From NCBI GenBank assembly GCA_963789955.1, contig CAWBMV010000001.1, positions 1 to 64,000 of the forward strand: a DNA stretch of 64,000 bases. Direction: 5' to 3'. The notes under the pieces are model-generated. The model did not search any database and had not been told where the DNA came from. It saw only the letters and a list, made by a program, of their open reading frames with translations. This document shows, one piece after another, positions 1 to 64,000 of the stretch. This DNA comes from an uncultured Candidatus Rokubacteria bacterium. GTDB lineage: Bacteria > Methylomirabilota > Methylomirabilia > Rokubacteriales > CSP1-6. The position numbers were made by a program, and so were the translations under genes. Positions within the stretch are counted from its first letter, which is position 1. Each line of letters starts with the position of its first letter.

Positions 1-30
1 CCGGTCGCCAACCGGTACTGAGGGGACGAC

Positions 31-1260
31 ATGCGCCCGGCGAGCCTGATGCTCTTGCTGGCAGTGGCCTGGGTCCTCGCGGCGGGTGACGCGGATGCGC
101 AGGGACCGATCAAGATCGGCTTCATTGCGCCGCTCACAGGCGCGATCGCGGCGGCCGGCAAGGACATGTACTCGGGCTGCGAGCTCTACTGGCAGGAGAA
201 CGGCTGGCAGATGGCCGGGCGCAAGGTCGAGGTCATCCTGGAAGACAACGAGGCCAACCCGGCCACCGCGCTGGTCAAGCTCCGGAAGCTCGTGGAGAAC
301 GATCACGTCAACATGGTCGCCGGCGTGATCCTGTCGAACGTCGCCTACGCGCTGGTGCCGTACATCGAAGCCCAGGAAATCCCCACGATGTACCCGATCA
401 ACTCGGCCGACGATCTCACGCAGCGCAAGCGGCCCAAGTGGCTCATCCGCACCGGATTCTCGGCCGGCGGCAACATGCACCCGTTCGGCGAGTACGCGGC
501 GAAGGTCCTGGCCTACAAGAAGGTCGTGACGGTGGGGCTCGACTACGCCTTCGGCTGGGAGACGGTGGGCGGATTCCAGAAGTCGTTCGAGGACAATGGC
601 GGCCAGGTCATCCAGAAGCTCTGGGTCCCGCTGAACGTCCCGGACTACTCGCCGTATCTTTCCCAGATCAAGAAGGACGCCGACGCCGTGTTCGTGGTGG
701 CGCTCGGCCGCTGGACCCTGCTGTTCGCGCAGCAGTACGCGTCCAGCGGCCTCCGTGGGCGCCTTCCGCTCATCGCCGGCGGGACCTACACCGACGAGCA
801 CGTCCTGCCGCAGCTCGGCGACGAGTCGATCGGCGTCGTGAGCGCGCATCACTATTCCGCGTCGCTCGACACGCCGGCCAACAAGCGCTTCCGCGCCGCC
901 TTCGAGAAGGCCTACAACCGCGTTCCGTCCTTCTATTCGGAGAATTGCTACACCGGCGCCCGGATCATCAACGAGGCGGTGCGTGCGATCGGCGGCAAGG
1001 TCGAGGACCGCGCCGCCCTCATGGCCGCGCTTCGCAAGGTCGAGATCACCGACGCCCCGCGCGGCCCGGTGCAGATGGACGCCTACGGCAACCCGACGCA
1101 GAACATCTATATCCGTAAGGTGGAGCGGGTGGGCGGCAAGCTCCAGAACACCGTCATCTATACGTACCCGGCGGTCAGCCAGTTCTGGAAGTACAACCCC
1201 GAAGAATTCTTGAAGCAGCCGGTCTACTCGCGGGATTTCCCGCCGTGCCGGCACTGCTGA
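31..1260 (+). CDS. ABC transporter substrate-binding protein, branched-chain amino acid/aromatic-acid (LivJ-like, type I PBP) family
   Basis: Signal peptide; 'PIKIGFIAPLTG', 'LDYAFG' and 'PRGPVQMD' motifs; SD GAGGGG upstream. Confidence 0.9.
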   Translation: MRPASLMLLLAVAWVLAAGDADAQGPIKIGFIAPLTGAIAAAGKDMYSGCELYWQENGWQMAGRKVEVILEDNEANPATALVKLRKLVENDHVNMVAGVILSNVAYALVPYIEAQEIPTMYPINSADDLTQRKRPKWLIRTGFSAGGNMHPFGEYAAKVLAYKKVVTVGLDYAFGWETVGGFQKSFEDNGGQVIQKLWVPLNVPDYSPYLSQIKKDADAVFVVALGRWTLLFAQQYASSGLRGRLPLIAGGTYTDEHVLPQLGDESIGVVSAHHYSASLDTPANKRFRAAFEKAYNRVPSFYSENCYTGARIINEAVRAIGGKVEDRAALMAALRKVEITDAPRGPVQMDAYGNPTQNIYIRKVERVGGKLQNTVIYTYPAVSQFWKYNPEEFLKQPVYSRDFPPCRHC

Positions 1261-1270
1261 GGTTCTGACC

Positions 1271-2041
1271 ATGGCGCGAACGGTCCTGAACGGTGTCGAG
1301 ATCGACTACACGGTGAGCGGGCGCGGGCGCCCGGTGATCCTGAGTCACGGCTACGGCGCCACCGGACGCATGTGGGACGGCCAGCGCCGGACGATCGGCG
1401 ACCGATATCGGCTCATCACCTGGGACATGCGCGGCCACGGCCAGACCGAAAGCCCGAGCGAGGCAGCGCAGTACTCGACCGACACCACCGTCGCCGACAT
1501 GCGGGCGCTCCTCACCTCACTCGGCGTGAACCGCGCGGTGGTCGGCGGGCTCTCGCTCGGCGGCTACATGTCGCTGGCGTTCTACCTGGCGCATCCCGAG
1601 ATGGTCGACGCGCTGATCATCTGCGACTCGGGGCCGGGCTATCGCAACGCCGAGGCTCGCAACGCGTGGAACCAGCGCGCCAACGAGCGCGCCGGCACCC
1701 TGGAGGCGCGTGGGCTCGAGGCGCTCGGCGGCCGGAGCCGCGAGGTCCGCGACGCGCTCGGCCACCACAAGAGCGCTCAGGGCCTCGCCCACGCCGCGCG
1801 CGGAATGCTCGCGCAGCAAGACGCGCGCGTGATCGACGGTCTGGCGTCGATCCGCGTGCCGACCCTGGTCATCGTCGGCGACCAGGACACGCCGTTCCTG
1901 GCGCCGTGCGAATACATGGCGAAGAAGATTCCGGGCGCGCGGCTCGAGGTGATCACCGGGGCGGGGCACGCCTCCAACCTCGATCAGCCGGAGGCCTTCG
2001 ACCGCGTGCTGCTGCGCTTCCTGGACTCGCTACCGGCCTGA
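1271..2041 (+). CDS. alpha/beta fold hydrolase (PcaD/MenH-like)
   Basis: HG oxyanion motif, DMRGHG, GLSLGG nucleophile elbow, C-terminal AGH catalytic His. Confidence 0.9.
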   Translation: MARTVLNGVEIDYTVSGRGRPVILSHGYGATGRMWDGQRRTIGDRYRLITWDMRGHGQTESPSEAAQYSTDTTVADMRALLTSLGVNRAVVGGLSLGGYMSLAFYLAHPEMVDALIICDSGPGYRNAEARNAWNQRANERAGTLEARGLEALGGRSREVRDALGHHKSAQGLAHAARGMLAQQDARVIDGLASIRVPTLVIVGDQDTPFLAPCEYMAKKIPGARLEVITGAGHASNLDQPEAFDRVLLRFLDSLPA

Positions 2042-2050
2042 GCCGCGCGT

Positions 2051-3241
2051 TCAGCCGCGCGGCAGACCGAGTACGCGCTCGCCGATGATGTTGCGCTGGA
2101 TCTCGCTCGTTCCGGCCGAGATCGTGTATTGCCGAGCGGCGAGCACCCGGTTGAACCAGCGCGGCGCGTCCGGCACGGTCGACGAGGCCTGGTTCACCAG
2201 CACGTGCATACCCAGGAGCTCGCCGGCGGCGTCCGCGATCCGCACGCCGAGCTCCGAGCCGCTGAGCTTCAGCACGGATCCCTCGGGTCCCGGCGCCTCA
2301 CCGCGTAGCTGACGGGTGAGGCTGCGCAGGCGCGTGTACTTCAGCGCCTCGGACTCGATGGCGAGCTGAGCCAGCCGCTGGCGGATCGCCGGATGATCCC
2401 ACGCGGGCCGCCCGTCGATCGGGACCTGCTTCGCCAGCGCGATCAGGCGGGCGATCTGGGCTGTGTGACTGCGCCCGCCGGCCGAATGGCGCTCGTACAT
2501 GAGCGTGGTGGTCGAAACCTTCCATCCCTGGTTCACCGGCCCGAGCAGGTTCGCCTTCGGCACGACGACGTCCGTGAAGAAGACCTCGTTGAAGTGATGG
2601 TGTCCCGTCATCAGGACCAGCGGCCGCACGCTGACCCCCGGCGTCGTCATCGGCACCAGGAGACAGCTGATCCCCTGATGCTTCGGCACGTCGGGGTTCG
2701 TCCTGACGAGCAGGATGATCCAGTGCGCGAAGTGCGCACCCGAGGTCCACACCTTCTGGCCGTTGACGACGTAGTGATCGCCCTGGTCGACGGCGCGCGT
2801 CCGGAGGCTCGCCAGATCGGAGCCGGCGCCCGGCTCCGAGAAGCCCTGGCACCAGATCTCGTCGGCATTGAGGATGGCCGGCAGGTGGCGCCGCTTCTGC
2901 TCGAGCGTACCCCAGTGGATGATCGTCGGCCCCACCAGGCTCAATCCCATGTTCCCCGGCAGCACCGGCGCGCGCGCGGCCGTGTACTCTTCGTCCCAGA
3001 TCACGCGCTCGATCAGCCCGGCGTCGCGGCCCCCGTATTCCGTGGGCCACGTGATGCCGACCCAGCCCGCCGCGTGCATCGTCTTTTGCCAGACGCACCG
3101 GCGTTCGAAGGTCTCGCGATCGGACGCGACGCGGTCGTCGGACGCGTCGTCCAGGCACAGTTCCGGCGGGAGGTTCGTGGCGAGCCAGTCGCGGAATTCC
3201 TTGCGGAGGCTCTGGTGCTCGACGGCGAATTCAAAATCCAT
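2051..3241 (-). CDS. acyl-CoA dehydrogenase family protein
   Basis: WCQGFSEPGAGSDLASL, NGQKVWTS and TISAGTSEIQRNII motifs; start moved to ATG 3241 (MDFEF). Confidence 0.92.
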   Translation of the reverse strand: MDFEFAVEHQSLRKEFRDWLATNLPPELCLDDASDDRVASDRETFERRCVWQKTMHAAGWVGITWPTEYGGRDAGLIERVIWDEEYTAARAPVLPGNMGLSLVGPTIIHWGTLEQKRRHLPAILNADEIWCQGFSEPGAGSDLASLRTRAVDQGDHYVVNGQKVWTSGAHFAHWIILLVRTNPDVPKHQGISCLLVPMTTPGVSVRPLVLMTGHHHFNEVFFTDVVVPKANLLGPVNQGWKVSTTTLMYERHSAGGRSHTAQIARLIALAKQVPIDGRPAWDHPAIRQRLAQLAIESEALKYTRLRSLTRQLRGEAPGPEGSVLKLSGSELGVRIADAAGELLGMHVLVNQASSTVPDAPRWFNRVLAARQYTISAGTSEIQRNIIGERVLGLPRG

Positions 3242-3255
3242 GACGCGGCGAACCG

Positions 3256-3285
3256 AGGCTAGTCGGCCGGCCCCGGCTCTGTCAA
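3256..3285 (-). promoter_or_regulatory. sigma70-type promoter for the acyl-CoA dehydrogenase
   Basis: TTGACA-N18-TAGCCT on the minus strand, ending 14 nt before the ATG. Confidence 0.5.
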
Positions 3286-3519
3286 GCGCGTCGCACCGAG
3301 GATGCCGTGCAATTTTTTCTCGACGAGCGGTCGTCAGCGAGCCGCGCACGCGATGTGAAAAGTGATTCACTCTTGAATGTTCATGAGCGTGCGTGTACAG
3401 TCCGCTTCGATCACGAGGGTACCGAAATGCATCTCTTGCTCCTCCGTTCGCTGTTTCGGGAGATGATTTCCGATCTTGCCGGAGCCACAGCGACAGCGGA
3501 GGAACCGAACCGAGGCGGC

Positions 3520-4158
3520 ATGACGCGCTATTTGATCGTGGTCGCGCGGACGGAGCCCGCGGTTTACGAGCACCTCCGCAATCGTCACCTCGCCGATCCG
3601 AAAGTCCGCGTGATGCTCGATCGGCGCGGCGCCATCGAGTACGAGTCGTCAGACAGCCCGCCGCCGGCCGATCGTCGTCGCCGTCGGTCGTCGCTCATGA
3701 CCGGTGCATCACACGAGCTGGTCGCGCTCGCGTCCGAGGTGCCCGTCGAGTCCCCCACGCCTAACCCGCAACCCCCCGCTCTCCACGAGGAGGCACCACG
3801 CCAGATGAGTCAGATCGAGACGATCGATGACGCGCAGCGGACGACGCGCTGGCTCGCCGAAAGCCAGTATCAGCTCAGTCATGTGATTCCGTCGTTGGTC
3901 GAGGAGCGCGAGCGCTTGCGGCGTGCGCTCGAGGCGCGAGAGCAGGAGTGCGAGCGGCTGGGCGGCGAGCTCGGTGAGCTTCGCCGGATCCACGGGGCGC
4001 TCCAGGGCGAGCTCGATGCACTGCGGGGCGAGCGCTCGGCGGTCGCCGAGGCCTTCGGCGGCGTCGTGGACATGCTCGGGCAGATGCACCGGCCCCTGGC
4101 CGACATCGCACGGCGTTTGCAGACCGCGCCGCCGATTCCCGTCTCTCAGCAGGACTGA
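3520..4158 (+). CDS. hypothetical protein: small N-terminal domain ending in DRR/RRRR, plus C-terminal coiled coil
   Basis: Open frame with GAGG upstream of ATG 3520; heptad-like Leu/Glu/Arg C-terminus; start uncertain. Confidence 0.7.
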   Translation: MTRYLIVVARTEPAVYEHLRNRHLADPKVRVMLDRRGAIEYESSDSPPPADRRRRRSSLMTGASHELVALASEVPVESPTPNPQPPALHEEAPRQMSQIETIDDAQRTTRWLAESQYQLSHVIPSLVEERERLRRALEAREQECERLGGELGELRRIHGALQGELDALRGERSAVAEAFGGVVDMLGQMHRPLADIARRLQTAPPIPVSQQD

Positions 4159-4169
4159 GATCCGCGCCG

Positions 4170-4205
4170 TCCCGCCGCCCCGCGCGACGTCGCGGGGCGG
4201 CGGGA
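4170..4205 (+). terminator. strong GC hairpin after the 3520-4158 CDS (possible terminator, no U-tract)
   Basis: TCCCGCCGCCCCGCG-cgacgt-CGCGGGGCGGCGGGA, a perfect 15-bp stem. Confidence 0.55.
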
Positions 4206-4276
4206 ACGAAGGACTCTTAGGGCAGCGCGGGTGTCTTCTTCGCCAGTAGACACGGCGTGTCCCGTATGATGCGGGC

Positions 4277-5416
4277 ATGGAACGAACCACCACCAGTCGA
4301 ACTCGAGCTCGTCGGCGACGCGCCCCGAAGGCGGCCGTCCCCGCCGAGGTCGCTCCCGCCCCGTCCGAGCTACTCGCGCCGCCCGCGCCACCTGTCGCCG
4401 AGCCCAGGGAGCCGCCGCTGCCGGTCGTCGTGCCGGAGCCGGTGTTCGCGACGCGCGTTCCGCCGCCGGCGCCCGAGCGGCTTCGTCCCGCCACGCGCCA
4501 CGCGATCTTCTTCGACGTCGAGAACACCAGCAACCCCACGCACATCGAGCGGGTCGTCGAGCGTCTCGCGATCGATCACGGCGACCGGAACACCGAGTTC
4601 TTCGCCGTCGGCAACTGGCGCGTGATCGGGCACGAGACGGGACGCGTGCTCGCGCGATGCGGCGCCCAGCTCCTCCACAGCGCGCCGTCCACCGGAGTCC
4701 GCGACTGGAGCGACCTCCGGATCGCGGTGAGCGCGGGCGTGTGGCTGGCCGGTGCGCGACCGGGCGATGTGCTCGAGATCGTGTCGGACGATCGCGCCTT
4801 CGACGCGGTGGGCGACGTCGCGGCGGCGCTCGGCATCACCTTTCACCGGCTGACGGCGCGAACGTTGGCGGGCGCGGCGCCGGTGGAGACGAGCCGTCCC
4901 GCGTCCGGGGGCGACCGCAGCCGCCGGCGCGGGGGTCGCGGGCGGCGCGGTGGACGACCCGCCGGGATGGAGACCGAGCCGCGACGGCTCGAGCCGGTCC
5001 GTCACGCGCCGGCGCCCGTCGAGTCCGACGAAGCGCACAGCGCGCCGCACGACGAGCTGGTGCTGCTCGTCCGCGAGCTCGCGGAGCGCGCCCCCAACGG
5101 CGCCGTGCTGATCGACAATGTGGCGCGCACGCTCAAGGCGCGCGGCTTCAGCCGGCCGCCCGGCTCGCCGCGGCTGGTCACGCGCCTGCGCCGCATCAAG
5201 GAGCTGTCGGTGAGCCCCACGGGAATGATCTCGCTCGTGCCGGGCGCGGTGAGTCGAGTCGAGGCTCCGGCGCCGCCAGCCGAGCCGGTCGCCGAGGAAG
5301 CCGAGGAAGCCGTGGAAGTCGAGGCGGCGCCGGCGGCAGCGCCCAGGCGGAGCCGTCGGCGCTCGCGCCGCGGCGGCCGTGGCCGTCGTCGCGCGAGCCC
5401 CGCCGCGGGCTCGTAA
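4277..5416 (+). CDS. NYN (PIN-like, LabA/DUF88) domain protein with OST-HTH/LOTUS-like domain and Arg/Pro-rich disordered segments
   Basis: AIFFDVEN, SD and IVSDDRAFD acidic NYN-type motifs; C-terminal helical domain; RRGGRGRR tracts. Confidence 0.75.
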   Translation: MERTTTSRTRARRRRAPKAAVPAEVAPAPSELLAPPAPPVAEPREPPLPVVVPEPVFATRVPPPAPERLRPATRHAIFFDVENTSNPTHIERVVERLAIDHGDRNTEFFAVGNWRVIGHETGRVLARCGAQLLHSAPSTGVRDWSDLRIAVSAGVWLAGARPGDVLEIVSDDRAFDAVGDVAAALGITFHRLTARTLAGAAPVETSRPASGGDRSRRRGGRGRRGGRPAGMETEPRRLEPVRHAPAPVESDEAHSAPHDELVLLVRELAERAPNGAVLIDNVARTLKARGFSRPPGSPRLVTRLRRIKELSVSPTGMISLVPGAVSRVEAPAPPAEPVAEEAEEAVEVEAAPAAAPRRSRRRSRRGGRGRRRASPAAGS

Positions 5417-5432
5417 CGCCCGCCCGCCGACC

Positions 5433-6312
5433 TCAGGACACCAGAATCGCTTTGGCCCGATCGCGGATCGCGTCGGGCAGGGGTGTCGGCCGCCGTGCGT
5501 CCATGTCGAGGTGCACGCCCAGCTGCTCGAGGGTCGCCACGCGCTCGTCGGTACGCTCGTTGGTCATCACGTGGAACAGGCGCATCGAGGAATTGCCGAC
5601 GTGGACGAGCGCCGAGCGCACGCGGACCGGATCGCCCGGCCGGAGCGCGCCGCCGAGCTCGAGCTGGAACTCGAACGTCGAGAAGCCGCGGTGCTCGGTT
5701 CGCATGTAGCCCGGGGTGACGCCGAACACCGCGGTCGCGTGGCCGTTGGCGGCCGAGAACCGATGGATGTAGTGCATCAGCGCGACCTGCCCGAGGACGT
5801 CCACCTCGTCGGGCTTGACCGTATCGCGTGAGCTCTCGTGGAAGCCGTCGAGCCCGCTCGGCCGCGGGCGGCGCTCACGTGCCGGGACGTCCCACTCGAC
5901 CCGTCGCGGCTCGGCCGCCCGGCGCTGAGCCGCCAGCAAGGGCCGCGCGGTGCGTCGCCGCGCATCGACGTGGCGCACGCGCTGCTCGACCGTCGTGCAG
6001 ACCTCGCCGGTCTCGGAGTTGAAGAGCTTGTGTCCGAGCACCAGCGCGTCGCGCTCGACGGCGATGACGCCGCTCACGACGTGCATGATGTCGCCCACGC
6101 GCAGCTCGCGGCACGTAGCGCACGTAGCAATCGACGGTCAGGCAAAGGTTTCCGCGGCGCCGCGTGTAGTCGCGACCGAGCCCGAGCGAATCGAGCAGGG
6201 TGAGCGTGGCGTCGCCGAGCCGCGCGAAATAGAACGCGACCGTCAGGTGGTCGTTGTGGTCTACCTCCCAGCGGTAGACGATTCCGCGATACGTCTCGAG
6301 CCAGCCGTTCAC
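5433..6312 (-). CDS. tandem hot-dog acyl-CoA thioesterase (frameshift near 6115, probably a sequencing error)
   Basis: Two 4HBT-like halves (WEVDHNDHL.. and DEVDVLGQV..) split across ORFs 5875-6312 and 5433-6098. Confidence 0.8.
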
Positions 6313-6455
6313 GTTGTCCTCCTCCGCGATTGCGCCGCGACCGGGTAAGCCTACACGACTCGGCCCTCCCCGCGAGTGTTAAGCTGGTGTTATCGGAATC
6401 GGTTGAGCGACCCGGGCTGCAGGAGCCCGACAGCGGTGTCGAAGCGGGTCGGGCG

Positions 6456-8012
6456 ATGACCGAATCTCGAAGACCGGTAGCGCTCTGGCAGCTGACCTTC
6501 CTGACGCTTGCCTATTTCCTCGCGGGCAAGTTCGGTCTCGCCCTGGCCGTCGTCAACGCGAGCGTCTCGCCGGTGTGGCCGCCGACCGGGATCGCCTTCG
6601 CCTCGTTTCTCCTGCTGGGCCCGCGCATCTGGCCCGCCATTCTGCTCGGCGCGTTTCTCGTGAACGTCACGACCACCGGATCGATCGCGACCTCGCTCGG
6701 CATCGCGATCGGCAACACCATCGAGGGGCGCCTGGGCGCCGATCTGGTGCGGCTGTTCGCGAACGGCCGCGACGTGTTCAACCGCGCGCGGGACGTCGTC
6801 AAGTTCGTGGTGCTGGGCGCGCTCTTCAGCACGACCGTGAGCGCCACGATCGGGGTCAGCAGCCTGACCGTCGGCGGAGCCGCCAGCTGGCGCGAGTACC
6901 CCGCGATCTGGTTCACGTGGTGGCTCGGTGACGCGGTGGGCGCCCTCGTCGTCGGACCCGTCATCGTGCTCTGGTGCGCGCGCATCGCCGCTCCGCGGAG
7001 CTGGTGGCGTGTGCTCGAGGGGGCGGTCCTCTTCGCGGCGGTGATCGCCGTCGGGTCACTCGTGTTCTTCGGATTCGTCGGTCAGCCGCTGACGTTTCTG
7101 TGCCTGCCCCCGATGATCTGGGCGGCGTTTCGCTTCGGCCAGCGCGAGACGGCGGCCGCGATCGCGGTCCTGTCCACCCTGGCGATCTGGGGCACCGTGC
7201 ACGGCCTCGGGCCGTTCGCCGATGGACCGCCGAACGAGTCGCTGCTGCTCTTGCAGGCATTTCTCGGCACGATGGCCGTGATGAGCATCATGATCGCGGC
7301 CGTCGTGGCGGAGCGAAAGCGGGACGAGGCGGCGCTGGCCCACCTGGCGTCCATCGTGGAGTTCTCCGATGACGCCATCATCAGCAAGACACTCGACGGC
7401 GTGGTCACCAGCTGGAACGCGGGCGCGGAGCGACTCTTCGGCTACACCGCGACCGAGGCGATCGGCCGATCGATCTCGATCATCATCCCGCCGGATCACC
7501 CCAACGAGCTGCTCCGCATCCTGGCGCGGCTCAAGCGGGGTGAGCACATCCAGCCCTACGAGACGGCGCGCATCCGGAAGGACGGCACGCGCGTTCAGGT
7601 TTCGGTCACGGTGTCGCCGCTCCGGAGCTCGTCCGGCAGCATCATCGGCGCCTCCGCGATCGGCCGCGACGTGACCGAGAAGAAGCAAGCCGAAGCGACC
7701 CTGCGCGAGGCGGAGAAGCTGCGGCTGGTCGCGAGCCTGGCGGTGGCCGCCGCGCACGAAATCAACAATCCGCTCACCGTCGTCTCGGGCGAGCTCCAGC
7801 TGCTGGCGCGCGAGGCCGGCTCCGGCCCGGGCATGCGGATCGCGGCGATGCTCGAGGCGCTCGAGCGCATCCGCGAGGTCGTCCTGCGCATGAACCAGAT
7901 CACCCGGCTCGTGCCCGCCGAGGGCCAGCGCAACCTTCCCGAGATGCTCGACCTCGGCCGGTCGAGCGGTCGCGGCGATCCCGCCGACGGCGACCCCGAT
8001 CGAGCGTCCTAG
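6456..8012 (+). CDS. MASE1 + PAS + HisKA sensor protein lacking an HATPase domain
   Basis: MASE1 motifs ([13 protein letters not shown]), PAS ([16 protein letters not shown]), H-box AHEINNPL, stop ~80 aa later. Confidence 0.85.
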
Positions 8013-8992
8013 ATGTGGACGCTCTTCATCATGGCCTCGGGATAGCGCGTGCCGGCCGCGGCGCCGGACGGGATCGCCTCCGCGATCCGCTGGGTGTCAC
8101 GCGCGTCGAGCCGAACCGCGGTGGCCTTCACGTTCTCGTCGAGCCGCTCCTTCCGCTTCGTGCCCGGAATCGGCACGATGTCCGGGCCTTGAGCCAGGAG
8201 CCACGCGAGCGCCAGCTGCCCCGGTGTGCAGCCCTTTTCCTTCGCGACCGGCTCGATCCGCCGGACCAGCTCGAGGTTCCTCGCGAAGTTGGCCTCCAGG
8301 AAGCGCGGGTGATCGCGGCGCCGATCGTCCGACGGGATGTCGGCAAGGTTCTCGACGCGACCGGTGAGCCAGCTGCGCCCGAGCGGTGAGTACGCCACGA
8401 ACGAGATGCCGAGCTCGCGCAGGGTCGGCAGGATCCCCTCCGCCTCGACGCGATAGAGCAGCGAGAACTCGCTCTGCAGCGCGCTGAGCGGATGGACCCG
8501 ATGGGCGCGCCGAACGGTCTCGGGCGCCGCCTCGCAGAGGCCGATATACCGCACCTTGCCCTGCTCGATCAGCCGCTTCATGGCGCCGACCGTGTCCTCG
8601 ATCGGCACGGTCGGGTCGACGCGATGCTGGTAGTACAGATCGACCACGTCGATCCCCAGGCGCTTCAGGCTCGCGTCGCAGGCCTGGATGACATAGTCGG
8701 GGCGACCGTTGACCGTCATGCGGCCTTCGGGCGTCCGGACCTGACCGAACTTGGTCGAGACGACGAACTGATTGCGCTTGCCGCGGATGGCGCGGCCCAG
8801 GAGCTCCTCGTTGTGGCCGAAGCCGTACATGTCCGAGGAATCGAGGAAATTCACGCCCAGGTCGAGCGCGTGGTGTATCACCTCGATCGATTGCGCGTCG
8901 TCGTGCTTGCCGTAGGTGCCCGACATCGACATGCATCCCAGGCCCAGGGCGGGCACGGCGAGCGAGCTATGGCCTAGCTGGCGGGTTTCCAT
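8009..8992 (-). CDS. aldo/keto reductase
   Basis: [33 protein letters not shown] and PIPGTK motifs. Confidence 0.93.
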
Positions 8993-9075
8993 TGGTCCTC
9001 CCTTGCGGCTCTCGTCGCGCGATTCTACACCGAGCGGGGCGCGGTTCCGCTGGCGCGGCTTGCTACAATAACCGC

Positions 9076-11517
9076 ATGGTTGGAACCACCCGCGGGCTCC
9101 TGGAGCGCACCGCCGACCTTCAAGCCGTGCTGAAGACGGCGCCGGACAGCTTCCCGTTCAAGAGCGAGCTGAGCCTGGCGCCTCTCCTCGCATTCTGGGC
9201 CAAGAAGTACGGCGACGACACGTCCGCCAAGGGGGCGTTCGTCCGGACGGTCCGTGAGCAGGTCGAGCAGGTGCCGGAGCTCCTGAATCCGATCACGGAC
9301 CTGAGCGTCATCCAGCGCCATCGCGCGCTGGTGGACGTGCTCATGGGGGGCATCTTTCCGCCGGCCTTCTTCGACCAGGAGTTCTCGGCCGTCCTGATTC
9401 CGTTCATGCTGAAGAGCTTCTACGCGACGCCGCCCTTCGAGCAGCTCCTGCAAGCCGAAGACGGGTCGTTGCGCGGCCGCGTGAATCTCGGTCCAGAGAT
9501 GATCAGCGCGATGCGTCTCTTCTTCGCCTACGCGCTCGTGCTGGACCGGATCTACGGGGTCCAGCTCGACGTCGACTATCCGCTCATCCTCACGACGACC
9601 GACACCGACACGGGGCTCGAGCGCCACTTCAAGATGGATTTCGACTGGCGGTTCGTCGAGGTGGAGACGATCGGCCCCGTCCCGGTGCTGACCGACGCGA
9701 CGCGGCGGCGGCTGCACGGCGAGCTCTTCGAGACCGACCTGTTCCGTGAGGTCCTGCCGCCGGATCGCTTCGTGTTCCGCGGCTTCACGATCTTCCGGGC
9801 GATCGAGGTCACGGATCAGGAAGTGCTGTCCTCGCTCGAACGCGATCTGATCGACAAGGAGTCGATCGTCTCCCACACGCGCTTCAAGGCGCTCCAGGAC
9901 AAGCTGCGGACCCTCTTCCGGCGGCCCGAGCTGCGCTTCGGGCTGGCCGCCCTCGACGGCGACCAGGTGCTCGTCCTCAATTACGGCGCCGAGAGCGAGC
10001 ACGCCTGCATCTTCGCCGACTCCCGGCACCACACGGTGGAGGAGTTTCGCGGGTCCGTCTACGAGCGCGCCGTCAAGCAGGGGGGCCCGCTCATCGTCGA
10101 GGATCTCACCGAGATGCCCGGCCGCACGCCGGCGGACGACGAGATCATCGAGTGGGGGCTGCGCAACATCATCGTGGCGCCGCTCTTCTATCAGGACAAG
10201 GTGATCGGCACGCTCGAGCTCGGCTCGCCGCGGCCCGGCGATCTCGACTGGACGCATCTGCCGAAGCTCATGCAGATCCTGCCGCTCTTCTCGATGGCCG
10301 TCCAGCGCAGCATGGAAGAGCTGAACGCGCGGATCCAGGCGTTCATCAAGGAGAAGTGCACGGCGATCCACCCGGTGGTCGAGTGGCGCTTCCGCAAGGC
10401 CGTGCTCAAGGGCATGGACAACCAGCCCGAGGACGCCGACGACTCGGTGGTCGAGATGGAGCCGATCGTGTTCGAGCGGATCTATCCGCTGTACGCGCTC
10501 TCGGACATCCGCGGCTCCTCGACGCAGCGGAGCCTGGCGATCCAGGCGGATCTCTTGACGCAGCTTCGGCTCGCCCGCGACGTGATCCGCTGGGCGCACG
10601 ACGCGCGGCCGCTGCCCGGGCTGCACGAGCTGCTCTACCGCCTCGACAAGCACTCGACCAAGATCCAGATGAACCTCAACTCGGGCGACGAGGTCTCGAT
10701 CATCTCGTTCCTCCGGGCGCACGTCGAGTCGCTGTTCGACCACCTGCAGACGTTCGGGCCGGGCGTGCGCGAGCGGATCGAGGCCTATCGCGCCGCGCTC
10801 GACCCTCGGATCGGCACCGTGTACGACCGGCGCCGGCTCTTCGAGGAGAGCGTGACTCGCATCGCCGACGGGATCTCGTCGTACCTCGACCTCGAGGAGC
10901 AGACCGCCCAGACGATGTTCCCGCACTACTTCGAGAAGCAGAAGACGGACGGCGTGGACCATCAGATCTACGTCGGCGCCTCGCTGCTCGAGGACGGCAA
11001 GTTCGACCCGCTCTACCTCAAGAGTCTTCGCCTGTGGCAGCTCATGGTCACGTGCGGCGTGGCGCTGAAGGTCAACCGGCTCAAGGACAAGCTCCCGATC
11101 CCGCTCGAGGTGACGCACCTGGTGCTGGTCCAGCACGCGCCGCTGTCGATCCGCTTCCGCTTCGACGAGAAGCGGTTCGACGTGGACGGCGCGTACGACA
11201 TCCGGTACGAGATCGTCAAGAAGCGGATCGACAAGGCCGTCATCAAGGGAACCGACGAGCGGATCACGCAGCCCGGGAAGATCGCGATCATCTACTCGCA
11301 CTCCGCCGAGGGCAACGAGTATCGCGCCTACATCGAGTATCTGCAGTCACTCGGGTACTTCACGGGCGCGGTGGAGGACGTCGAGCTCGACGAGCTGCAA
11401 GGGGTCCACGGCCTGCGGGCGCTCCGGGTCACCGTCGACCTGGGCAACCCGCGGATCGACCGCCGCATCACGCCCGGCGATCTCCAGCCCGCGGCACCGG
11501 ACGCCTCGCGCAACTAG
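9076..11517 (+). CDS. large GAF-domain protein with conserved uncharacterised C-terminal region
   Basis: GAF segment ([27 protein letters not shown]); strong coding bias; TG-n-TACAAT box 6 nt before the ATG. Confidence 0.8.
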
Positions 11518-12798
11518 CGCTTCAGCCGGTCGCGCGTCACCCCGTCCGCCAGCAACGTCTCCACCTCCTGGCTCGTAAAGCCGAGCTCGCCGAGGATCGC
11601 GCGCGTCTCCGATCCGAACGGCGCGGTCGCCTGGCGCCGGGACGAATCCGCCGCCGTCGATCGAGACGGGCGGCGCCAGCACCCGCACGGGGCCGAGAAC
11701 CGGATGAGTCAGGTCGTGGAGCATTCCGTTCGCGAGCGGCTGCTCGTCGTCGAGCAGCTCGAGCGGTAGCTTGACCCCGGCCGCCGGCACCCCGGCGGCC
11801 TCGAGCGTCGCCTGCCACTCGGCGGTGGTGCGCGTGGCGACCGTGGCCTCGACGCGCCGGCGCAGCGCCACGTAGTGCTCGACCTCCTTCGCGCGGTCGG
11901 TGATCGGCCGATCCAGCGCGTCGTCGCTCAGCCCGACCGCGCGGATGAAGGCGCGCCGGAGCGCCGGGCTGCCGCACGCGATGGCGAGCGCCGCGTCGCG
12001 GGTCGCGTAGGTGCGGTAGTAGACGTTGACGGTACCCGGCGGACGGATCTGCGGCGTGAGCGCCGCCTGCTCGGCGTAGGGCCGGCCGGCGGCCCGGAGC
12101 TCGGCGAGCCGTTCGCGCACGGTGGTGTGAGTCGCCCGGTCCGCCGAGTCGATGCGCACCATGTTGTTGTTCTGGACCACCAGCGCGGCCATCAGGAGCG
12201 AGGCGTCCACCTCGCCGCCGCGCCCCGTGCGCGCGCGGCGCAAGAGCGCGGAGGCGATGCCGAACGCGAGCGTCATCGCGCACATGTAGTCGACCACCGG
12301 ATTCTCGCCGCCGGTCGGCACGCCGTCGCTGACGTTGCCGCCCGCGGCGAGGAGCCCGCTGCGCGCCTGCACCACGAGGTCCATGCCCGCCAGCCGCGCG
12401 GCCGGCCCGCGGCGGCCGAACGCGCTGACGTTGCCGACCACGAGGCGCGGAAAGCGCGGCGCCAGGCTCGGCCAGTCGAGGCCGAGCTCGGCGGCGAGCC
12501 CCGGGCGAAAGTTCATGAGCACGACGTCGGCGCGGGCGAGCAGGCGCTCGACGACTTGCGCGGCCGACGGATGCCGCAGGTCGAGCGGCAGCGAGTGCTT
12601 GCCGCGGTTTCGCGAAAGAAAGTGACGGGTCTCGCCGGGAGCCAGCGGCGCCAGCTGACGGACCGGATCGCCCTCGACCGACTCGATCTTGATCACGTGC
12701 GCGCCGCCCTCGGAGAGGACCTGCGCGCAGAAGGGGACGGCGATGAACTGGCCGAACTCGACGACCTCGATGCCGGCGAACGGTCGTGCGGTGTCCAT
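11514..12798 (-). CDS. CaiB/BaiF family III CoA-transferase (frameshift near 11630)
   Basis: GAHVIKIE..GDPVR, NRGKHS, NFRPG and VVDY motifs; C-terminus ATAPFGSETRAILGELG...KR* lies in another frame. Confidence 0.88.
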
Positions 12799-12846
12799 GG
12801 CGCGCTAGCGTAGCCGCGAATTTGCTATGTTCCAAGAGGCCTGATC

Positions 12847-13500
12847 ATGAACGCGATCGCGGCGGTGGTCTTTGATATCGGCGGCGTGGTGCAGGAATCG
12901 CCGCTCCACGTCATCGCTTGCTACGAGCGCGAGCGCGGCCTCGACGCCAACGCCATCAACCGCGTGGTTGTCGCGGCGGGCGAGCGGGGCGCCTGGGCGC
13001 GCCTCGAGCGGGGCGAGCTGACGATCCAGACGTTCTACGCGCCCTTCGAGGCCGACTGCCGCGCGCAGGGCATCGCGGTGGACGCGCGGCACCTCATGGC
13101 GAAGATCGCCGAGGCCGGCGTCCCGCGCCCGCGCATGCTCGAAGCGATCCGGCGAATCCGCGCGGACGGCCGCCGGGTCGCCGCTCTCACGAACAACTGG
13201 GTGACCGACGCGCCGGGGCCGGGATCGCTCGACAACGACACCGCCCGCTCACGCCTCGACCCGCACTTCGACGTCTTCGTCGAATCGGCCGTGGTCGGCC
13301 TTCGCAAGCCCGATCCGCGGATCTACGCGCTGGTCTGCGAGAAGCTCGGCCTGGAGCCGTCGCGCGTCGCGTTTCTCGACGACATCGGACGCAACCTCAA
13401 GCCGGCACGCGAGCTCGGGATGGCGACGATCAAGGTCGACGACCCCGAACAGGCGTTGCGCGAGCTGGGGGCGCTGCTGGGGCTCGACCTCATCGCCTGA
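12847..13500 (+). CDS. HAD-family phosphatase (epoxide hydrolase N-terminal/ACAD10-like)
   Basis: FDIGGV motif I, LTNN, RKPDPRIY, FLDD..NL motif IV. Confidence 0.9.
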   Translation: MNAIAAVVFDIGGVVQESPLHVIACYERERGLDANAINRVVVAAGERGAWARLERGELTIQTFYAPFEADCRAQGIAVDARHLMAKIAEAGVPRPRMLEAIRRIRADGRRVAALTNNWVTDAPGPGSLDNDTARSRLDPHFDVFVESAVVGLRKPDPRIYALVCEKLGLEPSRVAFLDDIGRNLKPARELGMATIKVDDPEQALRELGALLGLDLIA

Positions 13501-13539
13501 CGTCCGCTGAACGCAATCAATCGCGACGGATGACTTTTT

Positions 13540-13638
13540 GGAAGGGACACCGAGCGAGAGCTTGGTCCACACCGCCTTGACGAACCATGACCCGACCACG
13601 ACGCGCAGCAGTGCGAGCCAGGCTTCAGGAGCGAACAT
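13540..13638 (-). pseudogene. N-terminal remnant of a DoxX-like membrane protein gene
   Basis: MFAPEAWLALLRVVVGSWFVKAVWTKL resembles DoxX first helices, then degenerates into non-coding-like sequence. Confidence 0.5.
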
Positions 13639-13702
13639 GTACGCGGGCAGTGGTCCGTGATGGGCCCAGGCTTGGGCAAGCCGGCCCGGTCGGTCTCCGC
13701 GC

Positions 13703-14203
13703 TCAGCGCTTAAATAGGTTGAAGAGCCACTGCCCCAGCAGGCCGAGGAGCGGCGGCAGGAGCAGCCCCGGGATGCAGCGCGCGAGAGTGAGCGGCCACC
13801 CGAGCAGAGGCGCCTCGTAGGTCAGCATGCGGATCGGGCTCACCAGCGTCTTGGCGGTGAGGAGCGTGATGAGCGGGCCCGCCGCCGCCCCGTGCTTCAG
13901 GAGATTCGCCGCAACCGGAAAGAAGACGTAGGGACCGCCGGGCAACGCGAGTCCCGCTGCCCACCCGATCAGGATGCCCTGCCCCATCCGCTCGCCGCCG
14001 AGCCACCGCGTCATTACCTGAGGCGGGATCAGGACTTCGATGAGGCCAGCGAGGAGGAACCCGAGGGCCAGATCGAACCAGACCCCGCGAAGGAGCCGGC
14101 TGCTGGCCGCCACCGCTCGGAACGGCAGGCCGACGTCGCGCGCGACCGCCACGATCGCCGCGGCGACCACGAGCCCGAGGAGGATCCAGGTGCTGGCGTC
14201 CAC
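13703..14203 (-). CDS. putative permease (DUF318/ArsP-like), coupled to pqqE
   Basis: Hydrophobic; GFLLAGLIEVLIP, PGGPYV and E.PLLG motifs; GTG start at 14203 (or 14215, overlapping the pqqE stop). Confidence 0.75.
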   Translation of the reverse strand: MDASTWILLGLVVAAAIVAVARDVGLPFRAVAASSRLLRGVWFDLALGFLLAGLIEVLIPPQVMTRWLGGERMGQGILIGWAAGLALPGGPYVFFPVAANLLKHGAAAGPLITLLTAKTLVSPIRMLTYEAPLLGWPLTLARCIPGLLLPPLLGLLGQWLFNLFKR

Positions 14204-14211
14204 CCGTCGCG

Positions 14212-15312
14212 TCACGCCGGCGCGGACGATCGCGCGCTCCGGTACTCGAGCTCGCCCCGGCTTGGCATCAGCGCCTCGCGGCGCGCCGCCTCGATCAGCC
14301 CGTGATCCGGTGCGAGCGAGCAGACCGGATCCGTCGCAGCGGCGCTGCCGGTCAGGTGGTACGCCTGGCAGCGGCAGCCTCCGAAGTCGGCGGTCCGTTT
14401 GTCGCAGCTCCGGCAGGGCTCCGGCATCCACGCCAGGCCGCGGTAGGCGTTGAAGGCCTCCGAGTGGTGCCAGATCTCGTCGAGCGAGCGGTCCTGGACG
14501 CGACCGAAGGTGAGCCCGGGCAGCGTGTGCGCTGCGTGGCACGGCAGGGCCAAGCCGTCCGGACTGATCACGATGAAGCGCCTCCCCCAGCCGTCCATGC
14601 AGGACTTGGGGAACTCGGCGTAGTAGTCGGGGATCACGAAGAGCACCTCCATGCGTCCGAGCAGCCGCTGCCGCGCGGCGCGCGCGACGTCGCGGGCGCG
14701 GTCGAGCTGCTCGCGGGTGGGCAGGAGCGCGCGCCGGTTGACCAGGGCCCAGCCGAGGTACTGCGTGTTGGCCAGCTCGAGGCGATCGGCCTGGAGCGAC
14801 TCGGCGAGCGCGATGATCTCGGGCACCCGGTCTAGGTTCTCGCGGTGGAGCACCACGTTGAGCGTGAGGGCGAGCCCCAGCTCCTTGACCAGACGGGCCA
14901 CCTCGACCTTGCGCTCGAAGGACCGGAGGCCGGCGATGCGGTCCGATTCCGGCGCCCGGACGTCCTGCACCGACACCTGCACGTTGTCGAGACCGCGGGC
15001 CCGCAGCCCCGCCAGCCGCTCGCGCGTGCACGGGATGCCGCTCGTGATCAGGTTGGTGTAGAGGTCGAGCCCGCGCGCGGCCTCCACCATCGCCTCGAGA
15101 TCGTCGCGGACCAGCGGCTCGCCGCCGGTAAGGTTGAGCTGCACCACCCCGAGGGTCTCCGCCTCCCGGAACACCCGCAGCCAGTCCGCCGTCCCGAGCG
15201 CGTCGCGGTGGCTCGCGTAATCGAGCGGGTTCGAGCAGTACACGCAGCGCAGCGGACAGCGGTAGGTCAGCTCCGCCACCAGCGTGTACGGCCGCGGAGC
15301 GCCGTCGCTCAC
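14212..15312 (-). CDS. pqqE: PqqA peptide cyclase PqqE (radical SAM/SPASM)
   Basis: AELTYRCPLRCVYCSNP, ELANTQYLGWA, CMDGWG and DFGGCRCQA motifs; GTGA overlap with pqqD. Confidence 0.96.
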   Translation of the reverse strand: MSDGAPRPYTLVAELTYRCPLRCVYCSNPLDYASHRDALGTADWLRVFREAETLGVVQLNLTGGEPLVRDDLEAMVEAARGLDLYTNLITSGIPCTRERLAGLRARGLDNVQVSVQDVRAPESDRIAGLRSFERKVEVARLVKELGLALTLNVVLHRENLDRVPEIIALAESLQADRLELANTQYLGWALVNRRALLPTREQLDRARDVARAARQRLLGRMEVLFVIPDYYAEFPKSCMDGWGRRFIVISPDGLALPCHAAHTLPGLTFGRVQDRSLDEIWHHSEAFNAYRGLAWMPEPCRSCDKRTADFGGCRCQAYHLTGSAAATDPVCSLAPDHGLIEAARREALMPSRGELEYRSARSSAPA

Positions 15313-15608
15313 GGCTCGCTCCGGATGAGCCCGCGCTCGACCATCGCGTGGAGGAACACCAGCACCTCCCGCTCGATGGCGTCCGCGGGCTGGGGCGCGT
15401 ACAGCTCGGCCAGCCGCTCGACGATCGCGGCCACCGTGTGCTCGCCGGTGCACAGCTTCACCACTTCGGCCGCGGTCGCGTTCAGCACGAGGCCCCGCTC
15501 GGGGTAGAGCAGCATGTAGCGGCCGTCCTTGCGATCCCAGCGCACCCGCACCTTGGGAGCCAGCCGCGGCCGCGCCTCCGCGGCGAGGCGAGCGCCGGTC
15601 TCAGGCAC
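15309..15608 (-). CDS. pqqD: PqqD peptide chaperone (RRE)
   Basis: LLYPERGLVLNATA..LCTG motif; lies between pqqC and pqqE. Confidence 0.95.
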   Translation of the reverse strand: MPETGARLAAEARPRLAPKVRVRWDRKDGRYMLLYPERGLVLNATAAEVVKLCTGEHTVAAIVERLAELYAPQPADAIEREVLVFLHAMVERGLIRSEP

Positions 15609-16338
15609 GCGCGCCGCCCGGCCCCCAGCCCGGCTCCACGTAGACGGTGTACAGGCTGTCGAGCAGGTGCCAGAGGATCTCGGTCTTGCGGATGAGCGCG
15701 GCCACGCAGCGGGCCTGGAGCTCGTAGGTGGTGGCGTTGCGGACCACGAAGTCGATGGCCTCCAGCGAATCCTGCCGCGCCCGCGGTGGCCGCGTGCGGA
15801 AGTAGTCGAGTGTGTCGCGGCTGATCCACGGATAGTGCCGCTCCCAGGCCAGCACCCGCTTGGTCATCAGGTCGGGCGAGAAGAACTCGGTGAGCGAGGA
15901 AGCGACCGCCTCGAGCAGCGGGCGCTCCCGCACCAGCTCGACGTAGCCGTCGCAGGCGAAGCGGACGCCGGGCAGCACGGAGCGGCAGCTCGCCACCTCC
16001 TCACGGTCCAGCCCCACCCCGTCGGCCAGCCGCAGCCACAGCTCGAGCCCGCCTTCGCCGGCCGCGTCGCCGTCGTGGTCGCGGATACGCCGGATCCACA
16101 TCCGCCGGAACGCAGGGTCCTCGGACTTCGACAGGATGATGGCATCCTTGATCGGCACGCGCGTCTGGTAGTAGTACCGGTTCAGCACCCACTGCTGGAG
16201 CTGCAACTGGGTGAGCTTCCCGTCGTGCATTAGCACGTGATAACGGTGATGATCGTGGTAGCGGTACTCGCCCTCCCGCCTCACCCACTCGATGAACTCA
16301 TCGCGGCTGAGCGGCGGTCGCGTGCCTTCCGCGGTCAT
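15601..16338 (-). CDS. pqqC: pyrroloquinoline-quinone synthase PqqC
   Basis: YHDHH, WVLNRYYYQ..P.KD, RIRDHDG, SSLTE motifs. Confidence 0.96.
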   Translation of the reverse strand: MTAEGTRPPLSRDEFIEWVRREGEYRYHDHHRYHVLMHDGKLTQLQLQQWVLNRYYYQTRVPIKDAIILSKSEDPAFRRMWIRRIRDHDGDAAGEGGLELWLRLADGVGLDREEVASCRSVLPGVRFACDGYVELVRERPLLEAVASSLTEFFSPDLMTKRVLAWERHYPWISRDTLDYFRTRPPRARQDSLEAIDFVVRNATTYELQARCVAALIRKTEILWHLLDSLYTVYVEPGWGPGGARA

Positions 16339-17255
16339 ATCCGCACCTCCATGCCGTCTCGGGCGACTTCCCAGCCCGCCGCCTCCACGGTCGCGCGCTC
16401 CGGCGAGTCGTCGCGGAGGAGCGGGTTGGTGTTGTTCACGTGAATGAAGATCCGGCGCGGCGCCGCCAGCCCGTGCAGCCGGGCCAGGCTACCGTCCGGG
16501 CCCCCGACCGGCAGGTGGGCCATCTGTTCGGCTCGCTTCGTCCCGAGCCCGAGCCCGGGAAGCTCGTCGCTGGACCAGAAGGTTCCGTCGAAGAACACGC
16601 AGTCGGCGTCCTCGACGGCGTGCCGAACCGCGTCGGTCACCGCGCCGACCCCGGAGAGATAGGCGAGGATCCGCCCCGTCGCGCGCTCGCGGATCCGGAA
16701 GCCGACGCTGTCCTCGGGATCGGAGGTGCCGTCGGCCTCGAGGTGGATGGGCAGCTTGCCAACCATCGCCACGGCCTCGACCAGGAGGCCCGAGGGACAC
16801 CCCTCGACGTCGGCCAATTCCTCCTCGCGGCCGAGCTTGAGCGCCCGCCACGTGATCTGGCCGGGAAACCGATCGAGAGTCCGGTACAGCACGTTGCCGT
16901 CGGTGAACCCGCGGCGCAGGCGATCGGTCGCGTAGATCACGAGGGGATGCGACTCACGCAGCGACAGCAGTCCCAGGCAGTGATCGAGATCGCCGTTCGT
17001 CAGCAGGATGGCCGCGATCGGCGAGTGCCGCGGCCCGCGCGGGTGCAGCGGCGGGAAGCTCTCGATCTGCTGGCGGATCTCCGGCGAGCAGTTCAGCAGA
17101 AACCACTGGGTGGAGTCGGTGCTGACTGCCACGCATTCCTGGGTGCGGGCCGTGACCCGAAGATCTCCGGCCCGCACGCCGCGGCAGTTCGGGCACCCGC
17201 AGTTCCATTGCGGGAATCCACCGCCTGCGGCCGAGCCCAGGACCCGGATCAGCAT
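16335..17255 (-). CDS. pqqB: PQQ biosynthesis protein PqqB (MBL-fold hydroxylase)
   Basis: VLGSAAGGGFPQWNCGC.NC, DGTFW and HVNNTNP motifs. Confidence 0.96.
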   Translation of the reverse strand: MLIRVLGSAAGGGFPQWNCGCPNCRGVRAGDLRVTARTQECVAVSTDSTQWFLLNCSPEIRQQIESFPPLHPRGPRHSPIAAILLTNGDLDHCLGLLSLRESHPLVIYATDRLRRGFTDGNVLYRTLDRFPGQITWRALKLGREEELADVEGCPSGLLVEAVAMVGKLPIHLEADGTSDPEDSVGFRIRERATGRILAYLSGVGAVTDAVRHAVEDADCVFFDGTFWSSDELPGLGLGTKRAEQMAHLPVGGPDGSLARLHGLAAPRRIFIHVNNTNPLLRDDSPERATVEAAGWEVARDGMEVRI

Positions 17256-17275
17256 CGTCGCTTGCCGGAGACGAC

Positions 17276-17316
17276 ACAGCCCTTCCCCCGGCCCGACGGC
17301 CGGCGAGAAGGGCTGC
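17276..17316 (-). terminator. stem-loop between pqqA and pqqB (attenuator or mRNA-stabilising hairpin)
   Basis: CAGCCCTT..CCGGCC / GGCCGG..AAGGGCTG inverted repeat right after the pqqA stop. Confidence 0.6.
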
Positions 17317-17336
17317 GAATCTAAGCGGCTCTGGCC

Positions 17337-17441
17337 TTAGAAGCGGTCGTCCTGTTCGCGCCCGGGCCCGAAGTCGTCCTGGTAAGAGTTGATCTCGGCG
17401 TCCATCCTGACTTCCACGAATTCCGGAGCTTCCCAGGCCAT
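17337..17441 (-). CDS. pqqA: PQQ precursor peptide PqqA (34 aa)
   Basis: MAWEAPEFVEVRMDAEINSYQDDFGPGREQDDRF: W..P.F leader and E-x3-Y core; SD GGAGG; directly upstream of pqqB. Confidence 0.92.
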   Translation of the reverse strand: MAWEAPEFVEVRMDAEINSYQDDFGPGREQDDRF

Positions 17442-17508
17442 TGCTTTTGCCTCCGTTGGCTGAGTCTTAGGGTCTGCACCGAGCTCCACACGGAGCCACG
17501 TGGCGCCG

Positions 17509-17537
17509 AGTCTAGTTGAAGGCTCCGGGCTGGTCAA
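17509..17537 (-). promoter_or_regulatory. sigma70-type promoter of the pqq operon
   Basis: TTGACC-N17-TAGACT on the minus strand. Confidence 0.6.
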
Positions 17538-17821
17538 GCGGCTTCTCCTACTATGAGGAGCGCGGCAACTGCACGCCGCTGCAATTCAATCACACCGAAC
17601 CGGCGGCGGGGCGATCGGCGGCCGCCTCGCCACATGCGACAACGGCGAATTGCGCTTCGCGGCCTACGCCCGCCGAAAGCGACGATGCCCTCGAAGCTCG
17701 TGCCTGGAACCCCAGTGACGCAGCGACTCGCGGCGCTCCGGTCGAGCTTTTGGCGACGCCCGAGGCATCGTTCTTCGTCTCCGGCATCGTAGGGCGAGCG
17801 TGCTACACAGGCCGCGCAGTC

Positions 17822-17850
17822 TTGACAAGCTTGAGCCCGGGACGTATCGT
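17822..17850 (+). promoter_or_regulatory. sigma70-type promoter of the dehydrogenase-cytochrome operon
   Basis: TTGACA-N17-TATCGT. Confidence 0.65.
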
Positions 17851-17910
17851 CCGGCCGCGACGTACGAATCCGTTTTCTGGTCCGTTCACCGATCCAAAGG
17901 GAGGCCCATC

Positions 17911-19121
17911 ATGCTGCGCATCACCCTGACGTTGCTCGCGGTCGCGGTGACCTTCGTGCTGGCGTTCGGGCCGTTCGCCGAGGCTCAGCAGCCGCGCGGC
18001 CCCGCCGCCGTGGAAGCAGGGCCAGCCGTCGTCGATGTCGGAGTCGACCCTGGCGCCGATCGCGCAGCCGCCCGCGCCGAAGGCGCCCGGCGAGATTCCC
18101 GTCGACAAGATCAAGGTGCCGGCCGGATTCAAGGTCGCGCTCTGGGCGCACGGCATCAACAACGCGCGGGTGATGACCTGGGGCGCCAAGGGCACGTTGT
18201 TCGTCTCGAGCCGCACGGCCGGCAACGTCTACGCCGTTCTCGACAACGGCAGTACGCGTGAGGTGAAGGTGATCGCCAAGGGGCTCAACCTGCCCAACGG
18301 CGTCGCGTTCAAGGACGGCACGCTCTACATCGCCGAGGTCTCGCGGATCACCAAGATGGTGGGGATCGAGGACAAGCTCGACAACCCGCCGGCGATGGAA
18401 GTCGTCTACGAGACCCTGCCGAAGGATCTTCCGCACGGCTGGAAGTACCTGGCCTTCGGACCCGACGGCAAGCTCTACTTCAACATCGGCGCGCCGTGCA
18501 ACATCTGCATTCCGCCCGACACGCACGCCAACCTCTCGCGCGTGAACCCGGACGGCACCGGGTTCGAGTACGTCGTGCACGGCGTGCGCAACAGCGTCGG
18601 CTTCGACTGGCACCCGGTGACGAAGGACGCTGTATTTCGCCACCCACGCGCGCGACTGGCTCGGCGACGATATGCCGAGCGACCGCCTCGACATCGCGTC
18701 GAAGAAGGGCCTGCACTTCGGCTTCCCCTATTGCCACCAGGGCGACATCCTCGATCCCGAGTTCGGCAAAGGGAAGAGCTGCGGCGACTACGTGAAGCCG
18801 ATTCTCAAGACCGGACCGCACGTCGCGGGCAACGGCGTCCAGTTCTACACGGGCTCGATGTTCCCGTCCGAGTACCAGAACCGCGTGTTCCTCGCCCAGC
18901 GCGGCTCCTGGAATCGCTCGCAGAAGGTCGGCTTCCGCGTGATGATGGTCACCCTGGATTCGAAGGGTGGCGTGGCGAAGTACGAGCCGTTCGCCGAGGG
19001 CTGGCTGCAGGGCGATCAGATCTGGGGCCGGCCGGTCTATACGCAGCAGATGAAGGACGGCTCGCTCCTGATCGCCGACGACTACGCGGGCGCGATCTAC
19101 CGCGTCACCTACCAGCGCTGA
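17911..19121 (+). CDS. secreted PQQ-dependent sugar/L-sorbosone dehydrogenase-family beta-propeller (frameshifts near 17995 and 18630)
   Basis: Signal peptide; HGWKYLAFGPDG, GAPCNIC, GVRNSVGFDW, GFPYCHQG, GSWNR and GRP motifs spread over three frames. Confidence 0.85.
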
Positions 19122-19735
19122 AGCGACGTCGCGCGCTCGCCGGCGCCTCGGTCGTCGCCGCGCTCCTGGCGGTGACGGCCGCGGCGCCCGCGCGGGCCGC
19201 CGATCCCGAAGCCGGGCGACAGAAATCCGAGCCGTGTAAGGCCTGCCACGGCGCCGACGGCAACGCGACGATCCCGGGCACGCCGTCGATCGCCGGACAA
19301 CCGACGTACTTCACGCACTGGCAGCTGATCAAGTTTCGCGACGGCCGGCGGAAGGACGCTCAGATGACGCCGTTCGCCGTGAACCTCACCGACACCGACA
19401 TGGCCGACCTGGCCGCCTACTACGCGTCGCAACGCCCGCTGCCGCGCCCGGCCGTCACCGATCCGCCGAAAGTCGCCGCCGGGCGTCAGCTCGCCGAGCA
19501 GCACCACTGTGTCTCGTGCCATCGGCCCGGTCTCGTGGGCTTCGAGCAGATTCCGCGTCTGGCCGGTCAGGATCTCGCCTTTCTCGTGAAGATCTTGCGG
19601 GGCTTCAAGGCACAGACGGCGGGTGACCTCGACGGCACGATGACGACGGCGGTCCAGCCGCTCAACGAGGCGGATATCGAGAGCCTGGCGCACTACATGG
19701 CATCCCTGCCGCCGGCGCCCCCGGCGGCCCGCTGA
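19118..19735 (+). CDS. dihaem cytochrome c4/c553
   Basis: CKACH and CVSCH motifs, P.LAGQ repeats, Met ligands; the signal peptide requires a start at CTG 19118. Confidence 0.88.
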   Translation: MKRRRALAGASVVAALLAVTAAAPARAADPEAGRQKSEPCKACHGADGNATIPGTPSIAGQPTYFTHWQLIKFRDGRRKDAQMTPFAVNLTDTDMADLAAYYASQRPLPRPAVTDPPKVAAGRQLAEQHHCVSCHRPGLVGFEQIPRLAGQDLAFLVKILRGFKAQTAGDLDGTMTTAVQPLNEADIESLAHYMASLPPAPPAAR

Positions 19736-19815
19736 TTGGCCCTGCTGCCGCGAAGCCCAATGGCTCTTCCCCCGGTCGGCCACACCGGTGTACACAGAAC
19801 TGGGGGAGGTCGCGT

Positions 19816-21850
19816 ATGAAAACCGAGCACCCGAGTGTCTGCCCGCTCGATTGCCCAGACACCTGCAGCCTGACCGTCACCGTCGAGGACGAGCGGATCG
19901 TCTCGATCAAGGGCTCGCGAGCGAATCCCTATACCGCGGGGGTGCTCTGCGCGAAGGTGCCGGAAGCGTATCCGGGCTTCGTCCACGGCGCCGGACGGCT
20001 CAAGACGCCGCTCCGACGGACGGGCGCCAAAGGTGAAGGACGTTTCGAGCGCATCTCCTGGGCCCAGGCGCTGGACATCGTCCACGAGCGCTTCACGGCC
20101 GTGATCGCCGCGCACGGCCCGCAGGCGATCCTGCCGCTGAACTACGCGGGCCCGCACGGCATGCTCGCCGGCGGCTCCATGGACCTGCGGTTCTTCCACC
20201 GGCTCGGCGCCAGCCTGCTCGATCGCCGTCCGCTCTGCGGCGGCATCCGCACCGAGGCGTGGGTCGGTACCTTCGGCCCGACGCCGGGCATCCGGCCGGA
20301 GCAGGCCGAGCACTCGAAGCTGATCGTGGCCTGGGGCAGCAACGTGACGTGGTCGAACTTGCATGTCGTGCCGATCATCAATCGCGCGCGGCGCGCCGGC
20401 GCCAAGCTCGTCATCGTGGACACGCGGCGCACGAAGATCGCCGAGCAGGCCGATCTGCACCTGGCGATCCGGCCGGGCACGGATGTCATCCTCGGCGTGG
20501 GCGATGGCCGCCGACCTCGAGCGGCAGGGCGGCCTCGATCGCGAGTTCATCGCGCGCCACGTGGACGGCTTCGAGGACTACATGGCGCTGGCGCGCCGCT
20601 ACACCCTGGCGGATGCGGCGCGGATCTGCGGCGTGGAGGAGCGCCTCGTGCAGCAGTTCGCCGAGTGGTACCGGACGATCAGCCCGGCGGTCATCACCGT
20701 CGGCAACGGGCTCGAGCGCAACAAGAACGGCGGCAGCGGCATCCGCGCGGTCTTCGCGCTGCCCGCGCTCGCCGGGAAGTTCGGCGTGCCCGGCGGCGGG
20801 CTGATCAACGGCGCCGGGTTCGCATTCCCGAAGACGCCGGCACGCCTGGCGCGCCCGGACTTCGTCCCGGCCGGCACGCGCCTGATCAACATCATCGACG
20901 TCGGCCGCCACCTGAACGACCCGACGATGTCGCCGCCGCTCAAGGCGCTCTTCATCTACAACCACAATCCGCTCGTCGTGCATCCCGAGCAGAACGTGCT
21001 GCGGCGGGGCCTCGAGCGCGAGGATCTCTTCGTCGTCGGCTCGGACGTGGTGATGACCGACAGTCTCGCCTACGCCGACGTGGTGCTGCCGGCCTGCAGC
21101 CACTTCGAGCACGCCGACCTCTTCGCGGCGTACGGCACACACTGGCTGCAACGCGCCGACCGGGTGATCCCGCCGCAGGGCGAGGCCTTGCCGAACACCG
21201 AGATCTTCCGCCGTCTGGCGGCGCGTTTCGGCTACGACGACCCCGCGCTTCGCGCCAGCGACGCCGAGCTGATGGACGACGCGCTGGACGGCGCCGACCC
21301 GCGCATGGGCGGCAAGCGGCCGAGCGCGATCCCGCTCGATCGCGCGACGCCGATGACCGTCGGCGGCGGCACCGAGGAAGCGATCCTGTTCAAGAACGTG
21401 TTCCCGAAGACGGCGTCGGGCAAGGTCGAGCTCGCGTCGCCCTATCTCGAAAGCAAGTACGGCGCGCGCCTGCCGAGCTGGCGGCCGGTCGCGTCGTCCT
21501 ATCCGCTGATGCTGATCTCCCCGGCTTCGGACCAGCGCATCACGTCGACCTTCGGCGGGCTCCACGTCGCTGACGGCCCGCCGCCGCTCGAGATGCACCC
21601 GGACGACGCGCGGGCGCGGAGCCTGCGCGACGGCATGCGGGTGCGCGTGTGGAACGACCTCGGCGAGGTGCGGCTGCCGCTGCGGGTCACCGACGTCATC
21701 CCGCGCGGCGTCGTCTGCACGCTCAAGGGCGCCTGGATGGCGACCAGCGACAACGGCCAGACCATCTCGGCGCTGTGCCCGGCCGACCACGCCGACATTT
21801 CCGAGGGCGCCTGCTACAACGACGCGCGCGTCGAAGTGGCGGCCCTCTGA
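19816..21850 (+). CDS. molybdopterin oxidoreductase, DMSO reductase superfamily (frameshift near 20495)
   Basis: CPLDCPDTC..C 4Fe-4S motif, FERISW.QA, IRPGTD, ADVVLPA, C-terminal Mo-bis-PGD binding domain. Confidence 0.9.
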
Positions 21851-21860
21851 GGACGAGACC

Positions 21861-22439
21861 ATGACTCCACCCGTCGATCCGAACGCGGTCCTGATGACCG
21901 GCGAGAACTCCTTCATCCGCCTGAGCCACGACGGCGGCAAAACGCAGTCGGACCGCTTCAGCCACTGGCGCGTGCTCTGGTGTCCGTCCGGCGCCGGCCA
22001 CGTGCTGTTCGCTCAGAGCGAGCTGACCTCGGGTCAGATGCGCATCTTCAGCGACAACGTCGCGGTGACGCGCTGGCTCCAGCGTACGATCGAGACGTTG
22101 CTGTTCCCCGCGTTCGCCGACACGAACATCCCGGTGATCACCGCCGAGTTCGGTCGCGCGGGCGATCCGCGCTCCACGGCGGTGGAGACCGTGACCTCCG
22201 GCGCCGACCACATCCGCCTGACCTGGTACGACTGCCTCGAGCCCTTCGTGCTCAACGCGCCGCCCGGCTTCAACAACCGCCCGATCGGCGTGTTCAGCAC
22301 GTTCTTCCCGGCGCGCTCGGCACAGGTCGAGTGGAACGGCCGCTTCGCGACCGGCCAGCCGTGGGCGGAGACGCGCGGTGATCGGCAGGCCTCGAGCGCG
22401 TGCCTGGCGTGGTCGGAGACGTGGGTGAAGCCGCGCTGA
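21861..22439 (+). CDS. conserved hypothetical beta-rich protein
   Basis: SD GAGGA, strong codon bias, 10 nt downstream of the Mo enzyme. Confidence 0.75.
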   Translation: MTPPVDPNAVLMTGENSFIRLSHDGGKTQSDRFSHWRVLWCPSGAGHVLFAQSELTSGQMRIFSDNVAVTRWLQRTIETLLFPAFADTNIPVITAEFGRAGDPRSTAVETVTSGADHIRLTWYDCLEPFVLNAPPGFNNRPIGVFSTFFPARSAQVEWNGRFATGQPWAETRGDRQASSACLAWSETWVKPR

Positions 22440-22672
22440 CCCGCGGTCGGACGGTCCTGTATCGAAAATTGGGCATTGACAGATTTCACGCGTGACGGCG
22501 TGAGTCGTCGACAATTCGCGGGCGGCGCTCAGCGCGCCGCTCCTGCACCGAGGCGTCGTCTCGGTAGCGCTCTTCTCGAGAATCTCGAGTTCGTCTCGAT
22601 CACCGCGCCGCGCGCCTTCCAGATCGCCCGAAAACGTCGGCGTAGAGTTTTCTCAGAACAAGGAGACGCTCT

Positions 22673-23994
22673 ATGCCAACGTCCTCGATCGACCAGCTGG
22701 GCGATGAAATCGCGGAGCTCTCCGCACACCTCGACGCCGCGACCGCGCGCCTGCTCGACCTGATTCGCGAGTTCGACGCGCGCGAAGGCTGGAATACCGG
22801 CTTCCGCTCCTGTGCCGCATGGCTGAGCTGGCGCGTGGGACTCGACCTGGGTGCGGCCCGGGAGCGCGTGCGAGTGGCGCGCGCGCTCCCAACGCTGCCG
22901 CTCTTCGCTCAGGCGCTCGCTCGCGGCGAGCTCTCGTACGCGAAGGTGCGAGCGCTGACGCGAGTGGCGACGCCGGAGACCGAAGAGCGCCTGCTGGCGG
23001 TGGCGCGCATCGGCACGGCCTGCCACGTCGAGCGGATCGTTCGCGGCTGGCGTCGAGTCGACCGATACGCCGAGGCGCGTGAAACCGCCCACCGGCACAA
23101 GAGCCGGGCCCTGCACGTGTATCAGGACGAAGACGGTATGTGGATTGTCCGCGGGCGTCTGACGCCTGAAGTCGGCGCTGTGCTCGTTCAGGCTCTGGAC
23201 GCGGGCCGGGAAGCGTTGTATCAGCAGCGTCGAACATTCAACGTCGACTCGACTCGCGAAGCCGGCTTCATCCCGCAGGACGTTTCCGCGGAAACGCCGA
23301 GCATGGAGCACCAGCGGGCCGACGCGCTGGCCCTCGTCGCAGAGACGGCTCTCCATCACGGCATCGATCCCGGGGCGCCGGGCGAGCGATACCAGGTGGT
23401 CGTTCACGTCGATGCTCCCGTTCTCGCTGATCCTGATCAGCCTGGCCAGAGCGTTCTGGATGACGGCACGCACGTTTCCGCGGAAACGTCTCGGCGCCTC
23501 GCGTGCGACGCGAGCCGCGTCGTGATGCAGCATGCTCGAGATGGCCGTGTCGTCGAGGTCGCCGCCCGAACGCGGACCATTCCGCCTGCGCTACGGCGTG
23601 CGCTCCAGCATCGAGACCACGGCTGTCGCTTTCCGGGCTGCGGAGTGCGCTTCGGCCAGGGTCATCACATTCGGCACTGGGCACAGGGAGGCCCGACAAC
23701 GCTCTCCAATCTCGCGTTGCTCTGTCGCCGGCATCACCGTGCGGTGCACGAGGAGGGATATCAGATCGAGCGGCAACCGGATGGCGAGCTGCAATTCCGT
23801 CGGCCTGACGGGACGCTTCTACCGACAGCCCCACCGTCGCCGAAGGTAAGCGAGGATGTCGTGGACCAGCTCCGAGCGCACCACGTGGCGCAAGGCCTTC
23901 ATCTGGACGGGCGGACCGCCAGCCGGGCTGGTTAGGCGAGCGTCTCAACGTCGGCTATGCGATCGACGTCTTGCATCCGCTTGCAACGGAATGA
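22673..23994 (+). mobile_element. DUF222 (13E12-repeat-like) + HNH endonuclease gene, putative selfish element (frameshift near 23921)
   Basis: RDHGCRFPGC..HHIRHW..GGPT..NL.LLCRRHHR.VH HNH motif; DUF222-type N-terminus; more A/T at third codon positions than its neighbours. Confidence 0.82.
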
Positions 23995-24048
23995 ACCAGC
24001 AAGAAACCGCTCGGCGCCGTCAAGCCACCGCGCGCTATCGTGGTCGAT

Positions 24049-24408
24049 ATGCCCCTCGCGACTCGAATCCGCATCATCGCGTGCCCGCCGGGCGAGGCTC
24101 CGCTGAATGTGCGGCTCGCCTGGGTCGGTCTGGAGCTCCCGCTCGCGCCCGGCCGCACCGGTCGCCAGCTCGCGATGACCTCGGGCGTGGTCTCCGCACC
24201 TCGCGGCCTGTGGCAGCGCATCGCCGCGCTCTTTCTCGCTCGCTACGGCGTGCAGACCGGCTACTCGGTGAACGCGCTCGAGGCCGTCAATCTCCTGCAG
24301 GCCAAGGACCCGGTTGCCGCCGCGTGGTGGCGCGAGCACTGCGGCCACCTGCTCGACGGCAAGCGGTGGTTCCTCTTCCCGACGGCCTCGTGCGAGGAGC
24401 GCCCCTGA
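24049..24408 (+). CDS. hypothetical protein
   Basis: Open frame; TATCGT box 7 nt before ATG 24049; PPGEAP..VR.AWVG motif. Confidence 0.7.
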   Translation: MPLATRIRIIACPPGEAPLNVRLAWVGLELPLAPGRTGRQLAMTSGVVSAPRGLWQRIAALFLARYGVQTGYSVNALEAVNLLQAKDPVAAAWWREHCGHLLDGKRWFLFPTASCEERP

Positions 24409-24411
24409 GCT

Positions 24412-25572
24412 CTACTTGTCGGCGAAGCGGATCGCCGCCGGGCCTCCCTTGACCCCGATGCGCACGCCGGTGTCCCGCAAGGTCGTCCCGTCCAGGCTCA
24501 GGATCTGAATCTCCTTCTCGACCATGTTCCCGACGAAGACGTGCTTGCCGTCGGGTGAGAACGCCGCGCCCTGCGACCAGTGCCCGATCGGGGCCTCGCC
24601 CAGGCGTGAGAGGTCGTTGCCGGTCACGCGCAGCAGCACGAGCTTGCCGGCGTCGTTGAAGAAGGGCGAATCCTTCGGCTTGTTGCTGCCGTTCATGACG
24701 ACCGCGGCCACCATCGAGCCGTCGGGCGAGATCTTGATGCCCTCGGGGGTCTGGCCGACGGTCAGCGTGCTGACGACGCGCGGCGGCTTCGCCTTCAGGT
24801 CGATGATGCTGACGGTATCGGCGTCACCGCCGCCGCGGCCGATGTTGGCGACGGCCGCGAACGCGCCGCTCGACGCGATGTCGATGCCGTAGGGCCGGAG
24901 ACCGGCCGAGATGTCGCGCTTCGTGTATTCCACCTTGGTGCCGTCGATCGAGAGGACGGAGATCCGGTCGTCGCCGTCGCGAGTCACCAGCGCCAGCTTG
25001 CCGTCGGGTGAGATCGCCGCGTGACTCGTGCCCGACTTGTCATCGGCGATCGTCACCTTCCCGGCGGCGGTTACGGTCTTGCCCTGGATGGCATAGACCG
25101 ACACGGTGCCCTCGCCGCGGTTGGCCACGAGCGCGAGGGTGCCGGCGCGATTGATCGAGACTCCGGCCGGGGCCTTGCCGGTCTCGAGCGTGGCGATGAT
25201 GCGCGGCGGCGTCGCCTTGAGATCCACGACCGACATCGTGTTGTTCGGGATCCGCTTGGTCGCGTCGCGCGGATCGAGCTTTTCGTTGGCGGTCACGAGC
25301 GCGATCGATTCGTCGGGCGCGACGGCCACGCTGAACGGCGGGCCGACGACGCTGCCCGGCACGGCGAGCTCGGCCACGACCTTCGGCGGCCAGCTCTTGG
25401 TGTCGATCACGGTCAACGTGTCGGGCGGCGGGTTCGTCACGACCGTCGCGACACCGTTGACGAGCGCGACCTTGTTGTCGTTGGTCGACAGGAGCAGCTG
25501 CGCGTGCGCGACGGGCACGAGAGCCAGAACCGCGAGCAGGGCGACGACGGTGGCGAGCCGCAGCGGATTCAT
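24412..25572 (-). CDS. secreted YVTN/YncE-type beta-propeller protein
   Basis: Signal peptide; repeated S.DG..ALV.N / TVS.IDL blades; SD GAGGAGG. Confidence 0.85.
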   Translation of the reverse strand: MNPLRLATVVALLAVLALVPVAHAQLLLSTNDNKVALVNGVATVVTNPPPDTLTVIDTKSWPPKVVAELAVPGSVVGPPFSVAVAPDESIALVTANEKLDPRDATKRIPNNTMSVVDLKATPPRIIATLETGKAPAGVSINRAGTLALVANRGEGTVSVYAIQGKTVTAAGKVTIADDKSGTSHAAISPDGKLALVTRDGDDRISVLSIDGTKVEYTKRDISAGLRPYGIDIASSGAFAAVANIGRGGGDADTVSIIDLKAKPPRVVSTLTVGQTPEGIKISPDGSMVAAVVMNGSNKPKDSPFFNDAGKLVLLRVTGNDLSRLGEAPIGHWSQGAAFSPDGKHVFVGNMVEKEIQILSLDGTTLRDTGVRIGVKGGPAAIRFADK

Positions 25573-25648
25573 AGAGCCTCCTCGGGATTGTGACGGCGGC
25601 GCATAGAAGATCAGGTTCGGTCCCGGAACGCAAGGTACACTGCAGCGC

Positions 25649-26668
25649 ATGACGCTCGATCATCCGTGGACGGAGCCGCCCGCGCCCGCCGACATCCGTG
25701 AAGTCGCTCCCGGCATTCACTGGCTGCGCATGCCGCTGCCGTTTCAGCTCAACCACATCAATCTGTGGCTCCTCGAGGACGGCGACGGCTGGACCATCGT
25801 CGACACCGGCGTCGGCCTCGACGACACGCGCGCCTTGTGGGAGCGCATCTTCGCCACCCACCTCGGCGGCCGGCCGGTGCGGCGCGTGCTCGTCACGCAC
25901 TTTCACCCCGATCACATGGGCAACGCCGGCTGGCTGACCGCGCGCTGGAAGACCGAGCTCTGGTGCACGCAGGCCGAGTGGCTCTACGCGCAGTTCGCCT
26001 GGCGCACTCGCGGCGCGGCCGACTTCGAGCCGCGTCTCGCGCACTTCCGCCGTCACGGCTGTGGTCCCGAGGCGCTCGTGCAGCTCGGGCGCCGCGGCAA
26101 CCACTATCCGAGCCTCGTGCCCGAGGTGTCGAGCGAGTTCCGGCGAATCAGCGAGGGCGATGCGATCACGATCGGGCGGCGGACGTTTCGCGTGCTGACC
26201 GTGCTCGGCCATGCGCCCGAGCACGCGTGTCTGTGGGACGAGGCCAACCGCGTGCTGATCTCCGGCGATCAGGTGCTGCCGAAGATCACGACCAACGTCA
26301 GCGTCTGGTCCGAGCAGCCCTGGCTCAATCCGCTGCGGCTGTATCTCGACTCGCTCCACCGCTTCGAGCCGATGGCGCCAGACACCCTGGTGCTGCCGTC
26401 GCACGGCTTACCGTTCCGCGGTCTCCACGCGCGTCTGGGCTATCTGCGCGACCACCACGCCGCGCGGCTCAACGAGTCGCTCGATGCGCTCGTGGAGCCG
26501 CGCACGGCGGCGGAGCTGGTGCCGGTGCTGTTCCGGCGCGAGCTCGACAGTCACCAGCTGAGCTTTGCGGTGGGCGAGGCGCTGGCGCATCTGCGCTTTC
26601 TGGAGGACGAGGGGCGCGCCGCCCGCGTCGTCGACTCCGACGGCGTGCACCGGTTCAGGAAGGCGTGA
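25649..26668 (+). CDS. MBL-fold metallo-hydrolase
   Basis: THFHPDHMG, GHAPEH, GDQVLP and PSHG motifs. Confidence 0.92.
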   Translation: MTLDHPWTEPPAPADIREVAPGIHWLRMPLPFQLNHINLWLLEDGDGWTIVDTGVGLDDTRALWERIFATHLGGRPVRRVLVTHFHPDHMGNAGWLTARWKTELWCTQAEWLYAQFAWRTRGAADFEPRLAHFRRHGCGPEALVQLGRRGNHYPSLVPEVSSEFRRISEGDAITIGRRTFRVLTVLGHAPEHACLWDEANRVLISGDQVLPKITTNVSVWSEQPWLNPLRLYLDSLHRFEPMAPDTLVLPSHGLPFRGLHARLGYLRDHHAARLNESLDALVEPRTAAELVPVLFRRELDSHQLSFAVGEALAHLRFLEDEGRAARVVDSDGVHRFRKA

Positions 26669-26696
26669 CCGCTCGGGACGCGGCGCGTCGACGCGT

Positions 26697-28297
26697 CTAC
26701 ACGTAGCCGAGGCCGCGATCTCGCTCGCTGAGAACTGAATCGCGCCGCGCCGGCGGGCCGTACCCGCCACCGCCCGGAGTCCGCACGAGCACGACGTCGC
26801 CGCGCTTGAGCACGTGCTGGCGACGGTTGTCGATCGAGACGCCGTTGATCTGCACGTCGCCGAGCCCGCCGTCGGCGCCGCCCGCGAAGCCCGGGGCCCG
26901 AACTTCGTGCGCTCCGCCATGAACGAGGCGACGATCGGCACGTCCGACTCGCACACGAAGACGATGTCCTGACCGAGCCCGCCGCGGAAGCGCCCGGCGC
27001 CGCCGGAGCCGGCGGTCAGGCGCTTCTCGCGGAAGAAGAGCGGGCTGTTGCGCTCGGCCACCTCGACCGGGGTCGACGAGATGTTGCTCGGCCAGGAGAG
27101 CACGTGCTCGCCGTCCTTGGTCGGCGTGGCGCCCATGCCGCCGTTGAAGAAGAAGATGTTCGTGTAGGGGCGGCCGTCCGCGCGAAGCCCCGTCTGCTGC
27201 ACGGCCCAGAGCGGCGAGCCCGCGCCCGCCATCACGCGATCCGGGATGACCTGGTGGAGCGCGCCGAAGAGCAGCACGGGGACGTAGTGGCCGGTGACGG
27301 CGCGGCTCACGACGGCGGCCGGAAAGCGCGGGTTGAGGAGCGAGCCCTCGGGCGCCGTGACGCGCATGGGTCGATACATGCCCTCGTTGTTGGCGAGGCC
27401 GGGGAGCAGCGCGCACTTGATCGCGTACGCGGTCATCGCGTACGTGTAGGCGAGCACGCAGTTGATCGCGCGCGGCTGCTGGGGCGAGGTGCCGGCGTAG
27501 TCGGCGGTGATCTCGTCGCCGGCGATCGTCAGCGCCACCCGGTAGTCGAGCGGCTCGTCGACGCCGTCGGTGCGCATCGCGTAGCGGTAGGTGCCGTCGG
27601 GTACCGCGCGGATCGCCGCGCGCATCGCGCGCTCGGCGCGCGTGAAGAGCTCGTCGCCGAGCTCGTCCAGGGTCTCGAGGCCGGCGGCGTCCATCAGCGC
27701 GAGCAGCCGCTTCTCCATCAGCTCGTTGGCGCCGACCTGCGCCCAGATGTCGCCCACGGTCTGATCGGGCGTGCGCACGTTGGCGCGGATCATCTCGATC
27801 AGCGTCTCGTCGGTGCGCCCCTCACGCATGAGCTTCATCAACGGGATGTGGATGCCCTCCTCGAACACCTCGCGCGCTTCGATGGCGCGCAGGCGGCCGC
27901 CGATGTCCGGCATGTGCGAGGTGGTCGCCGAGAAGGCGACGAGACGGCCGGCGCGGAAGATCGGCTTGAGGACGCACACGTCGCTCATGTGGCCGGTGCC
28001 CATCCACGCGTCGTTGGTGATGAGGACGTCGCCGGGCCGCATCGCGGCGGCGCCCATCGCGCGCAGGAAATGCCGGACGGTGGCGGGCAGGGTGCCGATG
28101 AACGACGGGATGCTGCCGCTGTTCTGCGCCAGCGAGTAGCCGCGGGCATCGGTGAGCATGCAGGCGAAGTCGTTCGCCTCGTTCGAGAGTGTCGAGAACG
28201 ACGTGCGCACGATCGCCTTCGCGGCCTCGTCGACCACCGAGATCAGGCGCGTCCACAGCACCTCGAGCGTGATCGCGTCGAACCGCGGCGGCTTCAT
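26697..28297 (-). CDS. hydantoinase B/5-oxoprolinase subunit (frameshift near 26895)
   Basis: PGDVLITND..GTGH..D, H.PDIGG, SGGAGRFRGG, TPGGGGYG motifs. Confidence 0.9.
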
Positions 28298-30388
28298 GAG
28301 TCGAGGCTCACGACGATATTGCCGGTCGCGGCCACGGCGAAGCGCCGACCGCGGCGGGACGACCAGGGTCGAGCCTTCTTCTTCGATCACCGCCGGTCCG
28401 GGGAACTGGTCGCCGACGGCGAGGCGCATCCGGTCGTACACGGTCGTGTCGACGAATCCGTTCGCCTCGGGGAACCAGACTGGGCGCCGGCCCTTGACGG
28501 GCGAGTCGCCCCGGCGCGAGCGTCCCTGCAGGACGACCTCGCTTCCCGAGACGGGCGCGCGGACGGCGACCCGGATGTTGATGAACTCGACCGGGACGTC
28601 CGGGGGTGTGAGCGAGAACTTCTCGCGGTACGCCGCCTCGAAGGCCGACGTGAGCGCGCGTCGCACGGCCTCGGCGTCGCGGCCGTCGTAGGGGCCGTCG
28701 GGCAAGTCGACGACGAGGTCGAAGCCCTGGCCGAGAAAGCGACCGTCGGCCAGCCGCTGGAAGCGCGCCGTCTCGAGCTTGAGGCCCGTGTCGCCCATGA
28801 CGGCGCGCGCTTCGTCCTCGAGCGAGCGGAACGCCGTCTCGAGCGCGCCGAGATCTCCGCGATCCAGCCGGATCCCGACCGTCGCGACGCGGTCGACGCG
28901 GGCCGGCGCCACGAGCAGACCGAGCGCGGAGGCGACGCCGGCCGAGGGCGGACAGATCACGCGGCTCAGGCCCAGCTTGCGCGCGACGTGACAGGCGTGG
29001 ACCGGCCCGGCGCCTCCGGTGCAGAGAAGCGCATAGTCGCGCGGATCGCGCCCGCGCTCGGCGATGTGCACGCGGGCGGCGCTCGCCATGCTCTCGTTGA
29101 CGATGTCGTGGATGCCCCACGCGACCGAGATCAGCGGCAGGCGTATCGTCCCCGCGAGCCGGGTCAGCGCGGCTCGCGCGGCCTCGACGTCGATCGCGAT
29201 CGTGCCGCCGGCGAAGTAGTCGGGATTCAGATAGCCGAGCAGGAGATCGGCGTCGGTCACCGTCGGTTCCGTGCCGCCGAGCCCGTAGCAGGCGGGGCCG
29301 GGCTGGGAGCCGGCGCTGCGCGGGCCGACCTTGAGCAGGCCGATCTCGTCGACGTGCGCGATCGATCCGCCGCCGGCGCCGATCTCGATGAGCTCGATGG
29401 TCGAGATGCGGATCGGCAGGCCGCTGCCTTCGATGAACCGCTTCTGGCGCGCCGCCTCGAAGCTGTAGGCGGTGCGCGGCTCGCCGCCGTCGACGAGCGA
29501 GAGCTTGGCGGTGGTGCCGCCCATGTCGAACGCCAGGAGATCGCCGCCGCTGTCGGCGCGCCCGAAGAAGGCCGCGGCGATCGCACCGGCGGCGGGGCCG
29601 GACTCGAGCATCTGCACGGGAGCCCGCTGGGCCTCGGCCACGTGGGTCAGGCCGCCGCTCGAGAGCATGAGCAGCAGCGGCGCCGGGATTTTCGCCTCGG
29701 CGAGCTGTCGCGCCATGCGACCGAGATACTGGTGGGCCAGCGGCTTGATGTACGCGTTCGCGACCGTCGTCGACGCCCGCTCGAACTCGCGGATCTCGGG
29801 GGCGACCTCGTGCGACGCGGTCGTGAAGATCTCCGGGTGACGCGCGGCGATGAGCCGTACCGCCTCGGCCTCGTGGCTCGGGTTCGCATAGGCGTGGAGG
29901 AACATGACCGCGATCGAGCCCACACCGCCCGCGGCGAGGCGCTCGACGGACGCCGCGAGCTGATCGCCGTCGAGCGGCCGGCGGACCGTGCCGTCGGCGC
30001 TCATGCGCTCGGCGACTTCCAGGCGCCGATGGCGCGGCACCAGCGGCTCGGGCTTGGCGATGTTGAGGTCGTAGAGCTCGAACTTCCGCTCCCGCCCGAT
30101 CTCGAGCGTGTCGCCGAAGCCGGCCGTCGTGATGAGGCCGGCGACGGCGCCCTTGCGCTCGATGAGCGCGTTGGTGAAGAGCGTCGTCGCGTGCACGACG
30201 CGGGTGAAATGTCGCGGCTCGAGCGCGCCGTCGCTCAGGATCGCGCCGACCCCGGTCACGACCGCGCGAACCGGATCGTCGTGGGTCGTCAGCACCTTGC
30301 GGCTCCACTGCCGGCCGGTGTCGTGGTCGTACACCACGACGTCGGTGAACGTGCCGCCGATGTCGATGCCGAGCGAGTAACTGGGCAT
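28294..30388 (-). CDS. hydantoinase A/5-oxoprolinase ATP-binding subunit (frameshift near 28345)
   Basis: GIDIGGTFTD, SGPAAG, DMGGTT, GAGGGSIA motifs; restored stop overlaps the B-subunit ATG (ATGA). Confidence 0.9.
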
Positions 30389-30417
30389 GAGTTTCCAGGC
30401 GACCCTACCACGACTCC

Positions 30418-30446
30418 TTGACCGCGTGCGGGCTTGGGCCTAGGGT
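30418..30446 (+). promoter_or_regulatory. sigma70-type promoter of the SDR operon
   Basis: TTGACC-N17-TAGGGT, ending 9 nt before ATG 30456. Confidence 0.55.
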
Positions 30447-30455
30447 GAGGGGCCG

Positions 30456-31283
30456 ATGAAGCTCAAGGACCGGATCGCGCTGGTGACGGGTGGAGGCTCG
30501 GGGCTCGGCCGGGCGATCTCGCTCCTGTTCGCCGAGGAGGGCGCGCACGTCATCGTCAACGAGCTGCGGCTGGAGACGGCCGAGCAGACGGTGGCGTCGA
30601 TGAAGGGTCCGGCCGGCGGCCGGGCGATCCAGGCGGACGTGTCGGACAGCGCCCAGGTGAAGGCGATGTTCGCGACGATCGAGCGCGAGGTCGGCGGCCT
30701 CGACATCCTCGTCAACAACGCGGGGATCGCCTTCGGCCCGGGTGACGATCGTGCGGAGGTCAACCGGAAGTCCGAAGCGCTCATCATGGAGCTCCTGAGC
30801 GGCCAGGGCGGCCAGACCCACCTCGACGTCACCCAGAACCTGTCCGACGAGTCGTGGCGACGGATGCTCGCGGTGCACGTGGACGGCACGTTCTACTGCA
30901 CGCGCGAGGCGCTCAAGCTGATGAGCCGGAAGAACCGCGGCGCGATCGTCAACCTCTCGAGCGTCGCGGCGCTCACCGGACTCGAGGTCGTGCCGCACTA
31001 CAGCGCGGCGAAGGGCGCCATCCTCGCGTTCACGCGAGCGGTGGCGCGCGACGTCGCCTCGCGCGGGATCCGCGTGAACGCGATCTGCCCGGGCTACATC
31101 GACACGCCGATGACCGAGCGGATGTCGCCGCTGATCCGCACGGCGGTGATCGCCCGCACGCCGCTCCGGCGCACGGGTGAGCCGCACGAGGTGGCGGCCA
31201 CGGCGCTCTTCCTCGTATCCGACGACAGCTCGTTCTTCACCGGGCAGTGGCTCTCGCCGAACGGCGGTCTCTTCATCGGCTGA
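30456..31283 (+). CDS. SDR family oxidoreductase (FabG-like)
   Basis: TGGGSGLG, NNAG, YSAAK and PG.IDTPM motifs. Confidence 0.92.
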   Translation: MKLKDRIALVTGGGSGLGRAISLLFAEEGAHVIVNELRLETAEQTVASMKGPAGGRAIQADVSDSAQVKAMFATIEREVGGLDILVNNAGIAFGPGDDRAEVNRKSEALIMELLSGQGGQTHLDVTQNLSDESWRRMLAVHVDGTFYCTREALKLMSRKNRGAIVNLSSVAALTGLEVVPHYSAAKGAILAFTRAVARDVASRGIRVNAICPGYIDTPMTERMSPLIRTAVIARTPLRRTGEPHEVAATALFLVSDDSSFFTGQWLSPNGGLFIG

Positions 31284-31284
31284 G

Positions 31285-32074
31285 ATGCCGACGGCGACCG
31301 AGCTCTCCATCCGCGGGACCCCGGTCCAGATGCTCCAGGACGGCTCGGGGCCGCCGCTCATGTTCCTGCACGGCGCCGGCGGCGCCGGCCGCTGGCTCGC
31401 GTTCCAGGAGCGCCTCGCCGAAAGACTTCAGCGTGTACTTCCCGAGCCATCCGGGCCACGGCGGCTCGCCGGCCGCGGAATGGATCGAGCACATCTCCGA
31501 TCTCGCCTTCCACTATCTCGACCTGCTCGACCGGCTCGGGCTCGAGCGCGCGCACCTGGTGGGCGCCTCGTTCGGCGGCTGGATCGCCGCGGAGATCGCG
31601 ACGATGGCGTCGCACCGGCTGGCGTCGCTCGTGCTGATCGATCCCGTCGGCATCCGCGTCGACGGCTGGATCTATCCGTTTCTGTTCGGCATGGACATTC
31701 CCGAGATCGTGACGACGATCTTCCAGAATCCGATGGCGGCGCTCGCGCTGGCGCCGCCCGATCAGTCGGCCGAGACCCTGGCGCTCCAGTATCGCCAGGG
31801 GACCGCGCTCGCGCGCGTGAGCTGGAATCCGTATCTCTACAATCCGCTCCTGCGCCGCCGGCTCGGTCGTATCACCGCGCCGACCCTCCTGTGCTGGGGC
31901 GCTCACGACCGGCTGGCGCCGCTCGACCCGTGCGGCGAGACGTGGGCCCGGGAGATTCTCGGCGCGCGCCTGCGCGTGTTCGCCGATTCCGGGCACGTGC
32001 CGCATCTGGAGGAGCCCGACGCGGTGGCGGAGGCGGTCGGCGAGTTCTGCCGGCTCCGTGAGGCGGCGTCGTGA
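31285..32074 (+). CDS. alpha/beta hydrolase (frameshift near 31422)
   Basis: FLHGAGG, GASFGG and SGHVPHLE motifs. Confidence 0.85.
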
Positions 32075-33217
32075 AGTTCTACTACTTCCATCTGATGCCG
32101 TACTACATGGAGCACGATGCGCCGTCGTCGTGGGTGACGCTCTCGAATCGCCACTACGACCCGGCGCTGGGCCACACGCTCTACAACCAGTATCTCGACC
32201 AGCTCGAGCAGGCGGAGCGCCTCGGCTGGGACGGCCTCTGCGTCAACGAGCACCACCAGAACTGCTACGGCACGATGCCGAGCCCCAACGTGATGGCGGC
32301 GATGCTGGTGCGCCGGACGACGAAAGCGAAGATCGCGATCCTCGGCAACGGGCTGCCGCTGCGCGAGAACCCGCTGCGCATCGCCGAGGAGATCGCGATG
32401 CTCGACGTCGTCTCGGGCGGTCGCGTCATCTCGGGATTCGTCCGCGGGATCAGCGCCGAGTACTTCTCGACCGGCGTCAACCCGACGCACTCGCGCGACC
32501 GCTTCTACGAGGCCGCGGAGCTCATCTTGAGAGCGTGGACCGAAGAGGGGCCGTTTCCGTACGACGGGCGCTTCTATCGCTATCACTACGTGAACCCGTG
32601 GCCGCGGCCGATCCAGAAGCCGCACCCGCCGGTGTGGTGCCCGTCGCAGGGCTCGAGCGAGACGGTCGAGTGGGCGGCCAAGCGCCGCTTCCCGTACCTG
32701 ATGGTCTTCACGCCGATCAAGCGGATCGCCCAGATCTACGGCGAATACCGCGAGGCGTGCGAGCGCAACGGCTACAAGGCGAGCCCCTATCAGCTCACGG
32801 TGAACGTGCCGATCGTCGTCGCCGAGAACGACGCGAAGGCGCGCGAGATCGCCAGGAAGCACGTGATGTGGGTGTTCAACGTCGGGCTGCGGATGCATCC
32901 GCCGTTCTGGCGGCCGCCCGGCTACATGACCGAGGCGTCGCTGCGGCGGCTGCTCGCGAATCCACCCAAGCTGCCGAGCGAGCTCGAATTCGACGAGGCC
33001 GATCGCGGAGGGCTATCTCATCTACGGCAGCCCGGCGACCGTGCGCGACAAGCTCCGCGTGTTCTCCGACGAGCTCAAGGCCGGCATCCTCTGCTCGGGG
33101 ATGACCGGCCCCAGCCACGAGCAGACGCTCGAGATGATGCAGCTCTTCTCCGAAGAGGTGATGCCGCACTTTCGCGAGGACGCGAACGTCGACGAGACGG
33201 CCGGCGTCGGCCGCTGA
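32071..33217 (+). CDS. LLM-class flavin-dependent oxidoreductase (frameshift near 33008)
   Basis: NEHH, PLRIAEEIAMLD.SGGR, P.PIQKPHPPVW motifs. Confidence 0.9.
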
Positions 33218-33231
33218 ACCGTCCGATCTGA

Positions 33232-34251
33232 GTGGAGGAGCTCGAAGCGAGGCTTCGTGATCATCTGCGAACGGCGCTCGGCGCGCCGCGGCTGGAGTTC
33301 GCCGAACGGCCGACGCGCGTGACGGGCGGCTTCGACACGCAGATCTTCGCCTTTCGGCTGGCCGAGGCGCCGCCGGCGTACGCCGGGCCGCTGATTCTGC
33401 GCCTGCTCGACGTGCATCATGACCCCGCCCGCGCGCTGAGCGAGCAGGCGACCCAGAACGCGCTCGCCGATCTCGGCTATCCGGCGCCGCGCGTCCTGCT
33501 CGCGAGCGCCGACGCGACGCGCCTGGGCGGCGCCTTCCTGATCATGGACCGGGTCGCCGGCCGGCCGCTTCCTCGAAGGTCAACGTCCGCACGATGGCGC
33601 GGGTCGTCGCCGAGCTCCAGGCGAGGCTCCACGATCTCGATGCGGTGGCGTTCCTGCGGGCGGTGACGCGCAAGGGGCTGGAGCCCAGGCATCTGACGTT
33701 CGACGCTCACCTGGCGCAGCTGGACCGATCGCGCCACCGGCGCCCGACTCGGCGGCCTCGCGCCCGGGCTGGACTGGCTGGCCGGCCGCCGTCCGCCGCG
33801 GCCCGAGCCGCGCGCCGTCTGCCACGGGGATTTTCACCCCTACAACATCTTGATCGCGGACGATCGAGTCACGGGCGTGCTCGACTGGCCTCACGCGATC
33901 GTCGCCGACCCGGCCTTCGACGTCGCCACGACCCTGGTGATCCTCAAGCTGGTGCCGATGGGGGTGTCGGGCCTGGCGGCACCGCTGCGATGGCTGGCGA
34001 GCGCCGCGCGTCCGCTGCTGGTCGGCAGCTATCTGCGTCACTACCGCCGGCGCCGCCCGCTCGACGAGAAGAAGCTCGCGTACTACGAGGCGGCGGCGTG
34101 CATGAAGGTTCTGGTCCGCGCCGGTCAGCTCCGCGGCGCTTCCGCCGGCACGACCGCGGCGAACGTCCTGTTCGACTCGGCCTACACGGAGCGCGTGCGG
34201 CGACACTTCCGCGCGCTCACCGGGATCACGCCGGCGCTGCCGGCGATCTAG
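33232..34251 (+). CDS. aminoglycoside phosphotransferase (APH)-family kinase (frameshifts around 33580-33740)
   Basis: CHGDFHP.NI and GVLDW motifs; N-terminal lobe in another frame. Confidence 0.75.
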
Positions 34252-35157
34252 TCGGCGACCTGCGGCCGAATCTGTTTCGGCGACGAGATCGATCGTCTCG
34301 GCGATCGCCGGGTAGGTCGAGTACGACACCTCGAGCGCGACGTGACCGCAGCCGAGCGCCTTGAAGCCGCGCAGCTCGTCGGCGATCTGCTTCGGCGTGC
34401 CGGTGAGGGTGTGACGGCCGCGGAGGAGGCTCATGTCGACGGCCGGGCGGTGCACGCCGTCGATCAGGATCGGAATGCGGAGCGACAAGAACGGCGCGCC
34501 CTCGCGCCCGGCTTCTTTCCAGAGGCGCCGAACCGCGTCGGCGCCCTGGCGAAACGCGTCGTGGTTCATCGAGCTCGCGTGCCAGCCGTCGCCGAGCCGC
34601 GCGACCCGGCGGTAGGCGCCTTCGCTGGCGCCGCCGATGTAGAGCGGCGGGCGCGGCTTCTGGAGCGGCATCGGCGAGGCCACGACGTCCTGCACGCGGT
34701 GGCGCTTCGTCTGGATCTTCGGATGCTCCTGCGTCCAGAGCGTGCGCATCAGCTCGAGCGCCTCGTCGCTCCGGCTCGCGCGCTCCTTGAAGGGCACGCC
34801 GAGCGTCTCGAACTCGCCCTCGAGCCAGCCGATCGCGGCGCCGACGATCAGGCGGCCGCCGGACAGGACGTCGACGCTCGCCAGGAGCTTCGCCACCGGA
34901 ATCGGCGAGCGATAGGGCAGGATCACCACGCTCGTGCCGAGCGCGACCCGGCTCGTGACGCCGGCCAGCCACGGCAGGACGGCCAGGGGATCGAGCATGT
35001 CCTCCCGATAGATGACGTTCGACTGCTCCGGCACGATGACGTGATCGGTGACCCACACCGAGTCGAGCCCGCGCTCCTCGGCGCGGCGCGCGACCTCGAG
35101 CATGCGTCCCACCTCGATCGGACGACCGTAGTGCGGCAGGCAGATCCCGAGCTTCAT
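34248..35157 (-). CDS. LLM-class (putatively F420-dependent) oxidoreductase (frameshift near 34272)
   Basis: DSVWVTDH, LGTSV..LPYR, D.LSGGRL, P.PLQKPRPP motifs. Confidence 0.88.
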
Positions 35158-35218
35158 GGCCGGCAGGTTATACTCGTTCGCGCCTCACGGCAACTCTCGA
35201 CCCTCGGAGGAAACGCGA

Positions 35219-36763
35219 ATGACCACGCGGCGTGATTTTCTCTTGATGTGCGCGATCGCCTCGGGCGCACCGCTGACGTCTCTCGATCCGAGGTCGGCGT
35301 TCGCCGCCGACACTCCGAAGAAGGGCGGCACCCTGAGGGTCGGCTTCTACATCGAGGCCGCCACGATGGATCCGCACTTCTCGGGCAGCAAGATCGACCG
35401 GCAGGTCTACCACAATATCTACGAGCCGCTGGTCACGCTCGACGTCAAGCTCGGGATCAAGCCGGGCCTGGCCGAGTCCTGGCAGCAGCCCGATTCCAAG
35501 ACCGTCGTCTTCAAGCTCCGCCGTGGCGTCAAGTTCCACGACGGCACCGACTTCAACGCCGAAGCGGCGCGCTTCAACTTCAATCGCATGAAGACGGAGC
35601 CGAAGTCGGTCCGCAAGGGCGAGGTCGCCAGCATCGACTCGGTCGACGTCGTCGATGCCTACACGATCAAGATCAACTTGAAGCGGCCGGACGCGGCCCT
35701 GCTGGCCACCTTGACGGATCGAGCGGGCATGATGGTCTCGCCCAAGACCGCTCAGGAGCGCGGCCCGGAGCTCGAGCGCAACGCGAAGGGCGCCGGCACC
35801 GGTCCGTTCGAGTTCGTCGAGTGGGTGAAGGACGACCATCTCCTGATCAAGCGAAACGACAGCTACTGGAACAAGCAGGGCGGACCCTATCTCGACCGCG
35901 TCCGCTACCGGCCGATCCCCGACGACACCGTGAAGCTGCAAAGCCTCCAGACCGGCGAGATCGACGTGATCGACTACGTCCAGCCGCGCGACGTCGCGGC
36001 CGTCAAGGCCGACCGGAACGTCGTCGTCGTGGACGTGCCGTCGCTGGCCGACTTCGCGTATCAGCTGAATCTGACCCGCCCGCCCTTCGCGACCAAGGCG
36101 CTGCGGCAGGCGGTGGCGTATTCGGTCGACCTGGAGCAGATCGTCAAGGGGGTGTGGCTCAACGTGGGCGTGCCGGCCAACGGCCCGATCCCGCCGACGA
36201 GCTGGGCGTACGACCGCTCCATCGCGCCGATCAAGCGCGATCTGGCGCGGGCGAAGGCGAAGCTGGCCGAGGGCGGCCAGCCGAACGGCTTCACGTTCAC
36301 GATGACGACCAACAACATCCCGATCAACGTGCAGGAGGCCGAGGTCATCCAGGCCCAGCTGCGCGAGGCCGGCATCACGATGAAGATCAAGCTGGTCGAC
36401 TCGGCGACGTTGATCGCGGACGGCAACAACAAGAACTTCGAGATGATCAGCTTCCAGTGGAGCGGGCGCCCGGACCCGGACGGCAACACGTACCAGTTCT
36501 ACAAGACCACGCCGGGCACGTCGTTCAACTGGTCGGGCATCTCGAATCCGCAGATCGACGCCCTGCTCGACCGGAGCCGCGAGGTGTCGAGCCAGGCCGA
36601 GCGCAAGAAGCTCTTCAGCGATCTGACCAGGATCCTGCAGGACGAGCTGCCGAATCTGTTCATCGTGCATCCGATCGAGCCCAAGGCTTTCAGCCCGAAG
36701 GTCCAGGGCTACGAGCCGATCCCCGACGGGATGATGCGGTTCAAGGACGTGTGGCTGGCCTAG
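35219..36763 (+). CDS. peptide/nickel ABC transporter substrate-binding protein (family 5), Tat-like signal
   Basis: TRRDFL; PGLAESW, LRRGVKFHDG and GTGPF motifs. Confidence 0.92.
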   Translation: MTTRRDFLLMCAIASGAPLTSLDPRSAFAADTPKKGGTLRVGFYIEAATMDPHFSGSKIDRQVYHNIYEPLVTLDVKLGIKPGLAESWQQPDSKTVVFKLRRGVKFHDGTDFNAEAARFNFNRMKTEPKSVRKGEVASIDSVDVVDAYTIKINLKRPDAALLATLTDRAGMMVSPKTAQERGPELERNAKGAGTGPFEFVEWVKDDHLLIKRNDSYWNKQGGPYLDRVRYRPIPDDTVKLQSLQTGEIDVIDYVQPRDVAAVKADRNVVVVDVPSLADFAYQLNLTRPPFATKALRQAVAYSVDLEQIVKGVWLNVGVPANGPIPPTSWAYDRSIAPIKRDLARAKAKLAEGGQPNGFTFTMTTNNIPINVQEAEVIQAQLREAGITMKIKLVDSATLIADGNNKNFEMISFQWSGRPDPDGNTYQFYKTTPGTSFNWSGISNPQIDALLDRSREVSSQAERKKLFSDLTRILQDELPNLFIVHPIEPKAFSPKVQGYEPIPDGMMRFKDVWLA

Positions 36764-37701
36764 CGTTCGTCCTGCGCCGGCTGGGCGCGACCGTTCCGGT
36801 CCTCCTCCTCGTCACCGCCGGGGTGTTCTTGCTTCTGCATCTCACGCCGGGCGACCCCATCGACGTCATGATGGCGGAGTCGATCGACGCGACCGTGAAG
36901 GAGAATCTTCGGCGCGAGCTCGGGCTCGACCGGCCGCTTCACGTGCAGTACGCCGCGTGGATGGGCCGTCTGCTGCGCGGCGATCTCGGGCGCTCGATCC
37001 GCAACGGCGAGCCCGTCATCGAGAACGTCGGCCGCCGGCTGCGTCCGAGCCTCGAGCTGACGTTCTTCGCGATGACGATCTCGCTGGTCGTCGCCTTCCC
37101 GGTCGGCATCGTGTCCGCCATCCGCCGCAACACCGCGATCGACCGCGCCGGCGCGACGTTCGCGCTGTTCGGGATCTGCATGCCGAACTTCCTGCTGGCC
37201 CTGCTGCTGATCTTCTTGTTCGGCGTCACCCTGCGCTGGCTGCCGATCTCCGGCTACACGGATCCGCTCGAGGAGCCCTGGAACGGGTTCAGATCGCTGG
37301 CGCTGCCGGCGATCACGCTCGGGCTCGCGCTCGCGGCGGTGGTCACGCGCACCTTGCGCTCGAGCCTGCTCGAGGCGCTCGCCGAGGACTACGTGCGCAC
37401 CGCGCGCGCCAAGGGCCTCTCGGAGTGGCGGATCATCTGGAGCCACGTGCTGAAGAACGCGCTGATCCCCGTGGTCACGGTGCTCGGGCTGCAGCTCGGC
37501 ACCTTGATCGGCGGCGCCGTCATCACCGAGTACGTCTTCGCCCTGCCCGGCGTCGGGCGCCTCGTGGTCGATGCGGTGTTCGCGCGCGACTATCCACTCG
37601 TCCAGGGAGTCGTGCTGCTGATCGCCATCGGCTTCATCCTGAGCAACCTGATCGTCGACGTCCTGTATGGCTGGATCGATCCGCGCATCCGATCGCGCTG
37701 A
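36751..37701 (+). CDS. peptide ABC permease (DppB/OppB-like)
   Basis: PGDP, GDLGRS and EDYVRTARAKGL (EAA) motifs; GTG start overlapping the SBP end. Confidence 0.92.
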   Translation: MAGLAFVLRRLGATVPVLLLVTAGVFLLLHLTPGDPIDVMMAESIDATVKENLRRELGLDRPLHVQYAAWMGRLLRGDLGRSIRNGEPVIENVGRRLRPSLELTFFAMTISLVVAFPVGIVSAIRRNTAIDRAGATFALFGICMPNFLLALLLIFLFGVTLRWLPISGYTDPLEEPWNGFRSLALPAITLGLALAAVVTRTLRSSLLEALAEDYVRTARAKGLSEWRIIWSHVLKNALIPVVTVLGLQLGTLIGGAVITEYVFALPGVGRLVVDAVFARDYPLVQGVVLLIAIGFILSNLIVDVLYGWIDPRIRSR

Positions 37702-38542
37702 GCGGGCGCCGCGCTGGAAGGTGCTGCGTCGCGCGGCGCGCGCGCGGCTGGCGCCGTTCGGCGCGGCCGTCATGACCCTGGCGGTGTTGATCGCGCTGGC
37801 GGCGCCGCTGGTGGCGCCCTACGATCCGCTCGCCCAGAACCTCGGCAACACACTGGCGGCGCCGGGGCGCGCCCATCTACTCGGCACGGACAACGTGGGA
37901 CGCGACGTGCTCTCACGGGTGATCTGGGGCACCCGCGTCTCACTGGTGGCCGGTCTCGTCTCGGTCGTGCTCGCGGTCAGCGCGGGCAGCCTGCTCGGTG
38001 TCGTGGCCGGCTACTGCGGCGGGCGCGTGGATGGCCTCGTGATGCGCGTGATGGATGCGGTGCTCTCGTTTCCGCCGCTGGTGCTGGCGCTGGCGCTCGG
38101 CGCGGTGCTGGGCGCCGGGCTCACCGGGGTGCTGCTGGCGCTCGGGGTCGTCTACACGCCCACGTTCGCCCGGCTCATGCGCGGTCAGGTGCTCACGATC
38201 ACGGCGCGCGATTACGTCGACGCGGCGCGGGCGCTGGGCGCATCCGGCTGGCGGATCGCGGCTCGACACGTGGTGCCGAACGCGATCAATCCCATCATCG
38301 TGCAGGCGTCGCTGAGCGTGGCCTTCGCGATCCTCGCCGAAGCGTCGCTCTCGTTCCTCGGGCTCGGCATCCAGCCCCCGCAGGCCTCGTGGGGCAGCAT
38401 GATCAACGCCGGCCGCGGCTATCTCCAGCAGGCGCCCTGGATCGTCTTCGGGCCGGGCGCGGCGCTCTTCGTGACCGTGGTGGGATTGAGCTTCGTGGGC
38501 GATGCGGTGCGCGACGCGCTCGATCCCCGGACGCGCGAGTAG
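37667..38542 (+). CDS. peptide ABC permease (DppC/OppC-like)
   Basis: LGTD.VGRD.LSR, YVDAARALGA and EASLSFLGLG motifs. Confidence 0.92.
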   Translation: MAGSIRASDRAERAPRWKVLRRAARARLAPFGAAVMTLAVLIALAAPLVAPYDPLAQNLGNTLAAPGRAHLLGTDNVGRDVLSRVIWGTRVSLVAGLVSVVLAVSAGSLLGVVAGYCGGRVDGLVMRVMDAVLSFPPLVLALALGAVLGAGLTGVLLALGVVYTPTFARLMRGQVLTITARDYVDAARALGASGWRIAARHVVPNAINPIIVQASLSVAFAILAEASLSFLGLGIQPPQASWGSMINAGRGYLQQAPWIVFGPGAALFVTVVGLSFVGDAVRDALDPRTRE

Positions 38543-38549
38543 GCGAGCG

Positions 38550-39080
38550 CTAGCGGACGTCGTGGCAGCGCCAGGCGAGCCGCTCCTTCGCGTAGCCCAC
38601 GCGCGGGAGCACCTCCTGCGCCGTGAGCGCGAGCCCCCAGATGATCGTGGCCACCGCGATCACGTGGGCGAACCCGAGCCGGCTCCTCCACGAGACGTGC
38701 GCGCCCCAGAGTCCCGCCACCACGACGATCCCGACCGCGGCCATGTAGAGCCCCAGCCACCAGCCGCAGGCCTTCGCGTACGGCCACTGGGGCAGCGCGG
38801 CGCCCAGCAAGACGCCGAGGCCGACGCACGACCAGACGGCCGCCGTCGACATCGGTGATTTGATCGGACGCATGCGTGCAAGGGGTCGTGTGGTGCTCGT
38901 CGATGCGGCCGAACCGTAGGAGTGGTCGTGCGGCCGCAGCTTCCTGATGAGCGAATCGACGACTGCGGCTTCCTGGTGGGCGGGTGGTGGTTGCTTGGGG
39001 AATCGGGTGGCCAACGCTGCACCTCCTCCGGCTCGTCTGCTGGACGCTCTTCCGCCGTTGTGGCGCTGAGAGTCCTCCAC
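38550..39080 (-). CDS. hypothetical membrane protein (3 TM); start uncertain
   Basis: Hydrophobic C-terminal half with WPY..ACG.WL and VLPRVGYA..WRC motifs. Confidence 0.6.
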   Translation of the reverse strand: MEDSQRHNGGRASSRRAGGGAALATRFPKQPPPAHQEAAVVDSLIRKLRPHDHSYGSAASTSTTRPLARMRPIKSPMSTAAVWSCVGLGVLLGAALPQWPYAKACGWWLGLYMAAVGIVVVAGLWGAHVSWRSRLGFAHVIAVATIIWGLALTAQEVLPRVGYAKERLAWRCHDVR

Positions 39081-39201
39081 GCAAGGCGGTTGCCAACCCA
39101 GATGTTCGAAATCTCGCGGCTTTCACCGCGTCGGGGAGCTGTCAGTGCCTGCCACTGTGACACGCGGCGTCTCGAGGCGTGACGCCGAGCCCGCGCGCGG
39201 G

Positions 39202-41496
39202 CTAGCGAGCGAGCGCGGCGAACAGACGAGCGGGGGTGACGGGCACTTCGAGGATGCTCGCGCCGAGATCCGCGACCGCATCCTCTATAGCGTTCGCGAT
39301 GGCCGCGGCCCCGGGAATCGCGCCGCTCTCGCCGACTCCCTTGATGCCGAGCGCGTTGATGGTCGACGGGTGCTCGTCGAGCACGACCGCGAGCGGAGGA
39401 AGCTGGTCGGCCTTCGGGATCGCGTAGTCCATCAGGCTGCCGGTGAGGAGCTGACCGCTTTCGTCGTACACGACTTCTTCCATGAGCCCGGCGCCGATGC
39501 CCTGCGCGGCGCCGCCCTGGAGCTGGCCTTCGACGATCGTGGGATTGATGGCGCGCCCCGGATCGTGCACGATCGCGTACGCGAGCAGGCGGATCTCGCA
39601 CGTCTCCACGTCGACCTCGACCGCCGCGGCCTGGGTGCCGAAGGCCCACGTGACGGTGTCGGGATAGAAATAGGTGCACGCGTGAAGCCCAGGCTCGCCG
39701 GTCGCCTTGAGCGCCTTCGACTTCACCGCGGCGTGCGCGACCTTGCCCAGGCTCACGGCTCGATGCGGCATGCCGACCACGTGCACCCGGCTCTGCTCGA
39801 TGCGTACGTCCTCGGGCGCGCACTCGAGCATCTCGGCGGCGACCCGTGTGGCTCGCTCGCGGACCTCGCGCGCGGTCTGCGCGACAGCGGGTCCGGAGTT
39901 GGCGGCCACGCGACTTCCACCGGTGCCCATGCCGAACGGGAAGAGCGCGGTGTCGCCGGCGTTGACCTGCACGTCCTCCCAGGCGGCACCCAGCTCGGCG
40001 GCGGCGATCTGCGCCAACGTGGTCGCGTGACCCTGGCCCTGCGCCGTCACGCCGATATACACGTAGACCTTGCCGCTCGGATCTACCCGGACCGTCGCGC
40101 CCTCGTACGGGCCGAGCCCGGTGCCCTGCGCGTAGCAGGCCAGGCCGACGCCGATGCGGCGCGTGCCGCCGGCGCGCGCCGTCTGGCGGCGCCGCCACTC
40201 GCCGTAGTTCAGGAGGGTCAGCGCGCGCTCGAAGGCCGCGGGGAAATCGCCGGGATCGTAGGTGACCGCGACGCCGTCCTTGTAGGTCAGTCCGGGGCGG
40301 TACGGCATGTCCGCCGGGCGCACGAAGTTGCGGCGGCGGATGTCGGCCGGGTCGAGCCCGAGCCGCCGCGCGCCGATGTCCATCAGGCGCTCCATCACGA
40401 ACACCGCCTCGGGCCGCCCGGCCGCGCGATACGCCGCGTTGAAGGTCTTGGTGGTGACCACGCTCGTGCCGGTGTTGCGATAGTGCGGGACGCGGTACGG
40501 ACCGGGCAGGTGGTTGACCGTGTTCGCGGTGAGCCCGTCGCCCTGAAGCGGATAGGCGCCGACGTCGGCGACGAACGTCGCGTCGACCGCGACGATCGTG
40601 CCGTCGCGCGCGAAGCCGATGCGCGCGTCGTGATTCTGCTCGCGGTCGTGGCCCATGCACGCGAGGCTTTCGCGGCGGCTCTCGACCCACTTCACCGGCC
40701 GCCCGAGCCGATGCGCCGCGGCCGCGACCAGGATCTCCTCGGGATAGATCGGCCCCTTCGGCCCGAAGCCGCCGCCGACGTCGGGGACGATGACGCGGAC
40801 TTCTTCGACCGGCAGACCGAGCGCCGCGGCGACGACGTCCCGGAGCGTGTACGGGCTCTGGGTCGACGACGACACGACGAGCGCGCCGGCGGCCCGGTCG
40901 CGATACGCGAAGACGCCGCGGGTCTCGATCGGGACGGCGCTGAGGCGGGGATGGCGCAGACGCTCCCGCACGACCAGGTGCGCGCCGGCCATCGCGCGCT
41001 CGGGGTCGCCCACGGCGCCGCGCGCCACCACCGCCGTGTTGTCGGGCCAGCCCTCGTGCAGGCGCGCGCCCGAGGCCAGCGCGGATTCGGCGGTCGGCAG
41101 AGCCGGCAGCGGCTCGTACGCGACCGTCACCGCGTCGAGGGCGTCGGCGAGCTGGTAGAGACTCTCGGCCACGACCACGGCGACGGGCTCGCCGACGTGG
41201 CGGACGACGTCCCGCGCGAGCACCGGCTGGGCCCAGGCGCGTCCCTTCTGCGTACCGCCGTAGGCGGTCGGCATGTTCGGCGCGATCCCGCCGAGATCCG
41301 CGGCGCTCCACGCGAGCGCCACACCGGGCATGGCGCGCGCGGCCGCGGTGGCGACCTTCGTGAGGCGCGCGTGGGCTTCGGTGCTCCGGACGACGCCGAG
41401 GTGCAGGGTGCCCTCGCGCGTGAGATCGTCGACGTAACGCCCGTGGCCCGTCAGGAGACGCTGATCTTCTTTCCGGCGCGGCGAGCTACCGATCAT
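39202..41496 (-). CDS. xanthine dehydrogenase/CoxL-like molybdopterin-binding large subunit
   Basis: KEDQRLLTG.GRYVDD, VGGGFG.K, AYRAAGRPE, GQGH.T and KGVGESG motifs. Confidence 0.92.
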   Translation of the reverse strand: MIGSSPRRKEDQRLLTGHGRYVDDLTREGTLHLGVVRSTEAHARLTKVATAAARAMPGVALAWSAADLGGIAPNMPTAYGGTQKGRAWAQPVLARDVVRHVGEPVAVVVAESLYQLADALDAVTVAYEPLPALPTAESALASGARLHEGWPDNTAVVARGAVGDPERAMAGAHLVVRERLRHPRLSAVPIETRGVFAYRDRAAGALVVSSSTQSPYTLRDVVAAALGLPVEEVRVIVPDVGGGFGPKGPIYPEEILVAAAAHRLGRPVKWVESRRESLACMGHDREQNHDARIGFARDGTIVAVDATFVADVGAYPLQGDGLTANTVNHLPGPYRVPHYRNTGTSVVTTKTFNAAYRAAGRPEAVFVMERLMDIGARRLGLDPADIRRRNFVRPADMPYRPGLTYKDGVAVTYDPGDFPAAFERALTLLNYGEWRRRQTARAGGTRRIGVGLACYAQGTGLGPYEGATVRVDPSGKVYVYIGVTAQGQGHATTLAQIAAAELGAAWEDVQVNAGDTALFPFGMGTGGSRVAANSGPAVAQTAREVRERATRVAAEMLECAPEDVRIEQSRVHVVGMPHRAVSLGKVAHAAVKSKALKATGEPGLHACTYFYPDTVTWAFGTQAAAVEVDVETCEIRLLAYAIVHDPGRAINPTIVEGQLQGGAAQGIGAGLMEEVVYDESGQLLTGSLMDYAIPKADQLPPLAVVLDEHPSTINALGIKGVGESGAIPGAAAIANAIEDAVADLGASILEVPVTPARLFAALAR

Positions 41497-41551
41497 GTCG
41501 AATCGCAATCTACCACGCGCGCCGAGTCGGGCTCGGCTAGACTTTCGGCGG

Positions 41552-43091
41552 ATGGACGTCAGGCGCGTGTTCGCGAAGCTGACGTTGACGCAGCTCCTCG
41601 GCAACCTCATCGGCGGGCTGCTGACCTGGTTCTATTTCCGGTTCGTCGACTTCACGGCGCCGCAGTTCCAGGCGCGGATCTCCCGAAGCGAGATCGTGTT
41701 CTTCGTGGTCGCCTTCGGCATCCTGATCTCGGCCGGCATCATGTTCGGCTCGCACTGGTCGCGCCCCTTGAGCGGCCCCGTCCCGGCGTCGGGTCCCGAC
41801 GCGGAGCTCGTGCGGCGCCGCGCGATCATGGTGCCGTACGTGTTCGCCGCGCTCTCGTTCGCCGGCTGGATCGGGGCCGGCCTCAGCTGGGGCGTGCTCT
41901 ATCCCGTCATCTGGGGCTTCTTCACACCGGCGAACTCGCTCCGGTCGATCTTCGGCATCACGTGCGTCGCGGGCACGGTGACCGCCGCGCTCGTCTTCTT
42001 CGCGGTCGAGCACCAGTGGCGAACCGTGCTGCCGGCGTTCTTTCCCGGCGGCGATCTGAGCGAGGTGTCCGGAGTGCTCCGCCTGCGAGTCCGGACCCGA
42101 CTGCTCGTGATCTTCGTCATGCTGAGCGTCATCCCGCTCTCGCTCCTCGGCGTCCTCGCCTACACGCGCGCCGCCGCGCTGCCGGGGGTGGATCCGGCGG
42201 CGGCGCCGCAGATCGTCGAGAACATGCTGGCCTTCATCGTCTTCATCGTGGCCGTCGGGACGCTTGGCGGCGATCGGGCTCTCGCTCTACGTCGCCGGGA
42301 GCGTCGCCGGCCCGCTCGGTCAGCTCCGGACCGCCATGCGCGACGTCGAGCAGGGCGACCTCGACACGCGTTGCCCCGTCGTGACCAACGACGAGATCGG
42401 CGCGGTGACCGAGGGCTTCAATCGCATGGTCGGCGGCCTCCGCGAGCGCGAGTTCCTGAAGGAGACGTTCGGGAAATACGTGAGCCGCGAGATCCGCGAC
42501 GAGATCCTGGCCGGCCGCGTCTCGCTCGAGGGGCAGGCGCAGGAGGTGACCATTCTGTTCGCGGATCTGCGCGACTTCACGCCGTGGGTGGAAGCGACGA
42601 GCCCGCGCGAGGTCGTTCGCGATCTGAACGCGTACTTCACCGAGATGGACCAGGCCATCCGGGCGCACCGAGGGCTCGTGCTGCAGTTCATCGGCGATGA
42701 GATCGAGGCGGCGTTCGGCGCGCCGGTTTCGGACCCCGCGCACGCCGAGATGGCCGTGGCCGCCGCGCTCGAGATGCGCCGGCGCCTCGCCGCGTGGAAC
42801 GCCGAGCGCGTCCGGGCCGGCAAGGTGGAGCTCCGCCACGGCATCGGGATCCACACGGGCTCGGTGCTCGCCGGCAACATCGGCAGCACCGAGCGGCACT
42901 CGTACGCGCTCGTCGGTGACCCGGTGAATCTCGCGTCGCGAATTCAGAGCCTCAACAAGGAATTCGGCTCCGACATTCTCGTCAGCGGGGAGACGCGCCG
43001 TCGCCTGAACGGCCGGTTCGAGCTCGTGCAGCTCCCGGCGGTGCGGGTGAAGGGCAAGTCCGTCGAGGTCGAGGTGTACCGATTGGCGTGA
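41552..43091 (+). CDS. membrane-bound HAMP-domain class III adenylate/guanylate cyclase (frameshift near 42263)
   Basis: TM region, HAMP (DEIG..FN.M), LFADLRDFT, FIGDE, GIGIHTG and GD.VNLASR motifs. Confidence 0.9.
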
Positions 43092-43483
43092 CGAAGCGGG
43101 TCCTCATCGTCGACGACGAGCCGGTCTTGATCGACTTGCTGAAGGAGATCTTCGCCCGCTTCCAGCACGGGCACGCGTACGAGATCACCCCGGCCTATTC
43201 CGTCGTCGAGGCGTACGACCTCCTGGTCCGGGAGCGGTTCGATCTGATCCTGCTGGACATGGTGGTGCCGGCGCTGGGCGATCCCTGGCCCTGGATCCAG
43301 GGCCTCGACTTGCTCAAGCGCATCCGGCACCTCGGCGTGAAGGCGCCGATCTTCATGATGACCGGCGTCTGGAATACCGAGAAGGAAGCGGAGGCGATGA
43401 TCGAAGGCGCGGCCGGCTATCTGCACAAGCCGTTCGACGTCCGGGAGCTGAACCGGCTCGTCACGGCCGCTCTCGGGGGCTAG
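43088..43483 (+). CDS. single-domain response regulator (REC)
   Basis: VLIVDDE, LLD and KPF motifs; GTGA overlap with the cyclase. Confidence 0.85.
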   Translation: MTKRVLIVDDEPVLIDLLKEIFARFQHGHAYEITPAYSVVEAYDLLVRERFDLILLDMVVPALGDPWPWIQGLDLLKRIRHLGVKAPIFMMTGVWNTEKEAEAMIEGAAGYLHKPFDVRELNRLVTAALGG

Positions 43484-44181
43484 CGCTGGAGCCGAGCGAC
43501 CAGGGCGTCGAGCCGATCCGAGTCGTGAGCCATGAGGTCGAGGAACCAGAGCGCGGCGCTGTCGGCCTCGACGCGGACGACGAGGGCGAGCACGTCGATG
43601 GGCACGCCGCCGTCGGGCGGCGTGAACTCGAGCTTCGCGGCCTGGCCCGCGCGCAGCCGCCGGCTCACGCGGACCTTCATGCCGGTCGACGAGATCTCGA
43701 TGCACGTGCCGTCCAGGGTGCCGTTCGAGGCGGCGATCCGGACGCCGAACTTGACCGCGGCCCGCGCCGCCGGCCGCCGCTCGGGCGGGCGCTCGGTCCG
43801 CTGCTGCCGGGAGAGCGCGAACGGCCCGAGGTAGGCGAGGACCTGTCCCAGCCGCTCGAGCGTGACGGGCTTGCGGATGAAGTCGAGGGCGCCGAGCTTC
43901 AGACAGGCGCGCGCCTCCATCTCGGTGGCGACGCCCGAGACGACCACGATCGGCACCTCGGAGTCGCGCACCACCGGGAGGCTCAAGAACTCGACGCCGC
44001 TCATGCCCGGCAGGCGGACGTCCAGGAGGATCGTGTCCGGCCGCGCGCTGGTGAGCGCCTCGAGCGCGGCTTCGGCGCTGCCCACGACGATCGGCTGATA
44101 GCCGAGCTCGGCGATGAAGTCGCGGAAGATCTCGGCCAGCCGCTCGTCGTCTTCCACGACGAGGATCCGCATGGCGCTCAT
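43480..44181 (-). CDS. response regulator with C-terminal PilZ domain
   Basis: REC motifs (VVEDD, LLDVRLP, KP) plus PilZ ERRPAAR and EISSTG motifs. Confidence 0.85.
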   Translation of the reverse strand: MSAMRILVVEDDERLAEIFRDFIAELGYQPIVVGSAEAALEALTSARPDTILLDVRLPGMSGVEFLSLPVVRDSEVPIVVVSGVATEMEARACLKLGALDFIRKPVTLERLGQVLAYLGPFALSRQQRTERPPERRPAARAAVKFGVRIAASNGTLDGTCIEISSTGMKVRVSRRLRAGQAAKLEFTPPDGGVPIDVLALVVRVEADSAALWFLDLMAHDSDRLDALVARLQR

Positions 44182-45229
44182 GGCGCGCCCACGCCCCAGA
44201 AGACCGGCTCGGGCGTCAGCCGCACACCGAAGCGGTCGACGACGGCCGTCTGGATGCGGCGGGCAAACGCGACCACGTCGCACGCCCGCGCGCCGTCGTG
44301 GGCGACGATCGCGAGCGCGTGCCGACTCGAGAGACCGACCGGTCCGTCGGCGCGGCCCCGCGTGTAGCCGGCGCGCTCGATCAGCCACGCGGCCGAGAGC
44401 TTCACCTGACCGCCGGGCAGGGGCCAGCGCGGCATCGCCCGGTCGCCGGCGCGCGATTCGACCGCGGCGAGCTCGGCGTCGGGAATGATCGGATTGGTGA
44501 AGAAGGAGCCGCAGCTCCGGCGGTTCGAATCTTTCGAATCGAGCACCATCGACTTGGACCGGCGGATGGCGATCACGCTGGCGCGCACGTCCTCGAGGGA
44601 CGGCTTGTCGATCTCACGCGCGGCCAGATCTTTCTCGACGTCCGCGTATCGGACCGTCGGCGACCCACCCGGGCGCAGCCGGTAGGCCACCGAGAGGATG
44701 ACGTATCGCCCGGGCTCATGGCTCCGGAACAGGCTGTCGCGGTAGCTGAAGCGGCACTCGCGATTCTCGAAGGTCATGATGCGCCGACTGGTCGTGTCCA
44801 GCGCGCGCACGAGCGTGACCGTCTCGCTCACGTCCTGGCCGTAGGCGCCGACGTTTTGCATCGGTGTCGCGCCGACCAGCCCGGGATTCCGCTCAGGCAC
44901 TCGAAGCCCGCCCAGCCGCGCGCGACGCTCAGCTGCACCAGCGCGTCCCACGGCTCGCCGGCCGCCGCCGTCAGCTCCACCACCCCGTGCGCCTCGCGCG
45001 CATCGACGCCGCGCAGCGCGATCTTCATCACGAGACCGTCGACCCCCTCGTCGGAGATGACCAGGTTCGAGCCGCCGCCGAGGACCCGGATCGGCAGGCG
45101 CCGGGCACGGGCCCAGTCGAGGGCCTCGAGCACCGCCGCCTCGTCGTGCGCCTCGACGAAGAACCGGGCCGGACCGCCCACGCCCAGGGTGCAGTGCGCG
45201 GCCAGGCGGACGTTCTCGAGCGGGGTCAT
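44178..45229 (-). CDS. murB: UDP-N-acetylenolpyruvoylglucosamine reductase MurB (frameshift near 44885)
   Basis: GGGSNL, IPG.VGATPMQNVGAYG, FSYRDS, SCGSFFTNP, KLSAAWLIE and LTPEP motifs. Confidence 0.93.
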
Positions 45230-45262
45230 ACCCTTGAGAATATCGCGTCAGGTCGCGATCCC

Positions 45263-46105
45263 TCACATGCTGCGCTCCATCCGGGGATCGAGCTGATCGC
45301 GCAGCCAGTCCCCGACCAGATTGATCCCGAGGACCAGGAGCAGGATGGCCAGGCCCGGGAAGAGTGCCAGCCACCAGCCGGTCGTGATGTAGTTTCGGCC
45401 TTCGTCGAGCATCGCGCCCCAGCTGGGCGCCGGCGGCGGGATACCGAGGCCGAGAAAGCTCAGCGAGGCTTCGGCGATGATCGTCCGCGCCACCGAGAAG
45501 GTCGCGACGACGGTGACCGGCGGCAGCACGTTGGGCAGAATGTGCCGCCAGATGAGATAGCCATCGGTGGCGCCGAGCGCGCGCGCGGCCTCGACGAACT
45601 CGCGCTGCCGCAGCGAGAGCGTCTCGCCGCGCACGATTCGCGCGTAGGTGATCCAGCCCGTCACGCCGAGCACGAGGATGACGTTCGCGAGGCTCGCGCC
45701 CAGCACGGCCAGCACCGCGACCGCCAGGACGAGCACCGGAAACGCGAGCTGCACGTCACCCAGCCGCATCAGCGCGTCGTCGGTGAAGCCCCGGTAGTAG
45801 CCCGACACGAGCCCGAGGGCGACGCCCAGCGCGCCGGCGACCACGACGGCCGCGAGCCCGACGATCAAGGAGACGCGCGCGCCGTAGAGCAGCCGGCTCG
45901 CGACGTCGCGTCCGAGCGTGTCGGTGCCCAGCGGATGCTTCGCGGTGCCGCCGGCGTTCCACATCGGCGGCGTGAGGCGATCGACGAGGCTGTTCTTGAC
46001 CGGATCGCCGGGCGCCAGCGCGGGCGCGAGGACGGCCATCAGGATCGTGGCGGCGATGACGATCAGTCCGAGGATCGCGCTGTGGTCGCGCGCAAGGCCG
46101 GTCAC
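45263..46105 (-). CDS. peptide ABC permease (DppC-like)
   Basis: HPLGTD.LGRD, EFVEAARALGA and EASLSFLGLG motifs. Confidence 0.92.
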   Translation of the reverse strand: MTGLARDHSAILGLIVIAATILMAVLAPALAPGDPVKNSLVDRLTPPMWNAGGTAKHPLGTDTLGRDVASRLLYGARVSLIVGLAAVVVAGALGVALGLVSGYYRGFTDDALMRLGDVQLAFPVLVLAVAVLAVLGASLANVILVLGVTGWITYARIVRGETLSLRQREFVEAARALGATDGYLIWRHILPNVLPPVTVVATFSVARTIIAEASLSFLGLGIPPPAPSWGAMLDEGRNYITTGWWLALFPGLAILLLVLGINLVGDWLRDQLDPRMERSM

Positions 46106-47026
46106 GTGAGACGCACGCGCGGGTCGACCACCGTGTAGAGCAGGTCCACGATCAGGTTCAGGCCGACGAAGATCAGCGCGAACACGAAGACGCCGGCCTG
46201 GATCACCGGGAAGTCGCGGCCCGGGACGGCCTGCACGATCAGGCGGCCCATGCCGGGCCACGAGAACACGGTCTCGATGATCACGGCGCCGCTCAGCATG
46301 AATCCGAGCGACAGGCCCGTCACCGTGATGACCGGGATCGCGGCGTTGCGGAGCGCGTGGCGGTAGATCACGAAGCGCTCGGCCAGACCCTTGGCGCGCG
46401 CGGTGCGCACGTAGTCCTGCTGGAGCACCTCCAGCATGCCGCTCCGGATCAGCCGCACGTTCTGCGCGAGCGGCGCGGCGGCCAGGGTGACCGCCGGGAA
46501 GGATCAGGTGACGCACGCTCCCCGAGCCGAACGCGGGCAGGAGCCCGCCGAGCTCGACGGCGAACAACAAGATCAGCATGAGGCCGAGCCAGAAGCTCGG
46601 CATCGATTGCAGGAAGAGCGACGCGAGGCGGCTGGCGTGATCGACCGCGCCGTTCTTGTGGGTGGCCGAGGCGACGCCGAGGGGAATCGCGAGCACGGTC
46701 GAGAGGAAGAGCGCGGCCGCCGCCAGCTCGACGGTCGCGGGCCAGAGGTGCTCGAGCACCATCTGCATCGCCGGGCGCTTCTCGCGGATCGAGGCCCCGA
46801 AATCGCCGTGCGGGACGGCCCGCAGGAAGTCGAGATACTGGACGTAGAGCGGGCGGTCCAGCCCGAGGCTCTTGCGGGCCTCGGCGATCTCCTGCTGCGT
46901 CGCGGTCTGATCTACCAGGAACGGGGTCGGGTCACCGGTGAGACGGACCAGGAAGAAGACCGCGGTGACCACGCCCCACAGCACGAAGACCGCGTGAAGC
47001 GCGCGACGGAGCAGGAAGGCGCGCAT
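46102..47026 (-). CDS. peptide ABC permease (DppB-like; frameshift near 46500)
   Basis: GDP, GDFG.S, DYVRTARAKGL and ETVFSWPG motifs. Confidence 0.9.
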
Positions 47027-47036
47027 CGGCCCCGGA

Positions 47037-48641
47037 TCATTTCTTCACGGCGACGCCGCGGAAGTCCATGTTGAGCTCGGGCAGCGGCGTGAACCGCAGC
47101 ACGCGCGCGCTGAGCGCATAGACCTTGACCTCCTGGTAGAGCGCTACCACCGGCGCCCAGTCGCGTACCTGCCGCTGGAGATCGGCGAGGAGCTTGAGGC
47201 GTTTCTGCGCGTCGACCTCGCGGCGCGTGGCGGCGTAGAGCGCCATCAGCTCCGGCGGGTACGGCGCCCAGTTGATCATCGCGATGGAGGACCAGTCGCG
47301 CAGATAGTCGTCGGCGTCGAGGTTGTTGCCGGTCCGGCAGGCGGCGAACCCGCCGTTGGGCGGCAAGGTGCCCTTGGTCGCGGTCTGGAGCAACGTGGCG
47401 AAGTCGACGGGCTTGATGGTCACCTGCACGCCGACGTCCTTCAGCATCTCGGCCACGGCCGGCGTCATCTCGTCGAAGCTCTGGCCGTAGTGCTTGGCCG
47501 GGAACAGGAGCTGGAGGGTCAGCGGATTCGTGTCGCGAAAGCCGGCCTCGGCGAGGAGCGCCCGGGCGCGCGCCGGATCGTACGGGTAGGGCTCCTGCGC
47601 GGCGTAGCCGTACGAGACCGACGCCACGGGCGAGGCGTTGGCCAGCGCGTAGCCGTTGAAGATCTTCTTGACGATCGCGTCCTTGTTGACCGCCAGGTTC
47701 AGCGCGAGCCGCACGCGCTGATCGGCGAAGAGCCCGTCCTTGCCGTCCGAGTCGTACTTGTCCTTCGGGCGGGCGTTGATGTAGAGCCGGCACGAGAGCT
47801 TCTGCGGGCTCGACACGACCTTGAGCTTCGAGTCCTGCGCGAGGGCCGGGGCGTCGAAGGGCGGCACGCCTTCGATCAGCGCGACTTGACCGGCCCGCAG
47901 GGCGGCGATGCGGGCGGCGCCCTCGGGAATCGTCTGGAAGCGCATCTTCCGGAACAGCGGCGCGGTGCCCCAGTAGGCCTCGTTGCGCTCGAACAGCATC
48001 GACGTCTTGCGCTTCCACTCGACCATCTTCCACGGACCGGTGCCGACCGGACGCTCGTTGAGCCCGTCCACGCCGTTCTTGATCGTGTAGGCCTTCGGTA
48101 CCATGGGCTCACGGCCGATGAAATCCCAGAGCGTCGGCGCCGGCTCGCTGGTGTGGATCCGCACGGTGTAGTCGTTGACTTTCTCCCAGCGCGTGACGAA
48201 CGGGTACGTCTTCTCGAACGACGTGGCGGCGAGGACGTCCTTCAGTCCCCATTTGTCGAAGTTCCGCCGGAAGAACCGATCCAGATTGAACAGCACGGTG
48301 TCGGCGTTGAACGGCTCGCCGTCGTGGAACGTCACGCCGCGCCGGAGCACGAATTCCCAGGTGAGATCGTTCACGGGCTTCCACGAGAGCGCCAGGCCCG
48401 GCACGGGACGGCCCTGCGCGTCGACGTCGACCAGTCCCTCGAACACCTGACGGATGTAGTTGGAGCGAATCGAGCCCATGCCGATGCGAGGATCCATGTT
48501 GGTGGTGTCGTCGGCGAGCGCGACGACCAGCTCGGCATCCGGGTCGATCGCGACGCCGTCCACCGTGCGCGGCTGCGCGGCGACCGCCTGCGGTCCGAGC
48601 AGCGCCAGCGCGACGAGCAACGGCCCTGTCCAGCGAATCAT
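47037..48641 (-). CDS. peptide/nickel ABC transporter substrate-binding protein (family 5)
   Basis: Signal peptide; LRRGVTFHDGEPF and PVGTGPW motifs. Confidence 0.9.
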   Translation of the reverse strand: MIRWTGPLLVALALLGPQAVAAQPRTVDGVAIDPDAELVVALADDTTNMDPRIGMGSIRSNYIRQVFEGLVDVDAQGRPVPGLALSWKPVNDLTWEFVLRRGVTFHDGEPFNADTVLFNLDRFFRRNFDKWGLKDVLAATSFEKTYPFVTRWEKVNDYTVRIHTSEPAPTLWDFIGREPMVPKAYTIKNGVDGLNERPVGTGPWKMVEWKRKTSMLFERNEAYWGTAPLFRKMRFQTIPEGAARIAALRAGQVALIEGVPPFDAPALAQDSKLKVVSSPQKLSCRLYINARPKDKYDSDGKDGLFADQRVRLALNLAVNKDAIVKKIFNGYALANASPVASVSYGYAAQEPYPYDPARARALLAEAGFRDTNPLTLQLLFPAKHYGQSFDEMTPAVAEMLKDVGVQVTIKPVDFATLLQTATKGTLPPNGGFAACRTGNNLDADDYLRDWSSIAMINWAPYPPELMALYAATRREVDAQKRLKLLADLQRQVRDWAPVVALYQEVKVYALSARVLRFTPLPELNMDFRGVAVKK

Positions 48642-48697
48642 CTCTTCGGCTCCTCTCGTGGGATGGCCCCCAACTAGATATCAGCGCTCTGGTCTTG

Positions 48698-49866
48698 TCA
48701 ACGCCGTGCGCGCTGATCGACGAGTCGGAACACCCCGAAGCCGACGATCGTCGACGCCATGACGAGCGCGGCGAAGACGATCGGCGCGGCGGGCTGCCGA
48801 AGACGTCGCGCACGGCGCCGGCCGCGAGCTGCACGACGGCCATCACGACGTAGTACGTCGTGTAGTACACGCCGAGCGTCGTGGCCAGCCGCTCGCTCGC
48901 CACGGCCTTCGGCAAGAGCGCCATCAAGGCGCCGGGCGGCGCGCCGATCGCGAGGCCGACCAGGCAGAAGGCGAGCATCGGGTGGGTGAGCGCGGGCAGC
49001 AGCAGGATGAAGAAGGCGGCGACCAGGCTCCCTGCGACGATCAGGAGATTGGGCCGACCGAGACGGTCGGTGAGAAGCCCGCCGATCGGCACCGAGACGA
49101 TGGTGAGCCAGATCGCGAGGCTCACGACGAAGCCGGCGTCGGACAGCGACACGCCGCGGGCGATCAGCAGGCCGGGGCCGAACGCGATGATGGCCACGAG
49201 GCTCGCGTTGAAGCAGCCCCAGGCGAAGCCGCCGCTGGTCGCGAGCCCGATCTCGCGGCCCGAGAGTCGCACCCGTCGCTCGGCGGCCTTCGCCGCGTGG
49301 TCCGCGGCGCGGGGGGCATCGCGGTAGACGAACGCGATCAGCACGAGCCCGAGCGCCGCGACGAGCGCCGTCGCCACGATCGCCACCCGCCACGACGCAT
49401 GGGTGGCGAGCGCGCCGAGCGTGGCGGTCGCGATCCCGAGGCCGACCGGCCAGCTGGTCAGCATGATGCCCATCGCCGTCGACAGCTCGCGACCCGTGAA
49501 CCAGTCGGCGACCATCTTGGCGAGCAGGATGTTCATGAGCACGGCGCCGGCGCCGCTCACGAGCCGGCCCGCGGCCGCGACGACGAAGCCGTGGGCGGCG
49601 GCGGTGACGAAGCCGCCGGCGACCATCAGCGCGAGGCTCGCCACGACGATGCGCCGGTCGCCGAAGCGCTGGCCGAGCACGCCCCCGGGCAGTGCGAACA
49701 CGGCGCCGGGCAGCATGTAGAGGCCGATCAGCGAGCCGAGCTGCACCCAGGTGAGCTGGAGCTCCGCGACCATCAGCGGCGCCACGGCCGCGACGGCCTG
49801 GAATTGAAAGCCCATCGACGTGCGGGTGACGAACACGATGACCAGCGCCACCCAGCGATTCGCCAT
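48698..49866 (-). CDS. MFS transporter (frameshift near 48790)
   Basis: About 12 hydrophobic segments; G.LGQRFG.R and GLLTDRLGR motif A. Confidence 0.88.
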
Positions 49867-49967
49867 GTGGCCGGGATCATAAACGGAGGCGGACCGCCCG
49901 GGCTTGATCAATTGCGGCCGCCGACATAGAGTCCGGCCCAGAGATGATCGCGCATGAGGGGGAAAAG

Positions 49968-51628
49968 ATGGCTGCACCCGTAGCCCCGACCGATATCAGC
50001 CGCCGAGATCTGCTCAAGCTCGGCGGCGCCGCCGTCGCCGCCGGCACCGTGCTCCCGCTCCTCGGTCGCGAGGCCGCCGACGCCCAGACACCGAAGCGGG
50101 GCGGAGTGTTCCGGATCCGCGGCGAGGACGCCACCACCGGGTTCGATCCGCACCTGTTCTCGAACCATCACCGGATCTCGACGAATCTGTCGTTCACCCA
50201 CAGCCGTCTGGTGAAGGTGAAGGCGGGCCCGTCCATCGTGCCGGGCACCCTGCCGGTCGAGCCCGACCTGGCCGAGTCGTGGACGCAGCCCAACGACCGG
50301 ACCTACGTCTTCAAGCTCAGAAAAGGCGTGCGCTGGCACAACAAGCCGCCGGTGAACGGCCGCGAGCTGACCGCGGAAGACGTCAAGTACACCTACGAGC
50401 GTTTCCTGTCGATCAAGGGCAATCCGAACCGCTCGACCCTGGGCGCCGTCGAGAAGATCGACACGCCCGACAAGTACACGGTTCGCTTCATGCTCAACGA
50501 GCCGTTCGGCTGGTTCCTCGACTATCTGGCGAACACCGTGATGTGGATCGTGCCGCGGGAGGCGGTGGAGCAGTACGGTGATCTCAAGCGGGCCGAGGCG
50601 TGCATCGGGACCGGGCCCTGGATGCTCGAGCGCTACGAGCCGAACGTCCGGCTCACCTTCGTCCGGAATCCGAACTACTTTCTGCCTGGGCTCCCGTACG
50701 CGGACGGCATCGAGGTCACCGTCGACGAGGATCCATCGTCGCGGCTCGCCGCCTGGATCGCCGGCAAGTACGACTTCGCCCCCGAGTACGGACAGTGCGT
50801 TCGGCGGCTCGACCTCGACGTGGCCAAGGGCCGCAAACCCAATCTCAAGACTCAGGATTTCACCGTGCTCTTCAGCGGCATCACGATGATGAAGCTCGAT
50901 CGCGAGCCGTTCAAGGACGTCCGGGTGCGCCGCGCGCTGGCGCAGTCGATGAACTGGAAGGACGTGCTCGAGACGAATGCGTGGTCCCAGGGCCACGGCG
51001 TCCCCAATCCGGCGGTGCCCGCCGCGTTGAAGGAATGGTCGATTCCGATCAATCAACTCACCCCGGAGGGGCGTCGGCTCTACGAGCAAAACATTCCGGA
51101 GGCCAAGCGGCTGCTCGCGCAGGCGGGCTTTCCCGCCGGACTCAAGGTCCCGGTCGAGGCGACGCTCGGGTGGAGCCCGGACTACGTCGACCAACTTGCA
51201 GGTCGTCATGCGCAACTGGAAGGACGCCGGGATCGACACTGAGCTGCGCGGCAAGGAATTCGGCGCCTTCATGTCGAGCGTGATCTACGGGAAGTTCGAG
51301 AAGCTCGCCCACAGCCTGCGCGGCGGCAGCCCGATCGCGGACATCTACCCTCTACGGCGGCCACGTCCCGGGCGAGGCGTTGAACTCCTCGGGCGTCGAC
51401 GATCCCAAGCTGACCGAGATGATCAAGCTGCAGCGCCGTACGCTCGACGTCGCCAAGCGTCGCGAGATCGTCTTCGACATCCAGCGCTATCTGGCGGAGC
51501 AGGTGTACTACGCCTACGACCCGTCGACGACCACGGTGGCGGCCTGGGAGCCGTACGTGAAGAACTTCGCTCCGAACCTCGGCCACGACTACGGCGGCCG
51601 GCTCATGGCCGCGTGGCTCGACCGCTGA
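49968..51628 (+). CDS. family 5 ABC substrate-binding protein with Tat signal (frameshifts near 51198 and 51348)
   Basis: SRRDLLK; PDLAESW, LRKGVRWH and IGTGPW motifs; ends ..WLDR*. Confidence 0.88.
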
Positions 51629-51689
51629 GCGGTCCGCTTGACTCGCTCACGCCGATGCCGCACGATCGCGTGTACTGCCCCAGGAGGAC

Positions 51690-53162
51690 ATGATGGCGTA
51701 CTCGACTGACTCGAAGTCCGCTGCGGTGCGCGCTCAGCTCGACCACCCCGTGATCGACGGCGACGGCCACTGGCTCGAGCCGGTGCCGATCTTCTTCGAT
51801 TACCTCCGTGAGGTCGCCGGGCCGACGGTCGTCGAACGATTCCGGAAGATGGCGACCGCGCACATCGATCGCGGCTGGTACGACATGACGCCGGCCGAGC
51901 GCCTCGACCGCCGGCCGACGCGCCCGACGTGGTGGGGCGAGCCCGCGAACACGCTCGACCGCGCGACCGCGATGATCCCGAAGCTCTTCTACGAGCGGCT
52001 CGACGATTTCGGGATCGACTTCGCCATGCTCTACACCTCGCTCGGCCTCTTCCACATCGCCAATCCGGACGAGGAGCTGCGCCGGGCCATCGCGCGCGCC
52101 GTCAACAAGATGAACGCCGAGATGTTCAGGCCGTACGCCCATCGCATCGCGCCGGCAGCCGTCGTGCCGGTGCACACGCCGCAGGAGGCGATCGACGAGG
52201 CGACCTACGCCGTGCGCGAGCTCGGGCTGAAGGTCATCATGATCGCCAACCACGTGCGGCGTCCGGTGCCCGCGTTCGCCCGCCAGGCGTCCGACCCGAC
52301 GCAGGTGCGTCAGTTCGTCGACTCGCTCGCGTACGAGAGCGCCTACGATTACGACCCGCTCTGGGCCAAGTGCGTCGAGCTGAAGGTCGCCGTCACCGCG
52401 CACTCCGGCAGCATGGGGTGGATGGGCCGCGAGTCGGTCAACAGCTTCGTGTTCAACCACATCGGCCACTTCGCCACGGCGAGCCACGCGTTCGCCAAGG
52501 CGCTGATCCTGGGCGGCGTCGTGCACCGCTTCCCGACCTTGCGCTTCGCGATGCTCGAGGGCGGCGTGGGCTGGGCGTGTAACCTCATCACCGACCTCCT
52601 CGGACACTGGGACAAGCGCAACGGCCGCGCGATGGAAGCCCACACGCGTCCGACCAACCTCGACAAGCAAGGGCTCAAGGATCTCTTCACCCGCTTCGGC
52701 GGGCGCGTCTACGAAGACAAGATGGACGAGCTGATGAATTGCCTGAGCCTCGTGCCTCCGTTCAAGTCCGCTGAGGAGATGACCGAGCGCGAGTACCGGG
52801 AGCAGCTCGACGACTTCGCGGCAGCCCACGTCAATTCGGCCGACGAGCTGCGCCGTCAGTTCACCGACCATTTCTATTTCGGGTGCGAGGCCGACGATCC
52901 GACGACGGCATGGGCGTTCGACCGGCACGGCAATCACCGGCTGAACCCGATCTTCAGCTCCGACGTCGGCCACTTCGACGTGACCGACATGTCCGAGGTG
53001 CTCGAGGAGGCCCACGAGCTCGTCGAGCACGGTCTGATCACGATGGCCGACTTCCGCGAGTTCGTCTTCGGCAACGCCGCGCGCCTGCACACGGCGCTGA
53101 ATCCGGACTTCTTCAAGGGCACCGTGGTGGAAAGCGCGGTGGCGAAGGAGCTCGCGCGCTGA
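51690..53162 (+). CDS. amidohydrolase-2 family protein
   Basis: VIDGDGH, LEGGVGW and SSDVGHFD motifs; SD AGGAGG. Confidence 0.88.
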   Translation: MMAYSTDSKSAAVRAQLDHPVIDGDGHWLEPVPIFFDYLREVAGPTVVERFRKMATAHIDRGWYDMTPAERLDRRPTRPTWWGEPANTLDRATAMIPKLFYERLDDFGIDFAMLYTSLGLFHIANPDEELRRAIARAVNKMNAEMFRPYAHRIAPAAVVPVHTPQEAIDEATYAVRELGLKVIMIANHVRRPVPAFARQASDPTQVRQFVDSLAYESAYDYDPLWAKCVELKVAVTAHSGSMGWMGRESVNSFVFNHIGHFATASHAFAKALILGGVVHRFPTLRFAMLEGGVGWACNLITDLLGHWDKRNGRAMEAHTRPTNLDKQGLKDLFTRFGGRVYEDKMDELMNCLSLVPPFKSAEEMTEREYREQLDDFAAAHVNSADELRRQFTDHFYFGCEADDPTTAWAFDRHGNHRLNPIFSSDVGHFDVTDMSEVLEEAHELVEHGLITMADFREFVFGNAARLHTALNPDFFKGTVVESAVAKELAR

Positions 53163-53905
53163 TCGACACCGTCAGGAAGTGGATCGACGAGGCGGAGTGC
53201 CTCGTGGCGCTCACGGGTGCCGGGATCTCGACAGATTCCGGCATCCCTGACTTCCGAGGGCCCCAGGGGGTCTGGACGAAGAACCCCGAGGCCGAGAAGC
53301 AGTCCACCCTGCAGAACTACGTCGCGGATCCCGACGTGCGTAAGCGCGCGTGGCAGAGCCGGCTCACCTCGCCGGCCTGGAAGGCCGAGCCCAACGACGG
53401 CCACCGCGCCTTCGTCACGCTCGAGAAGCGCGGCAAGCTCGACACCCTGATCACCCAGAACATCGACGGCCTGCACGTCAAGGCGGGCTTGTCCCCCGCC
53501 CGCGTCATCGAGATCCACGGCACGATGCACGAGGTGGTGTGCCTGGCTTGCGGCGAGCGGGCGGCGATGGAGCGGGCGCTCGCCCGCGTGCGCGCCGGCG
53601 AGGACGACCCGCCGTGCCGGACGTGCGGCGGCATTCTCAAGTCGGCGACGATCTCGTTCGGCCAGGGGCTCGTACAGGATGACCTCGTGCGCGCCCAGCA
53701 CGCCGCCGCGAGCTGCGACCTGATGCTGGCGGTCGGCACGAAGCTGTCGGTCTATCCCATCGCCGGCGTCGTGCCGGTCGCCAAGCGCGCCGGCGCGCGT
53801 GTCGTGATCCTCAACGCAGAGCCGACCGAAATGGACGAGCTGGCCGACGCCGTGCTTCGTGGCTCGATCTCGAGCCTCCTGCCTCGTCTGGTGGAGAGCG
53901 CCTGA
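53159..53905 (+). CDS. cobB: NAD-dependent deacylase (sirtuin, CobB-like)
   Basis: TGAGISTDSGIPDFRG, TQNIDGLH, HG and two CxxC motifs; probable CTG start after AAGGAG. Confidence 0.88.
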   Translation: MIDTVRKWIDEAECLVALTGAGISTDSGIPDFRGPQGVWTKNPEAEKQSTLQNYVADPDVRKRAWQSRLTSPAWKAEPNDGHRAFVTLEKRGKLDTLITQNIDGLHVKAGLSPARVIEIHGTMHEVVCLACGERAAMERALARVRAGEDDPPCRTCGGILKSATISFGQGLVQDDLVRAQHAAASCDLMLAVGTKLSVYPIAGVVPVAKRAGARVVILNAEPTEMDELADAVLRGSISSLLPRLVESA

Positions 53906-55845
53906 TGCCCGTGACCCGGTTCGACGTGAGACTTCGGCGTCCGCTGGCCGGCGGTGTGTCGTTCGGCGACGTCGGCCCCTACGAGGAGCTGAAAGGCACG
54001 CTTCGGTTCGCGATCGATCCCAAGAACGCCGCGAACGAGCGCATCACCGACGCCGCGCTGGCCCCGCGCGACCACGCGGGCCGCGTCGAGTTCGAGTCCG
54101 ACGTGTCGATCCTGCTGCCGGTCGACCCGCGGCGCTGCAGCGGTCGCGTCATGCTCGACGTGGTGAACCGGGGCAACACGGTCGCGGTCCCGAACTTCAA
54201 CCGCGCGACTCGTCCGACGTTCGTTCCGGGCGCCGATGCGGATCCTCCGGTCGATCCGGGCGACGGCTTCTTGATGCGACGTGGCTTCGTGGTGATCTCG
54301 TGCGGCTGGCAGATCGATCTGCCCGAGGTGCCCGGGCTTCTCGGCCTGCGCGGACCCGAAGCGCTCGACCCGAGCGGCAATCGCATCACCGGCCGCGTCT
54401 ACACCCAGCTCCAGACGCCGGCGCCGGCCACGCACCTCCTGCTCTCGGATCGCGGCCACCGCGCCTATCCGGCCGCCGATCTCGACGAGCGCGGCGCGGT
54501 GCTGCAGGTCCGCGACCAGCCCGACGGCGACGCGACCACGATCGAGCGCGGCCGCTGGCGCTTCGCCCGCGTCGCCGGCGGCGCGGTCGTGCCCGACGCG
54601 CGCTACGTCTGGCTCGAGGGCGGGTTCGAGAAGGGCCGCCTGTACCAGGTGGCCTATACGGCGGTCGGCGCGCCGGTCGTGGGGCTCGGCATCGCCGCGC
54701 TTCGCGACAGCGCCGCCTGGCTCAAGCATGGGACGGCGCACGAAGGAAACCCCGCGCCGGGCGTTCTGCGGTACGTGTACGCGTATGGCCGCTCGCAGAC
54801 CGGACGTCTGCTGCGCACGCTCGTCTACAACGATCTGAATCTCGACGAGCACGGCCGCGAAGCGCTCGACGGGATCATCGCGAACGTCGCCGGCGGTCTC
54901 CGCGGCGAGTTCAACCAGCGGTTCGGCCAGAACTCGAAGGACCGGCCGCACATGATGGACTACGTCCAGCCCGCCACCGACCAGGACCTGCACCGGCGGC
55001 TCGCGGCGCGCGCCAGCACCTTGAAGGTCTTCTACACGAACAGCTCGGCCGAATACCATCGCGGCGACGCCTCGCTCGCTCATACGAACGCCGAGGGGAC
55101 GCGCGATGTCCCGTCCGGTCCGTCGGCGCGCGTCTACCACTTTGCCGGGACCGAGCACGGTCTCGGCGTCTGGCCCCCGACGTCCGAGAAGATCGCCGCG
55201 GCCGATCCGTCCGAGCCGTCGGAGAACTCGCAGAACTTGAGAAATACGATCGACTACGCGCCGCTCCTGCGCGCGTGTCTCGTCAACATGGACCGCTGGG
55301 TCACCGAGGGGGTCGAGCCGCCGCCGAGCCGTCATCCGCGTCTCGCCGACGGGACCGCGGTGCCGTTCGAGGCGCTCCACGCGGTGTTCGATCGCATCCC
55401 CGGCGCCCACTATCCGCGCCACCACGCGCGACCGTGCCGGCTCGACTTCTCCGCGCTCCCGCCGCGGCCCGGCCCGGCGTGCGGCTCGCTCGTCTCGGCC
55501 GTCGACGCCGACGGCAACGAGACCGGCGGCATCGCGCTGCCGGAGGTCGCGGTGCCGCTCGGCGCCCACACCGGATGGACGCTCAGGCACGCGTCGATCG
55601 GCGGCGAGGCCCAGCGCCTGGTCTTCGCCGGCGCGACCATTCCGTTCGCCCGCACCCGTCGCGAGCGCGAAGCGAGCGGCGACCCGCGCCCGTCCATCGA
55701 GGAGCGCTATCGCTCGCGCGACGACTATCTCGAGCGCGTCCGCCGCGCCGGCCAGGCCCTCGTCGCGCAGCGCTTCATGCTCGACGAGGACGTCGAGCTG
55801 GCCGTCGGGCTCGCGGCGCGCGCGTGGGATCACTGGACCGCCTGA
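53905..55845 (+). CDS. alpha/beta-hydrolase-domain protein (tannase/3HB-oligomer-hydrolase-like, uncharacterised)
   Basis: G.SQTGR nucleophile motif, GTEH His, VDADGNE.GG and DPRPSIEERY motifs. Confidence 0.75.
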   Translation: MPVTRFDVRLRRPLAGGVSFGDVGPYEELKGTLRFAIDPKNAANERITDAALAPRDHAGRVEFESDVSILLPVDPRRCSGRVMLDVVNRGNTVAVPNFNRATRPTFVPGADADPPVDPGDGFLMRRGFVVISCGWQIDLPEVPGLLGLRGPEALDPSGNRITGRVYTQLQTPAPATHLLLSDRGHRAYPAADLDERGAVLQVRDQPDGDATTIERGRWRFARVAGGAVVPDARYVWLEGGFEKGRLYQVAYTAVGAPVVGLGIAALRDSAAWLKHGTAHEGNPAPGVLRYVYAYGRSQTGRLLRTLVYNDLNLDEHGREALDGIIANVAGGLRGEFNQRFGQNSKDRPHMMDYVQPATDQDLHRRLAARASTLKVFYTNSSAEYHRGDASLAHTNAEGTRDVPSGPSARVYHFAGTEHGLGVWPPTSEKIAAADPSEPSENSQNLRNTIDYAPLLRACLVNMDRWVTEGVEPPPSRHPRLADGTAVPFEALHAVFDRIPGAHYPRHHARPCRLDFSALPPRPGPACGSLVSAVDADGNETGGIALPEVAVPLGAHTGWTLRHASIGGEAQRLVFAGATIPFARTRREREASGDPRPSIEERYRSRDDYLERVRRAGQALVAQRFMLDEDVELAVGLAARAWDHWTA

Positions 55846-55899
55846 GCCGACGAGTCTGACCGGACGCCTCCGCGGCGTCCCTCCCTGCGGAGGAGCGAC

Positions 55900-56499
55900 A
55901 TGTCGTTCATCAACGAGATTCCGCTCGAGCAAGCCACCGGCGCCGTGCGAGACGCGTACGAGAGCGATCTGAAGGCGCTCGGCTACATCGCGAATTACAC
56001 GAAGGTGTTCGCGCTTCGGCCCCAGGTCCGGGCCGCCTGGGGCAATCTGATCCAGGCCATCCGGTCGACGATGGACCAGCGGCGGTACGAGCTGATCACG
56101 CTCGCGGCCGCCTCGCAGCTCCGGTGTAGCTACTGAATGCTCGCGCACGGAGCCGTGCTGCTCCGCAGCGGGATCTTCACGAACGAGCAGGTGAACGCGA
56201 TCGCCCGCGACTACCGTCAGGCCGGGCTCCCACCGGCCGAGGTCGCGATGATGGCGTTCGCGGAGCAGGTCACGGCCCGTGCGAACACCGTGACCCGCGA
56301 GGACGTCGAAGGACTGCGCGGCCACGGATTCTCCGACACCGAGATCCTGGACATCGCGCTGACCGCCGCCGCGCGCTGCTTCTTCAGCAAGGTGCTCGAC
56401 GGCGTCGGTGCGGCCCCCGACGACGCCTACATGGCTCTCGACGAGCGCGTGCGTCAGACCCTGGCGAAGGGCCGTCCGTTCACCGGCAGCGCCACCTGA
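55900..56499 (+). CDS. AhpD/carboxymuconolactone decarboxylase-like peroxidase with in-frame TGA (probable selenocysteine, CSYU)
   Basis: ORFs 55900-56136 and 56137-56499 are contiguous in one frame; TGA 56134-56136 falls in ELITLAAASQLRCSY*MLAHG, the E..C..C..H motif. Confidence 0.85.
56143..56161 (+). promoter_or_regulatory. candidate bacterial SECIS hairpin
   Basis: GC-GCACG-GAGC-CGTGC-(U bulge)-GC just 3' of the in-frame TGA; the loop starts with G. Confidence 0.5.
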
Positions 56500-56530
56500 C
56501 CGAGCGATACGACAGAGAAAGGACACGACC

Positions 56531-56941
56531 ATGACGGTGACCCGCAAGAACATCCAGCCGGACGCGCTCGCGGCGCCGGTCCGAAACGGCCACACCTTGT
56601 ACTCCCACGTCGTCGCGGTCGAGGGCCGGCGCCTCGTCTTCGTCGCCGGCCAGCTCGCGCGAGACCGGGCCGGTAACGTCGTGGGCAAAGGCGACATGCG
56701 CGCCCAGATTCGTCAGGTCGGCGAGAACATCAAGGCGGCGCTGACGACCGCGGGCGCGACGCTCGGCGACATCGTGAAGACCAATACCTACGTGACCGAT
56801 ATGGACGAGTACTTCAAGCACGTCGATGTCCGCATGGAGTATTTCGGGCCGGCGCTTCCGACCAGCACCACCGTCGAGGTGCGACGGCTGGCCCATCCCG
56901 ACTTTCTGGTCGAAGTCGAGGTGGTCGCGATGCTCGGCTAG
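56531..56941 (+). CDS. RidA/YjgF/UK114 family protein
   Basis: YSHVV, VFVAGQ, PTSTTVEV..L and LVEVE motifs. Confidence 0.9.
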   Translation: MTVTRKNIQPDALAAPVRNGHTLYSHVVAVEGRRLVFVAGQLARDRAGNVVGKGDMRAQIRQVGENIKAALTTAGATLGDIVKTNTYVTDMDEYFKHVDVRMEYFGPALPTSTTVEVRRLAHPDFLVEVEVVAMLG

Positions 56942-56959
56942 CGCGACTGCGGCGGCGCT

Positions 56960-57592
56960 TCAGGGCTGCAGACGTGTCGAGCGCCAGGCGCCACCGCTGA
57001 AACCGTCGCCTTGCGGCGTCAGCGCGCGCGACCACCGCGCTCGATCGTGGGCGCGCGCCGGCTGGCCTACCCAGAGCTCGACGCGCTCGGCCCACACGCG
57101 ATAGCCGCCCCAGCGCTTGGGGCGCGGAATGTCGTCTCCGCTGCGCTTGGCCTCCTGCTCGACCTTCGCGAGAAATGCCGCGCGTGATTCGATCGGCCGG
57201 CTCTGGTTGCTCGCGGCGGCCGCCACACGCGCATCGCGCGGTCGCGAATTCCAGTAGGCGTCGGAGTCCGAGTCGGGCGCGAAGGTGACGGGCCCCTCGA
57301 CGCGCGCCTGCCGCTCGTGGGCATCCCAGTTGAAGACCAGCGCCGCGTAGGGGTTGACGTCGAGCGCCTTGCCCTTGGCGCTCTCGCGGTCGGTGTAAAA
57401 GACGATCCAGCCCGCGCGGACGTCGATGCCGCGACAGATCACCATGCGCGCCGTGGGACGACCTTCGGGATCGACGGTCGCCAGTGTCATCGCGTGCGCA
57501 TTCCGGATGTCGGCGAAGGCGTCCTTCAGCCAGCCATCGAGGAGCGGCATCGGATCCGGCGGAAGCTCGACGGGCAGAGCGGGCTTGGGAAT
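56960..57592 (-). CDS. pdxH: pyridoxamine 5'-phosphate oxidase
   Basis: AMTLAT, R.V, S.K, RQAR.EG, SNQS, WGGYR, R.HDR and RLQP motifs; start probably ATT 57592 (first ATG at 57550). Confidence 0.9.
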   Translation of the reverse strand: MPKPALPVELPPDPMPLLDGWLKDAFADIRNAHAMTLATVDPEGRPTARMVICRGIDVRAGWIVFYTDRESAKGKALDVNPYAALVFNWDAHERQARVEGPVTFAPDSDSDAYWNSRPRDARVAAAASNQSRPIESRAAFLAKVEQEAKRSGDDIPRPKRWGGYRVWAERVELWVGQPARAHDRARWSRALTPQGDGFSGGAWRSTRLQP

Positions 57593-57620
57593 GCCAGGCC
57601 TCCTGGGCGGATACCCTACT

Positions 57621-58035
57621 TCATTGGCCTGGGGGCCGCTGCCGATTCACCAGGGTGGCGACGACGTGAACGATGTCCGTCGGGTCGATTGGCTTTCGCA
57701 GGAACACGTTGAACCCCGCAGCGCGCGCCTCGCGCACCCCGAAGCGTTCCGAGAAGAACGTCACGGCAATCGCCGGGACGTCGTGACCCCGTCGCGCGCG
57801 CTCGCACCCATCGGATGAACTCGAGCCCGTTCTCGCCGGGCAACCCGAGGTCGCACACGATGATGTCGACGTCCGTGGCGCCCAGGAGTTCGCGGGCCTC
57901 CGGGGCGGAACCGGCGGCGAGCACGAGAGCGCCGAAGGGCTCGAGGGCGGCGATGAGAAGCTGTACCGAATCGTGGTGGTCGTCGACCACCAGGGCGGTG
58001 ATTCCGGAGAGAGCTGGTCGCTCCACGGCGCTCAT
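57621..58035 (-). CDS. single-domain response regulator (frameshift near 57785)
   Basis: LVVDD, CDLGLPGENG, then VPAIAVT..GF..FLRKP in the shifted frame. Confidence 0.8.
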
Positions 58036-58173
58036 GAATCCGTTCGCCTCACTGTGTCGTCGGCTGGTTCACGTCATGGCACGCCACGCGGGATCCAACG
58101 AGCGATGAAGGCCGACGAACAGCGGCTCGGCGGAATGCGGGGCGGCTCGGCTAGCTACCGAGCGACGCGAAGG

Positions 58174-58488
58174 TCAGTGGTCGTCGGAGGATTCGGGAGC
58201 GGGCGGCGGCGAGACCGCGACATACGCGCGCGGCGCGTAGCGGTCGAGGCGGGCGCGGGGCGGCGCGGCCGCGATCATGCGGCGCGCGATCGGCTCGAGG
58301 ACTTCGCGAACCGGGAGTAGGGCGCGCATCACCGGCGAGGCCGGCACCGGCATGGCCGGCCTCGCCTCGGTGCTCTCGACGAAGAACGAATCGGCGTTGT
58401 CGAACGAGAAGACGCCGGGCACGAGAGGATCGCAATAGTCCGCGGTCAGGTACAGCTGGACCGCCAGGACCAGGATCCTCTAGAGCAA
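58174..58488 (-). pseudogene. small hypothetical protein with an early in-frame TAG (or a sequencing error)
   Basis: TTG-CTC-TAG-AGG.. reads ML*RILVLAVQLYLTADYCDPLVPGVFSFD...; hydrophobic N-terminus and Pro/Arg-rich tail. Confidence 0.45.
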
Positions 58489-58490
58489 GC

Positions 58491-59579
58491 TCAGTAGCCG
58501 TCCTCGTCCAGGAGCGGAAACGCGCTGGTCACGTGCGCGGGACGGACCGGCGACGCCGGGTGCAGATAGGACGAGTCGAGCGCCGAGAGCCGGTTGACCC
58601 CGAGAAGACCGAGGCAGATCCGGATCTCTTCTTCCAGGAGCTCGAAGACCCGGACGAGACCGGCCTGCCCGGCGGCGGCGAGCCCGCAGCAGGAAAGGCG
58701 GCCCAGCCCCACCGCCTGCGCGCCGAGCGCGATCGCCTTGACGACGTCGGTGCCTCGCATGAACGCGCCGTCGACGATGACCGTCGCGCGTCCGTTCACG
58801 GCCGCGACCACCTCGGGCAGCACGTCGGTGCTGCCGCGCCCGTGATCGAGCTGGCGACCGCCGTGGTTGGACACGTAGACGCCGTCGACGCCGTGATCGC
58901 ACGCGAGGGCCGCGTCTTCCGCGGTGGCGATGCCCTTGAGGATCAGCGGGATGTTGTGGAGGTCCTTGAACCGCTTCACGTGGTCCCAGTTGAGCGCGGC
59001 CTGAAACTCCTGGCCGGTGGCGCGCGCGCGCCAGGGCTTGACGAAGCGCCGGGCCAGATCGCGCTCGCGCCGACTGTACGTGGCCGTGTCGACCGTGAGG
59101 CAGAACGCGGCGTAGCCGTTGTCCTGCGCGCGCTTCACGTGCTCGTCGACCCACGCGTCGTCGCCCCGGACGTAGAGCTGGAAGATGCGGAAGTTGTCGG
59201 CCGCGGCGGCGACCGCCTCGAGCCCGGGGTTGCAGACCGAGCTCAGCATCTGCGGCACCTCGAATTCGGCGGAGGCCTTGGCGGCGGTGGCGCCGCCGCC
59301 GGGCTCGAAGCTCTCGACCGAGCCGACCGGGGCGATCATGACGGGGATCCGCACCTTGCGGCCGAACAACGTCGACGTGCTGTCGATCTTGGAGACGTTG
59401 CGCAGCACGCGCGGCCGGAAGGCGATCGAGTCGAGAGCCTGCCGATTGCGCCGCAAGGTGGTCTCGGTCTCGGTGCCGCCCGCGAGGTAATCCCACGGTC
59501 CCGGCGCCAGCGCGAGCTTCGCGGCACGCACGATCTCGTGAAGGGTCTGGAACCGGCTCTCGAGGTTTGAGGGTGACAT
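58491..59579 (-). CDS. FMN-dependent alpha-hydroxy-acid oxidase (LldD/glycolate oxidase family)
   Basis: FRPRVLR, FQLY, ILKGI, SNHGGRQLD and DG..RGTD motifs. Confidence 0.93.
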   Translation of the reverse strand: MSPSNLESRFQTLHEIVRAAKLALAPGPWDYLAGGTETETTLRRNRQALDSIAFRPRVLRNVSKIDSTSTLFGRKVRIPVMIAPVGSVESFEPGGGATAAKASAEFEVPQMLSSVCNPGLEAVAAAADNFRIFQLYVRGDDAWVDEHVKRAQDNGYAAFCLTVDTATYSRRERDLARRFVKPWRARATGQEFQAALNWDHVKRFKDLHNIPLILKGIATAEDAALACDHGVDGVYVSNHGGRQLDHGRGSTDVLPEVVAAVNGRATVIVDGAFMRGTDVVKAIALGAQAVGLGRLSCCGLAAAGQAGLVRVFELLEEEIRICLGLLGVNRLSALDSSYLHPASPVRPAHVTSAFPLLDEDGY

Positions 59580-59603
59580 GCGCGTCGGTCTCCTGTCGCT
59601 CTC

Positions 59604-60992
59604 CTACAGCGAGGGGTGGCGTTTGTGCCAGTCGGTGGCCTGCTCGTAGGTGTGGCCCACGCGCAGCACGGTGGTCTCGTCGAACGCGCGTCCGGTGATC
59701 TGGATCGAGATCGGCAGCCCCTCCGCGGTGAAGCCGGACGGCACCGCCAGCGAGGGGAGTCCGGTCATGTTGAACGGTCCGGTGTTGCCGCGCGGGAATC
59801 CGTACTCGGGATCGTAGACCGCGGTGAACGTCGGCGCCGGCTTCGGGCTGGTCGGCGTCGCGAGCACGTCCACGCGCCGGAGCACGGCGTTCATGTCGGC
59901 CTGCAGGCGCGTACGAAGACGCTGCGCCTGCACGTACTCCGAGCCCGTGATGAGACCGCCCGCGAGCAGACGCTCGCGCAGCATCTCGCCGAACAGCTCG
60001 GGATGCTCGCGCAGGTCGCGCTCGTGATAGGCGAACGCCTCGGTGAGCATGATCGCCATGAAGGCGCCGGCCGACTGGATGCTCGGGATCTGGACGTCCT
60101 CGACGGAGGCGCCGAGCTGACGCAACGTCGCGAGCGCCTGCTCGAAGGCTTTCTCGACCTCGGGGTCGACGCCCTCGAAGAAGTACTCGCGCGGCACGCC
60201 GACGCGCAGCCCGCGGACGCCGCGGCCGAGCGGCGCCACGTAGTCGGGGACGGGCTCGCGACTCGACGCGGCATCCGTCGCGTCGTAGCCGGCGAGCGCC
60301 TGCAGCAAGTACGCGCAGTCCTCGACCGTCCGCGCCATCGGGCCCGTGTGGTCGAGCGTCCACGAGAGCGTCAACACGCCGCTTCGACTGCAGCGACCGT
60401 AGGTCGGCTTGAGCCCGGCGATGCCGCAGAGCGACGCCGGCCCGCGAATCGAGCCGCCGGTGTCCGAGCCGAGCGCGCCGAACGCCATACCGGCCGCGAG
60501 GGCGGCCCCCGAGCCGCTCGACGATCCGCCGGGCATGCGCTGGAGGTCCCACGGATTGCGCGCGGCGAGATAGCGGTGCCCCGGGAACTGGATGCCGAAG
60601 GCGAACTCGTGCGTGATGAGCTTGCCCAGCATGACCGCGCCGGCGCGCTGAAGCCGCGCCACGCAGGTCGAGTCCTCGTCGGGAATCCAGTTCGCGAGCA
60701 GCGCCGAGCCGCCCGTGGTGAGGATGCCGCGCGTCGCGTAGATGTCCTTGTAGCCGAGCGGGATGCCCAGCAGCGGGCTCGAGATATCGCCGCGGCCGAG
60801 CGCGGTCTCGGCGGCCTTGGCGTCGGCCAGCGCCCGGTCGGCGGTCACGGTCACGAACGCGTGGAGCTTGGGATCGAGCTGCTCGATCCGCTCGAGGTGC
60901 GCGCGCGTCAGCTCGACCGGCGAGATCGCGCGGCGCCGGAGACGCGAGCCGATGTCGCGAATCGTCGCGTAGAAGAGCTCCTCACTGGCCAT
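59604..60992 (-). CDS. amidase-signature enzyme (GatA/AtzE-like)
   Basis: KD, PGGSSSGS and GSDTGGSIR motifs (Ser-cisSer-Lys triad). Confidence 0.93.
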   Translation of the reverse strand: MASEELFYATIRDIGSRLRRRAISPVELTRAHLERIEQLDPKLHAFVTVTADRALADAKAAETALGRGDISSPLLGIPLGYKDIYATRGILTTGGSALLANWIPDEDSTCVARLQRAGAVMLGKLITHEFAFGIQFPGHRYLAARNPWDLQRMPGGSSSGSGAALAAGMAFGALGSDTGGSIRGPASLCGIAGLKPTYGRCSRSGVLTLSWTLDHTGPMARTVEDCAYLLQALAGYDATDAASSREPVPDYVAPLGRGVRGLRVGVPREYFFEGVDPEVEKAFEQALATLRQLGASVEDVQIPSIQSAGAFMAIMLTEAFAYHERDLREHPELFGEMLRERLLAGGLITGSEYVQAQRLRTRLQADMNAVLRRVDVLATPTSPKPAPTFTAVYDPEYGFPRGNTGPFNMTGLPSLAVPSGFTAEGLPISIQITGRAFDETTVLRVGHTYEQATDWHKRHPSL

Positions 60993-61176
60993 GATCGCCT
61001 CGCGAGCGCACGGTATCGAACGTGACGGCGGGCTCGAGGGTGCGGTGCGCCCGCGAGTCCATCGCATGGATCGGCCGGAGCGCGTCGGTCAGGAGCCGGC
61101 GCACGACCTCGAGCCGGTTCTCGGCGATCTCGACTCGGGCCGCTTTCATGCGGTCGCGAAGCTCTTCCAGGGTCAT
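60982..61176 (-). CDS. small GatC/AtzG-like amidase partner subunit
   Basis: 64 aa, helical, C-terminal LEPAVTF; overlaps the amidase start; SD GGAGG. Confidence 0.7.
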   Translation of the reverse strand: MTLEELRDRMKAARVEIAENRLEVVRRLLTDALRPIHAMDSRAHRTLEPAVTFDTVRSRGDHGQ

Positions 61177-61219
61177 AGCCATCCTCCCGTGTGGGAGAAT
61201 ACCGCGACCTCGGTGCCAA

Positions 61220-61247
61220 GGGGAGGGGCGATTGGGGAGGGGCGATT
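61220..61247 (+). repeat. 14-bp tandem duplication GGGGAGGGGCGATT x2 covering the RBS
   Basis: Exact direct repeat at 61220-61233 and 61234-61247. Confidence 0.9.
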
Positions 61248-61248
61248 G

Positions 61249-62286
61249 ATGACGCGCGCGCGCCGGTTCCTGATTCCGGTGGTGCTCTTCGCCGTCGGCG
61301 CGCTGACGGCGCCCGCCGGTGTCCTCGCCCAGGGAAGCCTGAACGTCTATTGCAGCGTCCAGGCCGAGTGGTGCCAGGCCGTCGCGAACGAGTTCCAGCG
61401 CCAGACCGGCATTCGGGTCGCGCTCACCCTGAAGGGCTCGGGTGAAACCTTCGCGCAGGTCAGCGCCGAGGCCGCAAACCCGAAAGGCGACGTCTGGTTC
61501 GGTGGCACCGGCGATCCTCATCTGGCGGCGGCCGAGCAGAATCTGACCATCGCCTACAAGTCGCCGAACCTCGACAAGCTGCACGACTGGGCGCGCCGCC
61601 AGGCCGAGCAGTCCGGCTACAAGACCGTGGGGATCTATGCGGGGGCGCTCGGGTTCGGCTATAACCCCGAGCTCCTGCAGAAAAAGAAGCTCGCCCCGCC
61701 GATGTGCTGGAAAGACCTGATCAAGTCGGACTACAAGGACGAGATCCAGATTGCGAACCCGAACTCGTCGGGAACGGCGTACACGGCCATCGCCACGATC
61801 GTGCAGCTCTTCGGTGAGGACGAGGCGTTCCGCTACCTGCGGCAGCTTCACCGCAACATCAACCAGTACACGCGGTCGGGCGTGGGCCCGATCAAGGCGG
61901 TTGCACGCGGCGAGACCTCGGTCAGCATCAGCTTCATGCACGACGGCGTCACCGAGGCGCTCGCCGGCTTCCCCGTGAAGATCCAGGCGCCGTGCGAGGG
62001 CACCGGCTATGAGGTCGGATCGCTCAGCATCATCAAGGGCACGCGCAATCTCGAGGGTTCGAAGAAGTTCGTCGACTGGGCGTTGACGCCGCAGGCGCAG
62101 AAGCTCGGCGCCGACTCCAAGCAGTTCCAGGTGCCGTCGAACCGAGAGGCTCAGCTGCCGCCGCAGGCGCCGCGGTTCGCCGACGTCAAGCTGATCAACT
62201 ACGACTTCGCGAAGTACGGCTCGAGCGCCGAGCGCAAGCGCTTGCTCGAGCGGTGGGAGCGAGAAGTCAACAGCCAGCCGAAGTAG
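61249..62286 (+). CDS. Fe3+/sugar-phosphate-type ABC substrate-binding protein (AfuA/FbpA family)
   Basis: Signal peptide; DVWFGGTGDPH, NPNSSGTAY and PCEGTGYE motifs. Confidence 0.9.
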   Translation: MTRARRFLIPVVLFAVGALTAPAGVLAQGSLNVYCSVQAEWCQAVANEFQRQTGIRVALTLKGSGETFAQVSAEAANPKGDVWFGGTGDPHLAAAEQNLTIAYKSPNLDKLHDWARRQAEQSGYKTVGIYAGALGFGYNPELLQKKKLAPPMCWKDLIKSDYKDEIQIANPNSSGTAYTAIATIVQLFGEDEAFRYLRQLHRNINQYTRSGVGPIKAVARGETSVSISFMHDGVTEALAGFPVKIQAPCEGTGYEVGSLSIIKGTRNLEGSKKFVDWALTPQAQKLGADSKQFQVPSNREAQLPPQAPRFADVKLINYDFAKYGSSAERKRLLERWEREVNSQPK

Positions 62287-62296
62287 GCGCGGCGCC

Positions 62297-64000
62297 ATGC
62301 GCGACAGTCTTCGCCGCTGGGCTCTCGTCTGGAGCCTGGTCGGTTGCGCCGGTCTCGCGCTCGTTCCCTGGTACGCGGCCTCCGACGGCAGCGGGCCGGG
62401 GAAGCTCCAGCTGCTGGTGCCCGGGCTCGCGCTCCTCATGGCGCTCGCGCTGCGAAATTTTCCGGCGCACCTCGGCCGCGCCACCCTCGGCCTTCGACTG
62501 ATGGTGCTGGGAGGGGGCGGCTTCATCTATATGGTCGCGCAAGGGTTCGCGGTCGGCGGCCAGCCCGGGATGGGGCTCGGCGCCGCGATCGTCGCGACGA
62601 GCCTCGTGATGCTGTTCGCGCTCGGGCTCGCCGCTCGCGGCTTCTTCAAGGGCGACGTCTTCGTCGCGGGCGCCGTCGTGGTCGTCACCGTCCTCGTCGG
62701 GCTCTTCACGCTCTATCCGGTCGCGCGGATTCTGTTGAGCGCGATCCAGGGGAGCGACGGCGCCGTCTCGGGTCGCGCGCTGGCCGAGCGCCTCTTCGCG
62801 GCAAAGATCTGGCGGCTCGACTGCCTCACCGGCGGGAGCTGTGGCGTCGGGTGGAACACGCTCCTGCTGGCGATCTTGACCGGGACCACGACGACCACCT
62901 TGGGCCTCGCGTTCGCGCTGGTGGCGACGCGGACCGGATTCAAGGCCAAGCGACTCCTGCGCGTGCTGACGGTGTTGCCGATCATCACACCGCCCTTCGT
63001 GATCGGCCTCGGGCTCATTCTGATCTTCGGCCGGTCCGGCCTCGTCAACCAATTCCTGGAATCGGCGCTCGCGATTCCGCCCTCGCGCTGGATCTACGGC
63101 CTGCCGGGCGTGTGGCTCGCGCAGACGTTCGCGTTCACGCCCGTCGCGTTCCTGGTACTGATCGGCGTCGTGGAAGGCGTGAGCCCATCTCTGGAAGAAG
63201 CGTCGCAAACCTTGCGGGCTAATCGCTGGCAGACGTTCAGTCGTGTCTCGCTGCCGCTGATGCTCCCCGGCCTCGCCAACGCGTTTCTGGTGGGTTTCAT
63301 CGAGAGCATCGCCGACTTCGGCAACCCGATCGTGCTCGGCGGCAACTTCGGCGTGCTCTCGACCGAAACATTCTTCTCGATCGTCGGTGCCCAGCTCGAC
63401 CAGGGGCGCGCGGCGGCGCTCGGCGTGCTCCTTGCTCGCGCTGGCGCTCGGCGCATTCTTCGTGCAGCGCCGGGTCGTGGGCCGCAGGGTCTACACGGCC
63501 ATCTCGGGCAAGGGCGACAGCGGACGCCCGGCGCCGTTGCCGCCGCTCGTGCAGCGTCTGGCGTTCGGCGTGGCGCTGCCGTGGGCGCTGCTCACCGTGG
63601 CGATCTACGGCATGGCGCTCGCGGGGGGATTCGTGGAGACCTGGGGACGCAACTACACGCCGACCCTGCGCCACTACGCGAAAGCGTTCTCCGTCGAGTG
63701 GGGCGCCACCGGCATCATCTGGTCGGGCTCGGCCTGGCGCTCCTTCTGGACGACGCTCGAGCTTGCCTCGATCGCCGCTCCGCTCACGGCGGCGCTCGGC
63801 ATCCTGACCGCCTACCTCCTGGTGCGCCAGCGCTTCGCGGGGCGCGCCGCGTTCGAGTTCGCCACGATGCTGAGCTTCGCGATTCCCGGCACCGTGATCG
63901 GCGTCAGCTACATCCTGGCCTTCAACGTGCCGCCGGTCGAGTTGACCGGCACCGGTGTCATCCTGATCGTCTGCTTCGTGTTCAGGAACATGCCGGTCGG
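62297..64000 (+). CDS. AfuB/FbpB-type ABC permease (frameshift near 63433; runs off the window end)
   Basis: Read directly: LPIITPPFVIG, LEEASQTLRA (EAA), ADFGNP and FAIPGTVIG motifs; absent from the ORF track. Confidence 0.88.
   Translation, partial: MRDSLRRWALVWSLVGCAGLALVPWYAASDGSGPGKLQLLVPGLALLMALALRNFPAHLGRATLGLRLMVLGGGGFIYMVAQGFAVGGQPGMGLGAAIVATSLVMLFALGLAARGFFKGDVFVAGAVVVVTVLVGLFTLYPVARILLSAIQGSDGAVSGRALAERLFAAKIWRLDCLTGGSCGVGWNTLLLAILTGTTTTTLGLAFALVATRTGFKAKRLLRVLTVLPIITPPFVIGLGLILIFGRSGLVNQFLESALAIPPSRWIYGLPGVWLAQTFAFTPVAFLVLIGVVEGVSPSLEEASQTLRANRWQTFSRVSLPLMLPGLANAFLVGFIESIADFGNPIVLGGNFGVLSTETFFSIVGAQLDQGRAAALGVLLARAGARRILRAAPGRGPQGLHGHLGQGRQRTPGAVAAARAASGVRRGAAVGAAHRGDLRHGARGGIRGDLGTQLHADPAPLRESVLRRVGRHRHHLVGLGLALLLDDARACLDRRSAHGGARHPDRLPPGAPALRGARRVRVRHDAELRDSRHRDRRQLHPGLQRAAGRVDRHRCHPDRLLRVQEHAGR

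Follow-up and report, generated by a model that had tools for sequence, protein, structure and literature searches.

The locus studied here raises the question whether two open reading frames that abut in the same frame, with only a TGA between them, are two genes or a single gene whose internal TGA is read as selenocysteine (Sec). The locus lies in a stretch of 64,000 nucleotides of DNA, which is called the window in the following; the genome it belongs to is G000. To judge by the names attached to homologues and by their grouping with proteins of one genus, the host is probably one of the Rokubacteria (Methylomirabilota). An earlier note on this DNA had described both reading frames and a read-through product of 199 aa, and ORF calling and translation confirm this. 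The upstream half-ORF (55900-56136, 78 aa) terminates in the TGA at 56134-56136, and a 120-aa ORF in the same frame opens at the ATG at 56137, directly after the TGA, and runs to 56499. The codons at 56125-56148 are TGT AGC TAC TGA ATG CTC GCG CAC. With TGA translated as U the protein comprises 199 aa and contains the segment ELITLAAASQLRCSYUMLAHG. The features of the gene are:

55900..56499, plus strand: predicted selenoprotein gene, AhpD-like (TIGR01926 / PF02627), 199 aa; from translation, profile matches and homologues
55889..55895, plus strand: Shine-Dalgarno-like purine-rich stretch GGAGGAG before the start codon; read from the sequence, with a presumed function
56134..56136, plus strand: in-frame TGA, predicted Sec79, at the second Cys position of the AhpD CxxC; from aligned loci

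The assignment to the CMD/AhpD proteins, also made in the earlier note, holds: with U scored as C, the read-through protein passes the TIGR01926 profile (92.2 bits vs a cut-off of 81.8) as well as TIGR00778 and PF02627. Full-length Cys homologues in the databases have 193-203 aa and up to 72% identity, and the best relatives of solved structure are peroxidase-related AhpD-core proteins (E 2e-16). As had been anticipated, standard gene callers split the gene. Databases carry it as fragments of 78 aa and 120 aa, an annotation that is corrected here; 120-aa C-terminal halves at 95-98% identity are present among the entries, and 54 out of 92 short database matches stop one residue before codon 79, as judged from protein ends, where stop codons themselves are not visible.

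We consider it very likely that the UGA at codon 79 is decoded as Sec, because the TGA is kept in close relatives, falls on a redox-Cys position and occurs in a genome with the full Sec machinery. The wider reading, according to which 55900-56499 is one gene for an AhpD-like redox protein with the motif Cys-Ser-Tyr-Sec, has a very high probability on the basis of the sequence comparisons.

Codon 79 and the predicted SECIS element

Codon 79 was compared in 60 relatives, 251 genomes of the phylum, named genomes and metagenomes, which provided 107 loci at ≥42% identity; four loci with column 79 unaligned were left out of the codon count. TGA occurs in 31 out of 31 loci with ≥70% identity (the window, one duplicate, 4 genomes and 25 metagenome contigs). 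Of these, 29 are independent of the window and its duplicate and reach down to 72% identity, and the close TGA loci contain no other internal stop. At 42-69% identity (n = 76, duplicates kept in) the codon is TGC or TGT in 73 loci and TGA in 3. This comparison, which the earlier note had proposed, supports its claim that the UGA is recoded as Sec and that the product is an AhpD-like protein of the CxxU type, as do the Sec machinery and the SECIS element treated below. Contigs of the runs X1, X2 and X16 span 56134-56136, and no difference is found there among those listed; X7 leaves the site uncovered. Coverage by contigs assembled from RNA libraries is no sign of transcription. A sample of 401 genomes of another phylum yielded just 3 matches, spread over 2 genomes and free of stops, too few to bear on Sec in that phylum. 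In 25 near-complete TGA orthologues the amino-acid constraint is similar on either side of the TGA, with a mean pairwise difference of 0.15 upstream and 0.20 downstream.

Downstream of the TGA a stem-loop is predicted:

56148..56165, plus strand: SECIS upper stem-loop, CGGAGC-CGUGCU-GCUCCG; from folding and orthologue comparison
56140..56172, plus strand: complete SECIS, to which a weaker lower stem (56140-56144/56168-56172) belongs; from folding

The upper stem of 6 bp begins at +12 and its 6-nt loop at +18 (17 nt after the UGA); the second loop base is G and the third is U (G in one contig). The upper hairpin has an energy of -10.1 kcal/mol and the full element an MFE of -18.2 kcal/mol; the lower stem is paired in 90% of the cells of the orthologue alignment. 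The published bacterial SECIS model describes a loop of 3-9 nt, a stem of 4-16 bp and a G at loop position 1-2 (PMC13188914), and further a distance of 16-37 nt from the UGA and an MFE of at most -7.5 (PMC13188914, Fig. 2 legend). The hairpin 56148-56165 agrees with this model in all four constraints; the optional N1-N2 pair within the loop is missing. The SECIS supported by these comparisons is thus the predicted stem-loop at 56148-56165, of the canonical bacterial type. The earlier note had placed the loop ~14 nt after the UGA and suggested a lineage-specific SECIS geometry. Neither is upheld, because the supported stem-loop, with its loop at +18, conforms to the published model.

In 12 out of 12 distinct TGA sequences the stem 56148-56153/56160-56165 is intact, with pair probabilities of 0.95-1.00. 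One pair (56148 with 56165) is changed on both sides, from C-G to U-A, in 3 of the 12, and two single-sided changes in the stem retain G-U. The covariation is weak, its score being reached by 37 out of 500 shuffles, and the folding z-scores are modest (-1.37 for 44 nt, -2.2 for 22 nt). A strict hairpin rule, which was drawn up after the hairpin of the window had been seen and looks for stems that begin between +11 and +14, is passed by 15 out of 15 distinct TGA sequences and by 0 out of 63 Cys sequences; 39 out of 2693 long TGA-terminated ORFs of G000 pass it as well, and the hairpin of selD is missed by it.

The strict rule is stronger evidence than covariation and folding z-scores, and so are two tests on the codons themselves. 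Synonymous divergence is 0.10 at codons 80-91 vs 0.25-0.26 elsewhere in the gene, and the 12-codon segments of lowest synonymous divergence are all found in this region. The codon of Gly84 is the rare GGA, which makes up 8% of the Gly codons genome-wide, in 28 out of 29 TGA orthologues vs 2 out of 64 Cys homologues. The SECIS stem opens with the third base of the His83 codon (56148).

Selenocysteine machinery and competing explanations

A genome search for selA, selB, selC and selD, likewise suggested before, found all four over the cut-off (selA 592 bits, selB 359, selD 304, tRNA-Sec 69.8). selC (C1:731972), selA (C1:733430) and selB (C1:734827) are clustered on the contig of the window; selD lies on C6 and itself carries an in-frame TGA (CAG-TGA). 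Relative to the TGA-bearing relative G001, selD is frameshifted once near residue 58, probably by an assembly indel. At ~1350-1510 of locus L006 (G000:C6 ~164350-164510) selD starts CAG-U-ASK and has the hairpin CUCCUGGA-GAUC-UCCAGGAG. Among the 58 tRNAs called, the only one with a TCA anticodon is a typical tRNA-Sec with an 8-bp acceptor stem and a long variable arm. A further tRNA-like element that ARAGORN reports at G000:C1:751321-751418, with an anticodon of four bases (atgg), may be a false call.

Across the genomes searched, selA is present in 55 out of 61 (a tally that includes the unpublished G025, which no claim depends on). Five genomes without a selA match were rechecked, and all five retain a TGA-containing selD and TGA-bearing UGSC genes. 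G001 (99% complete, 10% contaminated, 370 contigs) gave no match to selA, selB or selC and retains a TGA selD and 4 TGA UGSC genes; we infer that its selABC locus lies on an unassembled contig.

Several other explanations of the TGA were weighed. If the TGA were an error of sequencing or marked a pseudogene hit by a nonsense mutation, this would have a precedent in at least one frameshift, that in selD relative to G001. The probability of this is practically nil, given the identical TGA at 29 independent loci down to 72% identity, the amino-acid constraint on both halves and a post-TGA region that is the most conserved synonymous stretch of the gene. One might also think of a gene truly split into chains of 78 aa and 120 aa and coupled through TGA-ATG, since ATG directly follows the TGA in 25 out of 31 loci and both halves are listed as proteins in databases. 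In the remaining 6 of the 31 loci, however, the codon after the TGA is ACC or ACG, a contig of run X1 has CTG there, and Met80 is common among Cys homologues as well. A split would moreover remove the second Cys position, conserved in at least 90% of homologues, and would leave the TGA-specific hairpin unexplained; we regard it as extremely improbable. All of these readings fall because the codon is conserved, both halves are constrained and the ATG after the TGA is variable.

UGA-reading Cys tRNAs exist in some bacteria, and the earlier note had allowed for Cys insertion by an opal tRNA. In a genome that is 87% complete a suppressor tRNA for Cys or Trp could be missing from the assembly. No opal Cys tRNA (non-Sec, UCA anticodon) was found among the 58 tRNAs of this 87% complete genome, though, and the sole TCA tRNA is the tRNA-Sec that adjoins selA and selB. 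An altered code is at odds with the 2693 long coding-like ORFs that TGA terminates in G000, and a Cys suppressor does not account for a SECIS that tracks TGA perfectly. Reading of the UGA as Cys or Trp is therefore scarcely less improbable than a split gene. The last alternative retains Sec and has it inserted through a closer hairpin, GCACG/GAGC/CGTGC, as a lineage-specific SECIS type. Its inverted repeat, described in the earlier note, is indeed present at 56145-56158, reaches -9.4 kcal/mol and pairs in 91.7% of the cells. It is not the predicted RNA fold, though, and is mutually exclusive with the stem 56148-56153/56160-56165: the mean pair probability of the GCACG/CGTGC stem is 0.00 in the window and ≤0.03 in the 12 distinct TGA orthologue sequences, in 7 of which it is broken. 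The covariation check proposed for it turned out against it, with no two-sided change and 500 out of 500 shuffles pairing as well, and the most variable positions of the region are the last two loop bases of the supported hairpin, which are paired or bulged in that model. The alternative stem is canonical, and its exact layout (+12, 6 bp, CGUG) recurs in two other TGA candidates of G000. Insertion through the closer hairpin is hence very unlikely, and Sec insertion directed by the stem-loop at 56148-56165 is preferred.

In the screen of G000, 31 out of 1002 TGAs were flanked before and after by a coding-like frame and also had the strict hairpin. From the 30 others besides the window gene, 20 candidates were picked by motif, and 19 of these 20 match selenoprotein or redox families of NCBIfam across their TGA, many of them below the cut-off as truncated pieces. 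The 19 comprise 4 AhpD/CMD, 6 UGSC, 2 PrdB-like, 3 Prx-like and 2 ResA/TlpA-like proteins, 1 protein disulfide oxidoreductase and 1 FdhA. PF02627 matches have the TGA at the Sec79 column in 5 out of 28 cases. The genome thus appears to hold at least 21 selenoprotein genes (the 19 candidates at L176-L194, selD and the window gene), 5 of them AhpD/CMD-like.

Some of the other TGA loci deserve a remark of their own. The AhpD/CMD paralogue L190 (G000:C22:202109, minus strand) is SxxU (GSAYU-MDIR), without the first Cys, and is followed by a canonical hairpin. L176 (G000:C1:631849-632622, plus strand) has two AhpD domains in tandem, of which the first carries CAYU and the second lacks a Cys motif; the SECIS loop of this gene is CGGGAA (6 nt). 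TGA candidates with the strict hairpin also lie at G000:C17:74408, C19:11047, C24:9396 and C37:412162 (e.g. PPTL-U-CVLIV, PIHV-U-GACS); some of these may be unlisted selenoproteins and others chance occurrences. At G027:C11:20285-24644 TGA-containing AhpD-like matches are repeated ~1.3 kb apart, as a tandem array or an assembly repeat.

Predicted active site, proposed mechanism and known systems

The residues of the predicted active site are:

56089..56091, plus strand: Glu64, predicted proton-relay residue (corresponding to M. tuberculosis AhpD Glu118 and PA0269 Glu36); from alignment and spacing
56125..56127, plus strand: Cys76 (TGT), first Cys of the CxxU, predicted resolving thiol; from alignment
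56146..56148, plus strand: His83 of CxxC-xxx-H; from alignment

In 77 aligned sequences E64, Y78 and H83 are invariant and position 79 is Cys in at least 90%. By sequence, E64, C76, Y78, U79 and H83 form the relay Glu-Cys-(His/Tyr)-Cys-His, which consists of E36/C48/Y50/C51/H55 in Pseudomonas aeruginosa PA0269 and of E118/C130/H132/C133/H137 in M. tuberculosis AhpD (PMC3141380), and the spacing is the same in all three. Compared with the latter, Tyr stands for His132 and Sec for Cys133 in the window protein. PA0269 (2O4D; E 0.001) shares Glu...CxYC-xxx-H. The peroxidase-related AhpD-core structures 2PRR, 6K40 (which we take to be DR1765), 3C1L and 2OYO match over residues ~12-180 with E from 2e-16 to 4e-15. 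Unlike these solved relatives and PA0269, the window protein has Sec for the second Cys.

Cys76 is conserved as Cys in all 31 close TGA loci, vs 30 out of 115 full-length Cys homologues, of which 74 carry an SSYC or STYC motif; two N-terminal halves within the Sec clade end in SSY. In M. tuberculosis AhpD the second Cys attacks first. A mechanism can be proposed by analogy. Bacteria are known to bring in Sec-tRNA by means of SelB, which recognises the SECIS (PMC1794560); here SelB with Sec-tRNA would bind the hairpin 56148-56165 and deliver Sec, and the loop GU lies 19-20 nt after the UGA. Sec79 would then be the attacking nucleophile, supported by a Glu64-His83 relay; Cys occupies position 79 in at least 90% of the aligned sequences, and position 76 in no more than 30 out of 115 full-length homologues. 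Cys76 could resolve the oxidised Sec79 to a selenenylsulfide, which a dihydrolipoyl or thioredoxin-type donor might re-reduce. A Lpd-DlaT-AhpD chain is described in M. tuberculosis (PMC12028322), and G000 has two lipoamide dehydrogenase (Lpd) genes over the cut-off; unlike the Lpd-DlaT-AhpD-AhpC chain, the window locus has no ahpC among its scanned neighbours.

The predicted activity of the protein is the reduction of peroxides or of disulfides in partners. A redox role of Sec79 has a high probability; as to peroxide as the physiological substrate, we lean slightly towards it by analogy. PA0269 shows weak H2O2 reduction only (PMC3141380), and a DR1765 mutant is H2O2-sensitive (PMC8945050).

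CxxU AhpD-like selenoproteins had been mentioned before as known from metagenomes, and this is correct. They were reported in 2005 from the Sargasso Sea (COG2128 / TIGR01926, 27 sequences; PMC1088965) and later as ‘AhpD-like 1’ in the GOS data (299 sequences; PMC2398784); a published table lists them under TIGR01926 (PMC13188914), and BSepDB devotes a family page to them (PMC13326102). Cys-to-Sec replacement is described as a general trend, with 2 events in the AhpD-like family (PMC1794560), and a Methylomirabilota MAG with 63 selenoproteins, as well as large Methylomirabilota selenoproteomes, is already in print (PMC13188914). Proteins of this kind, SECIS elements of this type, gains of Sec from Cys in AhpD-like proteins and large selenoproteomes in this phylum are all known already. 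The main text of the deep-Sep paper (PMC12013277) contains no mention of AhpD or of this phylum, and among the papers listed on Rokubacteria selenocysteine and Methylomirabilota selenoproteins no title concerns this gene, which supplements or BSepDB may list.

The window protein resembles the AhpD-like selenoprotein family in its TIGR01926 match, CxxU, in-frame UGA, canonical SECIS and widespread Cys homologues. It differs from the family at large in that its subfamily has mostly SxxC Cys members, and with another AhpD-like selenoprotein encoded in G000 it shares only 22% identity. The equivalogs NF041238 (CFYUT), NF053654 (YciW-related) and NF041047 have the AhpD/CMD fold and CxxU in common with it; membership in them was rejected (scores 34 vs 175, 23 vs 310, or no match).

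Subfamily evolution and neighbouring genes

For a tree of the subfamily, columns 76-90 were removed and the rows thinned at 88% identity (143 out of 216 kept) and then reduced to 50 sequences; TGA forms are under-sampled by the protein databases. All 12 CSYU rows fall into a single clade (98/92), nested in a group of 40 rows (97/93) in which each of the 26 Cys rows is SxxC. SSYU (L155 and L157, from G214 and G212) is the second TGA lineage; its sister at 100/99 is a Cys form, and its SECIS encloses the same CGUG loop with a different stem. The third, CSAU (L167, from G159), sits on a long branch among CxxC forms and has its own SECIS sequence. selB was found in G214, G212 and G159. Sec requires 3 changes in 200 out of 200 bootstrap trees, and a single clade of CSYU and SSYU, a group named after earlier trees had been seen, is rejected (p-AU 6e-5).

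With the tree rooted on Cys forms, the simplest reading of these data suggests three separate Cys-to-Sec gains. The alternative would be a repeated loss of Sec instead of repeated gain. We cautiously favor a scenario in which a mostly single-Cys (SxxC) subfamily acquired Sec at least three times within this bacterial family and built a different SECIS each time from the same post-motif codons, the window lineage changing in addition from SxxC to CxxU and so acquiring a resolving Cys. Two of the three SECISs would have arrived at a CGUG loop at +18, each on a stem of its own. Of the Cys sisters for which DNA is available, the nearest (L020, L084) already form 4-5 of the 6 SECIS stem pairs, which fits a pre-adaptation and a remnant alike. 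If the scenario is true, the Cys sisters, 68-72% identical and some of them in Sec-capable genomes, could represent a natural series for the origin of a selenoprotein and its SECIS and could reveal whether Sec favors a resolving Cys. Such a closely spaced Cys/Sec series would be useful for studying how a SECIS emerges inside coding sequence.

The gene is flanked by:

53905..55845, plus strand: Abhydrolase_10 (PF20091) protein, 646 aa, upstream neighbour; from profile match
56531..56941, plus strand: Rid family (PF01042) protein, 136 aa, downstream neighbour; from profile match

An Abhydrolase_10 gene lies upstream in 5 out of 5 scanned orthologue loci. The downstream Rid gene was confirmed at L017 and L072 and was not seen at L081. 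Among the scanned neighbours of the selenoprotein loci there is no AhpC, lipoyl or other reductant-partner gene, and a neighbourhood of Abhydrolase_10 and usually Rid suggests no redox partner. The Cys sisters L020 and L021 adjoin IMPDH and a different hydrolase and are thus not syntenic with the window gene. A promoter scan at the gene gave no site, and one terminator-like site on the minus strand is at chance level.

Elsewhere in the window several genes look frameshifted (49944-51628, 48109-49977, 57616-58035). A peptide-binding protein runs on in other frames past 51242. Junk tails follow a transporter-like ORF and also a response regulator. The frameshifted genes are consistent with indel errors.
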